This document shows, one piece after another, positions 1 through 64,000 of a stretch of 64,000 nt of DNA (positions are counted from its first letter, which is position 1; each line of letters begins with the position of its first letter). A program made the translations under genes and the position numbers. The notes beneath the pieces were generated by a model. The model was not told the origin of the DNA, made no database searches, and was given only the letters and a program-made list of their open reading frames with translations. The stretch is taken from assembly GCA_964627095.1 (NCBI GenBank), contig CAZVKH010000001.1, forward strand, positions 8,451 to 72,450. Direction: 5' to 3'. The DNA is from an uncultured Candidatus Saccharibacteria bacterium. Its GTDB lineage: Bacteria > Patescibacteriota > Saccharimonadia > Saccharimonadales > JAUPVS01.

Positions 1-849
1 AGACCTGTCGTACTGTATGAATCAGGCGATACTACTACCGAAAACATCTTAATGGCCGCTGCTTGTACACCTGGTGAAACCGTAATCAAGATGGCCAGCG
101 CCAACTACATGGTGCAAGACTTGTGTTTTTACTTGCAAAAAATGGGCGTCAAAATTAGCGGCATCGGTAGTAGCACCTTGCGCGTTCAAGGCTTGAAAGA
201 AATAAAAAAGAATGTCACTTACGCCCCCAGCGAAGACCCGGTTGAAGCCATGACTTTTGTGGCCGCCGCCATTACAACCGACTCCGAAATCACCATCAAA
301 AGAGTGCCGATAGAATTTATGGAATTAGAGTTATTGAAGCTGGAAAAGATGGGCCTTAACTATGTCATGACCAAGACCTACAAAGCCGAGAACGGCCAGA
401 CCGACCTAGTTGACCTAACCATCAAGAAGCACAATGGCAGCCTGATTGCCCCGCACGACAAGATTCACCCCAACATCTTCCCAGGCCTGAATATTGATCA
501 CCTGCCCTACTTTGTGCCCATCGCCGCCGTAGCCAAAGGTCGCACCCTGATTCACGACTGGGTTTACGAAGACCGCGCCCTGATGTATACCGAAATGAAA
601 AAAATTGGCGTCAGCGTCGAGCTAGCCGATCCGCACCGAGTTTATATAGAAGGTCCGACCCGCTTTAAGGCAGCCGACTTAGTTTGCCCCAGCGGTATTC
701 GCCCGGCCGTTATGATTTTGATTGGCATGTTGGCGGCTCCCGGTAACTCGATGCTACGTAACGTCTACACCATCAACCGTGGTTACGAAGATTTGGCCGA
801 TCGTCTGAATTCTTTAGGCGCCAAAATCACCGTTCTACACGAGCTATAG
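1..849 (+). CDS. murA: UDP-N-acetylglucosamine 1-carboxyvinyltransferase MurA, C-terminal part; the gene begins upstream of the window
   Basis: The frame is open from position 1 (RPVVLYESGDTTTENILMAAACTPGET...), and the listed M at 52 is an internal Met. The sequence matches MurA C-terminal domain conservation. Confidence 0.85.
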   Translation, partial: RPVVLYESGDTTTENILMAAACTPGETVIKMASANYMVQDLCFYLQKMGVKISGIGSSTLRVQGLKEIKKNVTYAPSEDPVEAMTFVAAAITTDSEITIKRVPIEFMELELLKLEKMGLNYVMTKTYKAENGQTDLVDLTIKKHNGSLIAPHDKIHPNIFPGLNIDHLPYFVPIAAVAKGRTLIHDWVYEDRALMYTEMKKIGVSVELADPHRVYIEGPTRFKAADLVCPSGIRPAVMILIGMLAAPGNSMLRNVYTINRGYEDLADRLNSLGAKITVLHEL

Positions 850-850
850 A

Positions 851-880
851 AAAAGACACCTTTGAAGGTGTCTTGATAAT
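851..880. terminator. bidirectional intrinsic terminator (gacacc-tttgaa-ggtgtc)
   Basis: A 6-bp GC-containing stem with a 6-nt loop lies directly after the murA stop. It is flanked by an A-run upstream, giving a U-run on the minus strand after the tRNA cluster, and by a T-rich tract downstream. Confidence 0.6.
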
Positions 881-883
881 TCT

Positions 884-961
884 TGGGGCGAATGATGGGG
901 ATCGAACCCACTACCTCCGGAACCACAACCCGGCGCTCTAACCAGATGAGCTACATTCGCC
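884..961 (-). tRNA. tRNA-His (GTG)
   Basis: The reverse complement folds as a cloverleaf with anticodon loop ttGTGgt. It has an extra 5' G(-1) opposite the discriminator C and an encoded CCA. Confidence 0.85.
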
Positions 962-1011
962 TTAAACAGGGGTGATTATAGCGCATTAGCGGCATAACAA
1001 CAAGCTGTACA

Positions 1012-1088
1012 TGGTGCCCCGGGTAGGACTCGAACCTACGGCCTTGAGCTTAGAAGTCTCCTGCTCTATCCAACTGAGCTACCAGGGC
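1012..1088 (-). tRNA. tRNA-Arg (TCT)
   Basis: Acceptor GCCCUGG/CCGGGGC, D-arm GCUC-AGUUGGAUA-GAGC, anticodon loop cuUCUaa and an encoded CCA. Confidence 0.85.
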
Positions 1089-1096
1089 ACATATGA

Positions 1097-1171
1097 TGGT
1101 GCGGGATACCGGAGTCGAACCGGTGTCCAAAGTTTGGAAAACTTTTATATTAACCGCTATACGAATCCCGC
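1097..1171 (-). tRNA. tRNA-Gly (TCC)
   Basis: Acceptor GCGGGAU/AUCCCGC, anticodon loop uuUCCaa, T-arm GGUUCGACUCC and an encoded CCA. Confidence 0.85.
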
Positions 1172-1200
1172 CTAATCAGGGCTATTATACCAGAGATGAA

Positions 1201-3627
1201 CTAACCTCGCTCGTCGAGCGTAGCTAACAATTCGGGGGCATCCAGCAACAGTACCTGCCCTGGGCTGGCCGTACCGGCTAGCAGCCGTTGCGCCACGACG
1301 TTTTCTACCGACCGCTGCACAACTCGGCGCAAGGGTCGGGCACCCAAACGGGGGTCATAACCTTTGTCTACAAGTAGCGCCTTGGCGGCATCGGTCAGGC
1401 TAACCGAAATTTTACGGCTTGCCAGAGTCTTATTAATACTGCCCATTAACAGGTCGACCACTTGCATCAGTTCTGGCTTAGTAAGTGGACGGAATAATAT
1501 AATCTCATCAAAACGGTTAATGAACTCAGGACGGAAGACGTTAGCATTGATAAGCTCGTTGACCAGCTCGTCTTCGAACTGCTCGAGCTGCTGGCCCTGG
1601 TCTATGCGCGCCCGAATATTCTCGGCGCCGGCGTTACTGGTGGCAATAATAATTGAGTCTCTAAAACTGATCGGTTTATTCTGTGAATCACGCAACATAC
1701 CTTCGTCGAGTAATTGCAGAAGCAGGTTCAGTACGTTGGGGTGGGCCTTTTCAATTTCATCAAATAAGACCACACTAAAGGGTTGTTTGGCAATTTGGGC
1801 ACATAGACTATAGGGGTCGGTGGCGCCGGTCGCCAGCAATCGGTTGGTGTCGTCGGGGTGCGAAAACTCATTAAGGTCAATTCGCACAATGCGGTCTTGA
1901 CCACCAAAATAGACATCGGCTAACGCCTTAGAAAGCTCGGTTTTTCCAACCCCGGTTGGGCCCAAGAACAAGAAAGTACCAATCGGCTTCTTTTCGTTAC
2001 CAACGCCAGTGCGGGCGCGTCTTAAAGCATCGCTCACCAGCTTAACGGCGCGCGTTTGGTTGATCATTCGTTGGTGAATCTTGGCCTCTAAGTTCAAAAG
2101 GGTATCTTTTTCTTCAAAGGTATCGGCTGTCTGGACCTTAATATCGAAGGATTTTTCGACACCCTGCTGAACTGAGCGGGCCGTAACAAAATGCTGCTGC
2201 TCCGGAAAGCCACAGGCTACATCAAGCAGCTTGAGTGCCTTACCAGGGAAGGCCTGCTCATGGATGTAGCGTTCGGCTAACTTGTAGGCCTCTTTAATGG
2301 CTTGATTCATTAGCACGACGCCATGTTTACCTTCGATAATTAATGTTTGATCTTCGATTACCTGAATAGTCTCTTCTTCGTTCAGCGGATTGACCACCAC
2401 TCGGTTTAGCGACTGGGTAAAGCCTGGGCTGGTTTGGGCAATCCTTAGCCATTCCTGATTGTCTAATGCCAATATAATCTTAAGGGCACCGCCTTCTAGA
2501 ACTGGCATCAGTACGCTGGACAAGTCCACAGAACCAGTACCTTCCCTTAGGAATAGCTGGGCTTCATCCAAGAACAAGACAACGTTCTTGGCGTGAATCG
2601 CTTCGTTAAAAATATGGATTAATAGTTCTTCAAGCTCACCCTTACCCTTGGCATTAGCGATCAGGTGTGATGCATTCAGCTCAATTACCTGCTGGTAACG
2701 CAAGTTCTGGGGAACATTTTTGGAATCTTGCAGAAGCCGCTGGGCCATGGTGTAGACCAGGGTTGTTTTTCCAACCCCAACATCACCCACCAAGACAGCG
2801 TTACGGCGACCAGGTTGAGCTAGTAAATGGATAATCTGATCAATTGTTTGGGCACGGCTATCGACTGGACGACGCAAGATGCCACCAGATTGCAAACCGT
2901 TGGTTATATTAAAGCCAACGTGGTTCAAAACTGGTGCCCAACCAAAACTAAGATCGCGGCCGACACCCCCGTAATGCCGCTTTTCGCGTTGGCGGTCGCG
3001 CATCATCCGCATATGATGACGCCAACTTACACCTCCCAGCACATCGTCACTATCAAGCTGTAGCTGAGCCAGGTGATGCTCATAGTGCGGTATCGACATT
3101 ACCAACCCAGCCACCAGAACAGCCGAATCGATCCGATCACTCGAAGTTGCCCGCGCAACATTAAGAGCAGTCTGCCAAACAACCGATTCTTGGGAACTCT
3201 CGGTCGATGACAGATTCTGCAAAAACTCCGGACCAATCGCAAAACGGGACCCGTAGAAATAGGCGCCCTGTTCATTGGCGACAAGTTTAGCCAGTGCCTG
3301 CGGTGACATATTGGGCTGCATCTTGGCCAATAGGCGCCGGCTAAGGACATCACTGACATCGCTGACAGTTTCGATTGACGATATCGGCGGCAAGTCCTTA
3401 AGCTCGCCGTAGTACCAAAAAAGCGGCATGGCTAGAGTGCCACTTAGGGCAAATAGTATATGGGCAATCATCTGCTGCTCAAAAAACACCCCCCAGAACC
3501 AAAAGAATAATGACAATACCACCGCCAACCAAGTGATTAGCCGCACAGATTGGTTATCTAAAATCTTTCCAAAGCGGGCTTTGGTGGCACGTGGACTTTG
3601 CAAATTGCAGTGAATCGGTGGGTTCAT
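1201..3627 (-). CDS. membrane-anchored double-AAA+ Clp/Hsp100-family ATPase (ClpA/B-like, no M-domain, no ClpP-docking loop evident)
   Basis: Two Walker A motifs (GDVGVGKTT and GPTGVGKTE), a DEAQLF Walker B, a second-region motif FDEIEKAHPNVLNLLLQLLDEG and TSNAG. Two N-terminal hydrophobic helices (ITWLAVVLSLFFWFWGVFF and ILFALSGTLAMPLFWYY). The spacing between the two Walker A motifs is about 275 aa, as in ClpA. Confidence 0.75.
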   Translation of the reverse strand: MNPPIHCNLQSPRATKARFGKILDNQSVRLITWLAVVLSLFFWFWGVFFEQQMIAHILFALSGTLAMPLFWYYGELKDLPPISSIETVSDVSDVLSRRLLAKMQPNMSPQALAKLVANEQGAYFYGSRFAIGPEFLQNLSSTESSQESVVWQTALNVARATSSDRIDSAVLVAGLVMSIPHYEHHLAQLQLDSDDVLGGVSWRHHMRMMRDRQREKRHYGGVGRDLSFGWAPVLNHVGFNITNGLQSGGILRRPVDSRAQTIDQIIHLLAQPGRRNAVLVGDVGVGKTTLVYTMAQRLLQDSKNVPQNLRYQQVIELNASHLIANAKGKGELEELLIHIFNEAIHAKNVVLFLDEAQLFLREGTGSVDLSSVLMPVLEGGALKIILALDNQEWLRIAQTSPGFTQSLNRVVVNPLNEEETIQVIEDQTLIIEGKHGVVLMNQAIKEAYKLAERYIHEQAFPGKALKLLDVACGFPEQQHFVTARSVQQGVEKSFDIKVQTADTFEEKDTLLNLEAKIHQRMINQTRAVKLVSDALRRARTGVGNEKKPIGTFLFLGPTGVGKTELSKALADVYFGGQDRIVRIDLNEFSHPDDTNRLLATGATDPYSLCAQIAKQPFSVVLFDEIEKAHPNVLNLLLQLLDEGMLRDSQNKPISFRDSIIIATSNAGAENIRARIDQGQQLEQFEDELVNELINANVFRPEFINRFDEIILFRPLTKPELMQVVDLLMGSINKTLASRKISVSLTDAAKALLVDKGYDPRLGARPLRRVVQRSVENVVAQRLLAGTASPGQVLLLDAPELLATLDERG

Positions 3628-3999
3628 TTACCTACCCCTACTACCATCATTACCAAGCTAATCGGGAAGGCGAATGGTGCCAACGGCCACAAAGCAATAA
3701 AGATAACCCCGCTCAAAAATGCCAATAAGGCTACAAATAAACCTGTGAAGATGATGAAGCTGCGCGCAAAAAACCCGACAAAGCGTGAGATAACGTTATC
3801 CAAAAGAGCGTGCATCTGTACATCAATCGACCCACCGGCTTGGCTATAAGTTTGCTTAAAGGGCGAGAACCAAGTTTGTGCCAACGCTAAAATCGAAAAG
3901 GTTTCGTTGCACCACTTGAGCCTATCAACAATCGCTTTTTGCATCGCCCATTGCCAACCAGCACCGTACCACCAGCGGAGTCCAAGAAGAATGACCATA
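3624..3999 (-). CDS. small polytopic membrane protein, co-operonic with the Clp-like ATPase; the table ORF starts at GTG 4094, first ATG is 3999
   Basis: Three hydrophobic helices. A 4-nt overlap with the downstream clp-like gene suggests translational coupling. TACAAT lies 7 nt before the ATG at 3999 (leaderless layout). Confidence 0.5.
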
Positions 4000-4055
4000 A
4001 CCAGTATTGTATCAGATAGCGCCAGAGAGCACACTTCTTGATATACTATAGGAAC

Positions 4056-5894
4056 ATGAAAAAACTTATCCACTATTTCAAGACTTACAAACACTTGGGC
4101 ATCGTCATCCTAGCCATAATTATGGCCGGAGCACTCGACCTAGGTGGCTACGAACGCTATGCCAACATTGTTTTAGGCGTAACCGCTTCGTTATCGGTTA
4201 TTCCATTACTCCTAGGCATGGTTCAAGACTTACGGGACGGCCAGTACGGTGTTGATATCCTTGCCGCCACCGCCATCATTTCTTCGGTGGCTCTGGGTGA
4301 ATACTGGGCCGGTATTGTTGTCGTATTAATGTTAACTGGTGGTGAATCGCTCGAAGATTACGCCGAACACCGGGCTAAGACCGAACTCGATGCCTTGCTC
4401 AGCCGAGCACCAAAGAAAGCTCACATTCTAAAAGGCAATAAGGTTACTGATGTGCTGGCCAGCAAGGTTCAGACCAACGACAAGCTTATTATTAAGCCCG
4501 GTGAGTTGGTGCCAGTCGATGCCGTTGTCATCGAAGGTCATGCCAGTCTTGACGAATCTAGCCTAACCGGTGAAAGCTTGCCGGTCGAAAAACACGCTGG
4601 CGATGAGCTACTCAGTGGTTCGGTTAACCTGGATGGCGTTCTGACCGTTAAAGCACTGCGACCGGCCGCCGACAGTCAGTACGAACAAATCATTAAGCTG
4701 GTGCGCGGTGCAGCCAGTAACCAATCACCATTTGTACGCCTGGCCGATAAATATAGTATTCCCTTCACGATTGTTGCCTACACCATCGCTATTAGCGTCT
4801 GGGTGGCTTCAGGTGACCCAATTAGATTTTTGCAAGTAATTATTGTCGCCACCCCTTGCCCACTATTACTAGCGGCGCCAATCGCATTAATATCCGGAAT
4901 GAGCCGAGCAGCGCGTCACGGTATTATAATTAAAACTGGCTCGGCCTTAGAAAAACTGGCTCAAGTAAAAACTATTGCCCTCGACAAAACCGGTACGTTA
5001 ACGGTAGGTAAGCCAGTTGTTGGTTCGATCAAGACTTTCAATAAACATAGTCAAAATAGTGTCCTGTCAGCAGCGGCCAGCCTTGAACAGGATTCAAACC
5101 ACATTTTAGCCAAGGCCGTTGTTGCCAAAGCCAACCAGGCAAACATTAAGACCTCTAAGGTAAAGAGCCTGCGTGAAGAAGCTGGTTACGGGTTAAGCGG
5201 CCTGGTTAACCGACAGCCTGTTTTAGTTGGCAATGCCTCACTCTTGCTTAAGCACGACGTTGACCTACCCAAGAAACTCCAAGACATGGCGGCCACAACC
5301 GCCTTTGTCGCCATAGACGGCGTCCTGGCTGGTACAATTGAATTTACCGATGAAGTCCGCCCGGAGTCTAAGTCAACGCTTCAGAGGCTCCGTGATGCCG
5401 GTGTACAGCACATTCTTATGATCACCGGCGATAACGTTGCAAGCGCCAAAGCAATTGCCAAAAAAGTTGGCATAAAAGATGTTCGAGCCAACTGCTTACC
5501 AGCCGACAAATTAACTGCTGTCGAAAATATTACCAACCGACCAGTTGCTTTTGTGGGTGATGGCGTTAACGACGCACCAGTTCTGACAGCCTCGGATGTT
5601 GGCATTGCTCTGGGTGCACGTGGCTCAGCGGCGGCCAGTGAATCAGCTGATGTAGTAATTATGCTCGACGACTTTGGTCGAGTCGCCACATCTGTAGAAA
5701 TCGCCAAGCGCACCTTCTTTATTGCTAAGCAAAGTATCCTGATTGGCATTTTTATTAGCGTCGGCTTAATGTTAATTTTTGCCACCGGTAAATTTAAGCC
5801 TATTTATGGTGCTGCTCTGCAAGAAGTCGTTGACGTGGCGGTTATCTTTAATGCCTTACGTGCCCACGGTTCTTGGCGCAAAAAAACTAGCTAG
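4056..5894 (+). CDS. P-type cation-transporting ATPase (P1B-like, no N-terminal metal-binding domain); the table ORF begins at TTG 4038
   Basis: DKTGTLT phosphorylation motif, GDGVNDAP hinge, TGES actuator motif and a membrane PCP(L) motif. TATACT lies 8 nt upstream of the ATG at 4056. Confidence 0.85.
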   Translation: MKKLIHYFKTYKHLGIVILAIIMAGALDLGGYERYANIVLGVTASLSVIPLLLGMVQDLRDGQYGVDILAATAIISSVALGEYWAGIVVVLMLTGGESLEDYAEHRAKTELDALLSRAPKKAHILKGNKVTDVLASKVQTNDKLIIKPGELVPVDAVVIEGHASLDESSLTGESLPVEKHAGDELLSGSVNLDGVLTVKALRPAADSQYEQIIKLVRGAASNQSPFVRLADKYSIPFTIVAYTIAISVWVASGDPIRFLQVIIVATPCPLLLAAPIALISGMSRAARHGIIIKTGSALEKLAQVKTIALDKTGTLTVGKPVVGSIKTFNKHSQNSVLSAAASLEQDSNHILAKAVVAKANQANIKTSKVKSLREEAGYGLSGLVNRQPVLVGNASLLLKHDVDLPKKLQDMAATTAFVAIDGVLAGTIEFTDEVRPESKSTLQRLRDAGVQHILMITGDNVASAKAIAKKVGIKDVRANCLPADKLTAVENITNRPVAFVGDGVNDAPVLTASDVGIALGARGSAAASESADVVIMLDDFGRVATSVEIAKRTFFIAKQSILIGIFISVGLMLIFATGKFKPIYGAALQEVVDVAVIFNALRAHGSWRKKTS

Positions 5895-6541
5895 AATAAG
5901 GCTGTCTGTAAAACTACAGTAATAAGCAGGGGTACAAACAAGTTGTCGGTTCCAGCTACGGCTAGATTCTCTATAGCGGTGGCGGCCAAGGGTAGCCAGA
6001 TAAGTAAAGGCACAAGTGGCCAGGTCAAAACAGTCCCGCTAAGTATCACTGTGCCGGTTACTATAGTTAACGATAACGTAAAGAACATCAAGGTCCCGAC
6101 CAATGTCTTGGTGTAGTTACGAATACTGTATTTATGGATAATCCCGTACTTGGTGCCTACTATCGCTGCCAGACCATCAGCCAGAGACAGATGTAAAATG
6201 GCGGCTGTAAAGACTATTGGTTCTGGTGTTAACAGAGCCGTGACGCCTATTCCAATTGGAAAAAACAACTCTCCCCAGGTGCGACGATTAACGCTGTGAA
6301 CAGCATGAAAAATATGCTGTTGCATCGATATTATAATGACAGCCAAAAAGGCCAGGCTCATAAACTCTATTTCGCGCCAGGTTAAAAAATATGGCCAAAA
6401 GGCCACAAAGGTACCAACACCAATATGCACAAACTTGCGCGCCGACTCACCGCGCATAACTTTTAGGCGCCACAGTAGCTCAGAAACTGCCAGTATCGTA
6501 AACACCCCAGTTAAAGCTAACAGGAGTGGCACGTACTGCAT
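5891..6541 (-). CDS. polyprenol/dolichol/phytol-kinase-family integral membrane protein (CTP-dependent kinase family)
   Basis: The motif SARKFVHIGVGTFVAFWPYF resembles the VTE5/dolichol-kinase signature. Polytopic. It abuts the tatC stop. Confidence 0.45.
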   Translation of the reverse strand: MQYVPLLLALTGVFTILAVSELLWRLKVMRGESARKFVHIGVGTFVAFWPYFLTWREIEFMSLAFLAVIIISMQQHIFHAVHSVNRRTWGELFFPIGIGVTALLTPEPIVFTAAILHLSLADGLAAIVGTKYGIIHKYSIRNYTKTLVGTLMFFTLSLTIVTGTVILSGTVLTWPLVPLLIWLPLAATAIENLAVAGTDNLFVPLLITVVLQTALF

Positions 6542-7516
6542 CTACTTATTGGGCCTAAGATCTAGGAAGTTAGCGCTTTGTAAGTTCTGTAACTGGCGTG
6601 GTGCAATGTCGAAGGTTGGTCGCTTAACATGAGTTGCAACCGAACGTCTCTGCAAGACTGGCTCAATAAAGGCCGGGCGGGGTGCTGGCTGCGGTGACAC
6701 CTTGGGGGCCGGTGGCAACTGTGATGGGTGTTTTCGGCGCTGTTCTTTGGCAGCAGCCTGTGCAGCGGCATACTTTTTGGCCGCCTTGGCCCGGCGATTT
6801 GCTTTTCGGTTAGCTAGATACACAAAGAATACCGACAAGTTATACAGCAGTATTATCGGTAGAGCGATTAGGAATTGCGTTAGTGGGTCGTAGGTAAATG
6901 GCAAAACCAGGGCCAGGGCCAAACTGCCGACAATAACGTGGCGCTCGTACTTAAGCAGCTTGCGCGGTGACATCGGCTTGATGTGGTTGATGAACAAAAT
7001 AAGCAAAGGCAACTGGAACAGTAATATAAACGTCAGTATGCAAGCCAGTGCGAAGTTAAGGTAGTCGTCGGCTGATATAAGCGGATTAACACCTGTGATT
7101 TCGACACCCTGAAAGAAATGCAAGGACATTGGTAAGGCGCCAAAATATGCAAAGGCGGCGCCGGCTACTCCTAGGGTCAAGGAAAGAAGCGTCACCATGG
7201 TAATAAGGCGGCGGGTGATTTTTTTACCAACAGCTGGTTCAATAAACGATATTATATTGTAGATTAGAGCCGGTATAGCCAGGGTTATGCCCAGGATAAA
7301 GCAGATCTTCATAATAAAGTTGAACCCACCAGCCGGCGTGGTGTAGTAAAGCTGCTGGTTGAGCGGGGCCGTCATAAAGACGATTAGCTGATCATGAAAC
7401 ATATAGGCCACACCGGCACCCACTAGCAATAGCAATGCTGGCCAGGTCAGCCGGCGACGCAGTTCCTGGACATGTCCAGAAAAAGTTAGCTTTGGTTCCA
7501 TGATCTGCCCATCCAT
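6542..7516 (-). CDS. tatC: Sec-independent protein translocase TatC with a roughly 80-aa basic Ala/Pro-rich C-terminal extension
   Basis: N-terminal HVQELRRRL motif and six predicted TM helices. The C-terminal tail AKAAKKYAAAQAAAKEQRRK...PAPKVSPQPAPRP is not typical of TatC. Confidence 0.85.
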   Translation of the reverse strand: MDGQIMEPKLTFSGHVQELRRRLTWPALLLLVGAGVAYMFHDQLIVFMTAPLNQQLYYTTPAGGFNFIMKICFILGITLAIPALIYNIISFIEPAVGKKITRRLITMVTLLSLTLGVAGAAFAYFGALPMSLHFFQGVEITGVNPLISADDYLNFALACILTFILLFQLPLLILFINHIKPMSPRKLLKYERHVIVGSLALALVLPFTYDPLTQFLIALPIILLYNLSVFFVYLANRKANRRAKAAKKYAAAQAAAKEQRRKHPSQLPPAPKVSPQPAPRPAFIEPVLQRRSVATHVKRPTFDIAPRQLQNLQSANFLDLRPNK

Positions 7517-7543
7517 CTCGAAGACCTCTCGTTTAGTTATGGA

Positions 7544-7726
7544 CTAGGCTTTTTTGGTGGCTTTTGACTTAGTAGCAGGCTCTGGTTCGTCGGCATCTGC
7601 AAAACCTTTGCGGATTTCTTTAGCCGACTGACCGACACTGCGTGCTAGTTCTGGTAGCTTTTTAGCACCAAACAGCAACAAAACAATCAATAAAACGATA
7701 ATTAATTCGTCTGTTTTTCCAAACAT
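7544..7726 (-). CDS. tatA: twin-arginine translocase subunit TatA/E
   Basis: MFGKTDELIIVLLIVLLLFGAKKLPELARSVGQSAKEIRKGF matches the TatA signature (FG hinge, amphipathic helix). GGAGGG ribosome-binding site upstream. Confidence 0.9.
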   Translation of the reverse strand: MFGKTDELIIVLLIVLLLFGAKKLPELARSVGQSAKEIRKGFADADEPEPATKSKATKKA

Positions 7727-7758
7727 TCTTGTTGACCCTCCAAGAGTTATTATTTACA

Positions 7759-7784
7759 AGCATAATCATAGCAGGATTATGCTA
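7759..7784. promoter_or_regulatory. 9-bp perfect inverted repeat AGCATAATC-N8-GATTATGCT between the small gene at 7800 and the tatA RBS
   Basis: Read directly from the sequence. It could be a weak terminator hairpin or an operator for the tat operon. Confidence 0.35.
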
Positions 7785-7799
7785 CTAAATAAAGCGTGA

Positions 7800-8027
7800 C
7801 TAAGAGCCTAAGATACTGCTTTTGACAGGGTTGCCGCCATAAGCCGACGAACCATAACCACTGGCCGCGCCCCGGCTCTGTTGACTGCTAGAGGTTGCGC
7901 CATGGTGCAATAAAGCCTTGATCATACCACTCACCCCGATTGCTGCTAAAAAGCCAGCACCAATATAACCAAGGAACTCTTTGCGGTCCATTTCCTTTTC
8001 AAAAATTGCTTGTATGTGTTTATGCAT
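7800..8027 (-). CDS. hypothetical small protein with a central hydrophobic helix and Gly/Ser-rich tail
   Basis: ORF with ATG start and one TM-like segment (LGYIGAGFLAAIGVSGMI). No homology recognised. Confidence 0.3.
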   Translation of the reverse strand: MHKHIQAIFEKEMDRKEFLGYIGAGFLAAIGVSGMIKALLHHGATSSSQQSRGAASGYGSSAYGGNPVKSSILGS

Positions 8028-8234
8028 ATTTATTGTTTATTTAGTATTACTTAGGTTCATATTAGTGGTAATGGTTAGCCGATGTCAAGTAGTTTATGGT
8101 TATTTTGACAACTTCTTGCGGCGACGGTTTTTGAGCCATATATATAGAACTGTTAGGTTGTACAAAACTAAGGCGACAATTATTACTGTAAGCATGGTTC
8201 TATCATGATATAATTCCCCTTAAGTATACAGCTT

Positions 8235-8723
8235 ATGATTTATATACAACACACATTCAAGATGTTTATGGGCAAAGTTTCGGCCTCTATTGTGGTGTTT
8301 TTGTTTGTTGCTGGGATGGTTCTTACGCCGGCTTCTGCTTTGGCAGCCACTCCCGACTATAGTTGCGGGGCTTACGGTGGCAACGACTATAACAGTAACT
8401 GTCCAACCGACCCTAGTACCCCTAGCTCAAGTAGCAGTTCCTCTAGCAGCTCGACTGGCAGTAGTTCTAGCGACGGAGCGGCGGCCGACACGCCGACAAC
8501 TTCGGATACTACAACTACAACCGACGACAGCACCGCTATCGATACAAACGACAAAAGTTCTTCTACCACCAAGACAGCTGCCGAAGAAGAAGCTGGTACG
8601 TCTAATAGCAGCCGCTGGCTTTTGTTCGGCTTCTCGCTCTTTCTGCTCCTGCTAGCTCTATGGCTGATCTTCTTCTTGCTCAAGCGCCGCAAGCGCCAGC
8701 AAGAAGACAAACCAATGTTCTAG
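8235..8723 (+). CDS. secreted Ser/Thr-rich low-complexity protein with C-terminal TM anchor and basic tail
   Basis: Signal peptide (MFMGKVSASIVVFLFVAGMVLTPASALA), poly-Ser/Thr tract, and C-terminal WLLFGFSLFLLLLALWLIFFLLKRRKRQQ. No LPXTG motif. Confidence 0.6.
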   Translation: MIYIQHTFKMFMGKVSASIVVFLFVAGMVLTPASALAATPDYSCGAYGGNDYNSNCPTDPSTPSSSSSSSSSSTGSSSSDGAAADTPTTSDTTTTTDDSTAIDTNDKSSSTTKTAAEEEAGTSNSSRWLLFGFSLFLLLLALWLIFFLLKRRKRQQEDKPMF

Positions 8724-8992
8724 ACGGTCGGCTGGCCGGACGTGAGCTGAGGCTGTTCAACGATTCTATCTATGCCTAGGTCCGGCATCATGTACGATAG
8801 TTCGTCTCGTGCAGTCGGTGGTAGATCTGGGCTAACTTGGGCCACAACCGCTAGGCCATCGTCGCTACGGTCGACGACAACTCTTACAGCACTAGATATA
8901 GCAGGCATTAGATCCCAAAGATCACACTCAGCTGTAACACGGGCTTGCTGGAAGGCCTCATACTCTTGATTAGTGATTCTTCGTTTTGACAT
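8720..8992 (-). CDS. hypothetical 90-aa protein, leaderless transcript
   Basis: An ATG at 8992 sits 7 nt after a TAAGAT -10 box, downstream of the CTCATGCTTGCAT element. No homology recognised. Confidence 0.5.
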   Translation of the reverse strand: MSKRRITNQEYEAFQQARVTAECDLWDLMPAISSAVRVVVDRSDDGLAVVAQVSPDLPPTARDELSYMMPDLGIDRIVEQPQLTSGQPTV

Positions 8993-8999
8993 ACCAAAA

Positions 9000-9035
9000 A
9001 TCTTACAGCTACTCTGTTAGATATGCAAGCATGAG
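9000..9035 (-). promoter_or_regulatory. promoter: CTCATGCTTGCAT (extended -35) -17 nt- TAAGAT -7 nt- ATG
   Basis: Direct reading of the minus strand. It is one of three copies of the same 12-mer, each positioned identically relative to a start codon. Confidence 0.55.
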
Positions 9036-9061
9036 CGAAATATGTTTTAAGATGTCTGGGC

Positions 9062-9508
9062 TTAGTCGAGTGCTCGGGCTTGCTGGATCTGTTGCATGAG
9101 GTGACATTTGTCGCCTCCCTCCTCAAAAATTTCACACGCCACCGGGCGCTCTTCGTAAATTCCGCAGTGCTCCCAGCCGTCTTGATCGGTTTCAAGATAC
9201 TTGCAGTCATTCAGCAATACGTACCGACCAAGATTTGCCGCCAATGGTTCGGTTGGTCGCTCAGGGTCAACATAGTAAGTTTTCATACCTGTTTCGGGGT
9301 CCCATTCAAGACCACGCGGATAGGGTGCATCCGGGCGAGCCTTTGGCGATGGCAAGGGAACCGTCAGAAACTTGTTACCCGGTCGAGTCATAAGGGCGAC
9401 TTCTTGAAATGTCAGATCGAATATTTCGTTAGCCCGGCAGCAAGCCGCTTGACACTCATTGCAGTCGTCAACTGGTTCAGATGAAATTTGGATTGGAATT
9501 CTGGACAT
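9062..9508 (-). CDS. YkgJ/UPF0153-family Cys-cluster protein (putative Fe-S or zinc-binding)
   Basis: The CNECQAACC motif (CxxCxxxCC) plus further Cys/His residues. Leaderless start after AATAAT. Confidence 0.6.
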   Translation of the reverse strand: MSRIPIQISSEPVDDCNECQAACCRANEIFDLTFQEVALMTRPGNKFLTVPLPSPKARPDAPYPRGLEWDPETGMKTYYVDPERPTEPLAANLGRYVLLNDCKYLETDQDGWEHCGIYEERPVACEIFEEGGDKCHLMQQIQQARALD

Positions 9509-9516
9509 ATTCTACG

Positions 9517-9552
9517 ATTATTGAGCCATCTACGGTCGTTTGCAAGCATGAG
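9517..9552 (-). promoter_or_regulatory. promoter: CTCATGCTTGCAA -17 nt- AATAAT -8 nt- ATG (YkgJ-like gene)
   Basis: Direct reading. Second copy of the 12-mer. Confidence 0.55.
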
Positions 9553-9689
9553 AGAATTGGAAGCGACTGCCTGGCGGCACATTTCGTCGCGGGCTCGGTG
9601 CCAGCACCTGCGCGCGCTCCTCATGAGCGCACCTTCGACTACTGTCTGCTGCGCAGCCAAGTCGAAGAACCGGCGTCTTGCTCACTGGC

Positions 9690-9720
9690 AAAGAAAAAGA
9701 GCCATCCTTATGGATGACTC
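9690..9720 (-). terminator. intrinsic terminator after tRNA-Pro (9-bp stem GAGUCAUCC/GGAUGGCUC, loop AUAA, then a U-run)
   Basis: On the minus strand the hairpin is followed by UCUUUUUCUUU immediately 3' of the tRNA. Confidence 0.7.
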
Positions 9721-9728
9721 ATTTTCTT

Positions 9729-9805
9729 TGGTCGGGGTGAAAGGACTCGAACCTTCGACCTCACGGTCCCAAACCGCGCGCGCTAGCCAACTGCGCCACA
9801 CCCCG
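9729..9805 (-). tRNA. tRNA-Pro (TGG)
   Basis: Acceptor CGGGGUG/CACCCCG, anticodon arm CGCGG-uuUGGga-CCGUG, T-arm GGUUCGAGUCC and an encoded CCA. Confidence 0.85.
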
Positions 9806-9900
9806 AGGTGTTTAACGGAGAAGATTATAACTGACTCCAGAGGAAATTGCTAGGGTTACTATAGCCTGGGACGAATAAATATGGCATAATTAACGGTAGT

Positions 9901-10059
9901 ATGAAGTATGTGTCGATTTTCTTTACAATCCTGTTGATCTGGGTGGCGGTCATCTTAATGGCAATTACCCGTAACAACTCCACGGAAATCTTCCAGCTTT
10001 TCTTGGCCGCCATTGGCTCAACGGTGGTGTTGTTCTTGATCGGTTTCTCCAGAAAGTAG
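9901..10059 (+). CDS. unlisted 52-aa two-helix membrane protein (MKYVSIFFTILLIWVAVILMAITRNNSTEIFQLFLAAIGSTVVLFLIGFSRK)
   Basis: ATG-initiated ORF below the 60-aa track cutoff. It is strongly hydrophobic, and its stop lies 4 nt before the ABC1-kinase start. The competing minus-strand ORF 9825..10079 is less plausible. Confidence 0.4.
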   Translation: MKYVSIFFTILLIWVAVILMAITRNNSTEIFQLFLAAIGSTVVLFLIGFSRK

Positions 10060-10063
10060 TTCA

Positions 10064-11614
10064 ATGAAGCAACAATCAATTGCAGCCATTAAACGGTATC
10101 GCACCAGACGACTGGCTAGCCTGGCAACCCGCTGTTACTATCTGCATAAACGTGGTAAAGACGAACAAATGGCCACCCTGCTCTGCGACGAACTGGTTGA
10201 TTTGGGCGGTGTTTATATTAAGTTCCTTCAGGGTGTATTGTTGCGTAGTAAGTTTTTACGCAAGTGGCAGAACCCGGACCGCTTAAAAATCTTCGAAAAT
10301 CTAGAAAGTGAGCCACTCGACATCGTCGCAGTACTGCGCCACGAGCTAAAGCCGGCTCAGTTAGAACAAATAACCATGGTTCAGCCGCAACCATTTGCGG
10401 CCGGTAGTTTTGGCCAGGTCTACTATGCCCAACTACACAATGGGCAACCGGTCATTATTAAGGTGTTACGCCCAATGGTCCGTGAACTCTTACGCTATGA
10501 CCTACGCCTACTATCGACCTTTAGCAAAAGCTTCTTTACCAAACTGTACAAGAACATGAATCTACAGGTTGATGAGGCTCTGAAAGAATTCCGTGAAGCC
10601 ACCCTGCGTGAAACCGACTACAAACACGAGGCCGGTTTTGCCGATGAGATGTACCGGGCCTACAAAGACAACCCCAAGATGGTGATTCCGCAAACCTATC
10701 TTGATCTGTGTACCGACAATATCATCGTCCAAGATTTTGTACCCGGGATATCGGTTGCTCAAGTCATTAAGCTCAAGGAACAGGGAGTGGACCCAGTCGA
10801 TTACGTTAAAGAGACGCTTGGCTCTGACTTAGACCTGCAATTGAGTACCTTGGGCTACGAATCAATTATGGGCATTTTCCACTTAGAACGCATCCAAGGA
10901 GACCCCCACCCTGGCAATATCCGTTTAATGGATGATGACCGTGTTGGCTTAATTGACTTCGGCATTAGTGCCAAGGCACCACCCGAAAAGGCCGCCTTCT
11001 TTGGTATGCTGCAGGCTTATGACCGCCTATTCAAAGGCTCACAGACGGCTGTTAATTTATTCGAGCAAGGTTTGCGCTTTTTTGTTAGTGACCTATACCG
11101 GGCCCTAAAGAAACTGGCTTCTATCTACGGCAAGGGTGATGACAAAGACTACTTAAGTGAAGTCAGCGGTATTGCCGCAAAGGCCTTTGCCGAGGTTACC
11201 GGGTCGGACATTATCGAGGCTAACTTTACCCAAGACAACTCGGCAATGGCAGTAATTAACCGGCTGGTAAATAAGGGAAATCGCTTTGGGCTGGTGATGC
11301 GCTTAGATGCCAGCGATATCTTACGGGCCGTTCAGACCTATACATCATTAGTTGGTAGCTTGGGACGCTATCAGCAAGTTGTGCCGCCCATTATGGACCG
11401 CGTGGTAACTGATGTACAAAAGCTCTACCCAGAAACAATTTCTGACAGCGATGACCAAATTTCGGTTGATGACGCGATTGATATAATTATGAAGTGGCTA
11501 GAGCGCGTCGCCGAACGCGACCCAGCCCTATTCCGTCAGTTAATGAGCAAAATTAAGACGGGCGGCCAAAAGGTTGTGCCCAAAGTAAAGAAAGAAGGAC
11601 CAGCCCATGCTTAA
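10064..11614 (+). CDS. ABC1/UbiB-family atypical protein kinase
   Basis: GGVYIKFLQ motif, AAGSFGQVYYAQL motif and a kinase-like catalytic region with HPGNI. Confidence 0.75.
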   Translation: MKQQSIAAIKRYRTRRLASLATRCYYLHKRGKDEQMATLLCDELVDLGGVYIKFLQGVLLRSKFLRKWQNPDRLKIFENLESEPLDIVAVLRHELKPAQLEQITMVQPQPFAAGSFGQVYYAQLHNGQPVIIKVLRPMVRELLRYDLRLLSTFSKSFFTKLYKNMNLQVDEALKEFREATLRETDYKHEAGFADEMYRAYKDNPKMVIPQTYLDLCTDNIIVQDFVPGISVAQVIKLKEQGVDPVDYVKETLGSDLDLQLSTLGYESIMGIFHLERIQGDPHPGNIRLMDDDRVGLIDFGISAKAPPEKAAFFGMLQAYDRLFKGSQTAVNLFEQGLRFFVSDLYRALKKLASIYGKGDDKDYLSEVSGIAAKAFAEVTGSDIIEANFTQDNSAMAVINRLVNKGNRFGLVMRLDASDILRAVQTYTSLVGSLGRYQQVVPPIMDRVVTDVQKLYPETISDSDDQISVDDAIDIIMKWLERVAERDPALFRQLMSKIKTGGQKVVPKVKKEGPAHA

Positions 11615-11795
11615 GGAATTCATCCTATTCATCAAATATCCCTACACAGCCGGCGTTATTGCCACCGTCTGGCTTGGTAGCGCCGTTTTAATGGCAATTA
11701 ACCATGACTTGCCAATTGTAGCCATGGTTATCATTAATATGGCTGTCAGCGTCGTTATCGCAGCCGTTGGCTTTACCGGCAGTAAAGAAGTTTAG
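11607..11795 (+). CDS. small two-TM membrane protein
   Basis: Hydrophobic 62-aa ORF overlapping the kinase stop by 8 nt. Confidence 0.4.
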   Translation: MLKEFILFIKYPYTAGVIATVWLGSAVLMAINHDLPIVAMVIINMAVSVVIAAVGFTGSKEV

Positions 11796-12595
11796 TCCTC
11801 TATAATCTTTTGAACCGGTGCAACGCTCAATGCTAAGCCGGTACTGGCATCAACCTCGACCACTAAGCCGTTCAACTGGAACGGCCCTTTGGTTTCGAGC
11901 TCATTGCGAGTCCGCAAACCATCACGCCAGCGCGGTATGACTGATTCTAGTGCTATGCCCAGGCTGCCGTGTAAAACTCCACACATACCAACATCACTCT
12001 GGTGGGCCGTTCCCTTGGGCAGAATCATGGCATCGGCCGTTGGAACATGCCAGTGGTCACCAACTACCAAGCTGACTCGGCCGTCTAAGTAATAGCCAAT
12101 TATGACTTTTTCACTACTAAAGTCACCGTGAAAATTAATAATCGTGGCTACTTTTTTATGGTCGGCTGTTTCTTCTAATATTTGGTCGATAACTTTTAAT
12201 GGGTTGTCGCTGGGCTTGTCGGCATCTTTGCCAACAATTGTACCCAGCAAACTAACCAGTAATATGTCACCGTGAGCTGTTTTTAAAAACTTGTAGCGTT
12301 GCCCCGGTGTGCCTTCGGGGTAGTTGGCCGGACGCACGACTGGTTGCTGTGGATCACTAAGATGATCAAATATGTCGTCGTTGTATAGCGTCCAGTTGCC
12401 CCCGGTAAAGCCATCGACACCAGCATGGCGCAAGCGCTCGTAATCGGTTTTATTCAAGCCCTTACCTTCAGTAACATTTTCGGCCTGCGCTATAACTACA
12501 TCAATTGAGTGTTCATGTTTAAGGTCGGTTAGTAGTTTTTCAACGGTCTTTATACCTGGCTCACCCATAATATCGCCGAGATAGAGTATCTTCAT
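11792..12595 (-). CDS. ymdB: YmdB-family metallophosphoesterase (2',3'-cyclic-nucleotide phosphodiesterase, TIGR00282-like)
   Basis: MKILYLGDIMGEPG N-terminal motif and a calcineurin-like metallophosphatase His/Asp pattern. It follows rny as in Bacillus. Confidence 0.8.
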   Translation of the reverse strand: MKILYLGDIMGEPGIKTVEKLLTDLKHEHSIDVVIAQAENVTEGKGLNKTDYERLRHAGVDGFTGGNWTLYNDDIFDHLSDPQQPVVRPANYPEGTPGQRYKFLKTAHGDILLVSLLGTIVGKDADKPSDNPLKVIDQILEETADHKKVATIINFHGDFSSEKVIIGYYLDGRVSLVVGDHWHVPTADAMILPKGTAHQSDVGMCGVLHGSLGIALESVIPRWRDGLRTRNELETKGPFQLNGLVVEVDASTGLALSVAPVQKIIED

Positions 12596-12603
12596 AACTT
12601 GTA

Positions 12604-13203
12604 TTATAGCTCTAAGCCGTTTTGCTGCTTAAGAATTTTCTTAACGTCAGAAATAACTTGCTCGGGCGAAACCGCCTGAATAACATGAATTCCCCTACGG
12701 CGGGCGGGCTTAAGAAAGCGTTCTTGGTCGTCGATAAACACCACTTCGTCGGCCTGGCAGCCAAGCCGTTTTAAAGCTAGTTCGTAGATAGCGTCATCGG
12801 GCTTGGATAGGCCTTCTTCAAAAGAAAGTATTACCGGGTCAAAGTTATCATAGTGACCACCCGCCCGTAATAAGTCGGCACTGGTTTTGTACATATTAGA
12901 CAGGATGGCAGTTTTAAGTCCGGCTTTACGGATTTTGTCGGCCAAGCTATAGACCTCGGGGTGAGCTTCTAAGATACCGGAAGCTTTTAAAAAGTCAGTC
13001 GACAATATTGTGCGGCCCTGGCGGCGACTCAACTCAGCAAAGAATTCGTCGGTACTTAATTCGCCACTCCACAAGCCTTCGCGTAAATCTTCGATACCCA
13101 AGTTATCAGGGCTAACACCCAGCATTCGGGCTAGGCTCCCCTTAAAGTTTTTACCACCCGGCGAAAGGACGCCCCCGTAGTCAAACAATACCGCCTTTAT
13201 CAT
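12604..13203 (-). CDS. HAD-superfamily hydrolase
   Basis: The N-terminal motif LFDYGGV (DxG) fits HAD motif I. Length is about 199 aa. Confidence 0.65.
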   Translation of the reverse strand: MIKAVLFDYGGVLSPGGKNFKGSLARMLGVSPDNLGIEDLREGLWSGELSTDEFFAELSRRQGRTILSTDFLKASGILEAHPEVYSLADKIRKAGLKTAILSNMYKTSADLLRAGGHYDNFDPVILSFEEGLSKPDDAIYELALKRLGCQADEVVFIDDQERFLKPARRRGIHVIQAVSPEQVISDVKKILKQQNGLEL

Positions 13204-13205
13204 GG

Positions 13206-14720
13206 CTACTTAGCGAACTCGACGGCGCGGGTCTCGCGGATTACGTTAACTTTAATGGTACCAGGGTACTGCATACTAGCTTCGATCTTGGTTGCAATGT
13301 CACGGGCTAACTTAATGGCGCTTAGGTCATCGATGTCTTTAGGTCGCACAAACACACGGACTTCACGGCCGGCGCTAATGGCGTAAGATTTCTCGATACC
13401 CTTAAAGCTGTTGGCAACATTCTCGAGATCTTTCATGCGCTCCACAAAGTTCTCGGCGCTAATATTGCGGGCACCGGGTCGTGAGGCGCTGACAGCGTCA
13501 ACCACGCGCACAATCAAAGCTTCGGTAGTGGTGGCTTCAACGTCATCGTGATGCTGTTCGGCAGCCAAGGCGACTGCTTCGGGCGCACCATATTTGCGTA
13601 GCATCTCACCGCTAATGTGATGGTGCTTGCCTTCCATCTTGTGCGTCATGGCCTTGCCTAGGTCATGCACCAATGCAGCGTACTTAGTGGTCTTAACGTC
13701 AGCGTTAAGTTCTTCGGCAATAATACCGGCCATATGCGCCATCTCGGTGCTGTGCTTAAGAACATTCTGGCCGTAACTGGTACGGAATTTAAGTTCACCA
13801 AGGAGCTCCAGAATCTCGCGCGGGATACCTATTACACCAACTTCGCGAGCGGCATCTTCGCCAGCGCGCACCACGTCTTTATGAACATTCTTCTGAGCCT
13901 TCTCGACAACTTCTTCGATACGGCCAGGGTGCACCCGACCATCTTTTAGGAGCATTTCTAAGGCTTGGCGGGCAACTTCGCGACGAACCGGGTCAAAGCT
14001 ACTAAGCACAACGTAACCAGGTGTATCATCAACCATAATGTCGACGCCAGTGGCGCGCTGCAAGGCTTGGATGTTGCGACCTTCCTTACCTATAATGCGG
14101 CCTTTCATTTCTTCATCTTCTAGTTTTAAGCTAGTAATGGTTCGCTCGGCAGTTACTTCGCTGGCCATGCGTTCCATGGCTTGAGCGATAATGCTACCGG
14201 CCTGCTCTTCGGCATCAACCTGGGCTTCCTTCTGCATTTTAGAAATCAAACCGATCAGGTCACCCTTAATATCACGCTCGGTCATTTGCATCAGCTTCTC
14301 GGCCGCTTCGGTCTTGGTCAGCTTGGCAATCTTTTCGAGTTTTTCTTGTTGCTTAACGCGCACCGCTCGAATTTCGTTTTTCAGCTCTTCGGCTTCGTCC
14401 TCGGCCTTACGCAAGTTTTCGTTGCGCTTGTCGAGGGCGTCGAGTTTTTTGTCTAAGGCTTCTTCGCGGTCGAGTAGGCGTTGTTCAATTTGCTTGATTT
14501 CGCGACGGCGTGTCTGTTCATCTTTGCGCGCCTCTTCGGCCACAGCGGCAGCTTCTTCGCGTGCCTTAGCCAGTTCTTTGTTGGCCTCTTTTTTAGCTTG
14601 CGCCAGCTCTTTAGAAGCGGCTTCTTTACTTGCACCAACTCTTTTTTGCGTCACAGCAGTGCTGGCACCAAAGCCTGCGGCTAATCCAGCCACAGCCAAT
14701 ACGATGGTAATTGGATCCAT
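13206..14720 (-). CDS. rny: ribonuclease Y
   Basis: N-terminal TM helix, a long coiled coil, a KH domain (GRIIGKEGRNIQALQRATG) and an HD domain (HSTEMAHMAGIIAEE...VHDLGK). Confidence 0.9.
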   Translation of the reverse strand: MDPITIVLAVAGLAAGFGASTAVTQKRVGASKEAASKELAQAKKEANKELAKAREEAAAVAEEARKDEQTRRREIKQIEQRLLDREEALDKKLDALDKRNENLRKAEDEAEELKNEIRAVRVKQQEKLEKIAKLTKTEAAEKLMQMTERDIKGDLIGLISKMQKEAQVDAEEQAGSIIAQAMERMASEVTAERTITSLKLEDEEMKGRIIGKEGRNIQALQRATGVDIMVDDTPGYVVLSSFDPVRREVARQALEMLLKDGRVHPGRIEEVVEKAQKNVHKDVVRAGEDAAREVGVIGIPREILELLGELKFRTSYGQNVLKHSTEMAHMAGIIAEELNADVKTTKYAALVHDLGKAMTHKMEGKHHHISGEMLRKYGAPEAVALAAEQHHDDVEATTTEALIVRVVDAVSASRPGARNISAENFVERMKDLENVANSFKGIEKSYAISAGREVRVFVRPKDIDDLSAIKLARDIATKIEASMQYPGTIKVNVIRETRAVEFAK

Positions 14721-14912
14721 GGTTATTCCTTTCTGATATGTGTTTGCAGATCAACGCTGATAATCGTTGGCCGGCAATCACTATCACTTCTTTAGCACGG
14801 CTTCTCGAACGCGGAAATCTGAAAATTCAATTAAAAATTACTTGAGGTGCGGATTTTGTTCCCAAAACTCTTAAAATCCTAAGCCTACTATACCCCCCAG
14901 TGACGGCTTTGT

Positions 14913-15305
14913 CTATTTGCGCGGCTTGGTTATATGGATTTCGCCACCATACTCTGGTAGCGCACTTTTTTCATTCTCACCAGCGACGAGTCTAGCGACG
15001 CCGTCTTCTTGCCAGCCAGTACCACCGGCTCCCACTACGGGGATTTCTAAGCCATAGGCCAGGGCATTGCCGACACTCATGCCAATTCGTAAGCCAGTAA
15101 AGCTACCCGGTCCCTTGTAGCAAACAATGCCACCGAGGTCTTTTTGGCTCTTATTATTGGACTTAAGCAGTTCGTCGATTTTACTATGCAGCGTCTCGGC
15201 TAGTTGACGATGAGCTTCCCAGGTCAGTTCGACTTTTGTCTCACCCTCAATTAGCAGAGCAACTTCGGCCTTAGGCTGGTCGGTCTTAATGGCTAGAACA
15301 ATCAT
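14913..15305 (-). CDS. tsaB: tRNA threonylcarbamoyladenosine biosynthesis protein TsaB (short form, N-terminal domain only)
   Basis: MIVLAIKTDQPKAEVALL...GPGSFTGLRIGMSVGNALAYGLEIPVVG matches the YeaZ family. Confidence 0.75.
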   Translation of the reverse strand: MIVLAIKTDQPKAEVALLIEGETKVELTWEAHRQLAETLHSKIDELLKSNNKSQKDLGGIVCYKGPGSFTGLRIGMSVGNALAYGLEIPVVGAGGTGWQEDGVARLVAGENEKSALPEYGGEIHITKPRK

Positions 15306-15307
15306 AG

Positions 15308-15766
15308 CTAGCTTAACCCTTCTGTCAAATAAGATAATTCATCAGCACATTTAATCTTTAGCTCACGACCATCGTCGTCGGTTTGGGTAATAGCAACTGT
15401 CAGACGTTTTTCTGGCAGTACATGCTGAACAACATCACCCCATTCAATCACAACTACACAATTCTTGTCAGTCAACACATCGGCTAGCTCATGCTCGATC
15501 AGGCCGGCTTGGGGCAGGCGGTAAAAGTCAAAGTGGTGCATCTCCTTGGAACCACTCTTGTAAACCTTGCTAATCGTAAAGGTTGGACTAGCCACCCGGT
15601 CGGGACTACCAAATCCTCTTGCTAAACCGCGCGTAAAGGTTGTCTTGCCTCCACCCAAGTCGCTAACTAGCTCAATTACCTCACCACCACGTAGATTGCC
15701 GCCGATTATCTCGGCAATATTTTCGGTTTGGTTAGCGTCAGCCGTCTTAATAACTTTCATGCTCAT
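15308..15766 (-). CDS. tsaE: tRNA threonylcarbamoyladenosine biosynthesis ATPase TsaE
   Basis: P-loop LVSDLGGGKTTFTRGLARGFG followed by SPTF, matching the YjeE family. Confidence 0.85.
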   Translation of the reverse strand: MSMKVIKTADANQTENIAEIIGGNLRGGEVIELVSDLGGGKTTFTRGLARGFGSPDRVASPTFTISKVYKSGSKEMHHFDFYRLPQAGLIEHELADVLTDKNCVVVIEWGDVVQHVLPEKRLTVAITQTDDDGRELKIKCADELSYLTEGLS

Positions 15767-15823
15767 TCATGGTAGCGTGATTTACCAACCGTCGGCAAGC
15801 TTATGCGCTATAATAGGGTAACT

Positions 15824-16348
15824 ATGTTGCAGTTGAGTAAAACATTGATGGATCGTCCTGTTATGAGTCTTCGTACCGGCGGCAGGGTAGCAACGGCAAC
15901 GGCGCCTATTATTAACCCTAATAACTTGAAAATAGAAGGTTGGTACTGCCAGGATCACTTTAGCAAGAATACCCTGGTGCTTTTAAGCCAGGATGTCCGT
16001 GACATAATTGGCCAAGGTTTGGTCATTAATGACCACGAAAACTTAAGCGAAGTAGAGGATTTGGTCAGGCTAAAAGACGTGCTGGACCTAAACTTTGAAC
16101 TCCTAGGCAAGCCAGTAGTAACTGTTAATAAGAAGCGCTACGGTAAGGTCAGTGACTTTGCGGTTGAAACAGAAACCTTTTACATCCAAAAAATTTACGT
16201 TAGCCAGTCGATTATGCGTAGCCTTAACGGCGGCAACTTAGGTGTAGATAGAAGTCAGATCGTTGAAATAACGCACCACAAAATTGTTATTCAAGATCCT
16301 CTTAAGCCCGTCAAAGCTTCGACTTCAACTGCTCCGGCCGTTGGCTAA
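15824..16348 (+). CDS. PRC-barrel domain protein (two repeats); the true start is probably ATG 15824, not 15803
   Basis: MLQLSKTLMDRPVMSL and a second GKPVVTV repeat. TATAAT at 15808-15813 lies 9 nt upstream of ATG 15824 (leaderless layout). Confidence 0.5.
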   Translation: MLQLSKTLMDRPVMSLRTGGRVATATAPIINPNNLKIEGWYCQDHFSKNTLVLLSQDVRDIIGQGLVINDHENLSEVEDLVRLKDVLDLNFELLGKPVVTVNKKRYGKVSDFAVETETFYIQKIYVSQSIMRSLNGGNLGVDRSQIVEITHHKIVIQDPLKPVKASTSTAPAVG

Positions 16349-16953
16349 TCTTCTACCGAATCATGTAGAGCGACTTTGATATCACCATAGTTGTAGCCCT
16401 GCCTTAATAGATAAGCGATAAGTTTTTGCGGATCTTGATAACGGCTCTGACTGCGTTTCTTTTCTATTACCTCTTTTAGAGCCGATGTTTCATCTCCCTC
16501 GTCTTCGGCCAAAGCGGCTTCGATGACCTCCTTATTAACATGCTTCTGCATAAGTTCCTGGCGTAGTCGACGCAGGGAAGTGGGCTTTAACAAGCGCCGA
16601 TTAGTAATCCAAGACTGGGCAAACTTAGCATCATCAATATAATCATATTCACTTAACTTGTTAAGTATATTATCGACCGTGGGGGAGTCATATTCTTTAC
16701 GCTTTAAATAATCTCTGACCTCCCACTCACTGCGTGGTCGCCTCGCAAGGTAATCCAGCGATCTCATAAATGCCTTGTCGAGCACGGCCGTCTGTTGCAG
16801 CTCTTCTAGCTCTTGCGTGTTGTAGTCTCGCCCAATCCTAATACCGGACTTCATTAACTCGGTTTCACTTAAACTGAATGAGTATTTGTCATCAACATAT
16901 ATTGAGTACCGACTTTTACGCTTTACCTGTTGCTTGATGTCAGTAATACGCAT
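16345..16953 (-). CDS. recX: recombination regulator RecX
   Basis: RecX-like three-helix repeats (RSLDYLARRPRSEWEVRDYLKRK) in the position immediately downstream of recA. Confidence 0.75.
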   Translation of the reverse strand: MRITDIKQQVKRKSRYSIYVDDKYSFSLSETELMKSGIRIGRDYNTQELEELQQTAVLDKAFMRSLDYLARRPRSEWEVRDYLKRKEYDSPTVDNILNKLSEYDYIDDAKFAQSWITNRRLLKPTSLRRLRQELMQKHVNKEVIEAALAEDEGDETSALKEVIEKKRSQSRYQDPQKLIAYLLRQGYNYGDIKVALHDSVED

Positions 16954-16971
16954 TACTGCGGGTGCCTTAGT

Positions 16972-18015
16972 CTAGGCAGCCTTCTTGGCAGAGGCTTCAC
17001 GAACCTGGGCAGCTATCTTGTCTAATACTTTAGGGTTGGCTTCTAGATACTTCTTAGCAGCTTCGCGGCCTTGAGCTATTTTCTCGCCGTTATAGGCAAA
17101 CCACGCACCACTCTTTTCGACTATATTGTCTTCGACAGCCAGGTCAAGAGTATCGCCACTCACGCTGATACCTTGGTTGTACATAATGTCGAACTCAGCT
17201 TGACGGAAAGGTGGGGCAATTTTGTTTTTAACAACCTTGACGCGCACGCGCCCACCAACAATCTCTTCGCCCTGCTTAATCTGGCTGATGCGACGAATAT
17301 CCATACGAACGCTGGCGTAAAACTTGAGAGCGTTACCGCCCGTTGTTGTCTCTGGGTTGCCAAACATCACACCGATCTTCATGCGGATCTGGTTAATAAA
17401 TATGACCGTTACATTCGACTTGTTGATAACACTGGTTAGCTTACGCAGGGCCTGGCTCATTAATCGAGCCTGCAAGCCCATGTGTGAGTCACCCATGTCG
17501 CCCTCAATTTCAGCACGCGGCACAAGTGCGGCCACTGAGTCGATTACAATTAGGTCAACGGCATTACTACGCACGAGGGTTTCAACAATTTCGAGGGCTT
17601 GTTCACCACTATCTGGCTGTGAAAGCAAAAGATTAGCTGTATCGACACCGATGCGCTTGGCGTAGGCCGGATCAAGGGCATGCTCGGCATCGATGAATGC
17701 AGCCGTGCCACCAAGTTTTTGGACTTCGGCGATGGCATGCAAGGTCATGGTTGTCTTACCGCTTGACTCTGGACCATAAATTTCGACAACACGGCCTTTG
17801 GGAATACCACCACCAAGTGCTAAGTCTAACGACAGGCTACCAGAAGGGGTGCACTCCACGTGAGTAGCGTGGGCTTCACCCAACTTCATGATTGCACCTT
17901 TACCAAATTGTTTTTCGATTGTTTCGACAGCGAGGCCTAAGGCTTTGGATTTGCCTTGACTGGCTGTATTGTCGGGTTTTTCTGAATTAGCTTTAACGGC
18001 CATGACTACCTCCAC
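16972..18015 (-). CDS. recA: recombinase RecA
   Basis: GPESSGKTT Walker A and RecA loop L1/L2 conservation. GGAGG ribosome-binding site and a TTGTCA-17-TATAAT promoter. Confidence 0.95.
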
Positions 18016-18181
18016 TTATGTTAGTGGGTAGTATTATAGCTTCCGCCCATGTTACTGACAATGAGTCGTATTTGCCACCTCTGTTATAAATACTAACTTT
18101 TAATTAAGAGTTAATATTACTCGTCATGCCCAACAAGCATAACGAATATGCTACAATAACGCCTAGGAATACATGTGTTGA

Positions 18182-18685
18182 ATGACTAAGAAGAATCTTC
18201 GTACCGTTAGCAGCAATCAGGATGGGTTCACCGTCCCTGAACTGCTTTTGATGGTTCTTATAATTATAATCCTGTCTGGACTTGTTCTGACCAACTATCA
18301 GGCCCAACGCGCCAAGCAAAGAGACAGCCAGCGGGTTCAAGACATTAACTTGATCGACAACAAGCTCGAAACCTACTACAACGACAAAAACGCCTACCCA
18401 GCCACCTTTTCTGCCCAAGACTTGTTTAATGTTGATGAAGCGGTCTTAAAAGATCCCGATGGCAAGATGATCGTTTTTCACCCAGCGGTGGGTGACTCGG
18501 TGGCGGCTCAGGCTGTTACCAACCCGAACGAAAAAAGTGCTTCGAGCTACCTCTACATACCTTATCCAACTGGCTGTACCAATGCTGCCAATAATTGCAC
18601 CGGTTTTGTACTTAAAACTTTCGTTGAAAAGCCCACCAGCACAACTCCCAACCCATACACCAAGGTTGGCATTAATAACAACTAA
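18182..18685 (+). CDS. type IV pilin / pseudopilin-like protein
   Basis: Class III leader MTKKNLRTVSSNQDG|FTVPELLLMVLIIIIL with G-1, F+1 and E+5, followed by a hydrophobic helix and a variable globular domain. Confidence 0.8.
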   Translation: MTKKNLRTVSSNQDGFTVPELLLMVLIIIILSGLVLTNYQAQRAKQRDSQRVQDINLIDNKLETYYNDKNAYPATFSAQDLFNVDEAVLKDPDGKMIVFHPAVGDSVAAQAVTNPNEKSASSYLYIPYPTGCTNAANNCTGFVLKTFVEKPTSTTPNPYTKVGINNN

Positions 18686-19266
18686 CGGCGACGGTTTCTA
18701 GAAGGATCGCTGTCTAGATATTTTTGACGGGCGTCTAATACTACTTTGCCGTAAAAGTTTGGTCGCGGGCAGTACTTAAAGTTAAAGTTTGCCTGCTCAC
18801 CGGCGGTTTCTACAATCAGATTGCCAAAACCAAAAATAGAGGCAAATATGCCCCGCTGCTTGGCGGTCACATCTTCTACGTTTGCTAGTGATAGTTCCGA
18901 GACTTTGCGATTAAATAGACCGTGCTGTAATACCTGGGTCAGATTCTTATTGCTTATGATAAGTTTGCTCTGCCTATAAATGTATGTGTAAAGCATTAGT
19001 ACCATCCAAACAGCGATTGCAATCAAGCCAATCACCACCGACAAAAATAGACGTAATTGTGAAAGCTGTTCGTTAGGGAACATAATCGGCGCCAGGAGCA
19101 TTAGCATAAATGAGCCCGCCACAAAACCAACTCCAACTTGGCAGTAAACTACAATAAGCCCGAATGAATGACGCTTAACTTCATAAAGTAAGGTTTCGCC
19201 TTCACTAATACCTTCTATAGTATTTTCGACGGTGTCTGGTGGCAGTGGGGTATCTGGATTCATCAC
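18682..19266 (-). CDS. membrane protein with bacterial PH (YdbS/YdbT-like) domain
   Basis: Two TM helices followed by a bPH-like beta-rich C-terminal region. Confidence 0.4.
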   Translation of the reverse strand: MMNPDTPLPPDTVENTIEGISEGETLLYEVKRHSFGLIVVYCQVGVGFVAGSFMLMLLAPIMFPNEQLSQLRLFLSVVIGLIAIAVWMVLMLYTYIYRQSKLIISNKNLTQVLQHGLFNRKVSELSLANVEDVTAKQRGIFASIFGFGNLIVETAGEQANFNFKYCPRPNFYGKVVLDARQKYLDSDPSRNRRR

Positions 19267-19271
19267 TGCTA

Positions 19272-20303
19272 TTATAGCAAGATTTCTTGTTCTTCAGGAG
19301 TGTCCGGAGTTTTACCTAGGTGCTTATAGGCCTTGCGTGTAACCTTGCGGCCGCGCGGAGTACGCTCCAGTAGCCCAATCTGCATAAGATAAGGTTCGTA
19401 AAAGTCTTCGATAGTAGAACGCTCCTCGGCTGTAAGGGCAGCTAATGTTTCGACACCAACTGGGCCACCTTGATAGTTGTCGATTATCGCCATTAAAAGC
19501 ATGCGGTCGGCTGGGTCAAGCCCCAGATCATCAACTTCTAACAGCCCCAGAGCTTGGGTACTAATTTCGGCGTCGATGATGCCGTCGCCATTAATGTCGG
19601 CGTAGTCACGTACTCGCTTTAGTAAACGATTGGCGATGCGCGGCGTAAGCCGAGCGCGTTTGGCTAGATCTTGGGCGGCGGCCTTATCAATCTTTATGCC
19701 AATGATCTTGGCGGCCCGTTCAATAATCTGCTGGACTTCGTCTGGAGTGTAGAACTCTAAGCGGTGTATCATGCCAAAACGATCACGTAGGGGAGCGGCC
19801 AAGGCACCAGTTCGGGTGGTGGCGCCAATAATTGTAAACTTGGGCAAATCTAAGCGCAGGCTGCGGGCGGTTGGGCCCTTACCAAGCATGATGTCGAGTT
19901 TGAAGTCTTCCATGGCACTGTAAAGAACCTCTTCGACCGAACGGTTCAAGCGGTGGATTTCGTCGATGAACAGAATATCGCCGTCCTGCAGGTTGGTTAG
20001 TAGGCTAGCCAAATCACCGGCCCGCTCCACAGCCGGGCCACTGGTGACGCGAATGTTGGCTCCCATTTCGTTGGCAATAACAGTTGCCATGGTCGTTTTG
20101 CCCAGGCCTGGTGGACCGTACAACAGAATATGGTCGAGCGGCTCTCCACGTTTGGTGGCGGCCGCAATCGCCAATTGCAAATTCTGTTTTAAACGCTTCT
20201 GCCCAATATAGTTGGTGAAGTCATGGGGGCGGAGTGTAATCTCTAACTCGGCCTCAATTGGGTCTTCTTCATCCTTGGTACTTACAATTCGTTCAATCGC
20301 CAT
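19272..20303 (-). CDS. ruvB: Holliday junction branch-migration helicase RuvB
   Basis: [12 protein letters not shown] Walker A, DEIHRL Walker B and a RuvB C-terminal winged helix. Confidence 0.95.
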
Positions 20304-20304
20304 A

Positions 20305-20886
20305 TTATTTTCCGGTTAAGGCTCGTTTAATGCGATCCTCAGTTGGGATGTCTTGCGGGATGCCAGCTAGGGCAGTGGCAGCATCGGGAGCAGTGTAACC
20401 CAAGGCCATCAAAGCCTCGACAGCTTCGTCCTGCACCAAACTTGCATCCGACTGTAATATACCCAAACTATCTAAATCAACGCCAGCCAAACCAACTTTA
20501 TCTTTTAGCTCAACGACAACTCGTTCGGCGACACGTTTTCCAACACCGTTAGCTTGCTGAATGAACTTGGTATCGCCACTTGCTAGTGCTCGCCTCACCT
20601 CACCCACTGTGCCAATACTTAACATGTTAAGTGCCATTCGTGGACCAATGCCATTGACTGAAAGGAGTAGTTCAAACAAATTTTTAGTTTCTAGGCTGCA
20701 GAAACCGTACAGGTCGTAACTGCTCTCTCTTATGTGTTCGTAGATGTAGAGCTTGGTCACCTGCTCTGGCGTCAGCTTTCCAAAGTCTTCAGCCGTTACT
20801 AGCAGCCCATAGCCAACCCCGGCGACGTTTAGAACAACGACGTCTTTCAGTTTTTCGGATACAGTCCCCTCTAACGTTGCAATCAT
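20305..20886 (-). CDS. ruvA: Holliday junction DNA-binding protein RuvA; start set at MIATLEG rather than the extended ORF start 20961
   Basis: MIATLEGTV...VAGVGYGL matches the RuvA N-terminus and there is a tandem HhH. The extended ORF would overlap the ruvC 3' end. Confidence 0.85.
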
Positions 20887-20908
20887 ATGATACTTATTAT
20901 CGCATATA

Positions 20909-21382
20909 TTACCGTAAAGCGGTGCTACAACAGATGGCCGCTGCCAATGCATCGGCAGCATCGTCCGGTTTTGGTATTTCTTTTAGATTGAGTAGCATAC
21001 GCACCATCTCTTGAACCTGCTTTTTGTCGGCTTTGCCATAGCCAGTCAACGACTGTTTTATTTGCTGAGGCGTGAACTCGTGCAGTTCCAGGCTATGCTG
21101 CTTACCGCAGAGCAGAACTACGCCACGGGCCTGTGAAACACTCATTGCCGTTGTAACATTCTGGGCGAAGAAGAGCTTTTCTACCGACATAACTGTTGGT
21201 TGGGTGCTTTTGATGATCTCGTGCAGCTCGTCATAAATTGTACTTAGACGCTCGCTATCGGCCTGCTTAACTGGCGTTCGGATGACACCGGCGTCAACCA
21301 GCGAAAGCTTCCCTTGCTTACTGACTTCAACGACGCCGAAACCAAGAATACCGGTACCTGGGTCAATCCCTAAAATTCTCAT
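20909..21382 (-). CDS. ruvC: crossover junction endodeoxyribonuclease RuvC
   Basis: MRILGIDPGTGILGFGV matches the RuvC catalytic N-terminus. Length 157 aa. Confidence 0.9.
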   Translation of the reverse strand: MRILGIDPGTGILGFGVVEVSKQGKLSLVDAGVIRTPVKQADSERLSTIYDELHEIIKSTQPTVMSVEKLFFAQNVTTAMSVSQARGVVLLCGKQHSLELHEFTPQQIKQSLTGYGKADKKQVQEMVRMLLNLKEIPKPDDAADALAAAICCSTALR

Positions 21383-21401
21383 AGTAGTAGCATAGCAGAG
21401 G

Positions 21402-22928
21402 CTAGTTGGTTATTAGGCTTTTAATACGTTGCACCAGTCGGCTTATTTCTTGGCGGTATTCATACGCGCCGTAGCTAACGATGATTATCATGACAGCCCC
21501 GATGATTACTATGTGACCCTTGCGTGGAGCAACAGTTTTATCGCCCAGAACCTTACCTGTTGTCTTGGCCACAATTTTGCGGCAGCGGCCAGTAGTGGGG
21601 TTGCGCTCTTGGCCGGCCTCGCAGGCTTTTTGAGTGCTGGCAGTTTCGATTTTGCGACAACGATTGGTCGCTGGATTCTTTTCTTGCCCAACCGGGCAGG
21701 TAATGGCTGCTAAGACTGCTAGCTTGCGGCAACGGCCAGTTTCGGGATTACGTTCTTGATCAGCATTGCAAGCCACCAAAACAGCAGATTCTTCGTTAGA
21801 CTTGCAGCGTCCGGTGGCAGGGTTGCGGAACTTACCAGCTGGGCATGGTTCTGCCTCGCCTTGCTCGGTTTGCTGTGCTGATTCACTTACGAGTAAGTTT
21901 TCCAAAGCTGGCGTTGGCTGTTTGGTTAGCGCCCAGAATCCGTTTACCAAAGCCCAGGCTTCGTCATCGGATAGGGCTGGGTAATTAACTGATGTTGTTT
22001 CAGTTATAGTCTCGAGGGTTACCACACCGCCACTGTTACCCAACTGAAGAGCCGAGACTGAGTAGTAGACAGCCTTGTATTCGTGGGCCTGTATTGTGGT
22101 TTGTTCAGGAAAAATATACTCCTTGGTGGCCGTGCGAAGCTTGCAGCCATGTAGTGATTGAGTTTGGTCGGTTGGATTATATATTTCTATAAATTCGCCA
22201 AGTGTATCGTCGCCGGCTGGGTTGGGCAAAATTTCGTTAATCTGAATGCCCTGGCAAGTTGGCTGTGAACTCGTGGGTGGCGGCACCGAAGGTGGCAGAC
22301 TTGGTGGGGTTACGCTAACGCTATATATATTGCCACCTTGCGGTGTGGCCGGCTTATAATTGGCAACACCATCTGACTTGTTGTACAGACCATTGGTTGT
22401 TGGTCTTTGTAGCGTATAGCTAGGTCCCGCTACGGCCGACACCTTATCGCAGCCAGTAATAGTAGTCGCCGAGCCCCAAGCCACGCAGTCGACCATGGTC
22501 GTGCCGTTCATCAACCTAACATGTCCGCCAGACTTAGCTAGAAATCCAGAAGTTGATACATCACCAGCACCAAAGATACTATCTGGTGCAACCGGGTAAT
22601 ACCCGTCGTGCTCCCAGATTCCATGGCCATTACCGCTTATTTGTCCGGAAATTGTGTCGATAATTTGGGTGGCGGCAGCTGTGCCATTATGCGAAGCTGA
22701 CAGATATTCTAGTCGCCAACCGGTCATATTAACCGCTGCGCCCGTAGTATTTGTTAGCTCAACGAATTCCTGTCGTGGGTATTCTACCCCAGCGCTGTCG
22801 ATAAAGCCGGTCTGAACTTCGGTAATAAGAACTGATGGCTGGACGGCGCCAACTGGCGAAGCCATACACAGCTGTAAGACAACTAATGTAGTGGCGCCAA
22901 GGCTTAGTGCGGTTAGATATTTCTTCAT
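21402..22928 (-). CDS. secreted lamin-tail-domain (LTD) surface protein with four C-terminal Cys-containing tandem repeats and a TM anchor; the first ATG is at 22928 (the table ORF starts at TTG 22967)
   Basis: Signal peptide MKKYLTALSLGATTLVVLQLCMA. Two LTD-like motifs (EFVELTN...TGWRL and EFIEIYNP...). Four repeats C-x2-GQERNP-x-TGRCRK, then a hydrophobic anchor. The 19-nt gap to ruvC suggests co-transcription. Confidence 0.55.
   Translation of the reverse strand: MKKYLTALSLGATTLVVLQLCMASPVGAVQPSVLITEVQTGFIDSAGVEYPRQEFVELTNTTGAAVNMTGWRLEYLSASHNGTAAATQIIDTISGQISGNGHGIWEHDGYYPVAPDSIFGAGDVSTSGFLAKSGGHVRLMNGTTMVDCVAWGSATTITGCDKVSAVAGPSYTLQRPTTNGLYNKSDGVANYKPATPQGGNIYSVSVTPPSLPPSVPPPTSSQPTCQGIQINEILPNPAGDDTLGEFIEIYNPTDQTQSLHGCKLRTATKEYIFPEQTTIQAHEYKAVYYSVSALQLGNSGGVVTLETITETTSVNYPALSDDEAWALVNGFWALTKQPTPALENLLVSESAQQTEQGEAEPCPAGKFRNPATGRCKSNEESAVLVACNADQERNPETGRCRKLAVLAAITCPVGQEKNPATNRCRKIETASTQKACEAGQERNPTTGRCRKIVAKTTGKVLGDKTVAPRKGHIVIIGAVMIIIVSYGAYEYRQEISRLVQRIKSLITN
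21576..21845 (-). repeat. four tandem ~24-codon repeats encoding CxxGQERNPxTGRCRK units inside the LTD gene
   Basis: Read from the translation: CPAGKFRNPATGRCK / CNADQERNPETGRCRK / CPVGQEKNPATNRCRK / CEAGQERNPTTGRCRK. Confidence 0.6.
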
Positions 22929-22936
22929 AGTGCAGC

Positions 22937-22967
22937 CATAGTAAAACGACCACAACAACAGCGTCAA
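22937..22967 (-). promoter_or_regulatory. promoter TTGACG-17-TACTAT-9-ATG for the LTD gene (leaderless layout)
   Basis: Direct reading of the minus strand upstream of ATG 22928. Confidence 0.5.
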
Positions 22968-23045
22968 AACTATCCAATTAACAGTTAATTAATAGTTAAT
23001 ATTACCCTATTGGACCTTAATTAAATCTAGGCGAATTATTAACTT

Positions 23046-23777
23046 TTAATTAGCTAGAAATTCTTCTGGAATATCAAAATTGACGTGCGTATTGCTAACG
23101 TCATCAATGCTATCAATGGCATCCATCAGTCGTAAAATTTTACCGGCGGTGGCTTCGTCTTCCACGGTAACGGTATTATTGGGAACATAGGTTAGTTCAG
23201 CTTCAGTAATTTCTAGGTCAGCCGCCTTAAGGGCATCACGAACCTTACCCAGTTCTTTGGCATCGGTGTAGATGACTGACTCGTTTTCTTCTTCCTGGAC
23301 ATCCTCAGCGCCAGCGTCGAGCGCAGTTAGCATTAACTCGTCTCCAACGCCATTAACCCGAATCATGCCTTTGTGATCAAACTGGAAGGCGACAGCGCCC
23401 TTTTCGGCAATACTGCCACCATGTTTACTAAAAGCCAGTTTTACTTCTGGATAAGTGCGGTTGATGTTATCGGTAGCAACCTCAACTAAAATGGCGACGC
23501 CACCTGGCCCGTAACCTTCGTAAAGTAATTCCTGAATCTGTTCGCCACCTAGTTTGCCGGAACCACGGTCAATCGAACGCTGAATATTGGCCACCGGCAT
23601 GTTTGATGCTTTGGCACGGTCAATTGCCAAGCGTAAGCTGAAGTTCATATCGGGGTCGGCACCAGCGCGGGCGGCCACTGCAATGGCATTACCAAGTTTA
23701 GTAAACAAAGCACCACGAGCGGTATCTTTGGCGCCCTTTTGACGTTTGATTGTTGACCACTTAGAATGACCTGACAT
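23046..23777 (-). CDS. yebC: YebC/PmpR-family transcriptional regulator
   Basis: MSGHSKWSTIKRQKGAKDTARG matches the YebC N-terminus. Confidence 0.9.
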   Translation of the reverse strand: MSGHSKWSTIKRQKGAKDTARGALFTKLGNAIAVAARAGADPDMNFSLRLAIDRAKASNMPVANIQRSIDRGSGKLGGEQIQELLYEGYGPGGVAILVEVATDNINRTYPEVKLAFSKHGGSIAEKGAVAFQFDHKGMIRVNGVGDELMLTALDAGAEDVQEEENESVIYTDAKELGKVRDALKAADLEITEAELTYVPNNTVTVEDEATAGKILRLMDAIDSIDDVSNTHVNFDIPEEFLAN

Positions 23778-23782
23778 ATCTG

Positions 23783-25207
23783 TTATTCTAGCACATTTTG
23801 GACGTTTCGGCGAACGGCAATTCGTTTGAGCAACATTACCACAATAACAATCGCACCATAAGCTATGGTCATACTATAGACATCTATGGAAAGTTCAGCG
23901 GCGGCATGCGGGAGCCGGCTAAATTGGGCCGAGATGTCGATCATGTAGGTGAGCAGGGTCTTGGCGGGCCAGGCCAAAAGCCCAGAAACCGGCAGCCACG
24001 ACAGAGGACCTAAACCGGCGATCAAGGTTAACAACATGGCTAGCGGCACCAATGGAACAACCAAGACGTTGGCAACAAGACCGATAATCGATACCCGGCC
24101 AAATATATACATGATTATAGGCACGGTCATAACTTGAGCTGACACGGTTTCGGTAACTAGGCTACCAAGCAGCTTGGGTGACTTACGCCGCAGCCCACTT
24201 ATAGCCGGGGCAATTACCAACACTCCAAAGAATGCCAGGAATGACAAGTACCAGCCAATGTCCGACCAAATATAGTATGGGTTCCAAGCAGCTGTAATGG
24301 CGGCAGCCAGAGCCAGTAGTAACACCGGCTTAAACTGACGACCATAATACCAAGCTAACAAACTTAGGCTGCTAACTAGTGCGGCTCGTATTATTGAAGC
24401 ACTTAGGCCAGTGAGCATTACAAACACCAGCATTAATGCGCTGGCTGCTACCACAATCTGAAACTTTGAGCCCTTCTGCAAAAGCTTGCGGACGGCCATG
24501 ATAATGATCGTTAGGTTATAGCCCGAAACAGCCACCAGGTGCGTTAAGCCGGTGACCGAAAGCTGGTCATTGACTTCTTTTGGGATGGTACTTCTCTGAC
24601 CCAATAATAAACCGGCTCCAAAAGATGCTTCGGGTTCGGGTATTGAAGACTGCAGGCCGGCAATAAACCGCCGCCGCACCACATCGAGCCGTGACTGATG
24701 GCGCTGCGTAACTTTAATGTTGGCAAAACTCATTCGAGCCTGGGCAGCACCGCGCGTGGGGCTGAGCTTACCAGAGACTTGTAGTTGATCACCGCGGTAG
24801 ACCATTGATTCACCGCGGCCCTCGACCTTGATCTTTCCAAGCAAAGCAACAGTTTCAGGCTGCCTAACAACAAGCTGGTTGGCATCAAAACTTAACATAC
24901 CTTTGTCGCTATATACGGCATCGGTTTCGGCCTGTGCCGTAACTACGACTGGCCTAGCAAACAATGACTTATAACGAGACAGCTGGTACATATAGGCAGT
25001 ACCCCTAAATAGCCCTAACTGGAATCCACAACACAATAGCAGCAAACAACTAAGCACATTCTGCCAACGATAAACTGCCGCCATGAAAACAAAACTTGCA
25101 GCCAGCAGCAAAGTTTGCCGATATTCAATTCGGCGGGCCGCCACCAAGCCAAGTAAGACAGCCAAGAAAAAGCCCACCAGTTGGGTGTTTTGTTTAAAGT
25201 AGTTCAC
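23783..25207 (-). CDS. comEC: ComEC/Rec2-family DNA internalisation channel (short form without metallo-beta-lactamase domain)
   Basis: Polytopic protein with the competence-domain motif GLTHLVAVSGYNLTII. 474 aa. Confidence 0.75.
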   Translation of the reverse strand: MNYFKQNTQLVGFFLAVLLGLVAARRIEYRQTLLLAASFVFMAAVYRWQNVLSCLLLLCCGFQLGLFRGTAYMYQLSRYKSLFARPVVVTAQAETDAVYSDKGMLSFDANQLVVRQPETVALLGKIKVEGRGESMVYRGDQLQVSGKLSPTRGAAQARMSFANIKVTQRHQSRLDVVRRRFIAGLQSSIPEPEASFGAGLLLGQRSTIPKEVNDQLSVTGLTHLVAVSGYNLTIIIMAVRKLLQKGSKFQIVVAASALMLVFVMLTGLSASIIRAALVSSLSLLAWYYGRQFKPVLLLALAAAITAAWNPYYIWSDIGWYLSFLAFFGVLVIAPAISGLRRKSPKLLGSLVTETVSAQVMTVPIIMYIFGRVSIIGLVANVLVVPLVPLAMLLTLIAGLGPLSWLPVSGLLAWPAKTLLTYMIDISAQFSRLPHAAAELSIDVYSMTIAYGAIVIVVMLLKRIAVRRNVQNVLE

Positions 25208-25241
25208 CTAGCCACATTACATGGCCAGTATTAAGAAGTTC

Positions 25242-26750
25242 TTAACTTTCGCTGAAGACTTTTTGGACTAATTCAAGTTGCCTTTGGTTAGTCGGATCAA
25301 ACTTAGCCTTAAATACTAGGTCAAGCATCGCCGGGTCGTTTTTATACTTTTCCCAAAATGTGACAACTCGCTGCTTACCCTCTAAGTATGCCAAGTCTTT
25401 GTTAAATGTAAGTAGGTGATGCTCCCCGTCAGAAAGTCTATCATCAACGCTGGTTGGCGTGCCTCTAAATATTCGAACGCAGCCCGCGTAAGTGTTGTTT
25501 TGAGCGGTAGAAATTTGTTTTTCAGTTGGCTCTTCGCCGCTTTGAGCTTTTATCAACACTCGTGCCCGCCAAAGTGTTTCGAATACCTTGCGAAAGTCAT
25601 TTCCTTCGTAAGCTAAACCGTAGGCTGCATATCGCTCCAGATTCGGTGCATCCCAACTCGTATCCTCACCTGTTGTTGCTTTCTCGCAAGTCGAAGCAAA
25701 ACCTTCTTCGAAAGTCAGGTAGTCACTTACTTCGCCAGGTTCGGCAGCCGTGTATAGCCCCGTCCCAACCACCGGAATATCTGTCTCGATGCCACTCATG
25801 GCCCGGCCAGCATGAACTATGTATTCGTGCACTACTTTACTTAACATCTCTTTTGCAGAAGAAATAGGACCACGCTTGCCACCAATTACTACAGCCATCT
25901 GTTCTGTTTCCCAAGAAAGTGCAGTCGCCGATGGGTCGATAAGCACTTGGATTCCAGAACTATTATCAGGGTCACGCTGTTGATGAATAAGACTAAAGAT
26001 AGCGTACATATCATCGACGGTAAAATGCTGTTCTTCCGTCGGTCTTGGCTTAACATTTTCGTCCCAATACCGTAATATAGTCGGCTCAAGATCTGGGTTA
26101 TCGCTCAAGACTTTCTCATCCAGATAATCGAGTAGTTCTTGAGGTAGTGGCTTAAGTGGCTCGGCATCATTACGCTTAAGTGGAGATACGACGATAGATT
26201 TGCCTGCAACTTCTACCACAAAGCCATGTTCTAGCTCTTGCTTGAGTTGTTGCCCAACTCCAACCAACTCCTTGCCATCAATCTGACGCCAAATTTCACT
26301 TACTACGCCAGCGTACAAGTCTTGATCGGGTTTGCCGTACAGCTGTTCGTTCAGGTTTTGAACATAGCTAGCCCGGCGATCAAGTTCGTCTTCTGACATC
26401 GTAAAGTGGCCATCAATAAGTTCTTTGGCGCTTAGCAACCAATACATCTCGGCCATTCGATAAGCTGCGCTGTCCCAAATTGCCTCTTTGGCAGTCTGGT
26501 CGGGCTGCGCCTCGGCTAGTTTTAGAACCTCACCCAGAACAGATATGCCATTTCTTAGTTCGTTTTCATCTAAAACTGGGTAATCAAGGGTGGGGTTAAC
26601 AACATCGCCTGCGAGAAAATCATCTCTTTGTTGAGCCCGCTCATCTTTGTCGCCCGCCAAACGTTTATACGACTGAAATGCGATTTCAGGAGTATTGAGA
26701 GGATGGAGTTGTTCGCGTAGCGAGACTCCTTCAAGAAGTATCTCTGACAT
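25242..26750 (-). CDS. DUF1704/MATCAP-like putative HExxxH metallopeptidase; true start ATG 26750, and the table extension to 26912 is a TTG read-through across the ncRNA
   Basis: HEYIVH (HExxxH) and an EEGFA motif resembling the QEGLA family signature. TATAAT lies 6 nt upstream of ATG 26750. Confidence 0.5.
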   Translation of the reverse strand: MSEILLEGVSLREQLHPLNTPEIAFQSYKRLAGDKDERAQQRDDFLAGDVVNPTLDYPVLDENELRNGISVLGEVLKLAEAQPDQTAKEAIWDSAAYRMAEMYWLLSAKELIDGHFTMSEDELDRRASYVQNLNEQLYGKPDQDLYAGVVSEIWRQIDGKELVGVGQQLKQELEHGFVVEVAGKSIVVSPLKRNDAEPLKPLPQELLDYLDEKVLSDNPDLEPTILRYWDENVKPRPTEEQHFTVDDMYAIFSLIHQQRDPDNSSGIQVLIDPSATALSWETEQMAVVIGGKRGPISSAKEMLSKVVHEYIVHAGRAMSGIETDIPVVGTGLYTAAEPGEVSDYLTFEEGFASTCEKATTGEDTSWDAPNLERYAAYGLAYEGNDFRKVFETLWRARVLIKAQSGEEPTEKQISTAQNNTYAGCVRIFRGTPTSVDDRLSDGEHHLLTFNKDLAYLEGKQRVVTFWEKYKNDPAMLDLVFKAKFDPTNQRQLELVQKVFSES

Positions 26751-26789
26751 ATACATATTATAACATAATAGAATGAGTTTTACGATGCC

Positions 26790-26928
26790 ACTGGGGCAAC
26801 GCACATCTACGGCCTTGCTCGGAATGCATTCCTGCGCATGGCCTTGATGACCGAACCCCGGCTGCGCCGTTTGGGTTCTCGGCGCGTGCTCCATGAAAAA
26901 AGCCGAACACAAGGTTCGACTGTTTTCA
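26790..26928 (-). ncRNA. candidate structured ncRNA, copy 1, immediately 3' of tRNA-Lys on the same strand
   Basis: A 5' hairpin (9-bp stem CCAUGAAAA/UUUUCAUGG enclosing GUCGAAC/GUUCGGC) is followed by a 67-nt imperfect long hairpin. The long hairpin is about 85% identical to copy 2 (53730..53868). The 5' hairpin differs in sequence between copies but keeps its pairing. G-U pairs form only on the minus-strand reading. Confidence 0.55.
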
Positions 26929-27005
26929 TGGAGGGCCCACTGGGACTCGAACCCAGGACACCCTGCTTAAAAGGCAGGTGCTCTAACCGGCTGAGCTATG
27001 GGCCC
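26929..27005 (-). tRNA. tRNA-Lys (TTT)
   Basis: Acceptor GGGCCCA/UGGGCCC, anticodon arm CCUGC-cuUUUaa-GCAGG, T-arm GGGUUCGAGUCCC and an encoded CCA. Confidence 0.85.
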
Positions 27006-27078
27006 ACATAGATCAAGAATTGCCGAATTAACTTCTTACATTATCCGTATTTTTGCCAAAAAGTCAATGTTCGGCGCT

Positions 27079-27573
27079 TTAGCGACGGCGGCGTTGACGG
27101 CGTCGGTGATGCCGTGGGTGAGCCATCCAAAAGCTGGCTAAGCTAACAAACACGCCGACTACCACCACAAATTCTTTGCTATTCATTAGCAGTGTCCAAC
27201 CACTTAGGCTGGTAATGGTGTCTTGTGGGCCGCTAGGCAGCAGCGGTACGGCTAAGATCACGCCAACAATACCCAGGGCAATGGCTGGCAGAACATTAAC
27301 GAAAGTTTTAGGACCAGACATCGACTTGGTGGTAAAAATAGTGCTCAGGACGGCTGGTAAGACCAGTAGAGCAAACTGAAAGTACTGATTAACAACGTCG
27401 GAGTTATTGCCAATTGCTGAGCCAACTAAGCCGGCTTCGTTACCAGCAAACTGCACTAATACAGCGCCGGCGCAAAGGCTTAAAAAGACCACGGCGGCGT
27501 TTGCTCGAAGCAATAAAACCACCAAGACTGGGGCAGCAATCGCTACCAACAGAGCAATATTTTGCATTATCAT
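27079..27573 (-). CDS. polytopic membrane protein with Arg-rich C-terminal tail
   Basis: Hydrophobic throughout and ends in HPRHHRRRQRRRR. Probably co-transcribed with rimK. Confidence 0.5.
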   Translation of the reverse strand: MIMQNIALLVAIAAPVLVVLLLRANAAVVFLSLCAGAVLVQFAGNEAGLVGSAIGNNSDVVNQYFQFALLVLPAVLSTIFTTKSMSGPKTFVNVLPAIALGIVGVILAVPLLPSGPQDTITSLSGWTLLMNSKEFVVVVGVFVSLASFWMAHPRHHRRRQRRRR

Positions 27574-27606
27574 GCGCCCATCATAGCATGAGCGGGTTGG
27601 TTTTGC

Positions 27607-28512
27607 TTAGGCGCCGACGCGGTCGCGCTTGCCGCGCTTGCTCTTGGCATTTTGTTCGACGTAGTCGATAATCTTGCCGGCAATATTGCGGCCGGTCACT
27701 TTTTCAATAGCAAAGCCAGGGCTGGCGTTAACTTCTAGTACTAATGGCCCGCGCTCGGAACGCATCAAGTCGACACCAGATATTGGCAGACCCATGGCCT
27801 TGGCGGCCCGTACGGCTGTCTTCTTTTCTTCGTCGGTCAGCTTAACCACCGTACCTTCACCGCCCTGGTGTAGGTTTGAACGGAAGTCATCATCTAGGCT
27901 TTGGCGCTGCATACTAGCTACAACCTTGCCATTAACTACAAAGGCCCGGATGTCGGTACCGGCCGATTCGGCCACAAATTCCTGCACCAAAAAGTTCACG
28001 CCTTCTACATAGAAAGCTTGCATTACCGCCTCGGCAGCTTTGCGAGTTTCGGCTAGTACGACGCCCTTACCGTGAGTACCGCGGGCCACCTTAATAATTA
28101 GTGGTGCACCGCCGGCTTGTTCAATTAAGTCCTCTACCTGGGCAGTTTCGCGGGCAAATACAGTTTTAGGGATACCAACGCCAGAACGAGCTAGAATCTG
28201 AGCGGCGCGCAGTTTGTCGCGCGTGCGGTTGATCGCTAGCGAACTAGCGGTACTAAAAACGCCCTGCATCTCGAATTGGCGCACAATTGAAGTACCGTAC
28301 TTGGTTAAGTTAGAGGCAATGCGCGGGATAATAACGTCGATGTCGTTTATTTCTTCACCTTCGTAACGCACGACTGGGTTGCCTTGTTCTAGAGTTACAT
28401 AGCACTTGGCATAGTTAATAACGCGGACGTTGTGGCCACGTTCTTCGGCTTCGGCCTTGATTCGCTTGGTTGAAACGTTATCAGGGCCCTTCGACAAAAT
28501 AGCTATGTTCAT
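27607..28512 (-). CDS. rimK: RimK-family ATP-grasp ligase (alpha-L-glutamate ligase)
   Basis: MNIAILSKGPD N-terminal motif, an ATP-grasp fold pattern and a conserved C-terminal region with SGVDLM. Confidence 0.85.
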   Translation of the reverse strand: MNIAILSKGPDNVSTKRIKAEAEERGHNVRVINYAKCYVTLEQGNPVVRYEGEEINDIDVIIPRIASNLTKYGTSIVRQFEMQGVFSTASSLAINRTRDKLRAAQILARSGVGIPKTVFARETAQVEDLIEQAGGAPLIIKVARGTHGKGVVLAETRKAAEAVMQAFYVEGVNFLVQEFVAESAGTDIRAFVVNGKVVASMQRQSLDDDFRSNLHQGGEGTVVKLTDEEKKTAVRAAKAMGLPISGVDLMRSERGPLVLEVNASPGFAIEKVTGRNIAGKIIDYVEQNAKSKRGKRDRVGA

Positions 28513-28521
28513 ATTCCGACC

Positions 28522-28935
28522 TTACTTATTTATTCTGTTTACGTCAACTAGCAAGTTATTCTTGCGGATAAAACGACGACCAATTAACACCGGCCACTTC
28601 ATCTCGCTGCGATCGGCCAAGGTTAATAGGATGTCGTATTCATTACCATCAAGAATGATTTTAGTATCTATGGCGTAACGACGCTCTTCGTGACCATTCG
28701 AGCTAGTGACGCGTTTTATGCGATATTCGTTTACGGCAATAACCTTTTCGGGATGGTCAAAGGGCGAAAAGTAGAGCGTTTTGACACCGTCCACCACTTC
28801 TTTACGAATGTTGGTAGCATGAAGCGCACCGGTGTAGGCACCGGTATCAATTTTGGCGACAACCTTAGTAATACCAAACTCTGGGAAGCTGGCTTTTTCG
28901 AAGGCACCAATAACTTTTTGCGGTTCTTTAGTCAT
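28522..28935 (-). CDS. RimK-associated retropepsin-like protease (putative ATP-dependent zinc protease family, COG4067)
   Basis: AKIDTGAYTGALHA aspartic-protease-like motif. This family is a canonical partner of rimK. Confidence 0.65.
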   Translation of the reverse strand: MTKEPQKVIGAFEKASFPEFGITKVVAKIDTGAYTGALHATNIRKEVVDGVKTLYFSPFDHPEKVIAVNEYRIKRVTSSNGHEERRYAIDTKIILDGNEYDILLTLADRSEMKWPVLIGRRFIRKNNLLVDVNRINK

Positions 28936-29004
28936 AGTTATCCCACTTACGCTTAAACTATCTAAATTATAGCATATTTCTTTATATTTTTCAATACTTT
29001 GCGC

Positions 29005-29121
29005 CTATTTTGGGGCGCTGGCAACCCTGGCGTAAACCAAGACGATCGCTACAACCAGTATAACAAGCAGGAATATCATAAGTGGGATAAAGCCATCTTG
29101 ATTAAGCTTGAGCCGTTTCAT
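29005..29121 (-). CDS. possible 38-aa single-TM peptide (MKRLKLNQDGFIPLMIFLLVILVVAIVLVYARVASAPK)
   Basis: ATG-initiated hydrophobic ORF. The listed 74-aa version has a non-ATG start. Confidence 0.25.
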   Translation of the reverse strand: MKRLKLNQDGFIPLMIFLLVILVVAIVLVYARVASAPK

Positions 29122-29166
29122 GGTATAATCATACCAGAATCGACCAAATAAAAACGACAACAAACT

Positions 29167-30039
29167 ATGAGCCAAGATCAACCTCAACAACCTCAGGAAG
29201 CTCCAGCTGAGTATGCCGACGTCTGGCACCAGCTCGACCCAGGCACGAAACTGCTTTTGTCGGACCCCGAAGGCTTAATACCAGCCGAGCAGCCACCTTA
29301 TAATCCCGATCCACCAGAAAGTCTCGGTTTAATCGGCAGCGTTGAAAAAGATGCTTATAAATATGCCTATACAGCAGCTCGCGGACTAGTTGAAAAGGAT
29401 GTCTTGAAAAAAGAAAACCTAATAACCACCCAAGAAAGAGACCAAGCCCAACTGGCCGCCAAAGAGGCTCGTTACGAAGCCACACATGACAAGATGACTG
29501 GGTTTTATAATAGAGCTGGTTTTGATATAGCCTTACAGCGCATGATAGACACCAACCCTGATGCCGATATTGGCATACTATATATTGATATTGATAACTT
29601 CAAATCTATAAATGATTCCGAAGGGCATGATGGAGGTGACGCCTTCCTTAAGGAGACCGTTGCTTGGTTGCGAGAAGTCAATGATCACCCCGAGCAAACC
29701 ATGGACAGCCAAATCGATCCGGCCGAACAAGATATGATCATGGCTAGAGTCGGTGGCGATGAGTTAGTCATAGCTATAAACTACAGCCGGGTCAACCGGC
29801 CCATAGACGAAAGCGTCGAAAAACAACTGCTAACTGATCGCGACCGCTTATACAAAGGTTTTAACCAGTTCATGGAAAAACAACATTACTACCTACTTAC
29901 CGAATTCAATGTTGGTGTCTCAATTGGCGTAGCCCACTGGCGCCTGGGCATTGACCCAGATAAACTTGTTATTCGTGGGGATAAAGACATGTACCGTCAA
30001 AAGGCTATTAATAGACGTGGCGGTGATCGGCGTCGTTAG
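29167..30039 (+). CDS. GGDEF-domain protein (diguanylate-cyclase fold) with degenerate GGDEL signature and Pro-rich N-terminus
   Basis: DKMTGFYNRAGFD, DIDNFKSINDSEGHDGGD, and RVGGDELVIAI in place of GG(D/E)EF. TATAAT at 29124-29129 upstream. Confidence 0.7.
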   Translation: MSQDQPQQPQEAPAEYADVWHQLDPGTKLLLSDPEGLIPAEQPPYNPDPPESLGLIGSVEKDAYKYAYTAARGLVEKDVLKKENLITTQERDQAQLAAKEARYEATHDKMTGFYNRAGFDIALQRMIDTNPDADIGILYIDIDNFKSINDSEGHDGGDAFLKETVAWLREVNDHPEQTMDSQIDPAEQDMIMARVGGDELVIAINYSRVNRPIDESVEKQLLTDRDRLYKGFNQFMEKQHYYLLTEFNVGVSIGVAHWRLGIDPDKLVIRGDKDMYRQKAINRRGGDRRR

Positions 30040-31133
30040 CGCCAAAAACCTTTTTTGTGGCCCTGACTTTTACCAAACTGTTCGAGTAAGTCCTTCTGTT
30101 CTTTAGAAAGTTTGTGTGGTGTTTCGACCACCAAAGTAACAATATGAGCGCCGCGGCCACCACCACGCATGTGCGTGACACCGTGACCAGATAGTTTAAA
30201 GTCGGTGCCACTCTGCGTACCAGCCGGCACTTTCATGCGGACTGGTCCATCGACAGTTTCTACTTCTATTTCGGTACCGAGGGCGGCCGCTACCATGCCG
30301 ACGGTTTCTTGGCTCAAAATTAGATCGCCTTCGCGCGTGAACTTTTTGTGGGGTTTAACTCGTACATCAACGTACAAGTCACCGGTTTCACCACGCCCCA
30401 TGGCGTTGCCTTGTTCGCGTAAACGGATGGTTGTACCATCGTCAATGCCGGCCGGAACTTTAATTTGCAGCTCGCGTTGTTTGTGCTGAGTGCCCTTACC
30501 GTGACAAACACTACAAACCTTTTCTGGAACCTTACCGGCACCATGGCAGGTTGGGCAAACGGCGGCTTGCTCGATATTACCAAAGATCGTTCGGACGGCC
30601 TGGCGAACCTGTCCGTGCCCGTTACAGGTTTGGCAAGTCTTTAGTTCGTGACCAGGTTCAACAGTTGTACCCTTACAGTGTTCGCATTTAACCTGGCTGC
30701 TATAACGAACGGTCACCTCAGTGCCAAAGACAGCTTCTTCAAAACTAATTGTCGTGGCGACACTAACGTCTTCGCCGCGACGACGCTGCCGGCCACCTTG
30801 CTGGCCACCACCAAAGAAACTACTAAAGATGTCGCCCAGGCCAAGATCGCCAAAATCAAAGTTCACATTTTGGCCTTGGCCACCAAAACCAGCAAACGGA
30901 TCACCGCCGCCACTCGCACCACCGACGCCAGCATGGCCAAACTGATCATAGCGCTGGCGCTTACCACCATCTTTTAGAACCTCATAGGCTTCGTTGACTT
31001 CCTTGAACTTGGCCTCGTCGCCACCACGATCGGGATGAAACTCAATCGCCTTCTTGCGAAAGGCTTTCTTGATTTCGTCATCGCTGGCCGATTTACCAAT
31101 GCCCAGGACTTCGTAGTAATCACGCTTGCTCAT
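30036..31133 (-). CDS. dnaJ: chaperone DnaJ
   Basis: J-domain with HPD (MSKRDYYEVLG...FHPDRGG), a Gly/Phe-rich linker and a four-CxxCxGxG zinc finger. Confidence 0.95.
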   Translation of the reverse strand: MSKRDYYEVLGIGKSASDDEIKKAFRKKAIEFHPDRGGDEAKFKEVNEAYEVLKDGGKRQRYDQFGHAGVGGASGGGDPFAGFGGQGQNVNFDFGDLGLGDIFSSFFGGGQQGGRQRRRGEDVSVATTISFEEAVFGTEVTVRYSSQVKCEHCKGTTVEPGHELKTCQTCNGHGQVRQAVRTIFGNIEQAAVCPTCHGAGKVPEKVCSVCHGKGTQHKQRELQIKVPAGIDDGTTIRLREQGNAMGRGETGDLYVDVRVKPHKKFTREGDLILSQETVGMVAAALGTEIEVETVDGPVRMKVPAGTQSGTDFKLSGHGVTHMRGGGRGAHIVTLVVETPHKLSKEQKDLLEQFGKSQGHKKGFWR

Positions 31134-31311
31134 TATCACCTCGTCTTAGTTGGGTAGCTTCTATTATATTCCGAAAATTCAATTCTGGGTCGGCTGTTTC
31201 ATCCGGCGGTATTGTCGTATCTTGTAGATCCTGGTAATACTGAGTTACTCGCCGACCCTTTTCTTGTAGAGCATCATCGAATTCACTCATGCCAACTCCT
31301 GTTCTAGCCAA
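31120..31311 (-). CDS. hypothetical small acidic protein between cutA-like and dnaJ
   Basis: ORF only. It overlaps both neighbours slightly. No homology recognised. Confidence 0.2.
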   Translation of the reverse strand: MARTGVGMSEFDDALQEKGRRVTQYYQDLQDTTIPPDETADPELNFRNIIEATQLRRGDNEQA

Positions 31312-31601
31312 GTCTGAGCATCTTTTGATAACTTAGTGACAGGAATCGATTGAAGGACAAACGTGTCATAACTATGCAACTTGGCAACTTCTCTTTCGAC
31401 CTTTTCAAACAGATCCTCGCGCGAGTCCATCACCAATAGAGTTTCGTGGTTATTGGCTTTTTCGCCCTTCCAAAGAAAGTGAGAATCTACCGAAACCTGC
31501 TTGGCGCAAGCTACCAACTTTAGGTCAAGTAAGGATTGAGATATCAAGTCAGCCTCAGCTCGATCTTTACAGGTTAACCAAAGTTGGCAAAAGCCTGGCA
31601 T
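31287..31601 (-). CDS. cutA: CutA1-like divalent-cation tolerance protein
   Basis: LVACAKQV...FLWKGEK...ETLLVMDS...YDTFVLQSIPV resembles the CutA signature (C-A-x...W-x-G...K-T...H-P-Y-E-x-P region). The match is degenerate. Confidence 0.45.
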   Translation of the reverse strand: MPGFCQLWLTCKDRAEADLISQSLLDLKLVACAKQVSVDSHFLWKGEKANNHETLLVMDSREDLFEKVEREVAKLHSYDTFVLQSIPVTKLSKDAQTWLEQELA

Positions 31602-33520
31602 TATTTTTTCTTCTTGTCTTCTTTTTCGTCGTCGACGACTTCGCCTTCGACTGGTTCGTCTTTGTCGGACTTCTTGTCACCGTCTTCGGCTGGGGCTTCT
31701 TCTTTGGCAGCTTCTTCATAAAGCTTGGCGCCAATTGGCATAGTCTTGTCGGTTAGCTCCTTGGCAGCGGCTTCTAGGGCATCTTTGTCGGCCTTGTCGT
31801 CAGCTACAACTTTTTTAGCATCTTCAACGGCTTCTTCGATTACCTTCTTGTCGTCATCGCTAATCTTGTCTTTATTGTCGGCAATCATCTTCTCGGCCTG
31901 ATAGACAGAACTGTCTAGGGTATTGCGGGCATCAATTGCTTCGCGCTTTTTCTTGTCCTCTTCGGCATGAGCTTCGGCTTCTTTAGCCATTTTTTCGACT
32001 TCTTCTTTAGAAAGGCCCGAGCTGTTTTGGATAGTAATACTCTGTTCCTTACCCGAACCCTTGTCCTTGGCCGAGACATTCAAGATACCGTTGGCATCCA
32101 AGTTAAAAGTAACTTCAATCTGGGGAACACCGCGGGGGGCCGATGGAATACCATCGAGCACAAAACGTCCGAGTGACTTGTTGTCGGCGACCATTTCACG
32201 CTCACCTTGGACAACGTGGATTTCTACTTGTGGTTGGTTGTCGGCAGCAGTACTAAAGGTTTCGGACTTGCTGGTTGGAATTGTCGTGTTACGTTCAATC
32301 AGTTTAGTCGCGACGCCACCAAGCGTTTCGATACCAAGACTAAGTGGTGTTACGTCTAGCAAAAGCACGTCTTTAACGTCACCCTGCAAGACACCACCTT
32401 GAATGGCGGCACCAATGGCCACAACTTCGTCGGGGTTAACACCCTTCATTGGTTCTTTGCCAAAGATGTTCTTAACCTTTTCTTGAACGGCCGGCATACG
32501 GGTCATACCACCAACCAGAACAATGGCATCGATGTCACTGGCTTTTAGGCCAGCGTCTTTAAGGGCCTTTTCGCAAGGAATAGCTGTTTTGTCGATTAGC
32601 TCGCCAACCAAGCTTTCCAACTTAGAGCGAGTCAGCTTGTGCTCAAAGTGCTTAGGACCATCGGCGTCGGCTGTTAAGAATGGCAGGTTAATGTTGATTT
32701 CGTTAGTGGTACTAAGCTCGATCTTGGCCTTTTCGGCTTCGTCACGCAGACGCTGCATAGCAGCTTTGTCGTCGGTAATGTCTAGGCCGTGTTCTTTTTT
32801 GAACTCGTCGGCAAAGTAGTTTACTAAAACGCGGTCGAAGTCGGCACCACCTAGGTGAGTGTCACCATTGGTGGACTTAACTTCAAAGACACCGTCACCC
32901 AGTTCCAAAATGGAAACATCGAAGGTACCACCACCAAGGTCGTAAACGGCAATTTTTTCGTCTTTCTTACTGCCCTTGTCCAAACCGTAGGCTAAAGCCG
33001 CGGCAGTTGGTTCGTTGATAATACGCTTGACTTCTAAGCCGGCAATTTTACCAGCATCTTTAGTAGCTTGGCGCTGTGAGTCATCAAAGTAAGCCGGTAC
33101 GGTAATAACAGCCTCGGTAACGCTGTCGCCCAAAAAGCTTTCGGCGTCAGTTTTAAGCTTGCCCAAGATCATGGCACTAACTTCTTCGGGGCTGTATTCT
33201 TTGTCGCCCATCTTTACCTTAACGCCGTTACCAGACTTAACCATCTCGTAACCCATTAGCTTGATGTCGCGCTGAACTTCTTTGTCGTTCCAGTTGCGAC
33301 CAATTAGGCGCTTTACTTCGTAAATTGTATTGCCGGGGTTAGTAACTTGCTGGCGGCGAGCTACCTGGCCGACTAATCTTTCGCCATTTTTATTGACGGC
33401 GACGACTGACGGCGTGGTGCGCGCACCTTCTGAGTTAGCAATAATTTCTGGCTTACCAGCCTGCATAACAGCCATGGCTGAGTTAGTTGTTCCTAGGTCG
33501 ATTCCGATGATTTTTCCCAT
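31601..33520 (-). CDS. dnaK: chaperone DnaK (Hsp70)
   Basis: [17 protein letters not shown] and an acidic C-terminal tail. Confidence 0.97.
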
Positions 33521-33536
33521 AATTGTGGTTCCTTTC

Positions 33537-33725
33537 TTAATCTGAGTACACTTGTTCGTTTAATTCTGCTGGCGTTGCTTCTGGCGGCTTTTGGGGGTGG
33601 GGTGGCCGGTGAGCATTTTTGTGTGCCTCCTGGGCGGCTGCGACATCTGGTCTTACGGGAGGACCGTCACCACCAAGCGCTTCGGCTTTAGCAATAAAGT
33701 CGGCCTGGCTTGCTATTTCGCTCAT
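33537..33725 (-). CDS. hypothetical 62-aa Pro/Ala-rich protein between grpE and dnaK
   Basis: ORF only. Confidence 0.25.
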
Positions 33726-34207
33726 GTCTGACTCCCCTTTTGCATTGTTACCTTTACCATGGCATGGCGAATAACCGAGTCATTCAAGCAATAACCCGAC
33801 TGTAGCTCTTCGCTAACCACCTCTACCGCACCCTCGCCCAAACCATCGCCTTCGTCCATACTGACGGCTTCGTGAACGGTTGGGTCAAAGACTTCACCAA
33901 CCGTTTTAATGCGCTGTACACCCATTTGCTGTAAGGTGGACTCGAACTGCTTAACAACACCTTGGACGCCTTGTACGTAGCTGTTGTCGGCCAATTCAGC
34001 GGGCACATGCTTAAGGGCTCGTTCAAAGTTATCAATTACCGGCAATAAATCTTCGATGACCTGCACCTTAATATGGTTTTGCAAGTTAGCGACTTGGTCA
34101 CCATGCTGGCGGCGAACATTAATTACGTCGGCGCGTTCGCGCTGCAGGGCTTCGGTTAGTTCGGCAATCTGCTGTTGTAACTCAGCAACGGTTGGTTTTT
34201 TAGGCAT
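33722..34207 (-). CDS. grpE: nucleotide exchange factor GrpE
   Basis: Long N-terminal helix (ELQQQIAELTEALQRERADVINVRR) and a GrpE C-terminal beta domain. Confidence 0.85.
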   Translation of the reverse strand: MPKKPTVAELQQQIAELTEALQRERADVINVRRQHGDQVANLQNHIKVQVIEDLLPVIDNFERALKHVPAELADNSYVQGVQGVVKQFESTLQQMGVQRIKTVGEVFDPTVHEAVSMDEGDGLGEGAVEVVSEELQSGYCLNDSVIRHAMVKVTMQKGSQT

Positions 34208-34904
34208 ACAGCATCTCCTCTAAGGTGTTACCAGCGTGTTCCACCAAGCGCATAACGTCACGATATTGCTGGCGGGTAGGTCCCAGTACGCCAATATAGC
34301 TATGGTCGCTATACGGACTCCGGAACTTACTAATGATCAACGAGCAACGCGCACTGCGTCCAATTGGGTTTTCGCTACCAATATAGACGTTAAGCGGCTG
34401 GTTGGGGGCGGCTTCTTTCAGCCACGGCTCCAGGTTGTCCAGCAGCCTCGCAACTTGCTGGACCTGTTGACCATTAATAAACTCCGGCTGACCAAATAAG
34501 TTCGACAAACCACTCATGTATAACTGATCACCAATCGTGGCTATCCCCAAGTTATGAGTTAGCTCAACTAGGGTGTCAACAGTGTTACGAATCGCTCGTT
34601 CCGGTAGGCCGCTGCTAGTAGCTCGGGTTTCCAGGGCTTTAGAGGCTCGTTCGGGTGTTTTGTCGGGGTTGTCGTTGGCCAGAGCGTTTACGTAAACGCG
34701 GTAACCTTTGTCGGTCGGTACACGGCCGGCACTGGTGTGGGGCTGTGAAATGTAGCCCATGCGCTCTAGTTCGGCCATTTCGGCGCGGATAGTGGCCGAA
34801 GAAACACCAAAAACTTTGGCCATTAAACTAGAACCTACCGGACTGGCAACCTCGGCATACTGTTCCACAATAGCGGCTAGTATTTTCTGCTGTCGTTCTG
34901 TCAT
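34200..34904 (-). CDS. hrcA: heat-inducible transcription repressor HrcA (short form)
   Basis: MTERQQKILAAIVEQYAEVASPVGSSLMAKVFGVSSATIRAEMAELERMGYISQPHTSAGRVPTDKGYRVYV matches the HrcA winged-helix N-terminus. A CIRCE element lies directly upstream. Confidence 0.85.
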   Translation of the reverse strand: MTERQQKILAAIVEQYAEVASPVGSSLMAKVFGVSSATIRAEMAELERMGYISQPHTSAGRVPTDKGYRVYVNALANDNPDKTPERASKALETRATSSGLPERAIRNTVDTLVELTHNLGIATIGDQLYMSGLSNLFGQPEFINGQQVQQVARLLDNLEPWLKEAAPNQPLNVYIGSENPIGRSARCSLIISKFRSPYSDHSYIGVLGPTRQQYRDVMRLVEHAGNTLEEMLYA

Positions 34905-34925
34905 ACCTACAGATATGATAGAAAA

Positions 34926-34952
34926 TTAGCACTCACAAGTCAAGAGTGCTAA
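34926..34952. promoter_or_regulatory. CIRCE operator TTAGCACTC-N9-GAGTGCTAA overlapping the hrcA promoter (TTGACT-17-TATCAT)
   Basis: Perfect match to the CIRCE consensus, read directly. The -35 TTGACT sits inside the CIRCE spacer. Confidence 0.9.
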
Positions 34953-35524
34953 TTAGCTTTTTTAAGCCAGTCTTGGTAACCCTTTAAAACAAGCTCTCGG
35001 ACTTGTTCTAGACTGTTAACTGCCGTATCAATAACCAGATCATAGTTACTCATGACATATGGATCAATGCCATAAAGTGCTTTATAACGGCGTGATTCGC
35101 TATCCAGTCGTTTTTGCAATAATTTAGCGTATTCACTAGGGTCGCGCTCAATATTCTCGCTAGCCAAACGAGCATCATCCATACCTTTAAGAATACGCTC
35201 GGCGGCAGTTTTTAAGTCTAGGTCTAGAAAAACCTTAAATGAATCTGGCATCCAGTGCCAAGCGGTGCGCGAATCTAGCACCAACTTATCGCCAGTATTG
35301 TTAAGTTCCTGTAAACGACCGTCGACTTTCCTATCGATATCGGCGTTGTCTTCGGCTGACAGGTTGGCTTGCAACACATCAACCCCATTCTCGCGGGCAA
35401 TTGCCCGAAATAAATCACCAGAAGAGAAATGATCATAACCAAGTGCGGTCGCAACTGCTTTGGCAGTACTCGATTTACCGCTGCCCGGTCGACCGGCAAT
35501 AGTTATAATCATCTTCTTTGTCAT
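34949..35524 (-). CDS. cmk: cytidylate kinase
   Basis: MIITIAGRPGSGKSS P-loop and the Cmk family pattern. Start set at MTKKMIITIAG. Confidence 0.85.
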   Translation of the reverse strand: MTKKMIITIAGRPGSGKSSTAKAVATALGYDHFSSGDLFRAIARENGVDVLQANLSAEDNADIDRKVDGRLQELNNTGDKLVLDSRTAWHWMPDSFKVFLDLDLKTAAERILKGMDDARLASENIERDPSEYAKLLQKRLDSESRRYKALYGIDPYVMSNYDLVIDTAVNSLEQVRELVLKGYQDWLKKAN

Positions 35525-35570
35525 TGACCAAGTATATAATAGAGATGGAGAGCAAACAAAAGGGGAATAC

Positions 35571-36020
35571 ATGAAAGCACTGAACTTCAGTTTACAAGAT
35601 CAAGACGACCAGACACATTCTTTACAAGATTACCGCGGCCAGTGGGTGGTGATTTATTTCTACCCCAAGGATGACACGCCGGGTTGCACCACCGAAGCTT
35701 GCAGTTTTCGGGATGAATACGATTACATCAAAGAGCATGGCGCCGTGGTATTCGGCATCAGCAAAGACAGCGTCGCCAGCCACAAAAAGTTTGCCACAAA
35801 ATACAACCTACATTTTCCGCTACTTAGCGACGAGTCACTAGATACCATCAAGGCCTACGGTGCTTATGGCGAGCGGAGCATGTACGGCAAAAAGTACATG
35901 GGCATTATCCGCTCCACCTTCTTGATTAACCCAGATGGCGAGATCGTTAAAGAGTACCCTAAGGTAACTCCCAAGGATCATGCTGTTCAGATCGTAAAAG
36001 ACTTAGTCGCGCTTCAGTAA
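35571..36020 (+). CDS. bcp: peroxiredoxin Bcp/PrxQ (AhpC/TSA family)
   Basis: FYPKDDTPGCTTEAC motif. The true start is MKALNF (the table ORF begins earlier at a non-ATG codon). Confidence 0.85.
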   Translation: MKALNFSLQDQDDQTHSLQDYRGQWVVIYFYPKDDTPGCTTEACSFRDEYDYIKEHGAVVFGISKDSVASHKKFATKYNLHFPLLSDESLDTIKAYGAYGERSMYGKKYMGIIRSTFLINPDGEIVKEYPKVTPKDHAVQIVKDLVALQ

Positions 36021-37784
36021 AACAGTGAAGGCTTCGGCCGGGATATCAACTTTACCAAAGCGTTTCATGCGCTTCTTTCCCTTAGCCTGTTTGGCCAGCA
36101 CCTTCTTTTTGCGCGATACGTCACCGCCATACAAACCAGTCGTGACGTCTTTACGGAAGGCGCTGATGTCTTCGCGGGCGATAAACTTACCGCCAATAGC
36201 AGCCTGCAAGGCCACCTGAAAGTTCTGGCGCGGGATAACTTCTTTAAGCTTTTCAACAACTTCCCGACCCAGTCGCTGGGCTTCGCTGCGGTGCACCATA
36301 ATACTTAGGGCGCTGACAATTTCGTTGGCAACATAAAAGTCCAGTCGTACCAGATCTTCGGCCCGGTAGTTGTCTAGCTCGTAGCTAAACGAACCGTAGC
36401 CACTGGTAACGCTCTTGAGCTGATCATAAAAGTCGGTTAGTAGGTTCGCCAAAGGTGCCTCGAATGACACCAATGCCAACTGGGCATCAACGAATGACAG
36501 ATTCTTTTGCTGACCGCGCTTACTAACAATCAGCTGGATAACGGCACCGACATAGTCTTTAGGCACGACAATCTCACCCTTAATCCAAGGTTCGCGAATT
36601 TCGGCTATCTTGGCGGGATCTGGTAAGTCGGCGGCGCTTTTTATACTTAATTCTTCGTCATTTAACAGGGTTATCTGGTAGTCGGTCGAGGGATTGGTTA
36701 CTACCAAGTCAAGATTGTACTCACGCTCCAGGCGTTCGCGCACAATATCCATGTGTAGCAGGCCCAAAAAGCCAACGCGCACGCCAAAACCCAACACCGG
36801 TGAGTTTTCGAGCTCGAACTGCAAGGCCGAGTCACTTAAACTTAGCTTTTCAATGGCATCTTTGAGCTCTTGGTAGTATTCGTTCGACTCGGGAAAGAAA
36901 CCAGCATACACAAACGGCTTAACGTCTTTATAGCCAGGCAACGATTGTTCGGCCGGACGTTTAGTTAGCGTAACGGTATCACCAACGCGGGCTTCACGCG
37001 TGCTCTTGAGGTTGGTAACGATGTAGCCAATCTCGCCGACTTCGAGCTGCTTATTGGGAGTCATCCCTGGAGTTAGAGCGCCGACTTCGAGGGCAATGCC
37101 TTCAGCGCCGGTGGCCATCATGGTAATTGGGGCGTTCTTAGCAACGTCGCCGTCGACTAGACGAACATACAAGATGACACCGCGGTAGTCATCGTAGTAG
37201 CTATCAAAAATTAAGGCCCGGGTGGAGTCGGTCATGCCGCCGACGGGTGCCGGTACTTCTTCGATAACCTTTTGTAAAACGGCTTCGACACCTTGGCCGG
37301 TTTTGGCCGAAATATGCAAAATCTCTTCGGCTGTGCAGCCCAATAGCGCAATAACTTCGGCGCTCACCCGATCCACGTCAGCCGCTGGTAGATCAATTTT
37401 GTTAAGTACCGGGATAATCTTGAGGTCGGCCGCCATAGCCAAATAGACGTTGGCCAGTGTTTGCGCCTGGATACCCTGGCTAGCATCAACCACCAGAATC
37501 GCCCCTTCGCAGGCTTCGAGGCTGCGCGAAACTTCGTAACTAAAGTCAACGTGCCCAGGAGTGTCGATGAGGTTAAGCTGGTAGCCCTGATAGTTCATCC
37601 GCACTGGGGCCAGCTTAATGGTAATACCCTTTTCTCTTTCTAGGTCCATCTTATCGAGTAACTGGGCTTTCATAGCCCGCTTCTCGACCGTTCCGGTCAA
37701 TTCCAATAGACGATCGGCCAAGGTCGATTTACCGTGGTCAATATGGGCAATTATGCAAAAGTTTCTAATCTGTTCTTGATCCAT
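36003..37784 (-). CDS. lepA: elongation factor 4 (LepA)
   Basis: IAHIDHGKST G1 motif, DTPGHVDF, and LepA-specific C-terminal domain conservation. Confidence 0.95.
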   Translation of the reverse strand: MDQEQIRNFCIIAHIDHGKSTLADRLLELTGTVEKRAMKAQLLDKMDLEREKGITIKLAPVRMNYQGYQLNLIDTPGHVDFSYEVSRSLEACEGAILVVDASQGIQAQTLANVYLAMAADLKIIPVLNKIDLPAADVDRVSAEVIALLGCTAEEILHISAKTGQGVEAVLQKVIEEVPAPVGGMTDSTRALIFDSYYDDYRGVILYVRLVDGDVAKNAPITMMATGAEGIALEVGALTPGMTPNKQLEVGEIGYIVTNLKSTREARVGDTVTLTKRPAEQSLPGYKDVKPFVYAGFFPESNEYYQELKDAIEKLSLSDSALQFELENSPVLGFGVRVGFLGLLHMDIVRERLEREYNLDLVVTNPSTDYQITLLNDEELSIKSAADLPDPAKIAEIREPWIKGEIVVPKDYVGAVIQLIVSKRGQQKNLSFVDAQLALVSFEAPLANLLTDFYDQLKSVTSGYGSFSYELDNYRAEDLVRLDFYVANEIVSALSIMVHRSEAQRLGREVVEKLKEVIPRQNFQVALQAAIGGKFIAREDISAFRKDVTTGLYGGDVSRKKKVLAKQAKGKKRMKRFGKVDIPAEAFTVLLKRD

Positions 37785-37826
37785 TTGTCTTGCAGTATAA
37801 CAGAGGTCAACAGATATGGGTACTGT

Positions 37827-39416
37827 CTACTGGATTTTGACCGTACCTAGAACTATCTTTTTGGCCTTATCAACAATTGGCCGAACTTCTTCCAATCCGA
37901 ATATCCAAGAAACCGTGATGTGAACCATTAATGTAACTAATGAAATTGTTCCAAGCTTAACACCAAGCGTCACAAAACCTCGGTCTACTGTGGTTAACGG
38001 CAGTAGCGATATCATCATAAAGGCGGCTACCAGCGAGAATCCAGTGACGGCAATGATTTTGAAAATACCACCCCAGAAGTATTTATCAATAAGTTTTGGA
38101 TCACGCACCACCATCACCACAAATAGCAGCGCTACCTCGGCAGTTGCCACAATCGACTGAGCCAGAGCCAGGCCGGAAACCCCGTAAGAATCGTTGCGAG
38201 CCAGCGTAAAGGCTAGATATATGTTAAGTGCGATGGCGGCAATCGAACCAAGCAGCGGCGTTACCGTGTCCTTCTGAGCATAGAAGTATCGCGATACCAT
38301 GGCATAGATTGATCTAAAGAAGATGGCAACAACCAAGAAGCCAAAAATCAGGGCCACTTGTGGTGCCAGATTACCAAATATCAGACGCGCCAAGTAACCA
38401 CGCGCAAAGTAAGCTACAACGCAGACCGGCATCAGCAGCCAAATCATGGTACGCAAAATGCTGAGGAAGTCTTTACGGAATAGGTCAGGGCGGCCTTGAG
38501 CCAGGCGTTCGTTTAAACGCGGAAAGGCAGCGGTGGCGATTGAACTACCCAGCAGCATGATTGGCACGTTCATAAGGGTAACAGCATAGCTATAGTTACT
38601 AATTGAACCAATCCCTAGGTTATTGGCGCGGTTCAGCTCAACAACAGTATTAACCTGGTCGATACCTTGGTCCAGAGATCTGGGTGGCAGCTGCCGTAAA
38701 ACATGCCGAAAATCATTGTTCTTAAAGAATATTTTGGGAGTGTACTTAAATTTAAGTCCCGCCATACCCATCCAAGAAACGATCAGTTGTAATATACCAC
38801 CAATTACAGCGCCGACGGCCAGGCCAACGATACCCATACTATCTTTAAATATGTAGATACTCGCAATCACCGAAGCGTTATAGATAAGTGGGCCTATTGC
38901 GTAGAAGAAGAAACGACCAAAGGTCTGCTGCACGCTAGTGACGATTCCAGCCAGAGTAAAGAATAATGGGTTCAACGAAATTAGCCGCAGCATTAGTACG
39001 GCTTCGTTCAAGTTTTGCTCAGGTAATTTTGGATAGAGCGCGCTGATGAGTGGCTGGGCAAACACGAACAGAATCACCGCCACGATTACCATGGCGATGG
39101 TTAGTAAGTTTATGATGCTGCTTGTTATTGCCCACAAGTGCTTCTTGTCGCCAGCCTCGAGCCGTTCGGCCAAAACCGGCATAAAGGCCACACCCAAAGC
39201 ACCTGCGGCAATAGTGTAAAAGAAGAAATCTGGAATCTGGAAGGCCGCAAAGAAAGCATCGGTTGAGCCAATTTGTGACGGTGCATTCCAGTTGGCGCTA
39301 ACTAACCGGTTGCGCAAGAAACCAAGTAATTGACCAGCCAGAGTAACCACGAATAGCAATGTGGCGGCACTGCCAAAGCTAACGCGCGAGTTGGCACGGT
39401 TCTTGAGTTTATTCAT
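37827..39416 (-). CDS. murJ: lipid II flippase MurJ
   Basis: 14-TM MOP-superfamily pattern. FFAAFQIPDFFFYTIAAGALGVAFMP is typical of the MurJ N-terminus. Confidence 0.85.
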   Translation of the reverse strand: MNKLKNRANSRVSFGSAATLLFVVTLAGQLLGFLRNRLVSANWNAPSQIGSTDAFFAAFQIPDFFFYTIAAGALGVAFMPVLAERLEAGDKKHLWAITSSIINLLTIAMVIVAVILFVFAQPLISALYPKLPEQNLNEAVLMLRLISLNPLFFTLAGIVTSVQQTFGRFFFYAIGPLIYNASVIASIYIFKDSMGIVGLAVGAVIGGILQLIVSWMGMAGLKFKYTPKIFFKNNDFRHVLRQLPPRSLDQGIDQVNTVVELNRANNLGIGSISNYSYAVTLMNVPIMLLGSSIATAAFPRLNERLAQGRPDLFRKDFLSILRTMIWLLMPVCVVAYFARGYLARLIFGNLAPQVALIFGFLVVAIFFRSIYAMVSRYFYAQKDTVTPLLGSIAAIALNIYLAFTLARNDSYGVSGLALAQSIVATAEVALLFVVMVVRDPKLIDKYFWGGIFKIIAVTGFSLVAAFMMISLLPLTTVDRGFVTLGVKLGTISLVTLMVHITVSWIFGLEEVRPIVDKAKKIVLGTVKIQ

Positions 39417-39419
39417 CGT

Positions 39420-39452
39420 TTCTAATTATAGGTACAAGCGCCCTAATTAGAA
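39420..39452. promoter_or_regulatory. 9-bp inverted repeat TTCTAATTA-N15-TAATTAGAA between ftsH stop and murJ start
   Basis: Read directly. The AT-rich stem makes a poor terminator, so it is a possible protein-binding site. Confidence 0.25.
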
Positions 39453-39472
39453 ACCTTGTTTTTTAGTTGCGG

Positions 39473-41356
39473 CTAGTAAAGAGCGGCTTCGGTAGGCATC
39501 TTAGCGCCTTTTAAGATTTCGATGACTTCGGGGGCATCAACCGTCTCTTTTTCGAGCAAGGCTTTCTTGAGTGCTTCTAGCTTGTCTTTATTTGACTTAA
39601 TGACTAGCTTGGCGCGACGGGCGGCTTCGGATATCAATGACTCAATTTCATCGTCAATAATCTTGGCGGTGTCTTCGGAGTACTGACGTTCGTGCATTAG
39701 TTTGTCCATCATAATACCTTCATCGGTGTGGAAGACTTGGTTGCGCAGCTTACCGCTACCCATACCTTGGTTAACAATCATGTCGCGCGCTAGGTCGGCG
39801 GCGGCTGGGAGGTCTGAACCAGCTCCAGTGGTAACGTGATCAGGCCCGTACATAATTTCTTCGGCAATGCGGCCACCCAACATACGTGCCAGGACGTCTT
39901 TAAATTCAACAATGCTGTGATAACTTTTATCTTCGGGTGGGATAGACCAGGTGACACCGCCGGTACCGCCTCGGGGGATAATCGTGACCTTGTGAATAGG
40001 ATCGCTGTCCGGCAAGATGTGACCGACAATGGCGTGGCCGGCTTCGTGGTAGGCCGTCATTTCTTTTTCTTTTTCGCTCATAATCTTGCTCTTGCGCTCG
40101 GGGCCGATGGCAATCTTTTCAAAGGCACCAGTTACATCGGATTGAGTGATTTCTTTTTTGTTATGGCGGGCAGCCAAAATGGCGGCTTCGTTAGCAATAT
40201 TAGCCAAGTCAGCACCAGACGAACCGGCTGATTTTGCGGCTAGGGCATCGAGGTCAACCGACTTAGACAGTGGTTTCTTTTGGAAATGAACTTTTAGGAT
40301 AGCTTCACGGTCTTTGCGATCGGGCAAACCAATATTAACGCGCCGGTCAAACCGACCAGGTCGTAGAAGAGCTGGGTCAAGTACATCGGCGCGGTTGGTA
40401 GCGGCTAAGACAATGACGTTCTGGCCTTGTTCAAAGCCGTCCATTTCTACCAAGATCTGGTTAAGGGTTTGTTCACGTTCGTCGTGTCCACCACCCATAC
40501 CAGAACCACGCTTACGCCCCACGGCATCAATTTCATCAACAAAGATAATACATGGTGAGTTCTTTTTGGCTTTAGCAAATAAGTCACGGACGCGGCTGGC
40601 ACCGACACCAACAAACATTTCAACAAACTCAGAACCAGAAATACTAAAGAAGGGCACGTTGGCTTCGCCGGCGACAGCTCGGGCCAACATCGTCTTACCG
40701 GTACCAGGAGGCCCCACTAGTAATACGCCCTTAGGAATCTTGGCACCAACGCCTTCGAACTTTTTGGGGAACTTTAGGAATTCGACGACTTCTTCGAGGT
40801 CTTGTTTGGCTTCGTCGCTACCGGCAACTTTTTTAAAAGTTACCTTATCTTTTTCGTTGCCATACAAACGAGCCTTGCTCTTACCAAAGCTCATTGCTTG
40901 GTTACCCTGGCCTTGGGCGCTACGCAACATAAAGAACAGTACACCGCTAATTAATATGACTGGCAATATACCGCTTAATAGTGATACCCACAGGCTACCA
41001 GTATTAGGATCGGGTTGCGGGTTAACGGTTAGGCCTTCGACGTCCTTATTCAGCCCCTGGTCGTAAATGCTTGAGCCGGCTTCTTTATAGGACTGTTCGG
41101 TAGGCTTATCTTGATCTTTCTTAGTGACAAGCACTTCGTTGCCCTTGATAGTTAGCTCTTTAGTTTGGCCGGCATTGGCTTCTTCGACCACCTTAGACAA
41201 GGGAACTTTGGTGAGTTTGCTCGGTTGATTGTAGGCAGCAAAAACTACCATACCAAACAAAATAATTATGGCCACTAAAGCTAGGTTTTTGAGGCCACGC
41301 TTACCGGCGCTCGGCTTTTGGGGGCTACGAGAATTTCGAAAAGGTTTTTTATCCAT
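39473..41356 (-). CDS. ftsH: ATP-dependent zinc metalloprotease FtsH
   Basis: Two N-terminal TM helices, AAA module ([13 protein letters not shown]), second region of homology, and HEAGHA zinc motif. Confidence 0.97.
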
Positions 41357-41393
41357 GTACGTATTCTAGTATATCTTCTTGAAAGGCAGAAAT

Positions 41394-42278
41394 CTAGCGG
41401 TCTGGTCGACCGAGTGCTAAGTGCTTAGCTTGAACGTCCAAGTAGTAGCCAGCACTGATATCGGCCCGCTTGTGGGACTGGTAGGTCTTAGCTGCCACCA
41501 CCAAGCGCTCCAGTGTTTTTTTATCAAATTCGACTTGATGTGAGCGCAACCAACTTGCCAAAACCTCTTTGGCAACATTGTGCGGTAAATGCACAAACCA
41601 TGCTCGGTCAATCTTGTCGGTGGCTGGCTGAATATGAAGTTGTACCGCCAGAAGTTGTTCCAACTCTTGGTTGGTGCGATGGGCCGACTGGATGTGGTCT
41701 AAAAGTTGCTGCCGCTGCGCCGCCGTAAACTTGTTGGTAATGTTTTGGCGAACATAGTTACGCAAGTAGGTATCATCCGAATTGGTACTATCTTCGCGCC
41801 ATCTGATATTGTGCGCCTGGGCGTAGTCTTTAATCTGTTGTTTATCGTAACTAAGTAAAGGGCGGACTACAACATCGGTGCTTTTGAGCGAACTTAAACC
41901 CCTGCGGCCAGTTCCGCGCAGCAAGTTAATAATGGCTGTTTCGAGCATATCGTCTTGATGATGAGCGGTAATAATTGACTGAGCGCCAGACGCTTGCCGC
42001 ACCTTATGCAAGAATTCATAACGCGCCCGTCGTGCCAATGCTTCGCTGGCGCCAGCGCCAAGTTCACCCTTGTGGTAGGCAAATGGTATCTGGTGAGAAC
42101 GTGTTACATCCTGGATTAGCAGACGATCCTGATGGGAATCATCACGAATGCCATGGTCAAAATGCGCCACTGTAATGCGTACATCCGGCTGCTGGCGCAG
42201 AATATCAAGTAGTACCATTGAGTCGACACCACCCGAAACAGCTAGCACGTAGTGGCCGCTAGGGACATGAATATTCAT
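41394..42278 (-). CDS. tilS: tRNA(Ile)-lysidine synthetase TilS
   Basis: PP-loop motif SGGVDSM. It sits adjacent to ftsH, as is common. Confidence 0.85.
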   Translation of the reverse strand: MNIHVPSGHYVLAVSGGVDSMVLLDILRQQPDVRITVAHFDHGIRDDSHQDRLLIQDVTRSHQIPFAYHKGELGAGASEALARRARYEFLHKVRQASGAQSIITAHHQDDMLETAIINLLRGTGRRGLSSLKSTDVVVRPLLSYDKQQIKDYAQAHNIRWREDSTNSDDTYLRNYVRQNITNKFTAAQRQQLLDHIQSAHRTNQELEQLLAVQLHIQPATDKIDRAWFVHLPHNVAKEVLASWLRSHQVEFDKKTLERLVVAAKTYQSHKRADISAGYYLDVQAKHLALGRPDR

Positions 42279-42313
42279 ACTCCTATCTTATCAGGTGTGC
42301 TATAATTTGCATT

Positions 42314-42874
42314 ATGTCAGAAATATTGGCTGGATTCGTTGGCAACCCCAGTTCGGGCAAGTCTCGCTTAACCTCGCATTTGTCTACCACACTGGAGATT
42401 CCTCGAGTTACCGGGTCGGACATTATCAAAGGCTGGGCCTTAGAACGTGGCGTGTCTTTAAACAAACGCCCCGACTTTACAGCTTTTCAGCTTAGAATGC
42501 GCCAGGAACTTGGGCCGAATTGTCTAATGCAAGCGATGCTTACTCATCGCAACGAGGCCGGCCTGATTATCGATGGTCTTAGAAACATACAGGACTACAA
42601 TATGTTTAAAGAAGAGGGCGGACTAACTATCGCCACCTGGTGTCCACTAACCGAAAGGTTTAGACGCGCCCAAGAGGATGGCGATCAAAAAAATGCTATT
42701 TGCTCAATCGAACAATTCCAGCAGGCCGAGGCAGTCGAATATGCCGACGCTAGCCTCGTCGGACAGCACACCGTAACAATAATGCAGATGGCCGATGTCT
42801 CAGTTGACGCCTCCAGCCCCCTTGACAGGGTTCGGGCTGAAGTTGAAGCACTCTTGCTAGCATCTGCCAGCTAG
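42314..42874 (+). CDS. P-loop NTPase, nucleoside/nucleotide-kinase-like hypothetical protein
   Basis: GNPSSGKS Walker A. TATAAT lies 7 nt upstream of the start (leaderless layout). Confidence 0.5.
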   Translation: MSEILAGFVGNPSSGKSRLTSHLSTTLEIPRVTGSDIIKGWALERGVSLNKRPDFTAFQLRMRQELGPNCLMQAMLTHRNEAGLIIDGLRNIQDYNMFKEEGGLTIATWCPLTERFRRAQEDGDQKNAICSIEQFQQAEAVEYADASLVGQHTVTIMQMADVSVDASSPLDRVRAEVEALLLASAS

Positions 42875-44172
42875 TTACTTACTTGGCTGGGCGAACTGCC
42901 CCTTGGGTAGACAACCAGATCCTGGCTCGATTTTTCCCAAGCTGCTTGGATCGGCGCCAGTACGCGCCAGCTTTCTAGCACCTCATCACTAGTAGCAAAC
43001 AGGGTGTGGTCGGACTTCATGGCGTCAACAAAGACGCGTTCGTAGGCATCGGCCAGACGGTCTTCAAAATGATGCTTGTAGTGGAAAGATAGCGGGTGCT
43101 GTTCAATTTGCCAGGCATAGCCCGGTTTCTTAACCCACAACCCTACACAAACCGCTTCGTCGGGCTGAATTCGTAGGGTTAGTAAGTTGGCTTCGGTATT
43201 GCCTTCGCCTTTGTAGGCGACACGGATTTCGGTGTAGTCGTCATCCATCGACTTGCCGGTGGTAAGCTTGATTGGCATTCCCTCCCAACGAGGATCTTTG
43301 GACTCCAACTGAACCGAAACAAAAGTTTCGACATTGCTGTCAGGGTTTTTTACTTCATCTTTATAGCCATCGTACTGGGCGCGCACGGCTTTAGTAGCTG
43401 GCACCAATTTTTTAAGTGCCTCGCGGCGTAAGCGCGGAATGCTTTTCCAGTCATCAAGCTTTGGTAGCTCCATAAGAGTTAAGGCAAGGAGTTGCAAAAG
43501 ATGGCTTTGCACCAAGTCACGCAAAGCACCGGTTTGTTCATAAAAGTGAGCCCGGCCTTCTATACCAATCTTTTGGCAGGCCACTACCTCTATATTGGCA
43601 ATGAATTCACTGCTCCAGGTTTGGGCAAAGACCGGATTAGCCGACCGGAAAACTACCAAGTTTTGGGCCATTTCTTTGGCCAGATAATGATCGATTCTAT
43701 AGACCTGGTCTTCTTTAAAATGCTTGTCGAGATCTTTAACCAGCTTTTCTGCCGAAGCCAGGTCGGTTCCAAATGGTTTTTCTAATAACAGCTTGGTGTC
43801 GGTCTTTTCGGCTAGTCCGGTTTGGCCAAGATGCTCAATCACACCCAAGGCGGCACTGGGCGGTACCGACAAATAGAACAGTCGCTGAGCCGAACCACCT
43901 AATGATCGTTCGATACCTTCTAGCTGTGTGGCTAGATTGTGATAATCTTGCTTGCTATCTAGGTCCATCTGACGCAGTTCAAGGTGGTGCTCCCAAAATT
44001 CGTCGGCGTCTGGAGCGACATCAGCTAACTTAAGATGGCGCCGTGATATACCAATGATGCGAAAAGCCTCGGGCAGAGCCTTGGCCTGAGCAATCTCGCG
44101 AATCGCTGGCAGTAACTTGCGCTGAGCCAGATCGCCGCTAATACCAACAATAACTAAAATGGTTGGTTTCAT
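42871..44172 (-). CDS. zwf: glucose-6-phosphate 1-dehydrogenase
   Basis: GISGDLA NADP-binding motif and the RIDHYLAKE catalytic motif. Confidence 0.9.
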   Translation of the reverse strand: MKPTILVIVGISGDLAQRKLLPAIREIAQAKALPEAFRIIGISRRHLKLADVAPDADEFWEHHLELRQMDLDSKQDYHNLATQLEGIERSLGGSAQRLFYLSVPPSAALGVIEHLGQTGLAEKTDTKLLLEKPFGTDLASAEKLVKDLDKHFKEDQVYRIDHYLAKEMAQNLVVFRSANPVFAQTWSSEFIANIEVVACQKIGIEGRAHFYEQTGALRDLVQSHLLQLLALTLMELPKLDDWKSIPRLRREALKKLVPATKAVRAQYDGYKDEVKNPDSNVETFVSVQLESKDPRWEGMPIKLTTGKSMDDDYTEIRVAYKGEGNTEANLLTLRIQPDEAVCVGLWVKKPGYAWQIEQHPLSFHYKHHFEDRLADAYERVFVDAMKSDHTLFATSDEVLESWRVLAPIQAAWEKSSQDLVVYPRGSSPSQVSN

Positions 44173-45071
44173 TTATTTAACTCGTGTCCGCCAAATTTAT
44201 TACGCATCGCCGCGAGTAATTTAGTAGCAAAGTTAGTTTCGCCTTTTTGCGAGGCTAGTCGCACATCAAACGAGGTCTGAATCGCTGGCAGTGGAATACC
44301 CAAATCTTTAGCCGTTTCGAGTGTCCAACGGGCTTCGCCCGACTCGGCCACAAAGCCGTCGATGCCGTCTAGGTTGGGGTTTTCGGCCAAGGCTGCCTGC
44401 GAAAGTTCATTAAGCCAAGACGTTACCACGCTATGGTGCTGCCAAACGTTGCCGGCTGCTGCCAGGTCAAGATCTTTGTAGGCACCTTCTTTAAGCATCC
44501 GGTAGCCTTCGGCCAAACTTTCCATCATGCCGTATTCAACGGCGTTATGGACCATCTTAACGTAGTGACCAGAGCCACTCGGACCAAAATGGAAGTAAGC
44601 GCCTTCTGGTTGCGCTAGGGTTTTAAGGACTGGTTCAATTACAGCCACGCCGGCTTTGTCACCACCGACCATCATCGAAAAGCCGTTTTGGTAACCCCAA
44701 ACGCCACCACTAGTACCAACATCAAGCAATAACGAACCTTGGCTAGCTACTAACTCGGCCCGTTTTTGCGTTAAGCGGAAGTCGGAATTACCACCGTCTA
44801 CCAAGACACTTCCCTTAGGTACCAACTTAAGCCAATCATTAATTGTTTCGTCCATAATCTCGGCCGGTAGCATAATCCACAGCACCACCGGCTCATCACC
44901 AAAGGCAGCCACCACATCTTGTGGGCTCGGGGCAGTAGTTGCACCGTAGCCAACGGCTTCATCAATTGGCCCTTGACTACGATTATGAGCAATTACCTCG
45001 TGACCATTTTCACTTAGCTTGCGAGAAATTTGCATACCCATGCGGCCTAGGCCAGCGATTGCGATTTTCAT
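44169..45071 (-). CDS. gnd: 6-phosphogluconate dehydrogenase (decarboxylating), short Gnd-like form
   Basis: MKIAIAGLGRMGMQI Rossmann motif and a 6PGDH NAD-binding plus C-terminal helical pattern. About 300 aa. Confidence 0.8.
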   Translation of the reverse strand: MKIAIAGLGRMGMQISRKLSENGHEVIAHNRSQGPIDEAVGYGATTAPSPQDVVAAFGDEPVVLWIMLPAEIMDETINDWLKLVPKGSVLVDGGNSDFRLTQKRAELVASQGSLLLDVGTSGGVWGYQNGFSMMVGGDKAGVAVIEPVLKTLAQPEGAYFHFGPSGSGHYVKMVHNAVEYGMMESLAEGYRMLKEGAYKDLDLAAAGNVWQHHSVVTSWLNELSQAALAENPNLDGIDGFVAESGEARWTLETAKDLGIPLPAIQTSFDVRLASQKGETNFATKLLAAMRNKFGGHELNK

Positions 45072-45730
45072 ACGGTGTCTCCTGTTTGGTCATTAAAAAT
45101 TGTGAGCTTGGGAACTTGTTTAAGGGCTTGGGCCGGCTGGTCGGTAATTGGTAAATCTTGCTGAAGTCGCTCTAGTTGAGGAAGCTTGGCCTCGCCCATG
45201 GCATAGACTACGGCCTCACTAAGTGCCGCTATGGCCGGTGCCGTCATGGTAATTCTTTGGTAATCGCCGTTATCAAATGAAGCCGCCCATTCGGTGGCAG
45301 TAACGGCTGGGCTACCCGGAATAATACCGGCGGTGTGGCCATCCGGACCAATCCCAAATAGACCAACACAGTAAGCCGCACCTTGGCAGAATTCTTGAAG
45401 GTGCTGAGCATATTCAGTGGTTGTTTGGCTACGATCATGGCCGTGTAAAACTGGTACGGCGGTGGCGCCTGGCAAGTTAAAGCCAGCGTCTTTGAGCTGC
45501 TGCCAATTAGAATCACTATGCCCCACCGGGCCAAAACGTTCGTCAGTTAAGGTGACGGTAAGATTTTCTAGGTTGGCGTCTTGGAGTCTTTGAGATACCG
45601 CTACGGCTACGGCAATGGCTGATCCACCCGGAACCAACCAAAGCACCTTACCCTCGCCCAGCTTTTGACGAAACACCCCCGCCAGGTAAGTGACAACCGA
45701 TTCATCATTGGTGACTTTGTACAGCTGCAT
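45068..45730 (-). CDS. pgl: 6-phosphogluconolactonase
   Basis: LTDERFGPVGHSDSN and GIGPDGHTAG motifs of the 6PGL/NagB family. Confidence 0.85.
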   Translation of the reverse strand: MQLYKVTNDESVVTYLAGVFRQKLGEGKVLWLVPGGSAIAVAVAVSQRLQDANLENLTVTLTDERFGPVGHSDSNWQQLKDAGFNLPGATAVPVLHGHDRSQTTTEYAQHLQEFCQGAAYCVGLFGIGPDGHTAGIIPGSPAVTATEWAASFDNGDYQRITMTAPAIAALSEAVVYAMGEAKLPQLERLQQDLPITDQPAQALKQVPKLTIFNDQTGDTV

Positions 45731-45758
45731 TGTGTACTCAGTATATTACAATGAGGCT

Positions 45759-46373
45759 ATGAAACTAGCGGTTATTGGGGCAAACGGTAAAACCGGTCGC
45801 GTGTTTGTACGGACCGCCCTAGAATCCGGCCATACTGTTACGGCCGCCGTCCACCGTCACAATTCCCTACCCAGCCATCCAAATCTTGTCATTAGGCAGG
45901 TTGACGCCACCAAGCCGGACGATATGAACGACCTGGTAAACGGTCAAGATGCCGTGATTAGCCTAATCGGTCACGGCTTAAAAACTCCACCCAATGTTCA
46001 GACTGACGCTATCAAGGCGATCGCCAAGGCCATGACTAAAAACCAAAAGCTAATCAGCCTCACCGGCACTGGTGTGCGCCAACCAGGTGACCACATTGCA
46101 ATCTTTGACCGTCTACTAAACGAACCCCTGGCATTAGTTATGAAAACTATGGTTCAGGACGGGCGTAATCACCTGGCCGCCCTGGAACAAAGCCAAGTAG
46201 ATTGGACAGTGCTGCGTGCTCTAAAACTAACCAACCGGCGCAAACATAGCTTTCAGCTGCTAGTAAACGGCCCGGCAAGATTATTTGTGTCACGAGCCAC
46301 CGTGGCTCAGGCCATTCTTGATGTTCTAAAACAAAAAAGTTTCTCGCGCCAAGCACCAATTATTGGCAAATAA
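45759..46373 (+). CDS. NAD(P)H-binding NmrA/SDR-like oxidoreductase
   Basis: MKLAVIGANGKTG Rossmann motif. The true start is later than the listed 45690, which overlaps the pgl start. Confidence 0.6.
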   Translation: MKLAVIGANGKTGRVFVRTALESGHTVTAAVHRHNSLPSHPNLVIRQVDATKPDDMNDLVNGQDAVISLIGHGLKTPPNVQTDAIKAIAKAMTKNQKLISLTGTGVRQPGDHIAIFDRLLNEPLALVMKTMVQDGRNHLAALEQSQVDWTVLRALKLTNRRKHSFQLLVNGPARLFVSRATVAQAILDVLKQKSFSRQAPIIGK

Positions 46374-46390
46374 TCAGGTACACTAAAGCC

Positions 46391-46834
46391 ATGAAAACAA
46401 TCACTATTTGTTCCAGCGCTGCTTTCTACCGTGACGTCATTAAGATTAAAGAAGAGCTGGAAAAGCTTGGTGTACACGTAATAGTGCCCAAGACTGCCCT
46501 GCGCATGCAAAAGAATAATGACTACGAAGTCAGCCACTACAAAACCTGGATGGCCGATGCCAACGACTACCACAAAAAAGCCGAACTAATGATGAGCCAC
46601 TTCGAGGAAATCGATAAAGGTGGTGCTATCTTGGTAGTTAACAACACTAAGCACGGAGTAGAAAACTACATTGGCGGCAACGTTCTAATGGAAATGGCCT
46701 TGGCCTTCTTTCAGAAAAAACCAATCTTTATTCTTCATGACATACCCCATGAATCACCTCTTATCGAAGAAGTCTTGGGGGTTTTACCAATCACACTAAA
46801 GGGCGATATCAAAAGCCTCGTTAAGCAGCTTTAA
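46391..46834 (+). CDS. Rossmann-like protein, possibly nucleoside 2-deoxyribosyltransferase-like
   Basis: MKTITICSSAAFY N-terminus and overall size. Weak assignment. Confidence 0.3.
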   Translation: MKTITICSSAAFYRDVIKIKEELEKLGVHVIVPKTALRMQKNNDYEVSHYKTWMADANDYHKKAELMMSHFEEIDKGGAILVVNNTKHGVENYIGGNVLMEMALAFFQKKPIFILHDIPHESPLIEEVLGVLPITLKGDIKSLVKQL

Positions 46835-46896
46835 CTAAGACCACTGCCAGATTTCCGTCATGCCATCACTATAGCAAATAGGCTATACTGTTAGGA

Positions 46897-48018
46897 GTGA
46901 CTAAGAAACCGCGACCAAGTAAAAAACAAGGATTTGCCAGCCTCGGGCTGGTGGTTTTACTTTTGGTAGCCGGTGCAATTTTTTATCAGTTAGCCGTATC
47001 AGCTCCACGCACCCCTAAACTTCCCGAACCATCATTAAAGGCTTTGGCCAAGGAAAAGAACATTGAGCTTGGTAACTTTGCGATCGCCAACCATCTTGAT
47101 GTTAAGCCCTACACCGACATCCTAACGTCGCAGTTCGACTTTGCATTGGCCGATAACACCCCCAACTGGTACTTCACCGATGGCGGGTTACGACCAACCG
47201 AAAGTACCTATAACTTCGTCCAGATGGATCAAGTAGTTAACTTTGCGAAAAGCAATAACATGCCGGTTCAAGCCCACCACTACGTTTGGGGTGAAGAAAA
47301 GTGGCTGCCAGCTTGGCTAAAAGACGGTAACTACACTAAAGAGCAGCTGATGAAGCTCTTGCAGGATCACATTACAACTGTTGGTCAGCGTTACAGTGGT
47401 CAGGTTCGCGAATGGACGGTGGTCAACGAACCTTTCACCCGGCAACAACACCTGTTTGACCTTAACGACTGGTGGGCCGATAACATCGGTGATCAAAGCT
47501 ACATTGATCAATCGTTCATTTGGGCTCGCCAAGCTGACCCCAAATCTAAACTAATCATTAACGACTTCAATAACGAAAGCATTAACGATACTTCTAACTT
47601 GATGTACGACTACGTTAAAGGGGCGTTAGCCCGCGGCGTCCCAATTGATGGCGTTGGCATGCAGATGCACATTGATGGTGGCCATCCACCAACCAAGGAT
47701 GAGGTTATTTCCAATATGAAGCGTTTCGGTGCCCTTGGTGTGCGCGTCTATGTTACCGAATTCGACGTCAATATGAATGATGTCAAAACCAATGCCGCCG
47801 GCAAAGATGAAATTCAGGGCAATATTTATTACGAAATGATGCGGGCTTGTATTGAATCAAAAGTTTGCGACAGCTTTGCCTACTTAGGAATTACCGATAG
47901 CGAAACTTGGTACAACTACATCGGACTAGCCGACCCCCGACCACTGATGTTCGACAAGAATTACCGACCAAAACCAGCCTTTTGGAGCACACGAGTCGCT
48001 TTAGAACAGCAAGACTAG
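46897..48018 (+). CDS. glycoside hydrolase family 10 (endo-1,4-beta-xylanase-like) with N-terminal membrane anchor
   Basis: WTVVNEP (acid/base Glu) and VYVTEFDV (nucleophile Glu) in a (beta/alpha)8 pattern. The table start is GTG. Confidence 0.75.
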   Translation: MTKKPRPSKKQGFASLGLVVLLLVAGAIFYQLAVSAPRTPKLPEPSLKALAKEKNIELGNFAIANHLDVKPYTDILTSQFDFALADNTPNWYFTDGGLRPTESTYNFVQMDQVVNFAKSNNMPVQAHHYVWGEEKWLPAWLKDGNYTKEQLMKLLQDHITTVGQRYSGQVREWTVVNEPFTRQQHLFDLNDWWADNIGDQSYIDQSFIWARQADPKSKLIINDFNNESINDTSNLMYDYVKGALARGVPIDGVGMQMHIDGGHPPTKDEVISNMKRFGALGVRVYVTEFDVNMNDVKTNAAGKDEIQGNIYYEMMRACIESKVCDSFAYLGITDSETWYNYIGLADPRPLMFDKNYRPKPAFWSTRVALEQQD

Positions 48019-48551
48019 AATAGCTCAGTGTTCTTGGTGCTATAACGTGACTCTAAAGTATAGGTGCCGTCTTCTTCTAAGTTTGTCTGTAGAGTGTATT
48101 CGTCACACTCGATACAGCCTTCCGGTCCAACTGTGTATTCGTAGGCAGCCCCTTTGGGATCGGTCTTAGGATAAACACCGCGCAGCTCACTCAGTTCATT
48201 TGGATAAAAGCCGTACTGGCGGTGGTAATTTTCTAGGCGAACTTGCAGGGTCTGCACATCGCGGCGACGCTCGTCGTTACGGGCCTCACGCATTAAGTAA
48301 GGCCAGAAAGCTATGATCATACCAACAATGACAATTACGATGATGCAAATAACTAGGTTCATTATCCAGCCAATCCTAGAGATTACTGGTGAATTACCAG
48401 CTTTTTTGGCCTGGCTAGCACCAACTAATCCGACAATAAAACCGGGCAAAGACAACCCAAATAATGCTAAACCAAGACTAACTAAACCAAGTACATCAAC
48501 CGGTTCATTTTTGGGTGCATGGGCAACTGGAGTGGTACTGTCTTTTGTCAT
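48015..48551 (-). CDS. two-TM membrane protein with pilin/pseudopilin-like C-terminal domain
   Basis: DVQTLQVRLENYHRQYGFYPNELSEL...YEYT resembles the GspG/type IV pilin globular region. There is no prepilin leader. Confidence 0.4.
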   Translation of the reverse strand: MTKDSTTPVAHAPKNEPVDVLGLVSLGLALFGLSLPGFIVGLVGASQAKKAGNSPVISRIGWIMNLVICIIVIVIVGMIIAFWPYLMREARNDERRRDVQTLQVRLENYHRQYGFYPNELSELRGVYPKTDPKGAAYEYTVGPEGCIECDEYTLQTNLEEDGTYTLESRYSTKNTELF

Positions 48552-48585
48552 AGTAGTTTCCTTATTTATGACAACAGTATATCAG

Positions 48586-49128
48586 CTACTTAAGCTTATT
48601 AAGATGGCGCAAGCCTAATAGCACCAACAGCCCCATAACACCGGCTCCAATAAAGGCGGCCACAGCGGCGTAGTAGGCGATCATACCAAAGGTCCAGTAA
48701 GCGTAGCCGTCACCCAACAAAATTCCACGCAGGGTTTCACCTTGGAACAAGCTCTGCTTTTGAGCTTGCAACTTAGCGTTAGTAGGGTCCTTCATAGCTT
48801 CGGCACTAACTTCGGCGTAGGTTTTACCACCAGCAATATCATCAAGATGCTTACCAATGTAGTCATTGGCGTATGCCTTAGCCTTAGGTCCGTCATCCAC
48901 CTGTTGTCCAGCGTACTTTTGCAAAGTTGGGTACTTGGCCGGATCCAGTGCTGGGCTACCCTTGGCCGGGAAGTAAATTTTTTGAGCCGAAAGTTCGTTG
49001 CGCACGTTGGTAGTAGCGAAGTTGTAGGCGTAGAAAGATAGACTACCGACGGCCAGTAGTACGGCTGTCATAGCAGCGCCCAGTAGTATAAATACTTTAT
49101 CAATTGTTTTACGATCTGATTTTGCCAT
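48586..49128 (-). CDS. hypothetical membrane protein (N- and C-terminal TM helices)
   Basis: ORF with hydrophobic termini. No homology recognised. Confidence 0.45.
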   Translation of the reverse strand: MAKSDRKTIDKVFILLGAAMTAVLLAVGSLSFYAYNFATTNVRNELSAQKIYFPAKGSPALDPAKYPTLQKYAGQQVDDGPKAKAYANDYIGKHLDDIAGGKTYAEVSAEAMKDPTNAKLQAQKQSLFQGETLRGILLGDGYAYWTFGMIAYYAAVAAFIGAGVMGLLVLLGLRHLNKLK

Positions 49129-49188
49129 GTTTATTCCTTTTTACTGCCCTACCTTAGCATTCTTAGCGCTTACGTTTTGTGATTTGAA

Positions 49189-49398
49189 TCACAGTTCGGG
49201 CTCGGGCGTATCCTTCCTATGCAGTATCAAGTAGAGTATTGGCAATAAGCCGGCGGTATTTAGAACTAGCATACACATGAACCAGCCAGTTTGATAACGC
49301 CGGGCTGACCGCCACAGACCGATTCCTTTCCATACGACATCCCAAAGTGCCACTGCAACTATTACCATTGCCCAGCCTAGCGATAATGAATTGTCCAT
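49189..49398 (-). CDS. PLDc_N-family small membrane protein
   Basis: W-rich first helix and an LLPILYLILHRK C-terminal motif typical of PLD-nuclease N-terminal-domain proteins. Confidence 0.6.
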   Translation of the reverse strand: MDNSLSLGWAMVIVAVALWDVVWKGIGLWRSARRYQTGWFMCMLVLNTAGLLPILYLILHRKDTPEPEL

Positions 49399-49422
49399 TT
49401 TTACCTCCTTGTTGGTAGTTTT

Positions 49423-49815
49423 TTATACAATCCGGGCTAACTTGCGCAGCTCTTTGCGGTGTGAAAAACGAGGATTGTCGGTAATAACTTCGCGGGTCGG
49501 GATTATCCGCCCGCGCAACTTGTGGTCGTTCGGCAAACCACTCAGTAACAAATAGCCCTGCCAGTAACGGCCGCCAACTTCTAGTTCCAGGTGGGTCAAA
49601 TCAGAGGCATAGGCTTCATCTTCGACTTCGTACAATCGATAGCGCCCCAAGCCAAGCACACAGTCTGACTTATGAGCGTTATGTGAAGTTACTAAAATTT
49701 CACCGATTCCCTTAGCGTCAACCCAGGCAAATACCTTTTTGTCTAAATATAAAACTTTGGTGTGATGCTGGGTTTCGATAAGCTTATAGATGCCGTTAGC
49801 GCGTAACCGTATCAT
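49423..49815 (-). CDS. hypothetical protein, PH-like; paralogous to the next gene
   Basis: Shares the YLDKK segment (KVLYLDKKVFAWV versus RIIYLDKKPLFV) with the 49796..50320 product. Confidence 0.4.
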   Translation of the reverse strand: MIRLRANGIYKLIETQHHTKVLYLDKKVFAWVDAKGIGEILVTSHNAHKSDCVLGLGRYRLYEVEDEAYASDLTHLELEVGGRYWQGYLLLSGLPNDHKLRGRIIPTREVITDNPRFSHRKELRKLARIV

Positions 49816-50320
49816 GATGTCCCTCGTGGTTTAACTGCTCGAGGCAACGTAGTTCGATGTATTCCGAGAAGTTGTTGGCACAACGCTCATTAAAAGTTCG
49901 GATCTTAAAGTCTTTAACACGGGTATGTAAGACAACCGTACTACCCCAACCAGCATGCGAGTAATTAATACCGCTCACAACGTCATAGGTAACCTCATCT
50001 TCGTTGACGAACAGTGGTTTTTTATCAAGGTAGATGATTCGCCTATCGGTCGCTACCAGGATCACAAAACCATCTAAGTTCTGGCCATAAACAAGGCCGC
50101 CAATATGCTCGTCGGCATGAACAATACTGGGCAAGTAACGGCTGGCGCCGTGTAGCAAACCAACCCGCGTCATACCTAGATCTTTAAGCTCTTGTATAAT
50201 CCGCCGACGGTGGTTCGGCATTTCTTTATTGCTGACATGTAGGTTGCGGTTATCCTTGGTGGCTAAAGCTGTGTACATAATGGCCGTCCTCCTGCTTACA
50301 GTAAAGCAGTTGCCAAGCAC
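49796..50320 (-). CDS. hypothetical protein with bacterial PH-like domain
   Basis: A beta-rich segment GFVILVATDRRIIYLDKKPLFVNEDEV. It overlaps the downstream gene by 20 nt. Confidence 0.4.
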   Translation of the reverse strand: MLGNCFTVSRRTAIMYTALATKDNRNLHVSNKEMPNHRRRIIQELKDLGMTRVGLLHGASRYLPSIVHADEHIGGLVYGQNLDGFVILVATDRRIIYLDKKPLFVNEDEVTYDVVSGINYSHAGWGSTVVLHTRVKDFKIRTFNERCANNFSEYIELRCLEQLNHEGHHDTVTR

Positions 50321-50360
50321 CGTTACAGTGACACTAGTCAGTTGTTGCGTGTGATACCAA

Positions 50361-51005
50361 TCACAGCTTGAGTTTTTGCTCGATGGCCGGCAAATCTGTC
50401 ACGATAATTGCCTGGCTATTCACCTCTACCAAGTTAAGGTCTTTGGCTTTGTGCAATTCTCGGCTGACGGTTTCGCGTGATAAACCAGTGCGCGCCGCCA
50501 GGTCACCTTCTTTAAGTGGTAATTGGTAGGTGCTAGTTTTGACTTTTAGGCCAAGCCGATGGCACTCAATAACCAGCTCGTACAGCAAGCGCGTTTGGGC
50601 GCTGCCCGACATCAACTGAACTAGACGCCCCAGTAGACCATCGGTGCCTTGATATAAACGCGCCAGTAGGTCGTACATAACATCCGGGTTGTCCTTTACA
50701 AACTTAACTGCAGCCGTGGCCGGGACAATATGTAGTTCGGTGTCTATTTCGGTTTTAAAGAAATACTTGTTGGGTGTTTTGTTTATAGCCCAAGACATTG
50801 GGAAAAAAGCTGGAGGTTTAAAAACATTAACAATTACTTCTTCGCCGCGGTAAGAAACATCGTACTGGCGAACCCGGCCTTTGGTGACATAAAAAATATG
50901 CTCCGGCTCTTCACCGGCAAACACCAAAATCTGGCCTTTTGGGTAGGTGCGTTGCGGGTAGGTTCTAAAAAACTGGTCAATTTTACTGGAAACTGCGGAA
51001 GTCAT
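50361..51005 (-). CDS. Crp/Fnr-family transcriptional regulator
   Basis: N-terminal cNMP-binding beta-roll and a C-terminal HTH (RETVSRELHKAKDLNLV). Confidence 0.8.
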   Translation of the reverse strand: MTSAVSSKIDQFFRTYPQRTYPKGQILVFAGEEPEHIFYVTKGRVRQYDVSYRGEEVIVNVFKPPAFFPMSWAINKTPNKYFFKTEIDTELHIVPATAAVKFVKDNPDVMYDLLARLYQGTDGLLGRLVQLMSGSAQTRLLYELVIECHRLGLKVKTSTYQLPLKEGDLAARTGLSRETVSRELHKAKDLNLVEVNSQAIIVTDLPAIEQKLKL

Positions 51006-51038
51006 ACTGTCTTCCTCCTACTCTGACTATAGAACTGT

Positions 51039-51854
51039 TTAGGCTGTCTGGCAATCAGGAGTGGCTGTTGCCAACCAGGCAGCTAATGACGTATTAAACG
51101 CTTCTTGCTTGATAGCCTTAGTATCTTCGCTGTAATTATCGAAGTCTGTTGGCTGTACTATGGCAAAAGCACGATTAATATACGCCGACCGGTCTGCAAG
51201 ATAACGCTTAACCGGAACATACTCGTCAGACCTCTCCATGAGAGCCACCACGTGGCCGCCGACTACGTCAGCAACAAGCCAGCGAAGCCCCAGCTCACAG
51301 TCGGTTGCCGTGTCGTTAACAACATGCTCGGAAGCCCGTATCGCTGTTCTTAGGTAGCCGACCCGCTCAACTGTGTTGAAGATTCTCCCCAATTTAGTGT
51401 GGTCATCAAAGACCACTTCTTCGGCGGCCTCAAAGATTAAGTCGGCCAAATGAGGCTGTTGTTGGGCGACATCTTCTATAATCTTGCGCAAATGGCCACG
51501 CTCTTGCGCCTCGTCTTGGATTGTTTTGTTGCTGTAAGTAATATCCCCAACAATCACTTCGGCCCAGTCATGGATAATGGCAGCAGCTTCTAGTACCTGC
51601 TCTTCGTGTGGCGTCATTAGCCCAGGCTGATCGCGACGCAAATTACGGTTCATAGCCCGGGCAATTCCTCGCGTCAGCGGCATGTGCAAAAGGTTGTTAA
51701 CGTCTGCGCCAAGTAGCTCTTGCCAACGTTCGTTAGTTACCCCTTCGGGCATGTAACGTTCGTAACGAACACGGGTCGCCAGCTCCTGTCCAAGATCAGT
51801 GGCGGCAAAGGCGTTGTGGATGTCCATGATGTTGGGTTGAATTTCGGTGCTCAT
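51039..51854 (-). CDS. HD-domain metal-dependent phosphohydrolase; start at MSTEIQ (51854)
   Basis: HD motif region AIIHDWAEVIVGDI. The table N-terminal extension covers its own promoter. Confidence 0.65.
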   Translation of the reverse strand: MSTEIQPNIMDIHNAFAATDLGQELATRVRYERYMPEGVTNERWQELLGADVNNLLHMPLTRGIARAMNRNLRRDQPGLMTPHEEQVLEAAAIIHDWAEVIVGDITYSNKTIQDEAQERGHLRKIIEDVAQQQPHLADLIFEAAEEVVFDDHTKLGRIFNTVERVGYLRTAIRASEHVVNDTATDCELGLRWLVADVVGGHVVALMERSDEYVPVKRYLADRSAYINRAFAIVQPTDFDNYSEDTKAIKQEAFNTSLAAWLATATPDCQTA

Positions 51855-51863
51855 ACTACTTTC

Positions 51864-51899
51864 ATAGTCCTGCTTGGCTATTAATATTGCAAGCATGAG
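51864..51899 (-). promoter_or_regulatory. promoter: CTCATGCTTGCAA -17 nt- GACTAT -9 nt- ATG (HD-domain/crp operon)
   Basis: Direct reading. Third copy of the 12-mer. Confidence 0.5.
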
Positions 51900-52407
51900 C
51901 ATAATAGTTTTAGGCTATACTTATAGGGTGAATAAAAAACTTTTGTTGGCCATTGCCGTAATAATCGTCGTCATAGGTGCTGGTGTTATTTACTTGCTAA
52001 CCAGTAGTGAGCCAGAAAAAGCCATGGAAACAGTTACTGATCAGTCGACAACCACGTCTACTAGCCCGACCACGCCCCCTCCAGTTACTGACAATTCAAA
52101 ACCCGGCGCCTACATTGACTACACCAGCTCGGCAATTTCTCAGACTTCGGGCACAAAACTACTGTTCTTTCATGCGCCGTGGTGCCCCCAATGTCGCGAT
52201 CTCGAAGACAGCATTAAGCAGGATGGCGTGCCAGACAGTGTGACAATTATTAAGGTCGACTACGACAGCAACCAGGCCCTCCGCCAAAAGTATGGCGTAA
52301 CCCTACAGACGACCGTGGTTAAAATTGATGATAACGGTAACTTGATAGATAAGTTTGTCGCCTATCAAGAGCCTAGCCTGGCGGCTGTAAAGCAACGACT
52401 GTTGTAA
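51895..52407 (+). CDS. membrane-anchored thioredoxin-fold protein (WCPQC), ResA/TlpA-like; start uncertain (first ATG 51895; the table ORF begins at TTG 51874)
   Basis: N-terminal TM helix, and FFHAPWCPQC CxxC active site in a thioredoxin fold. Confidence 0.7.
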   Translation: MSIIVLGYTYRVNKKLLLAIAVIIVVIGAGVIYLLTSSEPEKAMETVTDQSTTTSTSPTTPPPVTDNSKPGAYIDYTSSAISQTSGTKLLFFHAPWCPQCRDLEDSIKQDGVPDSVTIIKVDYDSNQALRQKYGVTLQTTVVKIDDNGNLIDKFVAYQEPSLAAVKQRLL

Positions 52408-53147
52408 TGGCGCTATTGATTCTTTCATTTATCGCCGGTGTACTCACCATTGCGGCACCCTGCGTACTACCGTTGTTGCCGGTTATTGTCGGCGGTTCAT
52501 TGGTAGAGAATGACGAAGAAAAATCTACCCGTCAATGGTTGCGACCGTTAGTTATCGCTCTAAGTTTAGCCCTGTCGGTGGTTAGCTTTACGCTGCTTAT
52601 TAAAGCCACGACCGTTTTACTGGGAGTGCCACAAATTGTCTGGCAAGTTGTTTCGGGACTGATTGTGATTGCCCTAGGTATTAATTACGTCTGGCCTAAA
52701 GCTTGGGAAGTTCTGTCGGCCCGGTCTGGGTTATTTACCACTTCTAACGCCGCTTTGGGTAAGGCCTATAAACACAAAGGCCTGTGGGGAACCGTCTTAA
52801 TTGGCGTGGCGCTGGGTCCAGTCTTTAGTAGTTGTAGCCCAACTTACGCTCTGATTGTGGCGACGATTCTACCGGTTTCATTTGCGCAGGGTCTGATTTA
52901 CCTAATTGCTTATGCCTTGGGTATGAGCATCACCCTTTTACTAATTGCCTACCTGGGTCAGGTTTTCTTGAGCAAATTGCGTTGGTTGAGCAACCCCAAC
53001 GGCTGGTTTAAGAAATTTATTGGGATTCTTTTTATTACAGTTGGCATCTGTGTACTGTTTGGCGTCGACAAAAAAATCCAGGCCTACGTGCTTGAAAAAG
53101 GCTGGTACGACCCAATTAGCAATATCGAGAGGCGCCTCAGTAACTAG
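52407..53147 (+). CDS. ccdA: cytochrome c-type biogenesis/thiol-disulfide electron transporter CcdA (DsbD beta-domain family)
   Basis: Six TM helices with the conserved Cys in TIAAPCVLPLLP and a second Cys in SSCSP. Confidence 0.8.
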   Translation: MALLILSFIAGVLTIAAPCVLPLLPVIVGGSLVENDEEKSTRQWLRPLVIALSLALSVVSFTLLIKATTVLLGVPQIVWQVVSGLIVIALGINYVWPKAWEVLSARSGLFTTSNAALGKAYKHKGLWGTVLIGVALGPVFSSCSPTYALIVATILPVSFAQGLIYLIAYALGMSITLLLIAYLGQVFLSKLRWLSNPNGWFKKFIGILFITVGICVLFGVDKKIQAYVLEKGWYDPISNIERRLSN

Positions 53148-53181
53148 ACGCTCTAAATTATAAGTATATAATAGGCTTATT

Positions 53182-53715
53182 ATGTCAACTTTTGAACAAG
53201 AACGTCGTTCCCAGATGATCGATATTGCTACCTACCGGCAGATTAAGGAAATCGGCAAAGGCTTGGTGACTTTGTCGGGCGTGGCGTTTTCGGAAAAGCC
53301 CGACTATGACCTTGACCTTACTATAAGCCGCATCACCGACGAAACTTTTGGCGTATTCCCACAAATGGGTTACAAAGTTCGCGTGGCAAGCAAACAAACA
53401 CCGGAGGCAAACCACGAAAACCTATTAATTACCGTCAAAGGTTTTGGAGTAGTCGATAGCGAAGGTGAGCTACTCTACAGACGCAAAGTCGGGATAACAG
53501 TTATCGACCAAGAAGTTAAATATTCGTGGGTAGACCTTTTACTACCGCGTGATGGCAAAACACCAGAGAGAGCTCAGCCACAGAGTCAACTAGAGGCTGG
53601 CATCCGCGAACACTTTGAAGCATGGGAGCATGAAATCAGTGGACGACAATTTTACCTCGACCCGGAAAGCGCCCAAATGCTGATGGCCGAAATTCAGGAA
53701 ATCGCCGAGCTCTAA
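53182..53715 (+). CDS. hypothetical cytoplasmic protein
   Basis: ORF only. No motif recognised. Confidence 0.4.
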   Translation: MSTFEQERRSQMIDIATYRQIKEIGKGLVTLSGVAFSEKPDYDLDLTISRITDETFGVFPQMGYKVRVASKQTPEANHENLLITVKGFGVVDSEGELLYRRKVGITVIDQEVKYSWVDLLLPRDGKTPERAQPQSQLEAGIREHFEAWEHEISGRQFYLDPESAQMLMAEIQEIAEL

Positions 53716-53729
53716 GGCTTTTGGCGGGG

Positions 53730-53868
53730 CAGGGCAACGCACATCTGCAGCCATGCTCGGAATATATTCCTGCGCGTGGCTTTGATGACCGAACCTGGGC
53801 TACGCCCGACGGTTCAAGTCTTCTCTGTGACCAAGAAAAAAGACCCTTCTTGTGAAGAGTCTCTTTTC
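53730..53868 (-). ncRNA. candidate structured ncRNA, copy 2, immediately 3' of the initiator-like tRNA on the same strand
   Basis: 5' hairpin CCAAGAAAA/UUUUCUUGG enclosing AGACUCUUC/GAAGGGUCU, then a long hairpin about 85% identical to copy 1. There is a compensatory G-C to A-U change in the GGCC/GGCC helix. Confidence 0.55.
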
Positions 53869-53944
53869 TTGGTAGCGGGGGCAGGACTCGAACCTGCGAC
53901 CTCGTGGTTATGAGCCACGCGAGCTGCCACTGCTCCACCCCGCG
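53869..53944 (-). tRNA. tRNA-Met (CAT), initiator-like (C1 x U72 unpaired)
   Basis: CGCGGGGUGGAGCAGUGGCAGCUCG...CUCAUAA...GGUUCGAGUCC..CCCCGCUACCA closely resembles bacterial tRNA-fMet. The 1-72 mismatch is retained. Confidence 0.8.
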
Positions 53945-54024
53945 TCGAGTTGAGCAAGCTATAGCATACCAGATGAAAGCTACTTATACAACATCGGTGG
54001 GAAATGTGGTAGAGTATCTTCACT

Positions 54025-54726
54025 ATGACCGATATGCTCGCTCCTTCAGCCGAAGCCGAAAAATTGCCAACAGATGACCCGACAACCATACTAGCACTTG
54101 AAGCACGCGACTTATTACTCGCCGCCAGCCAAGCCGAACCGGGCAGCCCGGATGAGGTAGCCGCCCTAGAGGAAGCCAATAGTCGCTTTAGCGAGCTGGT
54201 TAGCGAAACCCAGGAATTCCTTACCAAATTTGCTCTGAGCCGCCCCCACCCCAGGCATTTTGATGTGCAAGAAGTAGTCCAGGAAACCTACGCCCGAGCC
54301 TATAAGGGTTTACATAATTTTAGGGGTGACGCCAAGTTTTCTACGTGGCTATTTTACGTTTTGCGCAGCTGTACTGATAACTACTGGAGACGCGAGGCAC
54401 GTCACAACAATCAGCCCCTACCCGAAGAAGACGGTTCAGATCCATCCTTGGTTGGTAGTATTGCCGTGGTGTCATCATTAGATACTGGCGAGGTCGACAG
54501 CTTTTTGGACTACAGTAGCCTTTCGCCGGAACTAGAAGCAATGCTGGCCACTTTAAGTCCCAAGCAACAACAAGCTATTCGTATGCATGACGTAATGGGA
54601 CAAACCACTAAAGAATGTGCCGCGCAACTAGGTGTTAGTGAAATTAGTTTTAAGATGAACGTACACCGGGCTCGCCATAACCTACGCCGCGAATTCCCCG
54701 ATGCCAGAAACTGGTTAGAAGAATAA
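54025..54726 (+). CDS. ECF-type RNA polymerase sigma-70-family factor
   Basis: Region 2 (YARAYKGLHNFRGDAKFSTWLFYVLRS) and region 4 HTH (LSPKQQQAIRMHDVMGQTTKECAAQLGVSEISFK). Confidence 0.75.
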   Translation: MTDMLAPSAEAEKLPTDDPTTILALEARDLLLAASQAEPGSPDEVAALEEANSRFSELVSETQEFLTKFALSRPHPRHFDVQEVVQETYARAYKGLHNFRGDAKFSTWLFYVLRSCTDNYWRREARHNNQPLPEEDGSDPSLVGSIAVVSSLDTGEVDSFLDYSSLSPELEAMLATLSPKQQQAIRMHDVMGQTTKECAAQLGVSEISFKMNVHRARHNLRREFPDARNWLEE

Positions 54727-54728
54727 TC

Positions 54729-54756
54729 TTGACAAATTAGCAACTTCATGTATAAT
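54729..54756 (+). promoter_or_regulatory. near-consensus sigma-70 promoter TTGACA-16-TATAAT
   Basis: Read directly. This is the best promoter match in the window. It drives a short transcript that ends at the terminator at 54925. Confidence 0.7.
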
Positions 54757-54814
54757 ACTTAGTGTTGTCATGACAAAACAAACAACAAAATAAAACAACA
54801 GGAAACTACACACA

Positions 54815-54898
54815 ATGAAATCACAACTCGCCTACGAGTTCGCCCAAACCCAAGATCAGGCAGTTTCACAATTTGACGATCTAATCTCATCTTTGTAA
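54815..54898 (+). CDS. candidate 27-aa small protein (MKSQLAYEFAQTQDQAVSQFDDLISSL) or sRNA body
   Basis: AGGAAA lies about 10 nt upstream of the ATG. The unit sits between a consensus promoter and an intrinsic terminator, and it is below the ORF-track cutoff. Confidence 0.35.
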   Translation: MKSQLAYEFAQTQDQAVSQFDDLISSL

Positions 54899-54924
54899 AC
54901 CTACTCGATCAAACTCCCATAAAA

Positions 54925-54956
54925 GAGCCCTTTAAGCGCAAAGGGTTCTTTTTATT
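54925..54956 (+). terminator. intrinsic terminator (GAGCCCUUU-uaagcgca-AAGGGUUC followed by UUUUUAUU)
   Basis: Read directly. Confidence 0.75.
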
Positions 54957-55034
54957 GCCGTTCGCCTTTCAGCTAGCTGGTCAACAGAGGCAAAACATGG
55001 TATATTCACTGCTGTCCATGTAACAAGTTTATAG

Positions 55035-55111
55035 GGCGGCGTAGCTCAGTTGGTTAGAGCACAGGACTCATAAGCCTGGGGTCACAAGTTCAAATCTTGT
55101 CGCCGCTACCA
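55035..55111 (+). tRNA. tRNA-Met (CAT), elongator type
   Basis: GGCGGCGUAGCUCAGUUGGUUAGAGCACAGGACUCAUAAGCCUGGGGUCACAAGUUCAAAUCUUGUCGCCGCUACCA. The 1-72 pair is G-U, and the D and T arms match elongator tRNA-Met. Confidence 0.8.
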
Positions 55112-55167
55112 AACTTATTTGATATCGCTTGTGTTTAACCCCGTTTGGGGTAATAATAAACGGTATT

Positions 55168-55842
55168 ATGGATATGGATCTTAAACCCCCGACGCAGCCC
55201 AAATATCAGCTTAAGGAAACTCCGCCACCCGGCGCAACGCCACCTGAACCGCAGATGGACGACCCCTTTAAAGTTGATCCGCCACCACCCGAACTAACCG
55301 TACCTAAACCAAAGAAAAAACGCAGCGGCAAAGCTAAAAAGGCTTTGCTGGTTATTTTAGTATTGGCTCTGCTTGGTGCGGCCGGCTATGGTATTTACTA
55401 CTGGCAACACCAGCAAGTCGACAAACTAGCTAAAGAAAACCAGGCTCTAACCGCCCAACTAGCTGCCGCCAATAAAAAAGCTAGTGATGCCGAAGCCGAG
55501 AACGCCAAGCTTAGCGAAGCAGCCACCCCGCCAACGGCCGATACTTTGGTAATTACGGCTGCTACCGCCGATTGCCAGGCCGAGGTTGACCCAGCCACTA
55601 AGAAGGCTTTGGTATACACCCAAGGCACGCAAGGCACTGACAAAAAGAAAGTGCTGTATTCGACTGATAAGACCTTTGCCAAGGTTAGCGCTACCTGTGC
55701 TGCCACCGCTAACGCCACCGAGCCAGCCACGCTGTACTATGCTAAATTAGCCGGTACTACCTGGACGGTCATCTATGCTGACACCGCCGAGCCCGACGCC
55801 GACGTAACTGCTTTGTACGCCATCCCAACTGAATTCAAATAA
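55168..55842 (+). CDS. single-pass membrane protein with Pro-rich cytoplasmic N-terminus, coiled coil and Cys-containing extracellular domain
   Basis: TM helix ALLVILVLALLGAAGYGIYYW. Start set at ATG 55168 (the table ORF starts earlier, inside the tRNA trailer). Confidence 0.5.
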   Translation: MDMDLKPPTQPKYQLKETPPPGATPPEPQMDDPFKVDPPPPELTVPKPKKKRSGKAKKALLVILVLALLGAAGYGIYYWQHQQVDKLAKENQALTAQLAAANKKASDAEAENAKLSEAATPPTADTLVITAATADCQAEVDPATKKALVYTQGTQGTDKKKVLYSTDKTFAKVSATCAATANATEPATLYYAKLAGTTWTVIYADTAEPDADVTALYAIPTEFK

Positions 55843-55891
55843 AAGAACCGGCCTCTGGAAGCCGGTTCTTAATTTTACGTTAACTCTTTAA

Positions 55892-56296
55892 TTAAGAGTC
55901 TTCGCGTAGCTCGCCACCATGAACGATCAATGCGTAAAGCACCAATACGTCGATCAGGATGGCAGCGAGTGACCAGACTGGGTAGGCTGGAATAAACGCC
56001 ATGCTAGTCAGCAATGATACAGTTGTCACGATAACGGCAACGATGCGACCAAACAAGTGGCCCGAAAGTACCGAGAAACCAGCGAACAATAGAATCATCG
56101 CCAAAACTAGTTGACCCCAGCCCCAAGCTGTAAAGTTAAAGACTGCTAGGTGCTGTTCGGTAACAACGTAGAATGAACTACGAGTTAATGAAACGATGCC
56201 CAGGAATGCCTCGAAAAAGGCGCGCACGATCAGAAGTATACCGGCAAAGTATACCCAGCCGACCCATCCAGATGGTTGTGTTGTTGGTTTAGCCAT
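55892..56296 (-). CDS. hypothetical four-helix membrane protein
   Basis: Hydrophobic ORF. No motif recognised. Confidence 0.45.
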   Translation of the reverse strand: MAKPTTQPSGWVGWVYFAGILLIVRAFFEAFLGIVSLTRSSFYVVTEQHLAVFNFTAWGWGQLVLAMILLFAGFSVLSGHLFGRIVAVIVTTVSLLTSMAFIPAYPVWSLAAILIDVLVLYALIVHGGELREDS

Positions 56297-56361
56297 AAAA
56301 GCCCTCCTTAGTTGATGATTAAATCATCTCGCTTACTGGAATTTTTGTCAAGGAAGTTGCC

Positions 56362-56676
56362 TTAACGCTTATGCTTTTCAGTATGAGATTCGGCACGGGC
56401 TTGCATTTTTTGACCACGCTTCTTTACAAAGGCGTTTATAAAGGCACCAAAAATAGCAATTCCTAGCAGAATGTAGATGGTCGTAAATAACTTACCGGCA
56501 TCGGTTTTGGGCGTAATGTCGCCATACCCAACAGTGGTTAGGGTGACGATGCAAAAATAGTAGGCATCGACCCAGCCCCACTTTTCGACAAAGTGATAGA
56601 AAGCCATGCCAACCCCCAACACTGCGAAAGTAATGGTTAGTAGTAGCCTGTACATATAGCGGTCAAGTGGGTTCAT
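56362..56676 (-). CDS. minimal two-TM potassium-channel-family protein
   Basis: Selectivity filter TTVGYGD between two hydrophobic helices. 104 aa. Confidence 0.8.
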   Translation of the reverse strand: MNPLDRYMYRLLLTITFAVLGVGMAFYHFVEKWGWVDAYYFCIVTLTTVGYGDITPKTDAGKLFTTIYILLGIAIFGAFINAFVKKRGQKMQARAESHTEKHKR

Positions 56677-56691
56677 TGGTTTCTCCTGTAA

Positions 56692-57150
56692 TTATTTATC
56701 TGTCTGGCGATGTTGGAAAAAGTCCATCCAGGCTTGAAAGTTGCGCTGGAAAGTCGATACTACCACAGCTGGCTGAGCGGCCTTATTTTGCTCTTTGGAC
56801 ATATCAACAGTGTTGGCCAGCGCCACCCGCTTGGGCACCAAAACCAGTTTTTCATTAGGGGCGGCCTTGCCGAACTGGCGCCGGGCGGCTAGTTCCAGGA
56901 ATTGGTTGGTATTGTAGTACTGATTGGCTAGCTTTTGGTTATTATTCTGGAGATCCAGCACCTGGTTTTCTTGCTGTATAGCCGAGATTTGCTTTTGCAG
57001 GCCGTAGTTAGTCTGAATAGCCGAGATTGTACTCCAGCTTACTAACAGGGCAATGCCGGCAAAGATTAAAAGCCCCACCACGCGCACGTCTTGGAGTTGC
57101 TTAAAATAGGGATGGTTTTGGATATTTTTGATTTTACTGTTCATGAACAT
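56692..57150 (-). CDS. FtsB/DivIC-family septum formation initiator
   Basis: N-terminal TM, a coiled coil (ISAIQQENQVLDLQNNNQKLANQ), then FLELAARRQFGKAAPNEKLV. Confidence 0.6.
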   Translation of the reverse strand: MFMNSKIKNIQNHPYFKQLQDVRVVGLLIFAGIALLVSWSTISAIQTNYGLQKQISAIQQENQVLDLQNNNQKLANQYYNTNQFLELAARRQFGKAAPNEKLVLVPKRVALANTVDMSKEQNKAAQPAVVVSTFQRNFQAWMDFFQHRQTDK

Positions 57151-57211
57151 TTTTATTATACAATCCTTTGCCCAAAATCTGCTATACTCACTCTGTTAAT
57201 ACCACGACCAC

Positions 57212-57287
57212 GGGGGTGTAGCTCATCGGTCAGAGCAGGCGGCTCATAACCGCTTGGTAGATGGTTCAACTCCATCCACCCCCACCA
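57212..57287 (+). tRNA. tRNA-Ile2-like (CAT; probable lysidine substrate)
   Basis: GGGGGUGUAGCUCAUCGGUCAGAGCAGGCGGCUCAUAACCGCUUGGUAGAUGGUUCAACUCCAUCCACCCCCACCA. Its anticodon arm is near-identical to E. coli tRNA-Ile(LAU), and tilS is present in the window. Confidence 0.7.
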
Positions 57288-57358
57288 AATATCATGCTTG
57301 AGCTTACACCGTTTAACCTCTATACTAACTAGCAATAGGTAAAAGAGAGGGTTAACGC

Positions 57359-58408
57359 ATGGCTAGACTACCAGTTCCGGGCGGCGATACGGGTACATGG
57401 GGCACTGTACTCAATGACTTCTTAGGGGTAGCACATAATAGCGACGGCACGCTGAAGTCAATCACTTCGGCTACCGTGTCAGATTTTTCCGAAGCAGCCA
57501 TCGACGCTGCCGGTAGCGCCATGACAGCAGGTCCGGGCGTTTCTGTAACTGTCGACGATAACGCCAACACCATCACTGTTGGTAACGTCCGAACTACTAA
57601 TGTGCAAACTGCCAGCTACACACTGGCCTTAACCGATGCATTTAAGACCGTCCAGTTTGATGCTGCCGGTAATGTTTTCCCTACTCTTACCATCCCGACC
57701 AACGACGTTATACCATTTGCAATTGGAACGGTAGTTTATGTCACTCACTTAGCTACCGCCCGCTATACCACTGTAGCCGCTTCTGGAGGTGTTACACTGC
57801 AAGCTCCTAGCGGTCTTTCGGTTGGGCCAAAGCAAACCCTAACTCTGCAAAAAACCGCCAGCGATACCTGGATTGTTACCAGCGCCATCAGTGCCAGTGA
57901 CCCAGGCGTACTTCACGAAGTTGGCGCCTTGCCACCGGGTTACTCGCATCTTGGTACAGTTTCAACACTTAGCCTAAATGGTCAGATTTGGGTTCCTTTC
58001 GAAATCCAGTCGCCAATGGCGATGCCGGCAATAGTCATAAGGGTCACCACTGCCGTACCCGGATCACAGTTTAACCTGAGTATCTATCAGTGTGATACTT
58101 CTTGGACGGCTGCCTCATTTATTGGCACCATAATCAACCAGACGGCTGTTACCGGACTAAATACTATTACCCCACCGGCCACTACACTGCCACCAGGGCG
58201 TTATAGTATAAAGCTACGTTATTCTGACCTTTCGGCTATCGATATCCGAGCCATTAACTGTGCTCCGCCTTTCGTGGATCCCAGCATTGGTGCCACCGCT
58301 GGTGTCCAAAAACTAACCGGCTCATCTGGTAGTAACGACTGGACCGCTGCCACCTTAGCGACCGGAGGCTTTCAGCTCCCTTTCTTCTTCAGCCAACGGG
58401 CTCTGTAG
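57359..58408 (+). CDS. hypothetical protein resembling actinophage minor-tail/tail-fibre N-terminal domains
   Basis: MARLPVPGGDTGTWGTVLNDFL...AIDAAGSAMTAGPGVSVTVDDNANTITVG matches a pattern I recall from phage tail-fibre proteins. Beta-rich Thr/Ser/Val composition and no signal peptide. Recollection, not a database hit. Confidence 0.4.
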   Translation: MARLPVPGGDTGTWGTVLNDFLGVAHNSDGTLKSITSATVSDFSEAAIDAAGSAMTAGPGVSVTVDDNANTITVGNVRTTNVQTASYTLALTDAFKTVQFDAAGNVFPTLTIPTNDVIPFAIGTVVYVTHLATARYTTVAASGGVTLQAPSGLSVGPKQTLTLQKTASDTWIVTSAISASDPGVLHEVGALPPGYSHLGTVSTLSLNGQIWVPFEIQSPMAMPAIVIRVTTAVPGSQFNLSIYQCDTSWTAASFIGTIINQTAVTGLNTITPPATTLPPGRYSIKLRYSDLSAIDIRAINCAPPFVDPSIGATAGVQKLTGSSGSNDWTAATLATGGFQLPFFFSQRAL

Positions 58409-58443
58409 CACCTCCGGCGGACACACCGCCAGATGTTCCATCA

Positions 58444-59388
58444 ATGCAGCTCGTTGGCTCGAATCCATTCGCGCTTACGCAACCTTCGGGTGCGCGTGGT
58501 CTTCATACGCTTATGCCGTTTGGCAGTAAGCTTTACGCCGGTTTTGGTGACTGGATTTCGAATACCGGTCCGGTTGAAATCACTTCTTGGAATGGCTCAT
58601 CTTGGACTAGCGAATTTACTGCCAAAACGGAAAGTATAGTTCGCTACCGAGTTTTGAACGGTAAGCTGTTTGTACCTTATATCGACCCACGCACCAGTTA
58701 TCACAACGACTTTGCCGTTCTGGAATCTGGTGGCTGGACCGAATATCGAACTGGATCAGGGCCAAACGAAGCCACCTTACACACCTTTGATATGACATAC
58801 TTTGGCGGTCAATACTGGGGGGCCGGTGCCGCCACCGATGACAATAAGGCGTCGGTTTACCGCAGCGCCGACTATACATCCGGTGGATCCTGGACTCGTT
58901 CCAACTTTGGCACACCGAACGGCGAAGATCGTATCTATACTATCTGGCAAGCCGATGGCAATTTGTACTGCCGCTTCTCGACCGGGCCTGGTGTCGTTTT
59001 CTTATGGAATGGCTCGGCGTGGGTAGACTCCGGCCTATCCAACACCAACGCACCCGGCTGGAACACCGAAACTTTTGGTACCAAAACTGCCTACACCAAT
59101 GCCTTTAACGGCGGTAGTGCCGACAAAGTCCGCACCTTCGACAGCACTAATGGCGTCCAAACCTGGGATAACGCCGGCAACACCTATGCGCTGTGTGTCA
59201 GTGGTAGTTACGTATACGCCCTGGCCGACGCCGGTACGGCCTTTAAGCAAGTTCTCCGCTCCACCGACCTCGTAACTTGGACACCAATCGCCCTGCCACC
59301 GTCTGACTGCGAAAGCATAGCTATTTGGAATAATACCGTCTACGTTGGTACCACTAGCGGCGCGCTATACAACTATGCGCTTAGTTAG
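58444..59388 (+). CDS. hypothetical beta-propeller-like protein (Trp/Gly-rich blades)
   Basis: Recurrent beta-hairpin segments (KLYAGFGDW, KLFVPYID, QYWGAGAA, NLYCRFST, YVYALADA, TVYVGTTSG). No signal peptide. Confidence 0.4.
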   Translation: MQLVGSNPFALTQPSGARGLHTLMPFGSKLYAGFGDWISNTGPVEITSWNGSSWTSEFTAKTESIVRYRVLNGKLFVPYIDPRTSYHNDFAVLESGGWTEYRTGSGPNEATLHTFDMTYFGGQYWGAGAATDDNKASVYRSADYTSGGSWTRSNFGTPNGEDRIYTIWQADGNLYCRFSTGPGVVFLWNGSAWVDSGLSNTNAPGWNTETFGTKTAYTNAFNGGSADKVRTFDSTNGVQTWDNAGNTYALCVSGSYVYALADAGTAFKQVLRSTDLVTWTPIALPPSDCESIAIWNNTVYVGTTSGALYNYALS

Positions 59389-59950
59389 CTCGGGCTTTTT
59401 GCAAGACCTTGGCCCACCACACCAAGTTGTCCATCAGCTTCTCAGGGCTAGAGCCTCGCAAATTTCCTTCGCTAAAGTTGCCTTCTTCGTCAAAAGCACC
59501 CCAAACGTCAATCACCTTGACTGAAGTACCTAGTAGCGGCACCATCCCAATTTGGGCAACCACCGGCACAAGATGCTCTAGTGTAGCCGAGCCACCTAGG
59601 GCACCGTAGCCAACAAAGGCCACCGGCTTACGGGCCCACTCGTTATACAAGTAATCTATAGCGTTCTTTAGGCTGGCTGGATAGCCATGGTTATACTCGG
59701 GTGTAACAAAAACATAGCCATCGAATGAATCAATAAGTTTTGACCACTTCTTGGTATGCTCTCTTTGATATTGTTGCATCGAAGCCAAATTTGATTCATC
59801 TAGAAATGGCAGATTAACATCAGCCAGGTCGATTAGCGTAAACTTAACATCCGGCGTGTCAGAAACTTGATCAACAAACCAGTCGGCAATTTTACGACCG
59901 ACACGGGAAGGGCGGGTAGAGCCAACGATAACGGCAATTTTTAAAGTCAT
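59381..59950 (-). CDS. NADPH-dependent FMN reductase (flavodoxin-like fold)
   Basis: MTLKIAVIVGSTRPSRVGRKIADWF N-terminal motif of the NADPH-dependent FMN reductase family. Confidence 0.8.
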   Translation of the reverse strand: MTLKIAVIVGSTRPSRVGRKIADWFVDQVSDTPDVKFTLIDLADVNLPFLDESNLASMQQYQREHTKKWSKLIDSFDGYVFVTPEYNHGYPASLKNAIDYLYNEWARKPVAFVGYGALGGSATLEHLVPVVAQIGMVPLLGTSVKVIDVWGAFDEEGNFSEGNLRGSSPEKLMDNLVWWAKVLQKARAN

Positions 59951-59992
59951 GGGTGTGTAACCTTTCGTTAATTTTCTATATCGCTATAAATT

Positions 59993-60011
59993 GTATAGTA
60001 ACTTACTATAC
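59993..60011. promoter_or_regulatory. 19-bp perfect palindrome GTATAGTAA-c-TTACTATAC in the divergent FMN-reductase/hxlR intergenic region (candidate HxlR operator)
   Basis: Read directly. It is 18 nt upstream of the hxlR start. Confidence 0.55.
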
Positions 60012-60028
60012 TTTGTAAAGCCTGAAGT

Positions 60029-60379
60029 GTGCGTTATACTGCTAGCATGAATCCTGCCATCGAAAAACATCCTGGCTGTATCGAAAATACTTTAACCATC
60101 CTCGGCGACAAATGGACTGCCTTAATTGTGCGTGACCTCTCTTCTGCCAAAGCCCGCTTTGGTGACCTCGAGACCTCTTTGGCTGGTATCAGCCCGCGTA
60201 CCCTGAGCCAACGCCTCGACAAACTAGAAAAAGAAGGCATTGTAATTAGACGCCTCTACTGCGAGCGACCACCACGTTACACCTACGAACTAACTAGTAA
60301 GGGGCTGGAACTTCAAGAAATTCTAGTCAAGATGTCCGAGTGGGGTGACCGCCATAACTGCCAAAAGGGTATCGCGTAG
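60029..60379 (+). CDS. HxlR/DUF24-family winged-helix transcriptional regulator
   Basis: LTILGDKWTALIVRDL...GISPRTLSQRLDKLEKEGIV matches the HxlR family. Confidence 0.8.
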   Translation: MRYTASMNPAIEKHPGCIENTLTILGDKWTALIVRDLSSAKARFGDLETSLAGISPRTLSQRLDKLEKEGIVIRRLYCERPPRYTYELTSKGLELQEILVKMSEWGDRHNCQKGIA

Positions 60380-61291
60380 CTCGTCAACATTGTTAGCGGC
60401 CATAAAACGCTCGCGGAGTTCTTTGGCGCCATCAAAGCCGTTAATATAAACCTTACAGAATTTGTTAAGGGTATGAACTTTTCTTTCATTATTTTGCCAG
60501 GTTTGGGCGAACAGCTCGATATGGCGCTGGAACAACTCCATCTTTTGCTGCTTGGTCATGTCTACCCACGGACTTTGCTGAGCAAACACATAGGGGTCTT
60601 CAAAAATACCACGGCCGATCATAATTCCATCCAGCTTATACTCCTCTGCCTTTGCCAAGGCCTCTTGGCGCGTTAGCACATCGCCATTACCAACTAGTAA
60701 GGTGGCGGGGGAGAGCTGGTCACGCAACTCGCGGATCTGGTTGATAACATCCCAGTGAACCGGCACCTTAGACATTTCTTTAGTGGTCCGACCATGTATA
60801 GTTAACATGTTAAGTTTTAAGCTTAGCAGAAATTCTGGCCAGGTAATGTCGACTTCATTAAAGCCAATCCGGGTTTTTACCGAAACGGGGAAGTCTTCCC
60901 CGGCGGCTTTTTGGACAGCCCGGATGATCTCCCCTGCCGCTTCCCTGTTATTAATTAAGGCGCTGCAGCAGCCATTCTTAACGACAGTCTTGTCGGGACA
61001 CCCCATATTTATGTCCACCCCAGCAAAGCCCATTTCTTTAAGTTCCAGAGTAGTTTTGTAATAATTATCGGGGTTTTTACCCCATAACTGGGCAATAATT
61101 GGCGTTTCTTGGGCAGTAAACTGCAACTTGGGGAGTAGCTTTTCCCGACCCGGACTTTGCAAGCCATCGACGTTAACAAACTCGGTAAAATAGAGGTCGG
61201 GTGGAGCGGTACTAGCCACTACCTGACGGAACACGCTGTCGGTGACATCGTCCATGGGGGCTAAAACTAGGAAGGGCTGCGGTAACTGCAT
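60323..61291 (-). CDS. dus: tRNA-dihydrouridine synthase
   Basis: LAPMDDVTDSVFR N-terminal motif, TIM-barrel FMN-binding pattern and a catalytic Cys region (NMGCP). Confidence 0.85.
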   Translation of the reverse strand: MQLPQPFLVLAPMDDVTDSVFRQVVASTAPPDLYFTEFVNVDGLQSPGREKLLPKLQFTAQETPIIAQLWGKNPDNYYKTTLELKEMGFAGVDINMGCPDKTVVKNGCCSALINNREAAGEIIRAVQKAAGEDFPVSVKTRIGFNEVDITWPEFLLSLKLNMLTIHGRTTKEMSKVPVHWDVINQIRELRDQLSPATLLVGNGDVLTRQEALAKAEEYKLDGIMIGRGIFEDPYVFAQQSPWVDMTKQQKMELFQRHIELFAQTWQNNERKVHTLNKFCKVYINGFDGAKELRERFMAANNVDELRDTLLAVMAVTPLGHLD

Positions 61292-61300
61292 CGCTCTAGT

Positions 61301-62098
61301 TTATTGGTACTTACGTAGTTCTTGCAACACATTACTTTGCGATGTCCGCAACAGACTGTCGCGGCGCTGGGCATACTCTAAGGTATGCTCAGTGTATCTC
61401 AACCAGTGTCGTGTTCGCTGATTGCCGTCACCATGCAAACCAAATAAAACGACCGTTAAGGCTCTTTTGGCCATAACGTGTTCATCAACCGACCAGCCCA
61501 GCCGTTTACCAGCTACTCCAATCATATTGCCAATAGTGTCTTTGGTTTGCACTACTTTAGGGTATAGTTTATCGGCGCGATAATGGGCCCGACCGCCACT
61601 TCTAGCCTCTTTGGCGACAACTCGAACACAATCGACTTCGGCCTGTATGGCCGCTCGGCGATCTTCTAGTTTAACGACACGACCTTCAAGCCCTTCCCTA
61701 GCCTTACGCTTCTTAACGGCTTCAACAAGATGTGGGCGATTCTGATACTCACTTTCGGCGCGAGCCCTAATTCGCTTGGCCAGCATGACTGGACTACTAA
61801 CAATCGCCTTGTAGTCATCGGCCGGGAAAACCAATCCGCGCCAAGCGTTATCGACATCATCATCATGGGCATTGCCGGTATACAAAGCTAAGCGAATGTC
61901 TACCGGATCAATTATTGCCAAGTCCTCGACAGCCGTTGCCCCCATGGCTTGGCGACTAGTTTCGGTATCGCTTAAAACATTCAACAGATGACTGAACGTA
62001 ACTGGCTGTTCCCAGTCAATTCCTAACTCATGCCTTGGCTGGGTGCCTTCGAATGGAAGTGGTCCCTGCCCCACCCCGGGATGTGTTGCTTGTGCCAT
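61301..62098 (-). CDS. hypothetical protein
   Basis: ORF only. A C-terminal LFGLHGDGNQRTRHW segment is not assignable. Confidence 0.4.
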   Translation of the reverse strand: MAQATHPGVGQGPLPFEGTQPRHELGIDWEQPVTFSHLLNVLSDTETSRQAMGATAVEDLAIIDPVDIRLALYTGNAHDDDVDNAWRGLVFPADDYKAIVSSPVMLAKRIRARAESEYQNRPHLVEAVKKRKAREGLEGRVVKLEDRRAAIQAEVDCVRVVAKEARSGGRAHYRADKLYPKVVQTKDTIGNMIGVAGKRLGWSVDEHVMAKRALTVVLFGLHGDGNQRTRHWLRYTEHTLEYAQRRDSLLRTSQSNVLQELRKYQ

Positions 62099-62103
62099 CG
62101 CTA

Positions 62104-62472
62104 TTAACCAAGCAGCCTTCGGGCGGCTGCTACACCAGCTCTGCCAATATCAATTTCGTCTTTACCGGGACGCATATAAGCATCATGCCCGATTGGTTTA
62201 GGTGGTCCTTTTACCATGTCTTCAGGTCCAAGTTGATCGGATGTTTTTGCAGGTTTGGGTTCTGCCGTATCAACACGAGCAACTGGAGCCTGCTCAGCAG
62301 CCAAATCTTCGTCACGACTAGCGACTATACCAGCCGCTCGGGCAGCTTGTTCGCGATATGGGTCTTTAAACTCTGGCTGTTCGGTAGGTGGCGTTGTATC
62401 TGCAGACATTCCAGAGGGCGCTTCGGACGGAGCTTGAGGAGTGGGATCAAACAATGACGGCTGATCGTTCAT
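62104..62472 (-). CDS. hypothetical Pro/Ala-rich protein
   Basis: ORF only. Low complexity. Confidence 0.3.
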   Translation of the reverse strand: MNDQPSLFDPTPQAPSEAPSGMSADTTPPTEQPEFKDPYREQAARAAGIVASRDEDLAAEQAPVARVDTAEPKPAKTSDQLGPEDMVKGPPKPIGHDAYMRPGKDEIDIGRAGVAAARRLLG

Positions 62473-62520
62473 ACGCCAAATATACCATGTGTGTGTAATT
62501 TTTACAATTATGCGGTGGGG

Positions 62521-63633
62521 TTATTCCCAGCGGAAAATGCGGAAGGCAATGAAGTATATAATTACCGTCCAAGCTGCCATCAAGCCAAGTTGTGGTCCTA
62601 GCTCTAACAAAGTCTTGCCTTCGGTGGCGATTAAACGAATGCCCTCGATAACCGGTGTTAGCGGCAAGAATGACGACACCGTTTGCAGCCACTCGGGCAT
62701 TAAGAAGCGCGGGAAAAACGTGCCCGACAAAAATAACATCGGAAACACCACAATGTTAGACAGTGGTGCGGCCTGCTGCTCGTTCTTGGCCCAACCACCC
62801 AGCGCCAGGCCAATGCCTAAAATCATGGCAATACTAAATACTAAAAACAGGGCCAAAGCCAAGTAGTTGCCAACCACATTAAGATCAAATACGACTATGG
62901 CGACAATAAACATCAGCGCCATGGTCATCATGCCAACCACGCTTTGCGAAACAACGTTAGCTAAAAAGTACTGCCAAACCCGTAGCGGCGTGGTGTGCAA
63001 GCGGCGCAGTACGCCCTGCTTTTTAAGCTCCGGAAAAACGTTAACTGGGCCAAATATGCCAATACCGATAATCGAAAAGCCTAGTAAGCCAGCAAAAGTG
63101 TAATCGAATTGGCTGAGCGCTTGTTCATTAATCTGCTCGGCCTTAACTGTGAAAGGTGTTGGGGCTTTGACAAACTGGCTATTCAAGCCCTGGAATTGGG
63201 ATTGCAGAATAGACGTTAGGGCTTGGCTGGCTTGTAGGTTGTTTTGGGTATAGTAGACCACGGCCTGGCCGCTTGGTAGCTCACCACTTTGCTGCCCAAA
63301 ACTAGAAGGCAAAATTATGGTGGCGTCTAACTGGCCGCGTGTCATCTTTTCTTTGGCGCCGTCCAGCGAAGTTACATCAGTGCTGACTTTGTAAATCTGG
63401 GCCTTGCCAATCTGTTCGGTGAGCTGCTTAGCGTAGGGCGAGTCGGACTGATTTATAACCGCCACTTTAAACGAAGTGTCGTTGTTTTTGCCAAAGATTC
63501 CGCCAAAAACAAACAAGAATATCAACGGGAATGCAAAGATGAAAAACAGCGAGGTTTTATCACGAAAAGCCCGCCGAATCGCCACCTTAGCAAAGACTTT
63601 AACAGGCAGCAACGACTGTTTCAGGTTGCTCAT
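62521..63633 (-). CDS. ABC-2-type transporter permease
   Basis: An N-terminal TM, a large extracytoplasmic loop and a C-terminal six-TM bundle, downstream of an ABC ATPase. Confidence 0.75.
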   Translation of the reverse strand: MSNLKQSLLPVKVFAKVAIRRAFRDKTSLFFIFAFPLIFLFVFGGIFGKNNDTSFKVAVINQSDSPYAKQLTEQIGKAQIYKVSTDVTSLDGAKEKMTRGQLDATIILPSSFGQQSGELPSGQAVVYYTQNNLQASQALTSILQSQFQGLNSQFVKAPTPFTVKAEQINEQALSQFDYTFAGLLGFSIIGIGIFGPVNVFPELKKQGVLRRLHTTPLRVWQYFLANVVSQSVVGMMTMALMFIVAIVVFDLNVVGNYLALALFLVFSIAMILGIGLALGGWAKNEQQAAPLSNIVVFPMLFLSGTFFPRFLMPEWLQTVSSFLPLTPVIEGIRLIATEGKTLLELGPQLGLMAAWTVIIYFIAFRIFRWE

Positions 63634-63635
63634 GG

Positions 63636-64000
63636 CTAGTCCTTCAGGTCCTTGCCGGTAAGATCAATAAATACGTCCTCGAGGTCGGCTTGCTCAACAT
63701 GCTTTGCCTTTTTAAAGCCACGTTTTAGAAGTTGCTGGACAAGGTTTTTGGGCGTGTCTAAGGCGATGATTTTGCCATTATCCATAATGGCAACGCGATC
63801 ACACAATATCTCGGCCTCTTCCATATAGTGCGTAGTTAAAATGACTGTGACGCCACTATCACGAGTCTTTTTGACCAAGTCCCACAAATGACGGCGAGCT
63901 TGGGGGTCCAACCCAGTGGTGGGTTCGTCCATAAAAAAGACTTTAGGCTTATGTACCAATGAGGCCACAATGCTAAAGCGTTGGCGCTGGCCCCCCGACA
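63636..64000 (-). CDS. ABC transporter ATP-binding protein, C-terminal part (the gene begins beyond the window end)
   Basis: Walker B and D-loop FFMDEPTTGLDP and an H-loop TTHYMEEAE. The frame is open to the window edge. Confidence 0.8.
   Translation of the reverse strand, partial: SGGQRQRFSIVASLVHKPKVFFMDEPTTGLDPQARRHLWDLVKKTRDSGVTVILTTHYMEEAEILCDRVAIMDNGKIIALDTPKNLVQQLLKRGFKKAKHVEQADLEDVFIDLTGKDLKD

What the first reader, a model, noticed from the sequence alone, without database searches (positions are those of the whole stretch)
1201..3999. Membrane-anchored ClpA/B-type double-AAA+ unfoldase in an operon with a small polytopic membrane protein
The 808-aa product has two complete AAA+ modules typical of Hsp100/Clp proteins, but it begins with two transmembrane helices where a soluble Clp N-domain would be. 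It has no M-domain (Walker A spacing about 275 aa) and no recognisable IGF/IGL ClpP-docking loop. Its upstream partner (3624..3999) overlaps it by 4 nt and is a small three-helix membrane protein. Canonical ClpA/B/C/V proteins are soluble. A membrane-tethered Hsp100 with a dedicated membrane partner suggests a membrane-protein extraction/quality-control or secretion-associated unfoldase, of a kind not described in standard Clp systems.
Basis: partly seen in the sequence, partly recalled or inferred. Interest (0 to 1): 0.55.

Follow-up and report, generated by a model that had tools for sequence, protein, structure and literature searches.

The report
Membrane-anchored two-subunit Hsp100 ATPase of Saccharibacteria
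Two overlapping genes encode a Clp/Hsp100-type double-ring ATPase that is anchored in the cell membrane and always paired with a small membrane protein; this variant, seen only in Saccharibacteria, lacks the usual substrate-gripping loops and has not been described.

Summary
Window 1201..3627(-) encodes an 808-aa ClpB/ClpC-related double-AAA+ protein with an N-terminal transmembrane hairpin. It has no M-domain and no ClpP-docking loop. Its start overlaps by 4 nt the stop of a small membrane-protein gene, whose true extent is 3624..3998, 124 aa.

- The hairpin does not replace the N-domain. A divergent Clp_N-like helical domain follows it.
- The partner has two transmembrane helices plus a Trp-rich, non-membrane-spanning N-terminal helix.

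New findings:
- The pair is adjacent, with start/stop overlap, in every evaluable locus (48 two-gene loci). In one lineage the two are fused into a single protein.
- The N-terminal module matches only 263 of 1.84 billion representative proteins. Every full-length match is a Clp-like protein of about 800 aa.
- Both canonical pore-loop tyrosines are missing.
- D2 is catalytically intact. D1 has lost its Walker-B glutamate in much of the family.
- A cultivated Saccharibacterium also carries canonical ClpC and ClpP. Its probable orthologue pair is dispensable, and both genes show the same late growth defect in Tn-seq.

Best reading: an obligate two-subunit, ClpP- and DnaK-independent membrane Hsp100 that acts on membrane-associated clients. 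The function is inferred. It is a new variant of a known kind.

The parts
1201..3627 (-). Large subunit: 808-aa membrane-anchored ClpB/ClpC-related double-AAA+ ATPase
   Evidence: ORF. Pfam AAA, AAA_lid_9, AAA_2, ClpB_D2-small. Scores are below every NCBIfam equivalog cut-off. More than 120 orthologues of 804-819 aa in Saccharibacteria.
3624..3998 (-). Small subunit: 124-aa membrane protein with no Pfam family, translationally coupled to the ATPase
   Evidence: Homologues are 118-127 aa and start at this ATG. It lies immediately upstream in all evaluable loci. It is fused to the ATPase in P0407.
3624..3627 (-). ATGA start/stop overlap (translational coupling)
   Evidence: Read directly from the sequence. 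Start/stop overlap is found in 48/48 two-gene loci, and 40 of these are 4-nt overlaps.
3562..3594 (-). Basic amphipathic N-terminal helix of the ATPase (aa 12-22; R13, K16, A17, R18 conserved)
   Evidence: AF2 helix 12-22. Conserved in A1 and in the wide alignment.
3478..3552 (-). ATPase transmembrane helix 1 (aa 26-50)
   Evidence: Kyte-Doolittle 2.14. Approximate dG -1.9. AF2 helix with pLDDT above 90.
3400..3471 (-). ATPase transmembrane helix 2 (aa 53-76), ending in the conserved WYYGEL motif
   Evidence: Kyte-Doolittle 1.65. Approximate dG +2.8, which is marginal. AF2 helix. W71, G74, E75 and L76 are invariant in A1.
2983..3339 (-). Divergent Clp_N-like eight-helix domain (aa 97-215)
   Evidence: AF2 model. 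The top ~40 Foldseek PDB hits are almost all Clp N-domains, probability up to 0.99. hhalign to the second Clp_N repeat gives P 0.002, against 0.5 for a reversed control. The TIGR02639 alignment starts at residue 142 = model position 77. Pfam Clp_N is not detected.
2902..2973 (-). Family-specific, highly conserved linker GG[IV][GA]RD[LW]xFG[WY][AT]PxL...N (aa 219-242)
   Evidence: Invariant G220, G221, R224, D225, G229, P232, L234 in the close and wide alignments. Its role is unknown.
2107..2862 (-). D1 AAA+ module (aa 256-507). Walker A is intact; Walker-B Glu, sensor-1 and Arg finger are not conserved across the family; there is no M-domain insertion.
2632..2655 (-). D1 pore loop without an aromatic residue (NAKGKGEL in place of the KYRGEFE of ClpB/ClpC)
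   Evidence: PDB alignments. No aromatic in 120 close relatives. The loop is variable and non-aromatic in the wide set.
1252..1989 (-). D2 AAA+ module plus D2-small (aa 547-792). All catalytic motifs are invariant; there is no ClpP-docking loop.
   Evidence: Walker A, Walker B, sensor-1, Arg finger and sensor-2 are conserved 52/52. ClpP tripeptide 0/120 and 0/52.
1795..1839 (-). Shortened D2 pore loop 1 (aa 597-611, LLATGATDPYSLCAQ): 5 residues shorter than GAPPGYVGYEEGG, with the GYVG tyrosine gone
   Evidence: Alignments to ClpB 1qvr and ClpC 3j3t. Y606 is invariant only in the close clade and is not conserved in the wide family.
3945..3995 (-). Small subunit N-terminal Trp-rich helix (aa 2-18, RWWYGAGW). 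Probably interfacial rather than membrane-spanning.
   Evidence: W9, W10, Y11 and G14 are invariant. AF2 helix 2-34. Approximate dG +6.5.
3633..3773 (-). Small subunit transmembrane hairpin (aa 76-98 and 100-122; invariant G97, W104, P105, P108)
   Evidence: Hydropathy, alignment, AF2 helix 58-120. In the fusion protein P0407 this hairpin takes the place of the ATPase's own hairpin.
4006..4072 (-). Candidate promoter region of the pair (TGGATA-16-TATAGT at 4072-4045; TGATACAAT at 4014-4006)
   Evidence: Consensus matches only. Not evidence of function.

Best explanation
The two overlapping genes encode the two subunits of a membrane-embedded Hsp100-type ATPase that was found only in Saccharibacteria.

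The large subunit is related to ClpB/ClpC. From N- to C-terminus it has:
- a basic amphipathic helix;
- a transmembrane helical hairpin with an external loop of only 2-3 residues;
- a divergent Clp_N-type domain;
- a strongly conserved family-specific linker;
- D1;
- D2.

The small subunit has a Trp-rich N-terminal helix, about 55 cytoplasmic residues, and its own transmembrane hairpin.

Shown:
- This architecture.
- Strict gene pairing with start/stop overlap, and a natural fusion of the two proteins.
- Restriction of all named members but one to Saccharibacteria.
- Absence of the M-domain, of the ClpP loop and of both canonical pore-loop tyrosines.
- Full conservation of the D2 catalytic motifs, with relaxed D1 motifs.

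Inferred:
- The subunits are made in a fixed ratio and assemble into a hexamer. Its N-domain/D1 (substrate-entry) face is pinned to the cytoplasmic side of the membrane by up to 24 transmembrane helices.
- D2 is the motor. D1 mainly binds nucleotide and holds the ring together.
- The machine works without ClpP or DnaK.
- Because it lacks gripping pore loops, it pulls on or remodels a restricted set of membrane-embedded or membrane-attached clients, or the small-subunit assembly itself. It does not processively unfold proteins in general.
- It is an accessory system. A cultivated relative keeps canonical ClpC and ClpP, and its probable orthologues are dispensable with a late growth defect.
For: Domains and motifs.

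Transmembrane hairpin: hydropathy and conservation; AF2 model with pLDDT 83.

Clp_N-like fold.

Partner gene: adjacent in 46/48 loci. Of the other two, L042 is masked by Ns but still shows the partner's start, and L048 is cut at the locus edge. The partner is also present in the divergent loci L049 and L050. Start/stop overlap in 48/48 loci.

Rosetta-stone fusion: P0407 residues 5-117 match the small-protein profile at E 6e-24, and the Clp_N-like domain and AAA+ modules follow directly. The same junction appears in a second assembly, P0365.

Family limits: 263 hits among 1.84e9 representatives, and every full-length hit is 777-840 aa. All 43 genome loci come from Saccharibacteria or Saccharimonadales.

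Genetics (PMC10633639, Tables S1 and S2): SEML1_0700 has the same Pfam coordinates as this protein and no Clp_N. SEML1_0701 is a 127-aa overlapping upstream gene. Both are called NE/NE/GD. The same genome has ClpC (SEML1_0512) and ClpP (SEML1_0493).
Against: - No direct evidence for hexamer formation, for a physical complex with the small protein, or for any substrate. I could not predict the complex.
- Missing pore-loop tyrosines mean the 'pulling' step has no identified structural basis.
- The second helix of each hairpin is only marginally hydrophobic (approximate dG +2.8 and +3.1). I had no dedicated topology predictor.
- Orthology of SEML1_0700/0701 rests on domain coordinates and gene context, not on sequence. 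The shared Tn-seq phenotype could partly reflect polarity of insertions in the upstream gene.
- The Clp_N assignment is fold-level only: Foldseek E about 0.3; Pfam and a PDB profile search found nothing.
Confidence: 0.45

Rival explanations
1. Non-threading switch, Torsin-like. The ATPase does not translocate polypeptides. ATP binding and hydrolysis in D2 drive conformational changes, passed through D1, the N-domain and the hairpins, that assemble, disassemble or gate an oligomer of the small membrane protein or a neighbouring membrane complex.
For: Both canonical pore-loop aromatics are missing and D2 loop 1 is shortened. D1 is degenerate. The membrane partner is obligate, stoichiometric and fusable. 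The family-specific linker is highly conserved and its role is unexplained.
Against: The D2 Arg finger and all other catalytic motifs are intact, so no partner-supplied finger is needed as it is in Torsin. A Clp_N-type domain, normally a substrate or adaptor binding module, is retained. No target complex is identifiable in the neighbourhood.
Confidence: 0.25
2. General disaggregase or unfoldase that happens to be tethered to the membrane. It would be a ClpB substitute handling soluble misfolded proteins in a very small cell.
For: Overall it is closest to ClpB and ClpC. DnaK and FtsH lie in the same window. No ClpB-type protein turned up in the S. epibionticum tables beyond ClpC and this protein.
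Against: There is no M-domain for DnaK coupling and no pore-loop tyrosines, both of which ClpB-type disaggregation requires (established knowledge of ClpB; absences shown). This reading does not explain the strictly co-inherited membrane partner. The phenotype is only a mild growth defect.
Confidence: 0.12
3. Motor of a membrane conduit. The ring of 12+12 transmembrane helices forms a channel coaxial with the AAA+ pore, through which a protein or other polymer is moved across, or pulled out of, the membrane.
For: N-terminal anchoring places the D1 entry face against the membrane (inference). Hairpins from both subunits could form a ring. Known parallels are PTEX HSP101-EXP2 and Bcs1 (established knowledge).
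Against: The external loops are only 2-4 residues and there is no extracellular domain. The TM helices have few conserved polar residues. There are no pore-loop aromatics. No secretion-system genes are consistently adjacent. The genes are dispensable in co-culture.
Confidence: 0.1
4. [quoted passage not shown]
For: Database names. ClpP exists in Saccharibacteria.
Against: The docking tripeptide is absent in 0/120 and 0/52 members, and the ClpC VGF loop falls in an alignment gap. Scores are far below the ClpA and ClpC-type equivalog cut-offs. A canonical ClpC with Clp_N repeats and a UVR motif is present in the same kind of genome.
Confidence: 0.03

Closest known systems
ClpB / ClpC (class I Clp/Hsp100 with AAA_2-type D2)
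   Same: Two AAA+ modules with an AAA_lid_9 and a ClpB_D2-small domain. Best sequence matches are T. thermophilus ClpB (379 bits) and B. subtilis ClpC (360 bits). D2 is about half identical in the printed alignments. A Clp_N-like N-domain is present.
   Different: - Has an N-terminal transmembrane hairpin.
- Has no M-domain or UVR motif.
- Has no ClpP loop (versus ClpC).
- The D1 KYRG and D2 GYVG pore-loop tyrosines are absent.
- D1 Walker-B Glu is not conserved.
- Has an obligate small membrane subunit.
- Scores are one third of the equivalog cut-offs.
ClpA
   Same: Double AAA+ without an M-domain. The whole protein aligns to ClpA in a single stretch.
   Different: ClpA is soluble, carries the IGL ClpP-docking loop and both pore-loop tyrosines, and scores lower (264 bits) than ClpB or ClpC.
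FtsH
   Same: An N-terminal pair of transmembrane helices tethers an AAA+ ring whose entry face looks at the membrane. It acts on membrane proteins (established knowledge). FtsH is also present in this window.
   Different: FtsH has a single AAA module, a sizeable periplasmic domain between its TMs, an aromatic pore loop and a fused M41 protease. None of these is found here.
Msp1/ATAD1 and Bcs1 (N-terminally anchored AAA+ dislocase and translocase)
   Same: An N-terminal membrane anchor places the ring at the membrane. They act without a protease (established knowledge).
   Different: Both are single-ring eukaryotic or organellar proteins of other AAA clades. Msp1 uses aromatic pore loops. Neither has a dedicated small hairpin subunit.
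Torsin with LAP1/LULL1
   Same: A member of the Clp-D2-related clade that is membrane-associated, lacks aromatic pore-loop residues and depends on membrane-spanning partner proteins (PMC5425593, found; not read beyond the abstract, otherwise my own knowledge).
   Different: Torsin is a single-module eukaryotic luminal protein that lacks its own Arg finger. Here there are two modules, D2 has a complete catalytic set including R705, and the ATPase faces the cytoplasm.
Plasmodium PTEX (HSP101 + PTEX150 + EXP2)
   Same: A class I Hsp100 without a ClpP loop that works as part of a membrane machine (established knowledge; literature surfaced).
   Different: HSP101 is not itself membrane-integrated. 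It keeps the M-domain and pore-loop tyrosines, and it docks through its D2 face onto a separate pore.

Membership tests
Class I Clp/Hsp100 (ClpA/B/C superfamily) | Two tandem AAA+ modules, the second of AAA_2 type followed by a ClpB_D2-small domain | tested here: met
   Pfam AAA 4.8e-18, AAA_lid_9 6.3e-11, AAA_2 1.4e-44, ClpB_D2-small 5.3e-23.
Class I Clp/Hsp100 (ClpA/B/C superfamily) | N-terminal Clp_N double-repeat domain | tested here: inconclusive
   Pfam Clp_N is not detected (1/31 members, at E 0.64). The PDB profile search was empty. However, the AF2 model's best Foldseek hits are almost all Clp N-domains (probability up to 0.99, E about 0.3), and hhalign to the second repeat gives P 0.002.
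Class I Clp/Hsp100 (ClpA/B/C superfamily) | Aromatic pore loops: D1 K-Y-R-G and D2 G-Y-V-G | tested here: not met
   D1 reads KG[KR]G, with no aromatic in 120 sequences. The D2 loop is 5 residues shorter and its tyrosine is not conserved in the wide family.
ClpB (TIGR03346) | Long coiled-coil M-domain inserted in the D1 lid; score above the equivalog cut-off | tested here: not met
   ClpB residues 393-545 have no counterpart. Score 426 bits against a cut-off of 1232.
ClpC | Short M-domain with UVR motif, and a VGF-type ClpP-docking loop in D2 | tested here: not met
   There are gaps at both positions in the alignment to B. subtilis ClpC 3j3t. No h-G-h tripeptide in 0/120 and 0/52 members. No UVR Pfam hit.
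ClpA (TIGR02639) | IGL ClpP-docking loop; score above the equivalog cut-off | tested here: not met
   372 bits against a cut-off of 993. No tripeptide.
ClpV/TssH (TIGR03345) | Score above the cut-off; type VI secretion genes nearby | tested here: not met
   313 bits against a cut-off of 885. No T6SS genes in any neighbourhood listing.
FtsH-type membrane AAA protease | Single AAA module fused to an M41 peptidase domain | tested here: not met
   No peptidase domain in the Pfam scan. A separate FtsH gene lies elsewhere in the window.
Torsin-like | Single AAA module lacking its own Arg finger, completed by a partner | tested here: not met
   Two modules. The D2 Arg finger R705 and sensor-2 are conserved 52/52.
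Anti-phage defence ClpB-like ATPases (e.g. Dodola DolB) | Full-length match to a PADLOC model; location in a variable defence island | tested here: not met
   Only partial AAA_2-region hits (DolB positions 102-285 of 375). The gene sits in conserved core synteny across Saccharibacteria.
Proposed new family (membrane Hsp100 plus hairpin subunit) | N-terminal basic helix + TM hairpin + WYYGEL, the GG[IV][GA]RD..FG[WY].P.L linker, and an overlapping upstream 120-130-aa WWYG-hairpin gene | tested here: met

The most novel reading that the evidence does not exclude
The six large and six small subunits build a new kind of integral-membrane Hsp100 machine. A ring of about 24 transmembrane helices is coaxial with a double AAA+ ring that has given up tyrosine pore loops. 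Instead it uses the invariant Gly/aromatic linker (GGIGRDLSFGWAP) and the Clp_N-like domains at the membrane face to seize and dislocate specific envelope proteins, or to gate a conduit, as part of the epibiotic lifestyle of Saccharibacteria.
Probability: 0.15. Interest if true: 0.85.

Novelty: new variant of a known kind. Interest (0 to 1): 0.62.

Why it matters
All characterised bacterial ClpA/B/C/E/L/V/G/K proteins are soluble and use tyrosine pore loops. I found no description of an integral-membrane member with an obligate hairpin subunit, no ClpP or DnaK interface and no canonical gripping loops. Such a protein would widen what the class I Hsp100 scaffold is known to do.

It would also point to a lineage-wide, unexplored membrane-proteostasis or membrane-remodelling activity in Saccharibacteria. 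These are ultrasmall epibionts whose envelope is central to their lifestyle.

Saccharibacteria are now genetically tractable, and Tn-seq shows the probable orthologues are dispensable but beneficial. Mutants, substrate traps and cryo-EM are therefore feasible. In practice, databases currently mislabel these proteins as 'ClpC, Clp protease ATP-binding subunit'.

Tried and rejected
- Pfam and NCBIfam on the small protein and on the N-terminal 262 residues, also at E up to 10 across alignment members: nothing meaningful.
- Profile search of the N-terminal region against PDB sequences: nothing.
- Foldseek of the small-protein model against PDB: only spurious long-helix matches with E above 3.
- PADLOC: only generic AAA hits, so the defence-system idea was dropped.
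- Idea that the ATPase hairpin module and the C-terminal half of the small protein are paralogues (both have LDNxxxR followed by a hairpin). hhalign picks that register but at E 0.35 and probability 0.2%, so this is not supported.
- Idea that the divergent heavy-metal P1B ATPase or the TatA/TatC genes belong to the system. They are adjacent in only 25/48 and 6/48 loci, so I treat them as neighbours only.
- ClpP and ClpX searched in the window and in the first five related loci (L001-L005): absent.
- Both structure-prediction jobs went to the N-terminal region and the small protein, so I made no full-length or complex model.
- Literature searches found no description of a membrane-anchored bacterial Hsp100.
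Full report
**What is there**

On the minus strand, window 1201..3627 is an 808-codon ORF. Pfam finds AAA (278-382), AAA_lid_9 (417-507), AAA_2 (547-709) and ClpB_D2-small (715-792). Walker A motifs lie at 281 and 556, and Walker B motifs at 350 and 619.

NCBIfam ranks ClpB, ClpA, ClpK/G and ClpV models highest. Every score is about a third of the curated cut-off, for example ClpB 426 against 1232 and ClpA 372 against 993. Against PDB sequences the best matches are T. thermophilus ClpB (379 bits) and B. subtilis ClpC (360 bits); ClpA scores 264. The protein is therefore a class I Clp/Hsp100 relative, but it does not belong to any named subfamily.

**Membrane anchor**

Residues 27-50 and 53-71 are the only strongly hydrophobic stretches in the protein. 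An AlphaFold2 model of residues 1-262, built from a 31-sequence alignment, has mean pLDDT 83. It shows a helix at 12-22 followed by two long helices at 26-50 and 53-76, all with pLDDT above 90.

The N-terminal segment is basic (R13, K16, R18, K21, R29). The inter-helix loop is only 2-3 residues. The ATPase must be cytoplasmic. Together these imply an N-in, C-in helical hairpin; this is inference, because I had no dedicated topology predictor.

A rough apparent-free-energy sum, using scale values recalled from memory, gives -1.9 for helix 1 and +2.8 for helix 2. That pattern fits a hairpin in which the second helix inserts cooperatively. The hydrophobic pair is present in 120/120 close homologues and in 35/35 distant full-length representatives.

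**The N-domain is not replaced**

After the hairpin the model shows an eight-helix bundle at residues 97-215. In a Foldseek search of the PDB, almost all of the top ~40 hits are Clp N-terminal domains: ClpC, ClpC1, ClpB, ClpD, ClpV and Plasmodium HSP101. Probabilities reach 0.99 and target-normalised TM-scores are 0.45-0.51, although E-values are only about 0.3.

Two further results point the same way:
- A local profile comparison aligns residues ~148-200 with the second Clp_N repeat of ClpC in the expected register (IDSAVLVAALI against VGTEHILLGLI). It gives P 0.002, against 0.5 for a reversed control.
- The TIGR02639 alignment begins at residue 142, which equals model position 77.

Pfam's Clp_N model and a PDB profile search detect nothing. 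I therefore call this a divergent Clp_N-like domain at fold level.

**What is missing from the motor**

- The alignments to ClpB and ClpC show no counterpart of the M-domain; ClpB residues 393-545 are absent.
- There is a gap exactly at the ClpC VGF ClpP-docking loop.
- No hydrophobic-Gly-hydrophobic tripeptide occurs between sensor-1 and the RPEF motif in any of 120 close or 52 diverse members.
- The D1 pore loop reads A-K-G-[KR]-G-[QE]-L-E instead of A-K-Y-R-G-E-F-E, with no aromatic residue in any of 120 sequences.
- D2 pore loop 1 is five residues shorter than GAPPGYVGYEEGG. The one tyrosine left in the window's clade (Y606) is replaced by L, T, N, H or S in more distant members.

**D1 and D2 differ in conservation (52 diverse sequences)**

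- D2 keeps everything 52/52: Walker A GKT, Walker B DE, sensor-1 N665, Arg finger R705 and sensor-2 GARPxRR.
- D1 keeps the Walker A lysine 52/52, but the Walker B glutamate in only 18/52 (N in 16, D in 15). Sensor-1 and the Arg-finger positions vary. In the close clade the D1 glutamate is present in 96/120.
- A family-specific linker between the N-domain and D1, GG[IV][GA]RD[LW]xFG[WY][AT]PxL, is nearly invariant. Its role is unexplained.

**The partner**

The upstream ORF should start at the ATG at 3998, giving 124 aa. Homologues are 118-127 aa and align from that methionine. No Pfam, NCBIfam or PADLOC family matches it, and its AF2 model (pLDDT 85) has no meaningful PDB neighbour.

It has three parts:
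- an invariant Trp-rich N-terminal helix (RWWYGAGW), which is too polar to span the membrane;
- about 55 residues of conserved cytoplasmic sequence;
- two C-terminal transmembrane helices joined by a 2-4-residue loop, with invariant G97, W104, P105 and P108.

**The two genes are one unit**

- I examined 48 related loci: 5 from protein look-ups and 43 from a scan of species-representative genomes, all Saccharibacteria or Saccharimonadales. The small gene lies immediately upstream in 46.
- Of the two exceptions, one locus is cut at the ATPase start. The other is masked by Ns, but the small protein's WWYGSGW start is still visible.
- Two much more divergent members also carry the small gene. In one of them the gene caller had missed it.
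- In all 48 two-gene loci the ATPase start codon overlaps the small gene's stop, by 4 nt in 40 of them. This indicates translational coupling.
- In one lineage the two are fused. In P0407 (854 aa; GCA_020639315.1, labelled Candidatus Nomurabacteria by its submitter), residues 5-117 match the small-protein profile at E 6e-24. They run straight into the Clp_N-like domain and the AAA+ modules, so the small protein's hairpin stands in for the ATPase's own. A partial protein from an independent assembly (P0365) has the same junction.
- The fused protein is about 78 residues shorter than the sum of the two parts. It is therefore a real deletion-fusion and not a frameshift artefact.
- The fusion also fixes the small protein's topology: its C-terminus is cytoplasmic.

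**Distribution**

A profile of the N-terminal 262 residues was searched against 1.84 billion representative proteins. It found only 263 matches. Every full-length match is a Clp-like protein of 777-840 aa, and the rest are fragments. The module therefore exists only in this family.

Other neighbours are less constant:
- a heavy-metal P1B ATPase (TIGR01525), in 25/48 loci;
- an unclassified 216-aa membrane protein, in 32/48;
- MurA, in 15/48;
- TatA/TatC, in 6/48.

**Outside evidence**

The supplementary tables of Wang et al. 2023 (PMC10633639) list three relevant entries for the cultivated Saccharibacterium Southlakia epibionticum:
- a ClpP (SEML1_0493);
- a canonical ClpC with two Clp_N repeats and a UVR motif (SEML1_0512);
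- separately, SEML1_0700, annotated 'AAA family ATPase'. Its Pfam coordinates (AAA 276-381, lid 415-471, AAA_2 544-706, D2-small 713-792, no Clp_N) match the protein studied here.

SEML1_0701, an overlapping 127-aa hypothetical gene, lies just upstream. MurT/GatD lie next door, as in locus L050.

Both genes receive the same Tn-seq calls, NE/NE/GD, with normalised reads falling 4124 to 2517 to 1638 and 258 to 157 to 51. The paper's text does not discuss them. I could not verify orthology at the sequence level, and insertions in the upstream gene may be polar.

If the assignment is right, the system is an accessory paralogue alongside ClpC/ClpP. It would be dispensable in co-culture but beneficial.

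**How it most likely works**

Shown:
- the architecture;
- the obligatory pairing and the fusion;
- the lack of ClpP, DnaK-coupling and pore-loop elements;
- an intact D2 and a relaxed D1.

Inferred:
- Like other Hsp100s, the protein forms a hexamer.
- The anchor is N-terminal and only about 20 residues separate it from the N-domain. The N-domain/D1 face, which is the usual substrate entrance, is therefore held against the cytoplasmic side of the membrane. It would be surrounded by up to 12 + 12 transmembrane helices and by the cytoplasmic parts of the small subunit.
- D2 supplies the power.
- Without tyrosine pore loops, a general processive unfoldase is unlikely.

I therefore favour an ATP-driven puller or remodeller of particular membrane-embedded or membrane-attached clients (confidence about 0.45 for the whole statement; about 0.9 for the architecture and two-subunit claim alone). 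A Torsin-like non-threading switch acting on the small-subunit assembly is the main rival (0.25). The other rivals are a tethered general disaggregase (0.12), a conduit motor (0.10) and a ClpP partner (0.03).

**Comparison with known systems, and novelty**

By sequence it is a derived ClpB/ClpC relative. By logic it resembles:
- FtsH or Msp1, in having an N-terminal anchor with the entry face at the membrane;
- p97, in having a weak D1 and a strong D2;
- Torsin with LAP1, in lacking aromatic pore loops and depending on a membrane partner.

It fails defining tests for ClpB, ClpC, ClpA, ClpV, FtsH and Torsin (see the membership table). Literature searches found no description of a membrane-integrated bacterial Hsp100 or of this family. 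Databases call it ClpC or 'AAA family ATPase'.

I rate it a new variant of a known kind, interest 0.62.

Noticed in passing
L051 6001-8565 (P0407; GCA_020639315.1 JACKGM010000001.1) and P0365: Natural fusion of the small membrane protein to the ATPase, with the ATPase's own N-terminal helix and hairpin deleted. The record is labelled Candidatus Nomurabacteria, the only non-Saccharibacteria label seen for the family.
   Followed up: partly
window 5891-6541 (-): A 216-aa polytopic membrane protein with no Pfam or NCBIfam match. It is conserved near the pair in 32/48 loci. Where the P-type ATPase is absent it lies co-directionally and directly upstream of the small gene (e.g. L017, L049), so it may be a third operon member. 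From memory its motifs resemble the polyprenol/dolichol kinase family; I did not test this.
   Followed up: partly
window 4038-5894 (+): Heavy-metal P1B-type ATPase (TIGR01525, 536 bits), divergently transcribed from the pair and sharing a promoter region of about 40-60 nt. Adjacent in 25/48 loci. It has no N-terminal metal-binding domain, and there is a PCP motif in the membrane domain.
   Followed up: partly
window 4006-4014 (-): TGATACAAT (extended -10-like) ends 7 nt upstream of the small gene's ATG, which suggests a leaderless or near-leaderless transcript. This is a consensus match only.
   Followed up: no
window 6542-7516 (-), 7544-7726 (-), 7800-8027 (-): TatC and TatA genes. Beside them (just upstream) is a 75-aa ORF whose N-terminus (DRKEFLGYIGAGFLAA) looks like a twin-arginine signal with RK in place of RR.
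   Followed up: no
window 8235-8723 (+): A 162-aa protein with a signal peptide, a long Ser/Thr-rich low-complexity region and a C-terminal TM helix followed by KRRKRQ. It looks like a surface-anchored mucin-like protein and has no LPXTG motif.
   Followed up: no
window 884-1171 (-): tRNA-Gly(TCC), tRNA-Arg(TCT) and tRNA-His(GTG) lie immediately downstream of the ATPase gene on the same strand, only about 30 nt after its stop codon.
   Followed up: no
window ~39929-40837 (-) and ~32426-33520 (-): FtsH and DnaK genes lie in the same 64-kb window. ClpP and ClpX are not in the window.
   Followed up: partly
L049 5603-6004: The public gene call misses the small-subunit gene and calls a 178-aa antisense ORF instead. 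Automatic annotations therefore under-report the pairing.
   Followed up: yes
window 52-849; L004, L005, L050; S. epibionticum SEML1_0694/0702/0703: Peptidoglycan-precursor genes (MurA, MurB, MurT/GatD) recur within a few kb of the pair in several lineages. This may be conserved synteny in small genomes or a hint of an envelope-related role.
   Followed up: no

Follow-up and report, generated by a model that had tools for sequence, protein, structure and literature searches.

The window analysed here, the whole 64-kb stretch of Saccharibacteria DNA, belongs to a compact genome of about 48% G+C. It contains an ABC1-kinase gene whose 58-94% identical relatives were all found in MAGs of Saccharibacteria, Saccharimonadales and Patescibacteria, within long syntenic stretches. 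Beside it, on the minus strand, lie a 90-aa hypothetical gene (8720..8992) and a 148-aa CxxCxxCC (YkgJ-like) gene (9062..9508), with apparently leaderless starts at 8992 and 9508, respectively. The promoter sites of both genes are located within a small accessory block that adjoins tRNA-Pro and is missing in relatives. A third minus-strand gene encodes a 271-aa HD-domain protein (51039..51854), with a predicted leaderless start at 51854, and is the first gene of a probable HD-Crp operon. The second gene of this operon encodes a Crp/Fnr-family regulator (50361..51005, minus strand), has AGGAGG in front of it and lies 33 nt 3' of the HD gene, with which it is probably co-transcribed. The HD-Crp gene order recurs in only two of the relatives recovered (L013 and L014). 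An ECF-type sigma gene is found at 54025-54726.

The initial annotation of these genes holds for the Crp/Fnr regulator, a clear family match, and for the ECF-type sigma. The YkgJ and HD assignments are also as given there, but both fall below their cut-offs (Pfam PF03692, 22.6 bits vs 23; HD domain, 18-19 bits vs 22). The 90-aa protein has no Pfam or NCBIfam match, and PDB and NCBIfam searches yielded no functional assignment for the HD, YkgJ-like or 90-aa proteins. Only four homologues of the YkgJ-like protein were found, while a 60% identical orthologue of the 90-aa protein lies downstream of the same promoter in the related locus L003. The exact 148-aa and 271-aa products are present among public gene calls. 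For the HD gene, two observations favour the start at 51854 over the in-frame ATG at 51902: a database protein of 271 aa is identical, and 18 homologues have N-termini that align with this start. The ATG at 51902 lies inside the motif described below and is miscalled as the start in a relative, P0006, giving a protein of 287 aa.

Upstream of each of the three minus-strand genes lies the same 12-mer, CTCATGCTTGCA, which occurs exactly three times in the window, always on the minus strand, at 9024-9035, 9541-9552 and 51888-51899. Each copy is followed by W, 17 nt, an nAnnAT hexamer and, 7-9 nt further on, the ATG. In promoter 1 (8993..9036), which carries the element GCTCATGCTTGCAT, the -35 hexamer TTGCAT (9023-9028) is separated by a 17-nt spacer from the -10 hexamer TAAGAT (9000-9005), and the ATG at 8992 follows after 7 nt. 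Promoter 2 (9509..9552), with the element (T)CTCATGCTTGCAA, has TTGCAA at 9540-9545, a 17-nt spacer, AATAAT at 9517-9522 and 8 nt before the ATG at 9508. Promoter 3 (51855..51900), with the element TGCTCATGCTTGCAA, has TTGCAA at 51887-51892, a 17-nt spacer, GACTAT at 51864-51869 and 9 nt before the ATG at 51854. Base-by-base reading therefore agrees, at all three sites, with both the exact positions and the fixed spacing first reported for this DNA. A 'GC' placed 3-4 nt 5' of the -10 is common to the window copies and L003, and is not kept in the wider set of sites. The element at site 3 also overlies the -35 zone of a divergent thioredoxin/CcdA promoter.

Three perfect copies are far beyond chance, as had been claimed: 100 dinucleotide shuffles of the window gave a mean of 0.02 matches, and none reached three. 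The other 12-mers with three window copies are tRNA T-arm words, one palindrome and one coding word. Sites 1 and 2 share only about 4 nt of upstream similarity, and the flanks and spacers of all three copies are unrelated, indicating that these are not duplicated segments. Window-wide, seven sites match the 12-mer with up to two mismatches against six expected, so there is no halo of near-copies in the window. Two looser relatives can be picked out from the sequence. A putative partial relative on the plus strand (57292..57326) reads TCATGCTTGAGC, 17 nt, TATACT, and lies 5' of a Shine-Dalgarno (SD)-led 349-aa gene starting at 57359. A weak relative on the minus strand (15769..15806) reads GCATAAGCTTGCC, 18 nt, TACCAT, followed by an ATG at 15760 (152-aa gene, 15308-15766); its pattern, GC-N4-GCTTGC-N18-TACCAT, is retained in syntenic relatives (L007-L011). 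At 27585-27592, CTCATGCT is fused to a -10 (CTCATGCTATGAT) in a different register, and this site is best read as an ordinary TGCTATGAT extended -10.

The rest of the window provides a background against which these promoters can be compared. Roughly two dozen window genes look leaderless without the element; they lack an SD, and a TATAAT-like box is found 6-10 nt 5' of their ATG. Such boxes are usually preceded by TGC or nGC (a TGnTATAAT extended -10) and have no recognisable -35. Similar TATAAT-like -10 boxes, several with TGn, precede seven of the eight tRNA genes, tRNA-Arg lying directly after tRNA-Gly; tRNAs were the only hits in an Rfam search of the whole window. The three element promoters are the opposite of this type, combining a weak -10 and no TGn with a good -35 that has an upstream extension. 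The genes they precede look leaderless, as proposed, judging from the -10/ATG distances of 7, 8 and 9 nt, the lack of an SD and starts that are independently supported for the HD and YkgJ-like genes. Since leaderless genes are common in this genome, leaderlessness is no special trait of the three element genes.

Housekeeping promoters do not carry the element. It is absent from those of the tRNAs, tuf (TTACAA-N17-TAAAAT), rplJ (TTGACT-N17-TATACT) and rpsJ, as well as from the window chaperone region (dnaK, grpE, dnaJ and hrcA), which has CIRCE/HrcA instead. This is in line with the suggestion that the element is the recognition site of a specific factor and not a general feature of strong promoters.

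The expectation that the motif would recur upstream of orthologous genes is borne out in related loci, with a graded decay as the proteins diverge. In L003, whose YkgJ protein is 86% identical, the 13 element bases CTCATGCTTGCAA and the AATAAT -10 of promoter 2 are identical, while 8 of the 17 spacer bases have changed. There, promoter 2 feeds an SD-led 136-aa gene (AAGGAG leader) placed before ykgJ, which means that the element is not bound to leaderless starts. The description of the window transcripts as leaderless thus stands for the three genes themselves, but not as a property of the element, which precedes SD-led genes elsewhere. Promoter 1 is nearly identical in L003 and offers little divergence to compare. 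In L004, where the YkgJ orthologue is 58% identical, TTGCAA-N17-TACATT-N7-ATG is kept and CTCATGC is not.

Promoter 3 can be followed further. It is kept with the same spacing in L013 and L014, whose HD protein is 77% identical, and the element then decays gradually 5' of HD orthologues at 49-54% identity. At 54% identity, L015 has GCTCATGCTTGTT upstream of an SD-led gene, and L017 has CCTTATCCTTGCA-N17-GAAGAT-N6-ATG. L153 (51%) has GCTTATGGTTGCC-N17-GATGAT-N6-ATG, and L155 (49%) has GCTTGTGCTTGCC-N16-TAAAAT-N8-ATG, while no recognisable element was found upstream of the HD gene in L157 (46%). In the L153 lineage, all three sites read GCTTATGnTTG, with T in place of the C at position 4 of GCTCATG. 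This coordinated change at three sites points to co-evolution with a trans-acting reader.

The distribution of the element is patchy. The 12-mer is absent from all seven Saccharibacteria loci recovered from a genome collection through the ABC1 kinase, as their syntenic position lacks the ykgJ/90-aa block. Likewise, six syntenic 21-kb relative loci (L007-L012) contain no full copy of the element, so its density is very uneven.

A wider pattern search covered 277 kb of Saccharibacteria DNA, in which the 10-mer CTCATGCTTG occurs 10 times against 0.53 expected. All ten copies are intergenic and oriented toward the downstream gene, which is either leaderless or SD-led. With the single exception of the copy at 7284 in L015, an A2/T6 hexamer follows at 16-18 nt from the -35. 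When all 8-mers in the 70 nt 5' of predicted genes were counted without preselection, CTCATGCT, CATGCTTG and GCTCATGC proved to be enriched about 10-fold, comparable to GCTATAAT. Some loci are particularly rich in the element. For example, L015 holds four exact-core copies and two near-copies in 13.5 kb; downstream of its copies lie two HD genes, the second of them HD_3/YfbR-like, along with a DUF3048 gene and a gene for 148 aa. L017 carries a single exact copy together with several near-copies, and L005 has one copy before an operon of a methyltransferase and a YkgJ-like gene. Between paralogous genes of L074 and L106, copies are arranged in inverted pairs.

A metagenome scan with the pattern TGCTCATGCTTGCA-N19-ANNNT returned at least 120 loci and at least 113 distinct sites. 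These were selected by the exact 14-mer and the A2/T6 bases, and carry no information on natural variability at those positions. Among the matches listed, about 35 of 113 are in promoter context, defined as A/T after GCA, an intergenic position and either an ATG 6-10 nt after the -10 or an SD and ATG within about 60 nt; many of the others are chance matches inside long ORFs of other organisms. Within the same listed matches, A/T follows GCA in 31 of 37 intergenic-like sites, the upstream flank of promoter-context sites is A/T-rich, and the leaderless call rate is 18.6% overall vs 9.9% at random A2/T6 hexamers in the same loci. Predicted starts coincide with public gene calls in 8 of 10 cases, again among the matches listed. 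Ten listed loci encode proteins that share 40-80% identity with proteins of the Saccharibacteria loci; in nine of the ten, the site is in promoter context. One downstream protein is named as the IMP cyclohydrolase of Candidatus Saccharimonadales. A scan of viral contigs gave 15 matches, mostly chance-like, and a phage promoter family was discarded as an explanation.

The genes downstream of these sites have no functional theme that could be found. By sequence reading they include look-alikes of purD, IMP cyclohydrolase, folP, an isocitrate/isopropylmalate-dehydrogenase-like gene and a short-chain dehydrogenase, together with a 316-aa group-1/2 sigma factor, a DUF3800-like gene and many small hypotheticals; among the named genes, database or profile support is limited to the cyclohydrolase, folP and the sigma factor. 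No recurrent small, auto-regulated reader candidate emerged from an all-against-all BLAST of 51 downstream proteins, in which the sole groupings were the HD family, the YkgJ pair and a pair of nearly identical proteins. Small genes neighbouring the motif clusters of L015, L017 and L003 gave no Pfam match. The small local regulon that was originally envisaged gives way here to an element that recurs across Saccharibacteria before functionally unrelated genes.

Taken over all sites, the class consensus is W-n-n-(T)GCTCATGC-TTGCAW, 17 (16-18) nt, n-A-T-A-A/C-T. Numbering the -10 as -12 to -7 puts the 14-mer at about -44 to -31, and GCTCATGC, which is 62% G+C, occupies about -43 to -36, directly 5' of the -35 TTGCAW. 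A TTG -35 and 16-18 bp to a -10 with A2 and T6 are features of sigma-70-type promoters, as is the retention of the hexamers while the spacer drifts in orthologous regions (L003; L013). TGn extensions are absent from element promoters. The first position of their -10 is not biased toward T (G 31%, T 31%, C 26%, A 11%); within strong boxes, T is found there in 9 of 20 element promoters vs 15 of 16 housekeeping promoters (Fisher p = 0.0035). As GCTCATGC is absent from the housekeeping promoters of the same genomes, the element promoters form a separate, -35-dependent class. Geometry and conservation both support the original proposal that the 12-mer is a promoter element built on the -35 hexamer and reaching beyond it. 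By its sequence signature, the 12-mer is the core of such an element, (T)GCTCATGCTTGCAW, held at a fixed distance from the -10 in a lineage-wide promoter class across Saccharibacteria.

Several known systems resemble this class in part. Canonical sigma-70 group 1/2 promoters share TTGnnn, a spacer of 17 +/-1 bp and an nAnnnT -10 with A2 and T6, but lack the eight extra near-invariant G+C-rich bases of GCTCATGC directly 5' of the -35, the unbiased first -10 base and the conservation of such a block over a candidate-phylum lineage. The familiar division into -35-dependent and extended -10 promoters also applies, with element promoters lacking TGn while the genome's other promoters are of the TGnTATAAT type without a -35. 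UP elements, which are contacted by the alpha C-terminal domain, likewise lie directly 5' of the -35, and the DNA further upstream of the element is A/T-rich; however, UP elements are A/T tracts (-40 to -60), whereas GCTCATGC is rich in G+C and has a specific sequence.

Sigma-32-type heat-shock promoters, found in front of chaperone and protease genes, have a CTTGAA -35 and, in E. coli, the consensus TCTCnCCCTTGAA-N13-17-CCCCATnT. This consensus resembles the element in its 13-nt -35 region, its CTTG core, a CTC 5 nt upstream and its overall geometry, and about 8 of 12 specified positions coincide when the two are aligned on CTTG, a likeness to be taken as a lead only. The resemblance is confined to part of the -35: element promoters have no C-run before the -10 and no CCCC -10, the window chaperone genes lack the element, and no RpoH-like gene was seen. 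Systems that act through sigma region 4 at the -35 include class II activators, T4 MotA/AsiA (MotA box ...TGCTT.A at -30) and mycobacterial PafBC with the RecA-NDp motif. They share with the element a dispersed gene set and a block of specific sequence that lies over or replaces the -35, always equally far from a normal -10. In contrast to these, the element retains a good TTG -35 at 17 bp, and its TGCTT is shifted about 7 bp upstream relative to the MotA box. A MotA box as such, raised by this TGCTT, is ruled out by its spacing. Sigma-54 (TGGCAC-N5-TTGCW), raised by TTGCW, was also rejected, since a GG element is lacking at the required distance and the conserved -10/ATG geometry speaks against it.

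The 12-mer is probably the core of an element of 14-15 bp, (T)GCTCATGC-TTGCAW, that is used by a sigma-70-family holoenzyme in Saccharibacteria. Transcription would start 6-9 nt after the -10. Sigma-70-type promoters initiate 5-9 nt downstream of the -10, and the positions of the supported start codons agree with this. For the window copies, the predicted start would lie at or beside the ATG, so that the 90-aa gene, the YkgJ-like gene and the HD-Crp operon would each be transcribed without a leader, while in other genomes the same element would give leadered mRNAs containing an SD. GCTCATGC would serve as an additional specificity determinant beyond the -35, and a conserved trans-acting factor would read the element and co-evolve with it throughout the clade. 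A group-1/2-type sigma is favoured by the housekeeping-like character of the -10, and our best guess for the reader is such a sigma with extended -35 recognition, in which the extension would be read by sigma itself or by a partner (an activator or adaptor) on sigma region 4. Three kinds of reader are candidates: the primary sigma assisted by an activator or adaptor, the primary sigma making the extended contact by itself, and a secondary group-2-like sigma. Counting against this explanation, 13-14 invariant bases exceed the usual contact of one helix-turn-helix of sigma region 4, and the density of the element is very uneven between loci.

A bolder and more tentative version gives the element to a lineage-specific initiation factor that would read the 13-14 bp -35 element GCTCATGCTTGCA, either as a secondary sigma of long specificity or as a region-4 adaptor. 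Such a factor would drive a dispersed regulon and could act as a global switch in these epibiotic, genome-reduced bacteria. The regulon would be rich in accessory and uncharacterised genes and would also include nucleotide and folate genes and a sigma factor gene.

It is rather unlikely that the element is instead the operator of a dedicated repressor. Under this explanation, sigma-A would read TTGCAW and nATAAT, and a repressor bound to GCTCATGC(TTGCA) would occlude the -35 and keep dispersed genes off until a signal arrives. The housekeeping-like -35 and -10 would fit, the extra bases overlap the -35, where repressors often bind, and at site 3 a single protein could shut both the HD gene and the divergent thioredoxin/CcdA promoter. 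However, the element was never found at other operator positions (spacer, start site or downstream) or reversed relative to the -10, and this constancy of register and orientation, which a sigma or an activator needs and a repressor does not, favours a positive recognition element over a repressor operator. It is also asymmetric and short for a dimeric repressor. In addition, its -35 part is far less variable than the housekeeping -35, suggesting that the whole block is read as one positive element.

The two regulators encoded in the window had both been named as candidate readers, and neither fits well. Recognition of the element as a -35 by the ECF-type sigma is very unlikely. In its favour, its gene and site 3 are 2 kb apart, and high conservation and specificity are typical of ECF promoters. 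Such promoters, however, have a -35 with an AAC core and a G/C-rich, CGT-like -10, whereas the element is followed by an nATAAT -10 with A2 and T6 and shows no AAC/CGT signature. Most ECF sigmas auto-regulate, yet the motif is lacking upstream of the ECF gene itself at 54025. Both points make the sigma a poor candidate as reader, and the broad, heterogeneous set of downstream genes also speaks against it.

Binding of the 12-mer by the Crp/Fnr regulator, with a small regulon that includes its own operon, is highly improbable. Auto-regulation is common in the Crp/Fnr family, the operon behind promoter 3 includes the regulator gene, and class II sites (TGTGA-N6-TCACA or TTGAT-N4-ATCAA, centred at -41.5) overlap the -35 as the element does. 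Crp/Fnr sites are inverted repeats (5-N4/6-5) centred near -41.5 or -61.5. The 12-mer, by contrast, has no dyad beyond TGC...GCA and is centred at about -37.5, and where the element precedes the HD gene, a neighbouring crp gene is missing in most lineages. Moreover, two perfect TGTGA-N6-TCACA boxes lie beside the crp gene (49178-49193 and 50350-50365; 2 vs 0.06 expected), and both are kept at orthologous places in L013 while their flanks have diverged, making them better candidate sites for this regulator than the 12-mer.

Scarcely credible, finally, is a repeat with no role in transcription, whether a word arisen by chance or recent duplication, a sequence for DNA uptake, or a site of recombination or at a cassette boundary: Saccharibacteria are naturally competent, sites 1 and 2 sit in the accessory block by tRNA-Pro and inverted copy pairs occur in L074 and L106, but every intergenic copy has a fixed spacing to the -10 and start codon and a single orientation relative to genes, the density is about one per 20-30 kb rather than about one per kb (3 in 64 kb; 10 in 277 kb), the flanks of the copies are unrelated, and the element is conserved across genomes with 50% protein identity.

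To our knowledge, almost nothing is known about transcription initiation and its regulation in bacteria of the candidate phyla radiation, and our literature search found no description of this motif or of Saccharibacteria promoters. Judged from its sequence, the class predicted here is sigma-70-type and -35-dependent, with an unusually long, sequence-specific upstream extension, and spans a candidate-phylum lineage. If the reader is the primary sigma alone, the finding would amount to a modest refinement of the promoter consensus of this lineage. The element already aids the annotation of start codons and operons, as illustrated by the 271-aa HD start vs the 287-aa miscall through the motif, and would offer compact, portable promoters for the emerging genetic systems of Saccharibacteria. 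As a clade-wide cis element, it also provides a handle for finding the trans factor, for instance by pull-down or phylogenetic profiling. Most importantly for the biology of these epibionts, which have very few regulators, it defines a computable set of genes that may be co-regulated.

Two perfect palindromes of the form TGTGA-N6-TCACA immediately adjoin the Crp/Fnr gene (50361-51005, minus strand), against an expectation of 0.06 for the window. One is found at 49178-49193, upstream of a 180-aa gene (48586-49128), and the other at 50350-50365, upstream of the bPH_3 gene (49796-50320). Both are kept at orthologous positions in L013, a locus compared with the window, and they are likely to be the real Crp/Fnr sites.

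The Crp/Fnr gene lies behind the HD-domain gene, whose promoter carries the third copy of the 12-mer (site 3, 51888-51899). A thioredoxin-like/CcdA operon runs divergently from it, and in the plus-strand view (51888-51936) this copy also covers that operon's -35 zone. The operon's start is probably GTG 51928 rather than TTG 51874, and its -10 box would be TATACT at 51916-51921. A protein bound to the element at site 3 could affect both divergent promoters. The same layout of site 3 and the thioredoxin-like/CcdA operon is found, identical, in L013.

The other two copies, sites 1 and 2, belong to a block (8235-9600) that encodes a 162-aa Ser/Thr-rich membrane protein together with the 90-aa and YkgJ-like genes. 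This block is absent from the syntenic place in the related loci L007 and L009, between tatA/75-aa gene and tRNA-Pro/ABC1 kinase, and therefore represents a small accessory islet adjoining tRNA-Pro. The 176 nt separating tRNA-Pro from site 2 (9553-9728, minus strand) have an unusually stable fold (-75.6 kcal/mol, z = -3.85), with a terminator-like hairpin and, after it, G+C-rich helices. Within this stretch, positions 9628-9639 nearly repeat 12 nt of the tRNA-Pro gene (9748-9759). Possible readings of the stretch are a tRNA remnant and a small RNA; an Rfam search on it gave no match.

Other conserved or repeated words occur in the window. On the minus strand, AAGTGATAGTGAT (14777-14789) lies ~65 nt upstream of a strongly conserved 504-aa gene (13206-14720) and is kept in all syntenic relatives (L007-L012) amid variable surroundings, making it a candidate leader or regulatory element. 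The 504-aa gene is probably an RNase Y gene, and the product of its neighbour, a 267-aa gene (11792-12595), looks by eye like a putative YmdB-like protein. The near-perfect palindrome CTTAACATGTTAAG is present twice, in two unrelated genes (20617-20632, where it reads ACTTAACATGTTAAGT, and 60801-60816), and lies within the coding region of each.

The CIRCE element at 34926-34952, TTAGCACTC-N9-GAGTGCTAA, is perfect and precedes a putative hrcA (34200-34904), and the genes downstream include putative grpE and dnaK, as well as dnaJ (Pfam match). Heat-shock control in the window is therefore probably of the HrcA/CIRCE type and unconnected with the 12-mer.

At 27585-27592 (minus strand), CTCATGCT is joined directly to a -10 box (CTCATGCTATGAT), with ATG 27573 following after 6 nt. 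This was rejected as a copy of the element and, because its register differs, is probably only a TGCTATGAT extended -10. In other loci, inverted pairs of the element, ~30 nt apart, occur in L074 (about 4100-4200) and L106 (about 1080-1140 and 2700-2790). These look like divergent promoters, and they precede paralogous genes with a common conserved leader, GGTAATCGCAATTCAACT. In L080, an exact copy with a GATGAT -10 box is intergenic (within 1572-1700) and precedes the gene for a 316-aa group-1/2 sigma factor, with polA next; this placement makes auto-regulation of the sigma factor gene, or a sigma cascade, a possibility.

What the first reader, a model, noticed from the sequence alone, without database searches (positions are those of the whole stretch)
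26790..26928. Paralogous structured RNA element placed directly 3' of tRNA-Lys (copy 1 of 2), showing compensatory base changes
Two ~138-nt elements (26790..26928 and 53730..53868) sit at the same position on the minus strand, immediately after the 3' end of a tRNA. Each starts with a ~40-nt hairpin whose paired sequences differ between copies but stay paired: outer CCAUGAAAA/UUUUCAUGG versus CCAAGAAAA/UUUUCUUGG, inner GUCGAAC/GUUCGGC versus AGACUCUUC/GAAGGGUCU. The G-U wobbles form only when read from the minus strand, which sets the transcribed strand. A ~67-nt imperfect long hairpin follows, about 85% identical between copies (GGUUCGGUCAUCAA[G/A]GCCA[U/C]GCGCAGGAAU..AUUCCGAGCA[A/U]GGC...AGAUGUGCGUUGCCC). 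Within it the G-C pair of the GGCC/GGCC helix becomes A-U in copy 2. Copy 2 has no downstream gene on its strand, so it is not a leader or riboswitch. The hairpins are not followed by U-tracts, so they are not plain terminators. There is a loose resemblance to SRP RNA helix 8 (AGG ... short stem-loop ... AGCA, and a downstream AAGGC.GUAGAUG like the E. coli 4.5S 3' strand). However the apical loop is UGCA/UAUA, not GNRA, and there are two copies, so I do not call it SRP RNA. Structure preserved while primary sequence changes points to a functional RNA, possibly released by RNase P/Z processing of a tRNA co-transcript. The ORF-track extension of the adjacent DUF1704 gene (26751..26912, TTG start) is a read-through of this element.
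Basis: seen in the sequence. Interest (0 to 1): 0.82.

Follow-up and report, generated by a model that had tools for sequence, protein, structure and literature searches.

The report
Hairpin module beside Saccharibacteria tRNA genes
What looked like a new small RNA after two tRNA genes is a plain terminator followed by a repeated module (scrambled copies of the tRNA's own 3' half plus a conserved 61-base hairpin) that marks where extra DNA has been inserted next to tRNA genes in Saccharibacteria, and no such module appears to have been described.

Summary
The two ~138-nt stretches are real but composite. The first "hairpin" is each tRNA's own intrinsic terminator. It does have a U-tract, the two are not homologous, and their "compensatory changes" mean nothing. 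The second part is a genuine conserved hairpin, H (61 nt, 17 pairs). Across 18 distinct copies from Saccharibacteria genomes and metagenomes it shows strong covariation, and G-U pairs occur only on the tRNA-sense strand. It matches no Rfam family. H always replaces T-loop A58 inside a partial direct copy of the neighbouring tRNA's 3' half. That tRNA is initiator-type Met, Arg (five anticodons), Asp, Asn, Lys or Pro. An inverted copy of the same half precedes it, and often a second terminator follows. The window holds a third, decayed copy after tRNA-Pro. In other loci, units flank 1-6 kb of accessory genes in arrays beside the tRNA, and no recombinase gene recurs nearby. My best explanation is a DNA-level attachment or recombination module of non-autonomous insertions at tRNA genes, possibly acting as a folded single strand. 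That mechanism is inferred, not shown. A free-standing RNA gene is less likely. I found no published description.

The parts
26929..27005 (-). tRNA-Lys(UUU), intact. Its 3' half is the source of the flanking copies in unit 1.
   Evidence: ARAGORN; Rfam tRNA, 72.4 bits
26894..26928 (-). Intrinsic, symmetric (A-tract / stem-loop / T-tract) terminator of tRNA-Lys.
   Evidence: Terminator scan hit, stem 26921-26901 plus TTTTTT. The sequence is replaced by an unrelated terminator in the orthologous locus L027.
26873..26893 (-). Degenerate inverted copy of the tRNA-Lys 3' end (TGGAG...GAGAACCC). It starts with the reverse complement of CCA.
   Evidence: Direct reading. Weak on its own here (p 0.28), but the feature is significant across 13 units (Fisher p 2e-14). 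GCCGAGAACCC is conserved in L027.
26852..26872 (-). Connecting loop plus b', a direct copy of the T-stem 5' strand and TTCG (CCGGGGTTCG against CCTGGGTTCG in the tRNA).
26797..26857 (-). Hairpin H, copy 1. Three helices, conserved internal loops, variable apical loop.
   Evidence: Model R1, 79.4 bits, E 1.5e-19; fold; covariation
26787..26797 (-). C', a decayed direct copy of tRNA-Lys positions 59 onward (GCCCCAGTGGC against GTCCCAGTGGGCCCTCCA).
53870..53944 (-). tRNA-Met (initiator-like, C1 mismatch), intact.
53834..53869 (-). Intrinsic terminator of tRNA-Met (AGACUCUUC-ACAA-GAAGGGUCU followed by UUUUUUCUU).
   Evidence: Reading; fold. It is swapped for an unrelated terminator in the near-identical locus L003. 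The scan tool did not call it, probably because the A/U tracts extend the stem (inference).
53796..53833 (-). Inverted degenerate tRNA-Met 3' half (TGGTCACAGAGAAGACTTGAACC) plus the small hairpin GGGC-GUA-GCCC.
   Evidence: p 0.03 for this copy; conserved in L003 and L017
53735..53795 (-). Hairpin H, copy 2, including the GGTTCG end of b'.
   Evidence: Model R1, 85.5 bits, E 3.3e-21
53722..53735 (-). C', a decayed direct copy of the tRNA-Met 3' end (GCCCTGCCCCGCCA against GTCCTGCCCCCGCTACCA).
   Evidence: The copy is complete (CCTGCCCCCGCTACCA) in relative L017.
9573..9728 (-). Third, decayed unit after tRNA-Pro (9729-9805). It comprises terminator 9691-9728, inverted remnant 9659-9690, b' GTAGTCGAAGGTGCG 9628-9642 and a degenerate H 9573-9633.
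   Evidence: Model R1, 33.2 bits, E 8e-7. The left flank matches the tRNA-Pro T-arm.

Best explanation
The finding is a composite of two things.

(1) The hairpin directly after each tRNA is that tRNA's Rho-independent terminator.

(2) What follows is a repeated DNA module specific to Saccharibacteria. Its order is:
- an inverted, degenerate copy of the tRNA's 3' half;
- a short variable hairpin;
- a direct copy of tRNA positions ~44-57 (b');
- the conserved hairpin H, in place of A58;
- a direct copy of positions 59-76 including CCA (C');
- often a second terminator.

The module marks the far border of DNA inserted at tRNA genes. Sometimes that DNA is only a terminator, sometimes 1-6 kb of accessory genes.

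I propose it is the attachment-site end of non-autonomous insertion cassettes that are recombined by an enzyme encoded elsewhere. In the tRNA-sense single strand, the inverted half can pair with b' and C'. That rebuilds a duplex image of the tRNA gene's 3' half with H as a side branch. Exchange of one strand with the chromosomal tRNA gene, 3' of H, would give exactly the observed order: tRNA, cargo, inverted half, b', H, C', host flank.

Shown: the anatomy, the covariation, the strand asymmetry, the association with many tRNAs, and the arrays with cargo.

Inferred: mobility by site-specific recombination, the single-stranded DNA form, and the role of H as a recognition or strand-selection device.
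For: Terminators.

H structure:
- 98.4% of cells paired, against at most 46% when partners are slid.
- 7 pairs change on both sides, and 0/500 shuffles reach the covariation score.
- 11 variable G-U/U-G cells plus an invariant U-G, against one A-C, so the fold belongs to the tRNA-sense strand.

Flanks:
- In every true instance H sits between copies of the adjacent tRNA's own T-stem 5' strand and its last 15-18 nt. This holds for iMet, Arg (UCG, UCU, CCU, GCG), Asp, Asn, Lys and Pro.
- The inverted copy is significant across 13 units (Fisher p 2e-14), and the direct-orientation control is not.

Arrays and cargo: L025, L014 and L009 carry arrays with cargo (glycosyltransferase, surface protein, GDSL lipase, HTH-M78, HigB-like), with the newest-looking unit next to the tRNA.

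No recurrent recombinase: none recurs among 88 neighbouring ORFs.

Movement between loci:
- H similarity does not follow tRNA identity.
- Only H is shared between units at different tRNAs.
- A second class, H', has the same base but a different interior at the same position.

Polymorphism between relatives: presence or absence of H, and swapped terminators, in close relatives.

Folds: single-strand DNA folds of the best-kept units give a three-way junction or paired long hairpins, z -5.7 and -6.8.

Precedent and context: a displaced tRNA fragment marks the far end of an island (PMC4383910). CTXphi integrates through a folded single-stranded att site (PMC3089051, PMC3442271). Saccharibacteria are naturally competent, which is one source of single-stranded DNA (PMC10633639).
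Against: - No recombinase, free circular form or empty orthologous site was identified. L027 looks like a deletion of H, not an empty site.
- No copy was found in viral contigs.
- The model does not explain how the tRNA-specific parts (inverted half, b', C') get re-matched when the module appears at a different tRNA.
- H stays intact in old units whose flanks have decayed (copies 1 and 2). This hints at a function in place, which a purely selfish site would not need.
- G-T wobble and conserved internal loops fit RNA equally well.
- Ascertainment bias: the database patterns forced GCGCAGG, CCGAGCA and either CATCAA or AGATGTG to be invariant.
- Most sequences come from metagenome contigs, many of them cut near the element.
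Confidence: 0.5

Rival explanations
1. H, with its tRNA-like flanks, is a functional non-coding RNA. It would be made by read-through of the tRNA terminator or as the 3' end of cargo transcripts. Possible roles are a processing or stability signal recognised by tRNA-maturation enzymes, or a decoy for proteins that bind the T-arm or acceptor end.
For: - Covariation with G-U pairs only on the tRNA-sense strand, an invariant U-G next to a bulge, and conserved internal loops.
- H is kept intact where the flanking tRNA copies have decayed (copies 1 and 2).
- In W2, L003 and L017 the small hairpin before H keeps its pairing even though b' has drifted from the tRNA sequence.
- In L025, H lies at the 3' end of co-oriented cargo genes.
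Against: - A strong terminator lies between the tRNA and H, and no promoter-like AT-rich sequence lies between them.
- In copy 1 the next gene's promoter lies downstream of H.
- The H and H' classes share only the base of the stem.
- The flanks copy whichever tRNA is adjacent. That needs DNA duplication, not RNA selection.
- No Rfam family matches.
Confidence: 0.2
2. Two separate events. Classical integrase-borne islands left displaced tRNA 3' fragments (attR scars). A miniature hairpin element H (REP/MITE-like, or moved by an IS200/IS605-type or other HUH nuclease) then inserted specifically after TTCG in those non-essential T-loop copies.
For: - H is the only part shared between units at different tRNAs.
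- The junctions are exact: after G57 and before position 59.
- H is a multi-copy hairpin, and it breaks assemblies.
- T-arm and 3'-half tRNA fragments without H exist inside cargo (L014 ~2611 and ~5227).
Against: - Every full-scoring copy found lies in a tRNA fragment that also has the inverted partner, and no H was seen elsewhere.
- No transposase or RAYT-like gene was seen nearby.
- The H indel between the window and L027 also includes b' and the loop, not H alone.
- It does not explain the inverted half.
Confidence: 0.2
3. A locally generated rearrangement, not a mobile element. Replication template switching at the terminator palindrome makes direct-inverted-direct copies of the tRNA 3' half, and H spreads between loci by gene conversion.
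For: - The direct-inverted-direct order with hairpins at the turning points.
- Within the window's lineage, H of the Lys locus is closest to H of the Met locus.
Against: - It would have to recur in the same form at nine or more tRNA species in many lineages, with H at the same nucleotide each time.
- It explains neither the cargo arrays bounded by units nor the second class H'.
Confidence: 0.07
4. A divergent SRP (4.5S) RNA or another known RNA family.
For: Only a loose visual resemblance (AGG ...
Against: - No SRP, 6S, tmRNA, RNase P or Y-RNA match, even at E up to 10, on either copy or strand.
- There are three copies in 64 kb.
- The apical loop is variable and is not GNRA.
Confidence: 0.01

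Closest known systems
Genomic islands integrated in tRNA/tmRNA genes (Islander-type tDNA islands; PMC4383910)
   Same: - The insertion lies directly 3' of an intact tRNA.
- The far border is marked by a direct repeat of the tRNA's 3' end.
- Tandem arrays occur beside the tRNA, carrying accessory cargo such as toxin-antitoxin and surface or glycosyl-transferase genes.
   Different: - No integrase gene lies in or next to the insert.
- The displaced fragment is interrupted at A58 by a conserved hairpin.
- An inverted copy of the tRNA half is present.
- Many units hold nothing but a terminator (about 170 nt in all).
CTXphi-type integrative elements that exploit Xer (folded single-stranded attP; PMC3089051, PMC3442271)
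   Same: - Two inverted half-sites can anneal in one strand to imitate the host's duplex target.
- The element carries no recombinase of its own.
- The predicted integrated order matches what is seen.
- The strand asymmetry fits.
   Different: - The imitated target is a tRNA gene's 3' half, not dif.
- No filamentous-phage genes are present, and there is no match in viral contigs.
- The recombinase is unknown.
- A large conserved hairpin branch has no counterpart in CTXphi.
Integron attC sites and gene cassettes
   Same: - An imperfect hairpin of about 60 nt at the 3' end of each cassette.
- A conserved base with a variable interior (H against H').
- A strand-specific fold.
- Promoterless accessory cargo in arrays, with the newest next to the insertion point.
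   Different: - No RYYYAAC/GTTRRRY core sites.
- No IntI or attI.
- The insertion point is a tRNA gene.
- The flanks are tRNA-derived.
REP/REPIN, MITE and IS200/IS605-derived palindromic elements
   Same: A short multi-copy imperfect palindrome with no coding capacity. The junctions are exact, with no classical target duplication of H itself.
   Different: Copies are not dispersed in intergenic DNA; they occur only inside T-loop copies beside tRNA genes. No RAYT or TnpA gene was seen.
Rho-independent terminators
   Different: Nothing differs; it is an ordinary terminator. The upstream A-tract makes it symmetric.

Membership tests
Rfam RNA families (SRP, 6S, tmRNA, RNase P, Y RNA and all others) | Covariance-model match at or near the family's gathering score | tested here: not met
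   The gathering-score scan of the window found only 8 tRNAs. Scans at E up to 10 of both copies gave no relevant family covering H.
Intrinsic terminator (first hairpin) | Stem with G-C pairs, a short loop, then a run of T directly after the stem, at the end of a transcription unit | tested here: met
   Copy 1 is called by the scan. Copy 2 has a 9-bp stem, loop ACAA and TTTTTTCTT by direct reading. tRNA-Pro and tRNA-His show the same design.
tRNA-gene integrated island (tDNA island) | The intact tRNA and a displaced direct copy of its 3' end bound the insert | tested here: met
   15-18 nt copies of positions 59-76 in L001, L005, L006, L009, L010, L014, L018 and L026. The copies are decayed in the window.
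tRNA-gene integrated island (tDNA island) | A tyrosine integrase gene inside the island, usually next to the tRNA | tested here: not met
   No integrase in the cargo of L014 or L025. Phage_integrase was not among the 21 families matched by two or more of 88 neighbouring ORFs. The listing showed only 25 of 70 families, so a single hit cannot be excluded. One Xer-type gene lies near L021, behind a housekeeping gene.
Integron attC | Conserved inverted core sites RYYYAAC ... GTTRRRY at the base of the hairpin | tested here: not met
   The base of H reads GGTTCGGTC ... GTGCGYTG on the folded strand. No such cores appear on either strand.
Integron attC | An IntI integrase and attI adjacent to the array | tested here: not met
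   Arrays start at a tRNA gene, and no integrase lies adjacent.
CTXphi-type element exploiting Xer | Inverted half-sites that fold in one strand into a duplex copy of the host target | tested here: met
   An inverted plus a direct tRNA 3' half. Predicted three-way junction, z -5.7. This shows form only; function was not tested.
CTXphi-type element exploiting Xer | The target is the chromosomal dif site, and integration is catalysed by XerC/XerD | tested here: not met
   The target is a tRNA gene. The catalyst cannot be tested with these tools.
REP/REPIN or IS200/IS605-derived palindromic element | Dispersed intergenic copies, with an associated RAYT/TnpA gene in the genome | tested here: inconclusive
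   All copies lie in T-loop copies beside tRNAs. No transposase appears in the fetched DNA. Whole genomes were not available.

The most novel reading that the evidence does not exclude
Saccharibacteria possess a cassette-capture system of a kind not yet described. Gene cassettes without a recombinase end in a structured single-stranded DNA site. That site imitates the duplex 3' half of a chosen tRNA gene, with hairpin H as the handle for a host recombinase. The cassettes are stitched in next to tRNA genes, for example after DNA uptake by natural competence. This builds integron-like arrays at many tRNA loci in these tiny genomes.
Probability: 0.25. Interest if true: 0.85.

Novelty: new variant of a known kind. 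Interest (0 to 1): 0.6.

Why it matters
Saccharibacteria and other Patescibacteria have very small genomes and few recognisable mobile-element genes, and how they gain accessory genes is poorly understood. A compact, recombinase-less module that recurs at the border of insertions beside at least nine tRNA species would point to a specific route of gene gain. It could also serve as a landing pad for genetic tools in these newly tractable bacteria.

There are practical consequences too:
- The module breaks assemblies.
- It causes wrong N-terminal extensions in annotation, as with the DUF1704 gene here.
- It can be mistaken for a new RNA gene.

Tried and rejected
- **Rfam.** Gathering and E-value thresholds on both copies gave only tRNAs and noise.
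- **SRP-like reading.** Rejected, for reasons given under the rival explanations.
- **Viral contigs.** Two pattern scans found nothing real. The 38 loose-pattern hits scored at most 18 bits with the model.
- **Chance database hits.** L007, L012 and L019 lie in coding sequence and were discarded.
- **Recombinase next to the element.**
  - Pfam on cargo ORFs and on 88 neighbouring ORFs, plus a motif search, found only one Xer-type gene near one locus.
  - The window's own ORFs were covered only by that motif search and by Pfam on eight ORFs next to copies 1 and 2.
- **Empty orthologous site.** DUF1704 homologues gave L027, which keeps the terminator, inverted half and C' but lacks b' and H, so I read it as a deletion. 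L028 and L030 lack the tRNA altogether.
- **More tRNA-Met loci.** A search with the sigma-factor neighbour returned a single homologue.
- **T-loop intron.** Published Patescibacteria tRNA introns are group I and lie in the anticodon loop (PMC13011429). H is far too small, and the upstream tRNA is intact.
- **oriT/relaxase reading.** H followed by GTGCGC suggested it, but relaxases are rare in Patescibacteria (PMC12102498) and none was seen.
- **Literature.** Searches found no description of the module.

Full report
**What is at the coordinates.** The two stretches share one conserved block, 86.7% identical over 75 nt (26794-26868 against 53732-53806). Chance does not explain it: a 30-nt degenerate pattern finds only these two sites, against none in 100 shuffles.

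**The first hairpin is a terminator.**
- The scan calls copy 1 a terminator.
- Copy 2 has a 9-bp stem, loop ACAA and UUUUUUCUU.
- tRNA-Pro and tRNA-His in the same window carry the same A-tract/stem/T-tract design with unrelated stems.
- In close relatives the terminator is swapped wholesale while its surroundings stay put: W2 against L003, and W1 against L027.
- The two first hairpins are therefore not homologous, and their differences are not covariation.

**The second hairpin (H) is a real, conserved structure.** It matches no Rfam family at gathering score, nor at E up to 10 on either strand. One scan of species-representative genomes and one of metagenomes, using patterns taken from the conserved block, returned 23 true loci. 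They are Saccharibacteria or Patescibacteria wherever a label exists. One contig filed under Limnocylindria matches a metagenome contig exactly over the compared ~100 nt and is probably mis-binned.

On 18 distinct sequences, RNAalifold and my own count give 17 pairs in three helices:
- 98.4% of cells are paired, against at most 46% when partners are slid by 1-3 columns.
- Seven pairs change on both sides (34 cells).
- No shuffle in 500 reaches the observed covariation score.
- G-U or U-G occurs in 11 variable cells, plus one invariant U-G. The mirror-image A-C occurs once. The fold therefore belongs to the tRNA-sense strand.

One caveat applies. The columns GCGCAGG and CCGAGCA, and one of CATCAA or AGATGTG, were forced by the search patterns. 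The variable stems were not.

**H is embedded in pieces of the neighbouring tRNA.** This holds in every true instance.
- On its 5' side is b', a direct copy of the upstream tRNA's variable loop, T-stem 5' strand and TTCG (positions ~44-57).
- On its 3' side is C', a direct copy of positions 59-76: the last two T-loop bases, the T-stem 3' strand, the acceptor 3' strand, the discriminator base and CCA.
- H takes the place of A58.
- The copies match whichever tRNA is adjacent: initiator-type Met, Arg (UCG, UCU, CCU, GCG), Asp, Asn, Lys and, in decayed form, Pro.
- Well-preserved units have 15-18 identical nt in C', followed by a second terminator.
- In the window's two copies the flanks have decayed.
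- L023 is an unexplained exception: its C' does not match the 3' end of the partial tRNA just upstream.

**An inverted copy sits between the terminator and b'.** It is a degenerate reverse complement of the same tRNA 3' half and begins with TGG, the complement of CCA. Over 13 units the best inverted alignments beat shuffles with a combined p of 2e-14. The direct-orientation control is not significant. The inverted T-arm and b' form a hairpin around a small variable stem-loop. In W2, L003 and L017 this pairing is kept even though b' has drifted from the tRNA sequence. The whole unit is therefore: tRNA, terminator, inverted half, small hairpin, b', H, C', second terminator.

**More copies and a second class.** A covariance model of H (R1) finds a third, decayed copy in the window at 9573-9633(-). 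It lies behind tRNA-Pro and its terminator, and its left flank matches the tRNA-Pro T-arm. The model also finds further copies in the fetched loci. Some belong to a second class, H'. This class has the same base (GGTTCGGTC ... GTGCGYTG) and the same position in the T-loop copy, but a different interior with its own compensatory changes.

**Arrays and cargo.**
- In L025 the order is: tRNA-Met; a minimal unit with H'; 3.6 kb carrying a glycosyltransferase and an 801-aa surface protein; a unit with H; 1.6 kb; a decayed unit.
- In L014 two nearly identical units flank 6 kb carrying a GDSL lipase, an HTH-M78 regulator, a HigB-like toxin and unknown genes.
- L009 has three units separated by 1-1.5 kb.
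- Cargo lies between the tRNA (or the previous C') and the inverted half.
- No integrase or transposase family recurs among 88 neighbouring ORFs, and none is present in the cargo. The one tyrosine recombinase I found is a 304-aa Xer-type gene near L021, behind a housekeeping kinase gene.
- H similarity does not follow tRNA identity: Lys is nearest to Met within the window's lineage, Arg-CCU to Asn, and Met to Arg-GCG.
- Only H is homologous between units at different tRNAs.
- Many loci end at contig ends close to H, as expected for a repeat.

**A relative without H.** In L027 the DUF1704 protein is 78% identical to the window's. The same tRNA-Lys is followed by an unrelated terminator, then the conserved inverted remnant (GCCGAGAACCC) joined directly to the C' remnant (AGTGGGCAT). 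The 79 nt holding the loop, b' and H are absent, and the gap is bounded by CCC on both sides. I read this as a deletion across the hairpins, not an empty site. It shows that the unit is old at this locus and that H can be lost.

**Interpretation.** A displaced copy of the tRNA's 3' end at the far border of an insert is the classic mark of integration into a tRNA gene (PMC4383910). Four things depart from that pattern:
- there is no integrase;
- the minimal units are very small;
- an inverted half is present;
- a conserved strand-specific hairpin sits exactly at A58.

In the tRNA-sense single strand, the inverted half can pair with b' and C'. That rebuilds a duplex image of the gene's 3' half with H as a branch. 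Predicted DNA folds of the best-kept units give a three-way junction or two adjacent long hairpins (z -5.7 and -6.8).

If such a folded site exchanged one strand with the chromosomal tRNA gene 3' of H, the product would have exactly the observed order, with cargo between the tRNA and the inverted half. CTXphi integrates this way at dif, using host recombinases (PMC3089051, PMC3442271). Integron attC sites also act as strand-specific hairpins with a conserved base and a variable interior.

Saccharibacteria take up DNA by natural competence (PMC10633639), which is one possible source of single strands. All of this mechanism is inference. Neither the enzyme nor a free form has been identified, and I cannot explain how the tRNA-specific parts get re-matched at a new tRNA.

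**Rivals.**
- **RNA role (about 0.2).** H stays intact where its flanks have decayed. However, the terminator upstream, the lack of a promoter, the two classes sharing only their base, and the tRNA-specific DNA duplications all weigh against it.
- **Two-step origin (about 0.2).** This would be an integrase scar followed by a miniature hairpin element that targets TTCG. It fails to explain the inverted half or the indel seen in L027.
- **Purely local rearrangement.** Unlikely, given recurrence at nine or more tRNAs.
- **Known RNA families.** Excluded at the level of Rfam.

**Verdict.** The RNA-gene interpretation is only partly supported. What is there appears to be an undescribed, tRNA-linked recombination module of Saccharibacteria. 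I found no account of it in the searchable literature.

Noticed in passing
window 9573-9728 (-): A third, decayed unit behind tRNA-Pro (terminator, inverted remnant, b' matching the tRNA-Pro T-arm, degenerate H at 33 bits). This means 3 of the window's 6 tRNA loci carry the module.
   Followed up: yes
window 26751-26912 (-): The public record calls the DUF1704/MATCAP-like gene as 550 aa, reading through H. Homologues are about 495-508 aa. A TATAAT box lies 7 nt before the ATG at 26750, so the mRNA is probably leaderless and the extension spurious.
   Followed up: partly
L025 (reverse strand) just after tRNA-Met; L009 8570-8720 and 10185-10241: A second hairpin class, H'. It has the same base and the same T-loop position as H, but a different interior with its own compensatory changes.
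   Followed up: partly
window 53834-53869 against L003; window 26894-26928 against L027: The terminator between CCA and the inverted TGG is replaced by an unrelated terminator in close relatives, while both flanks stay conserved. The segment behaves like an exchangeable slot.
   Followed up: partly
L014 ~5200-5255 and ~2600-2640: Inside the 6-kb cargo lie a tRNA 3' half with a long variable arm (Ser/Leu-like, ending CTCTCCGCCA) and a bare T-arm fragment. Neither carries H. They may be remnants of other tRNA-targeting elements.
   Followed up: no
L017 3800-4160 (-): Here the unit follows only a partial tRNA-Met that starts in the anticodon loop. This would be expected if a different element had integrated at the anticodon loop upstream.
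   Followed up: no
L023 2256-2359 (-): Here the C' after H (TCCAAGTCCGGGAGCCA) does not match the tRNA 3' end just upstream (TCCTACCTCGCCAGCCA). There is no terminator or inverted half, only a 17-nt spacer. I have no explanation, and the contig is short.
   Followed up: no
L004 (DATHJH010000025.1): This contig is filed under Candidatus Limnocylindria (Chloroflexota). It carries the Saccharibacteria-type initiator tRNA-Met with a unit, and is identical to metagenome contig L020 over the ~100 nt compared around H. It is probably mis-binned.
   Followed up: no
window 53870-57287: Three tRNA-Met genes lie within 3.4 kb, one on the minus strand and two on the plus strand. The arrangement is syntenic in L003. 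Only the initiator-like one carries the module.
   Followed up: no
L021 923-1837 (-): A 304-aa XerC/XerD-type tyrosine recombinase lies 0.8 kb beyond H, separated from it by a nucleoside diphosphate kinase gene. It is probably the housekeeping Xer, but it is the only recombinase seen near any unit.
   Followed up: partly
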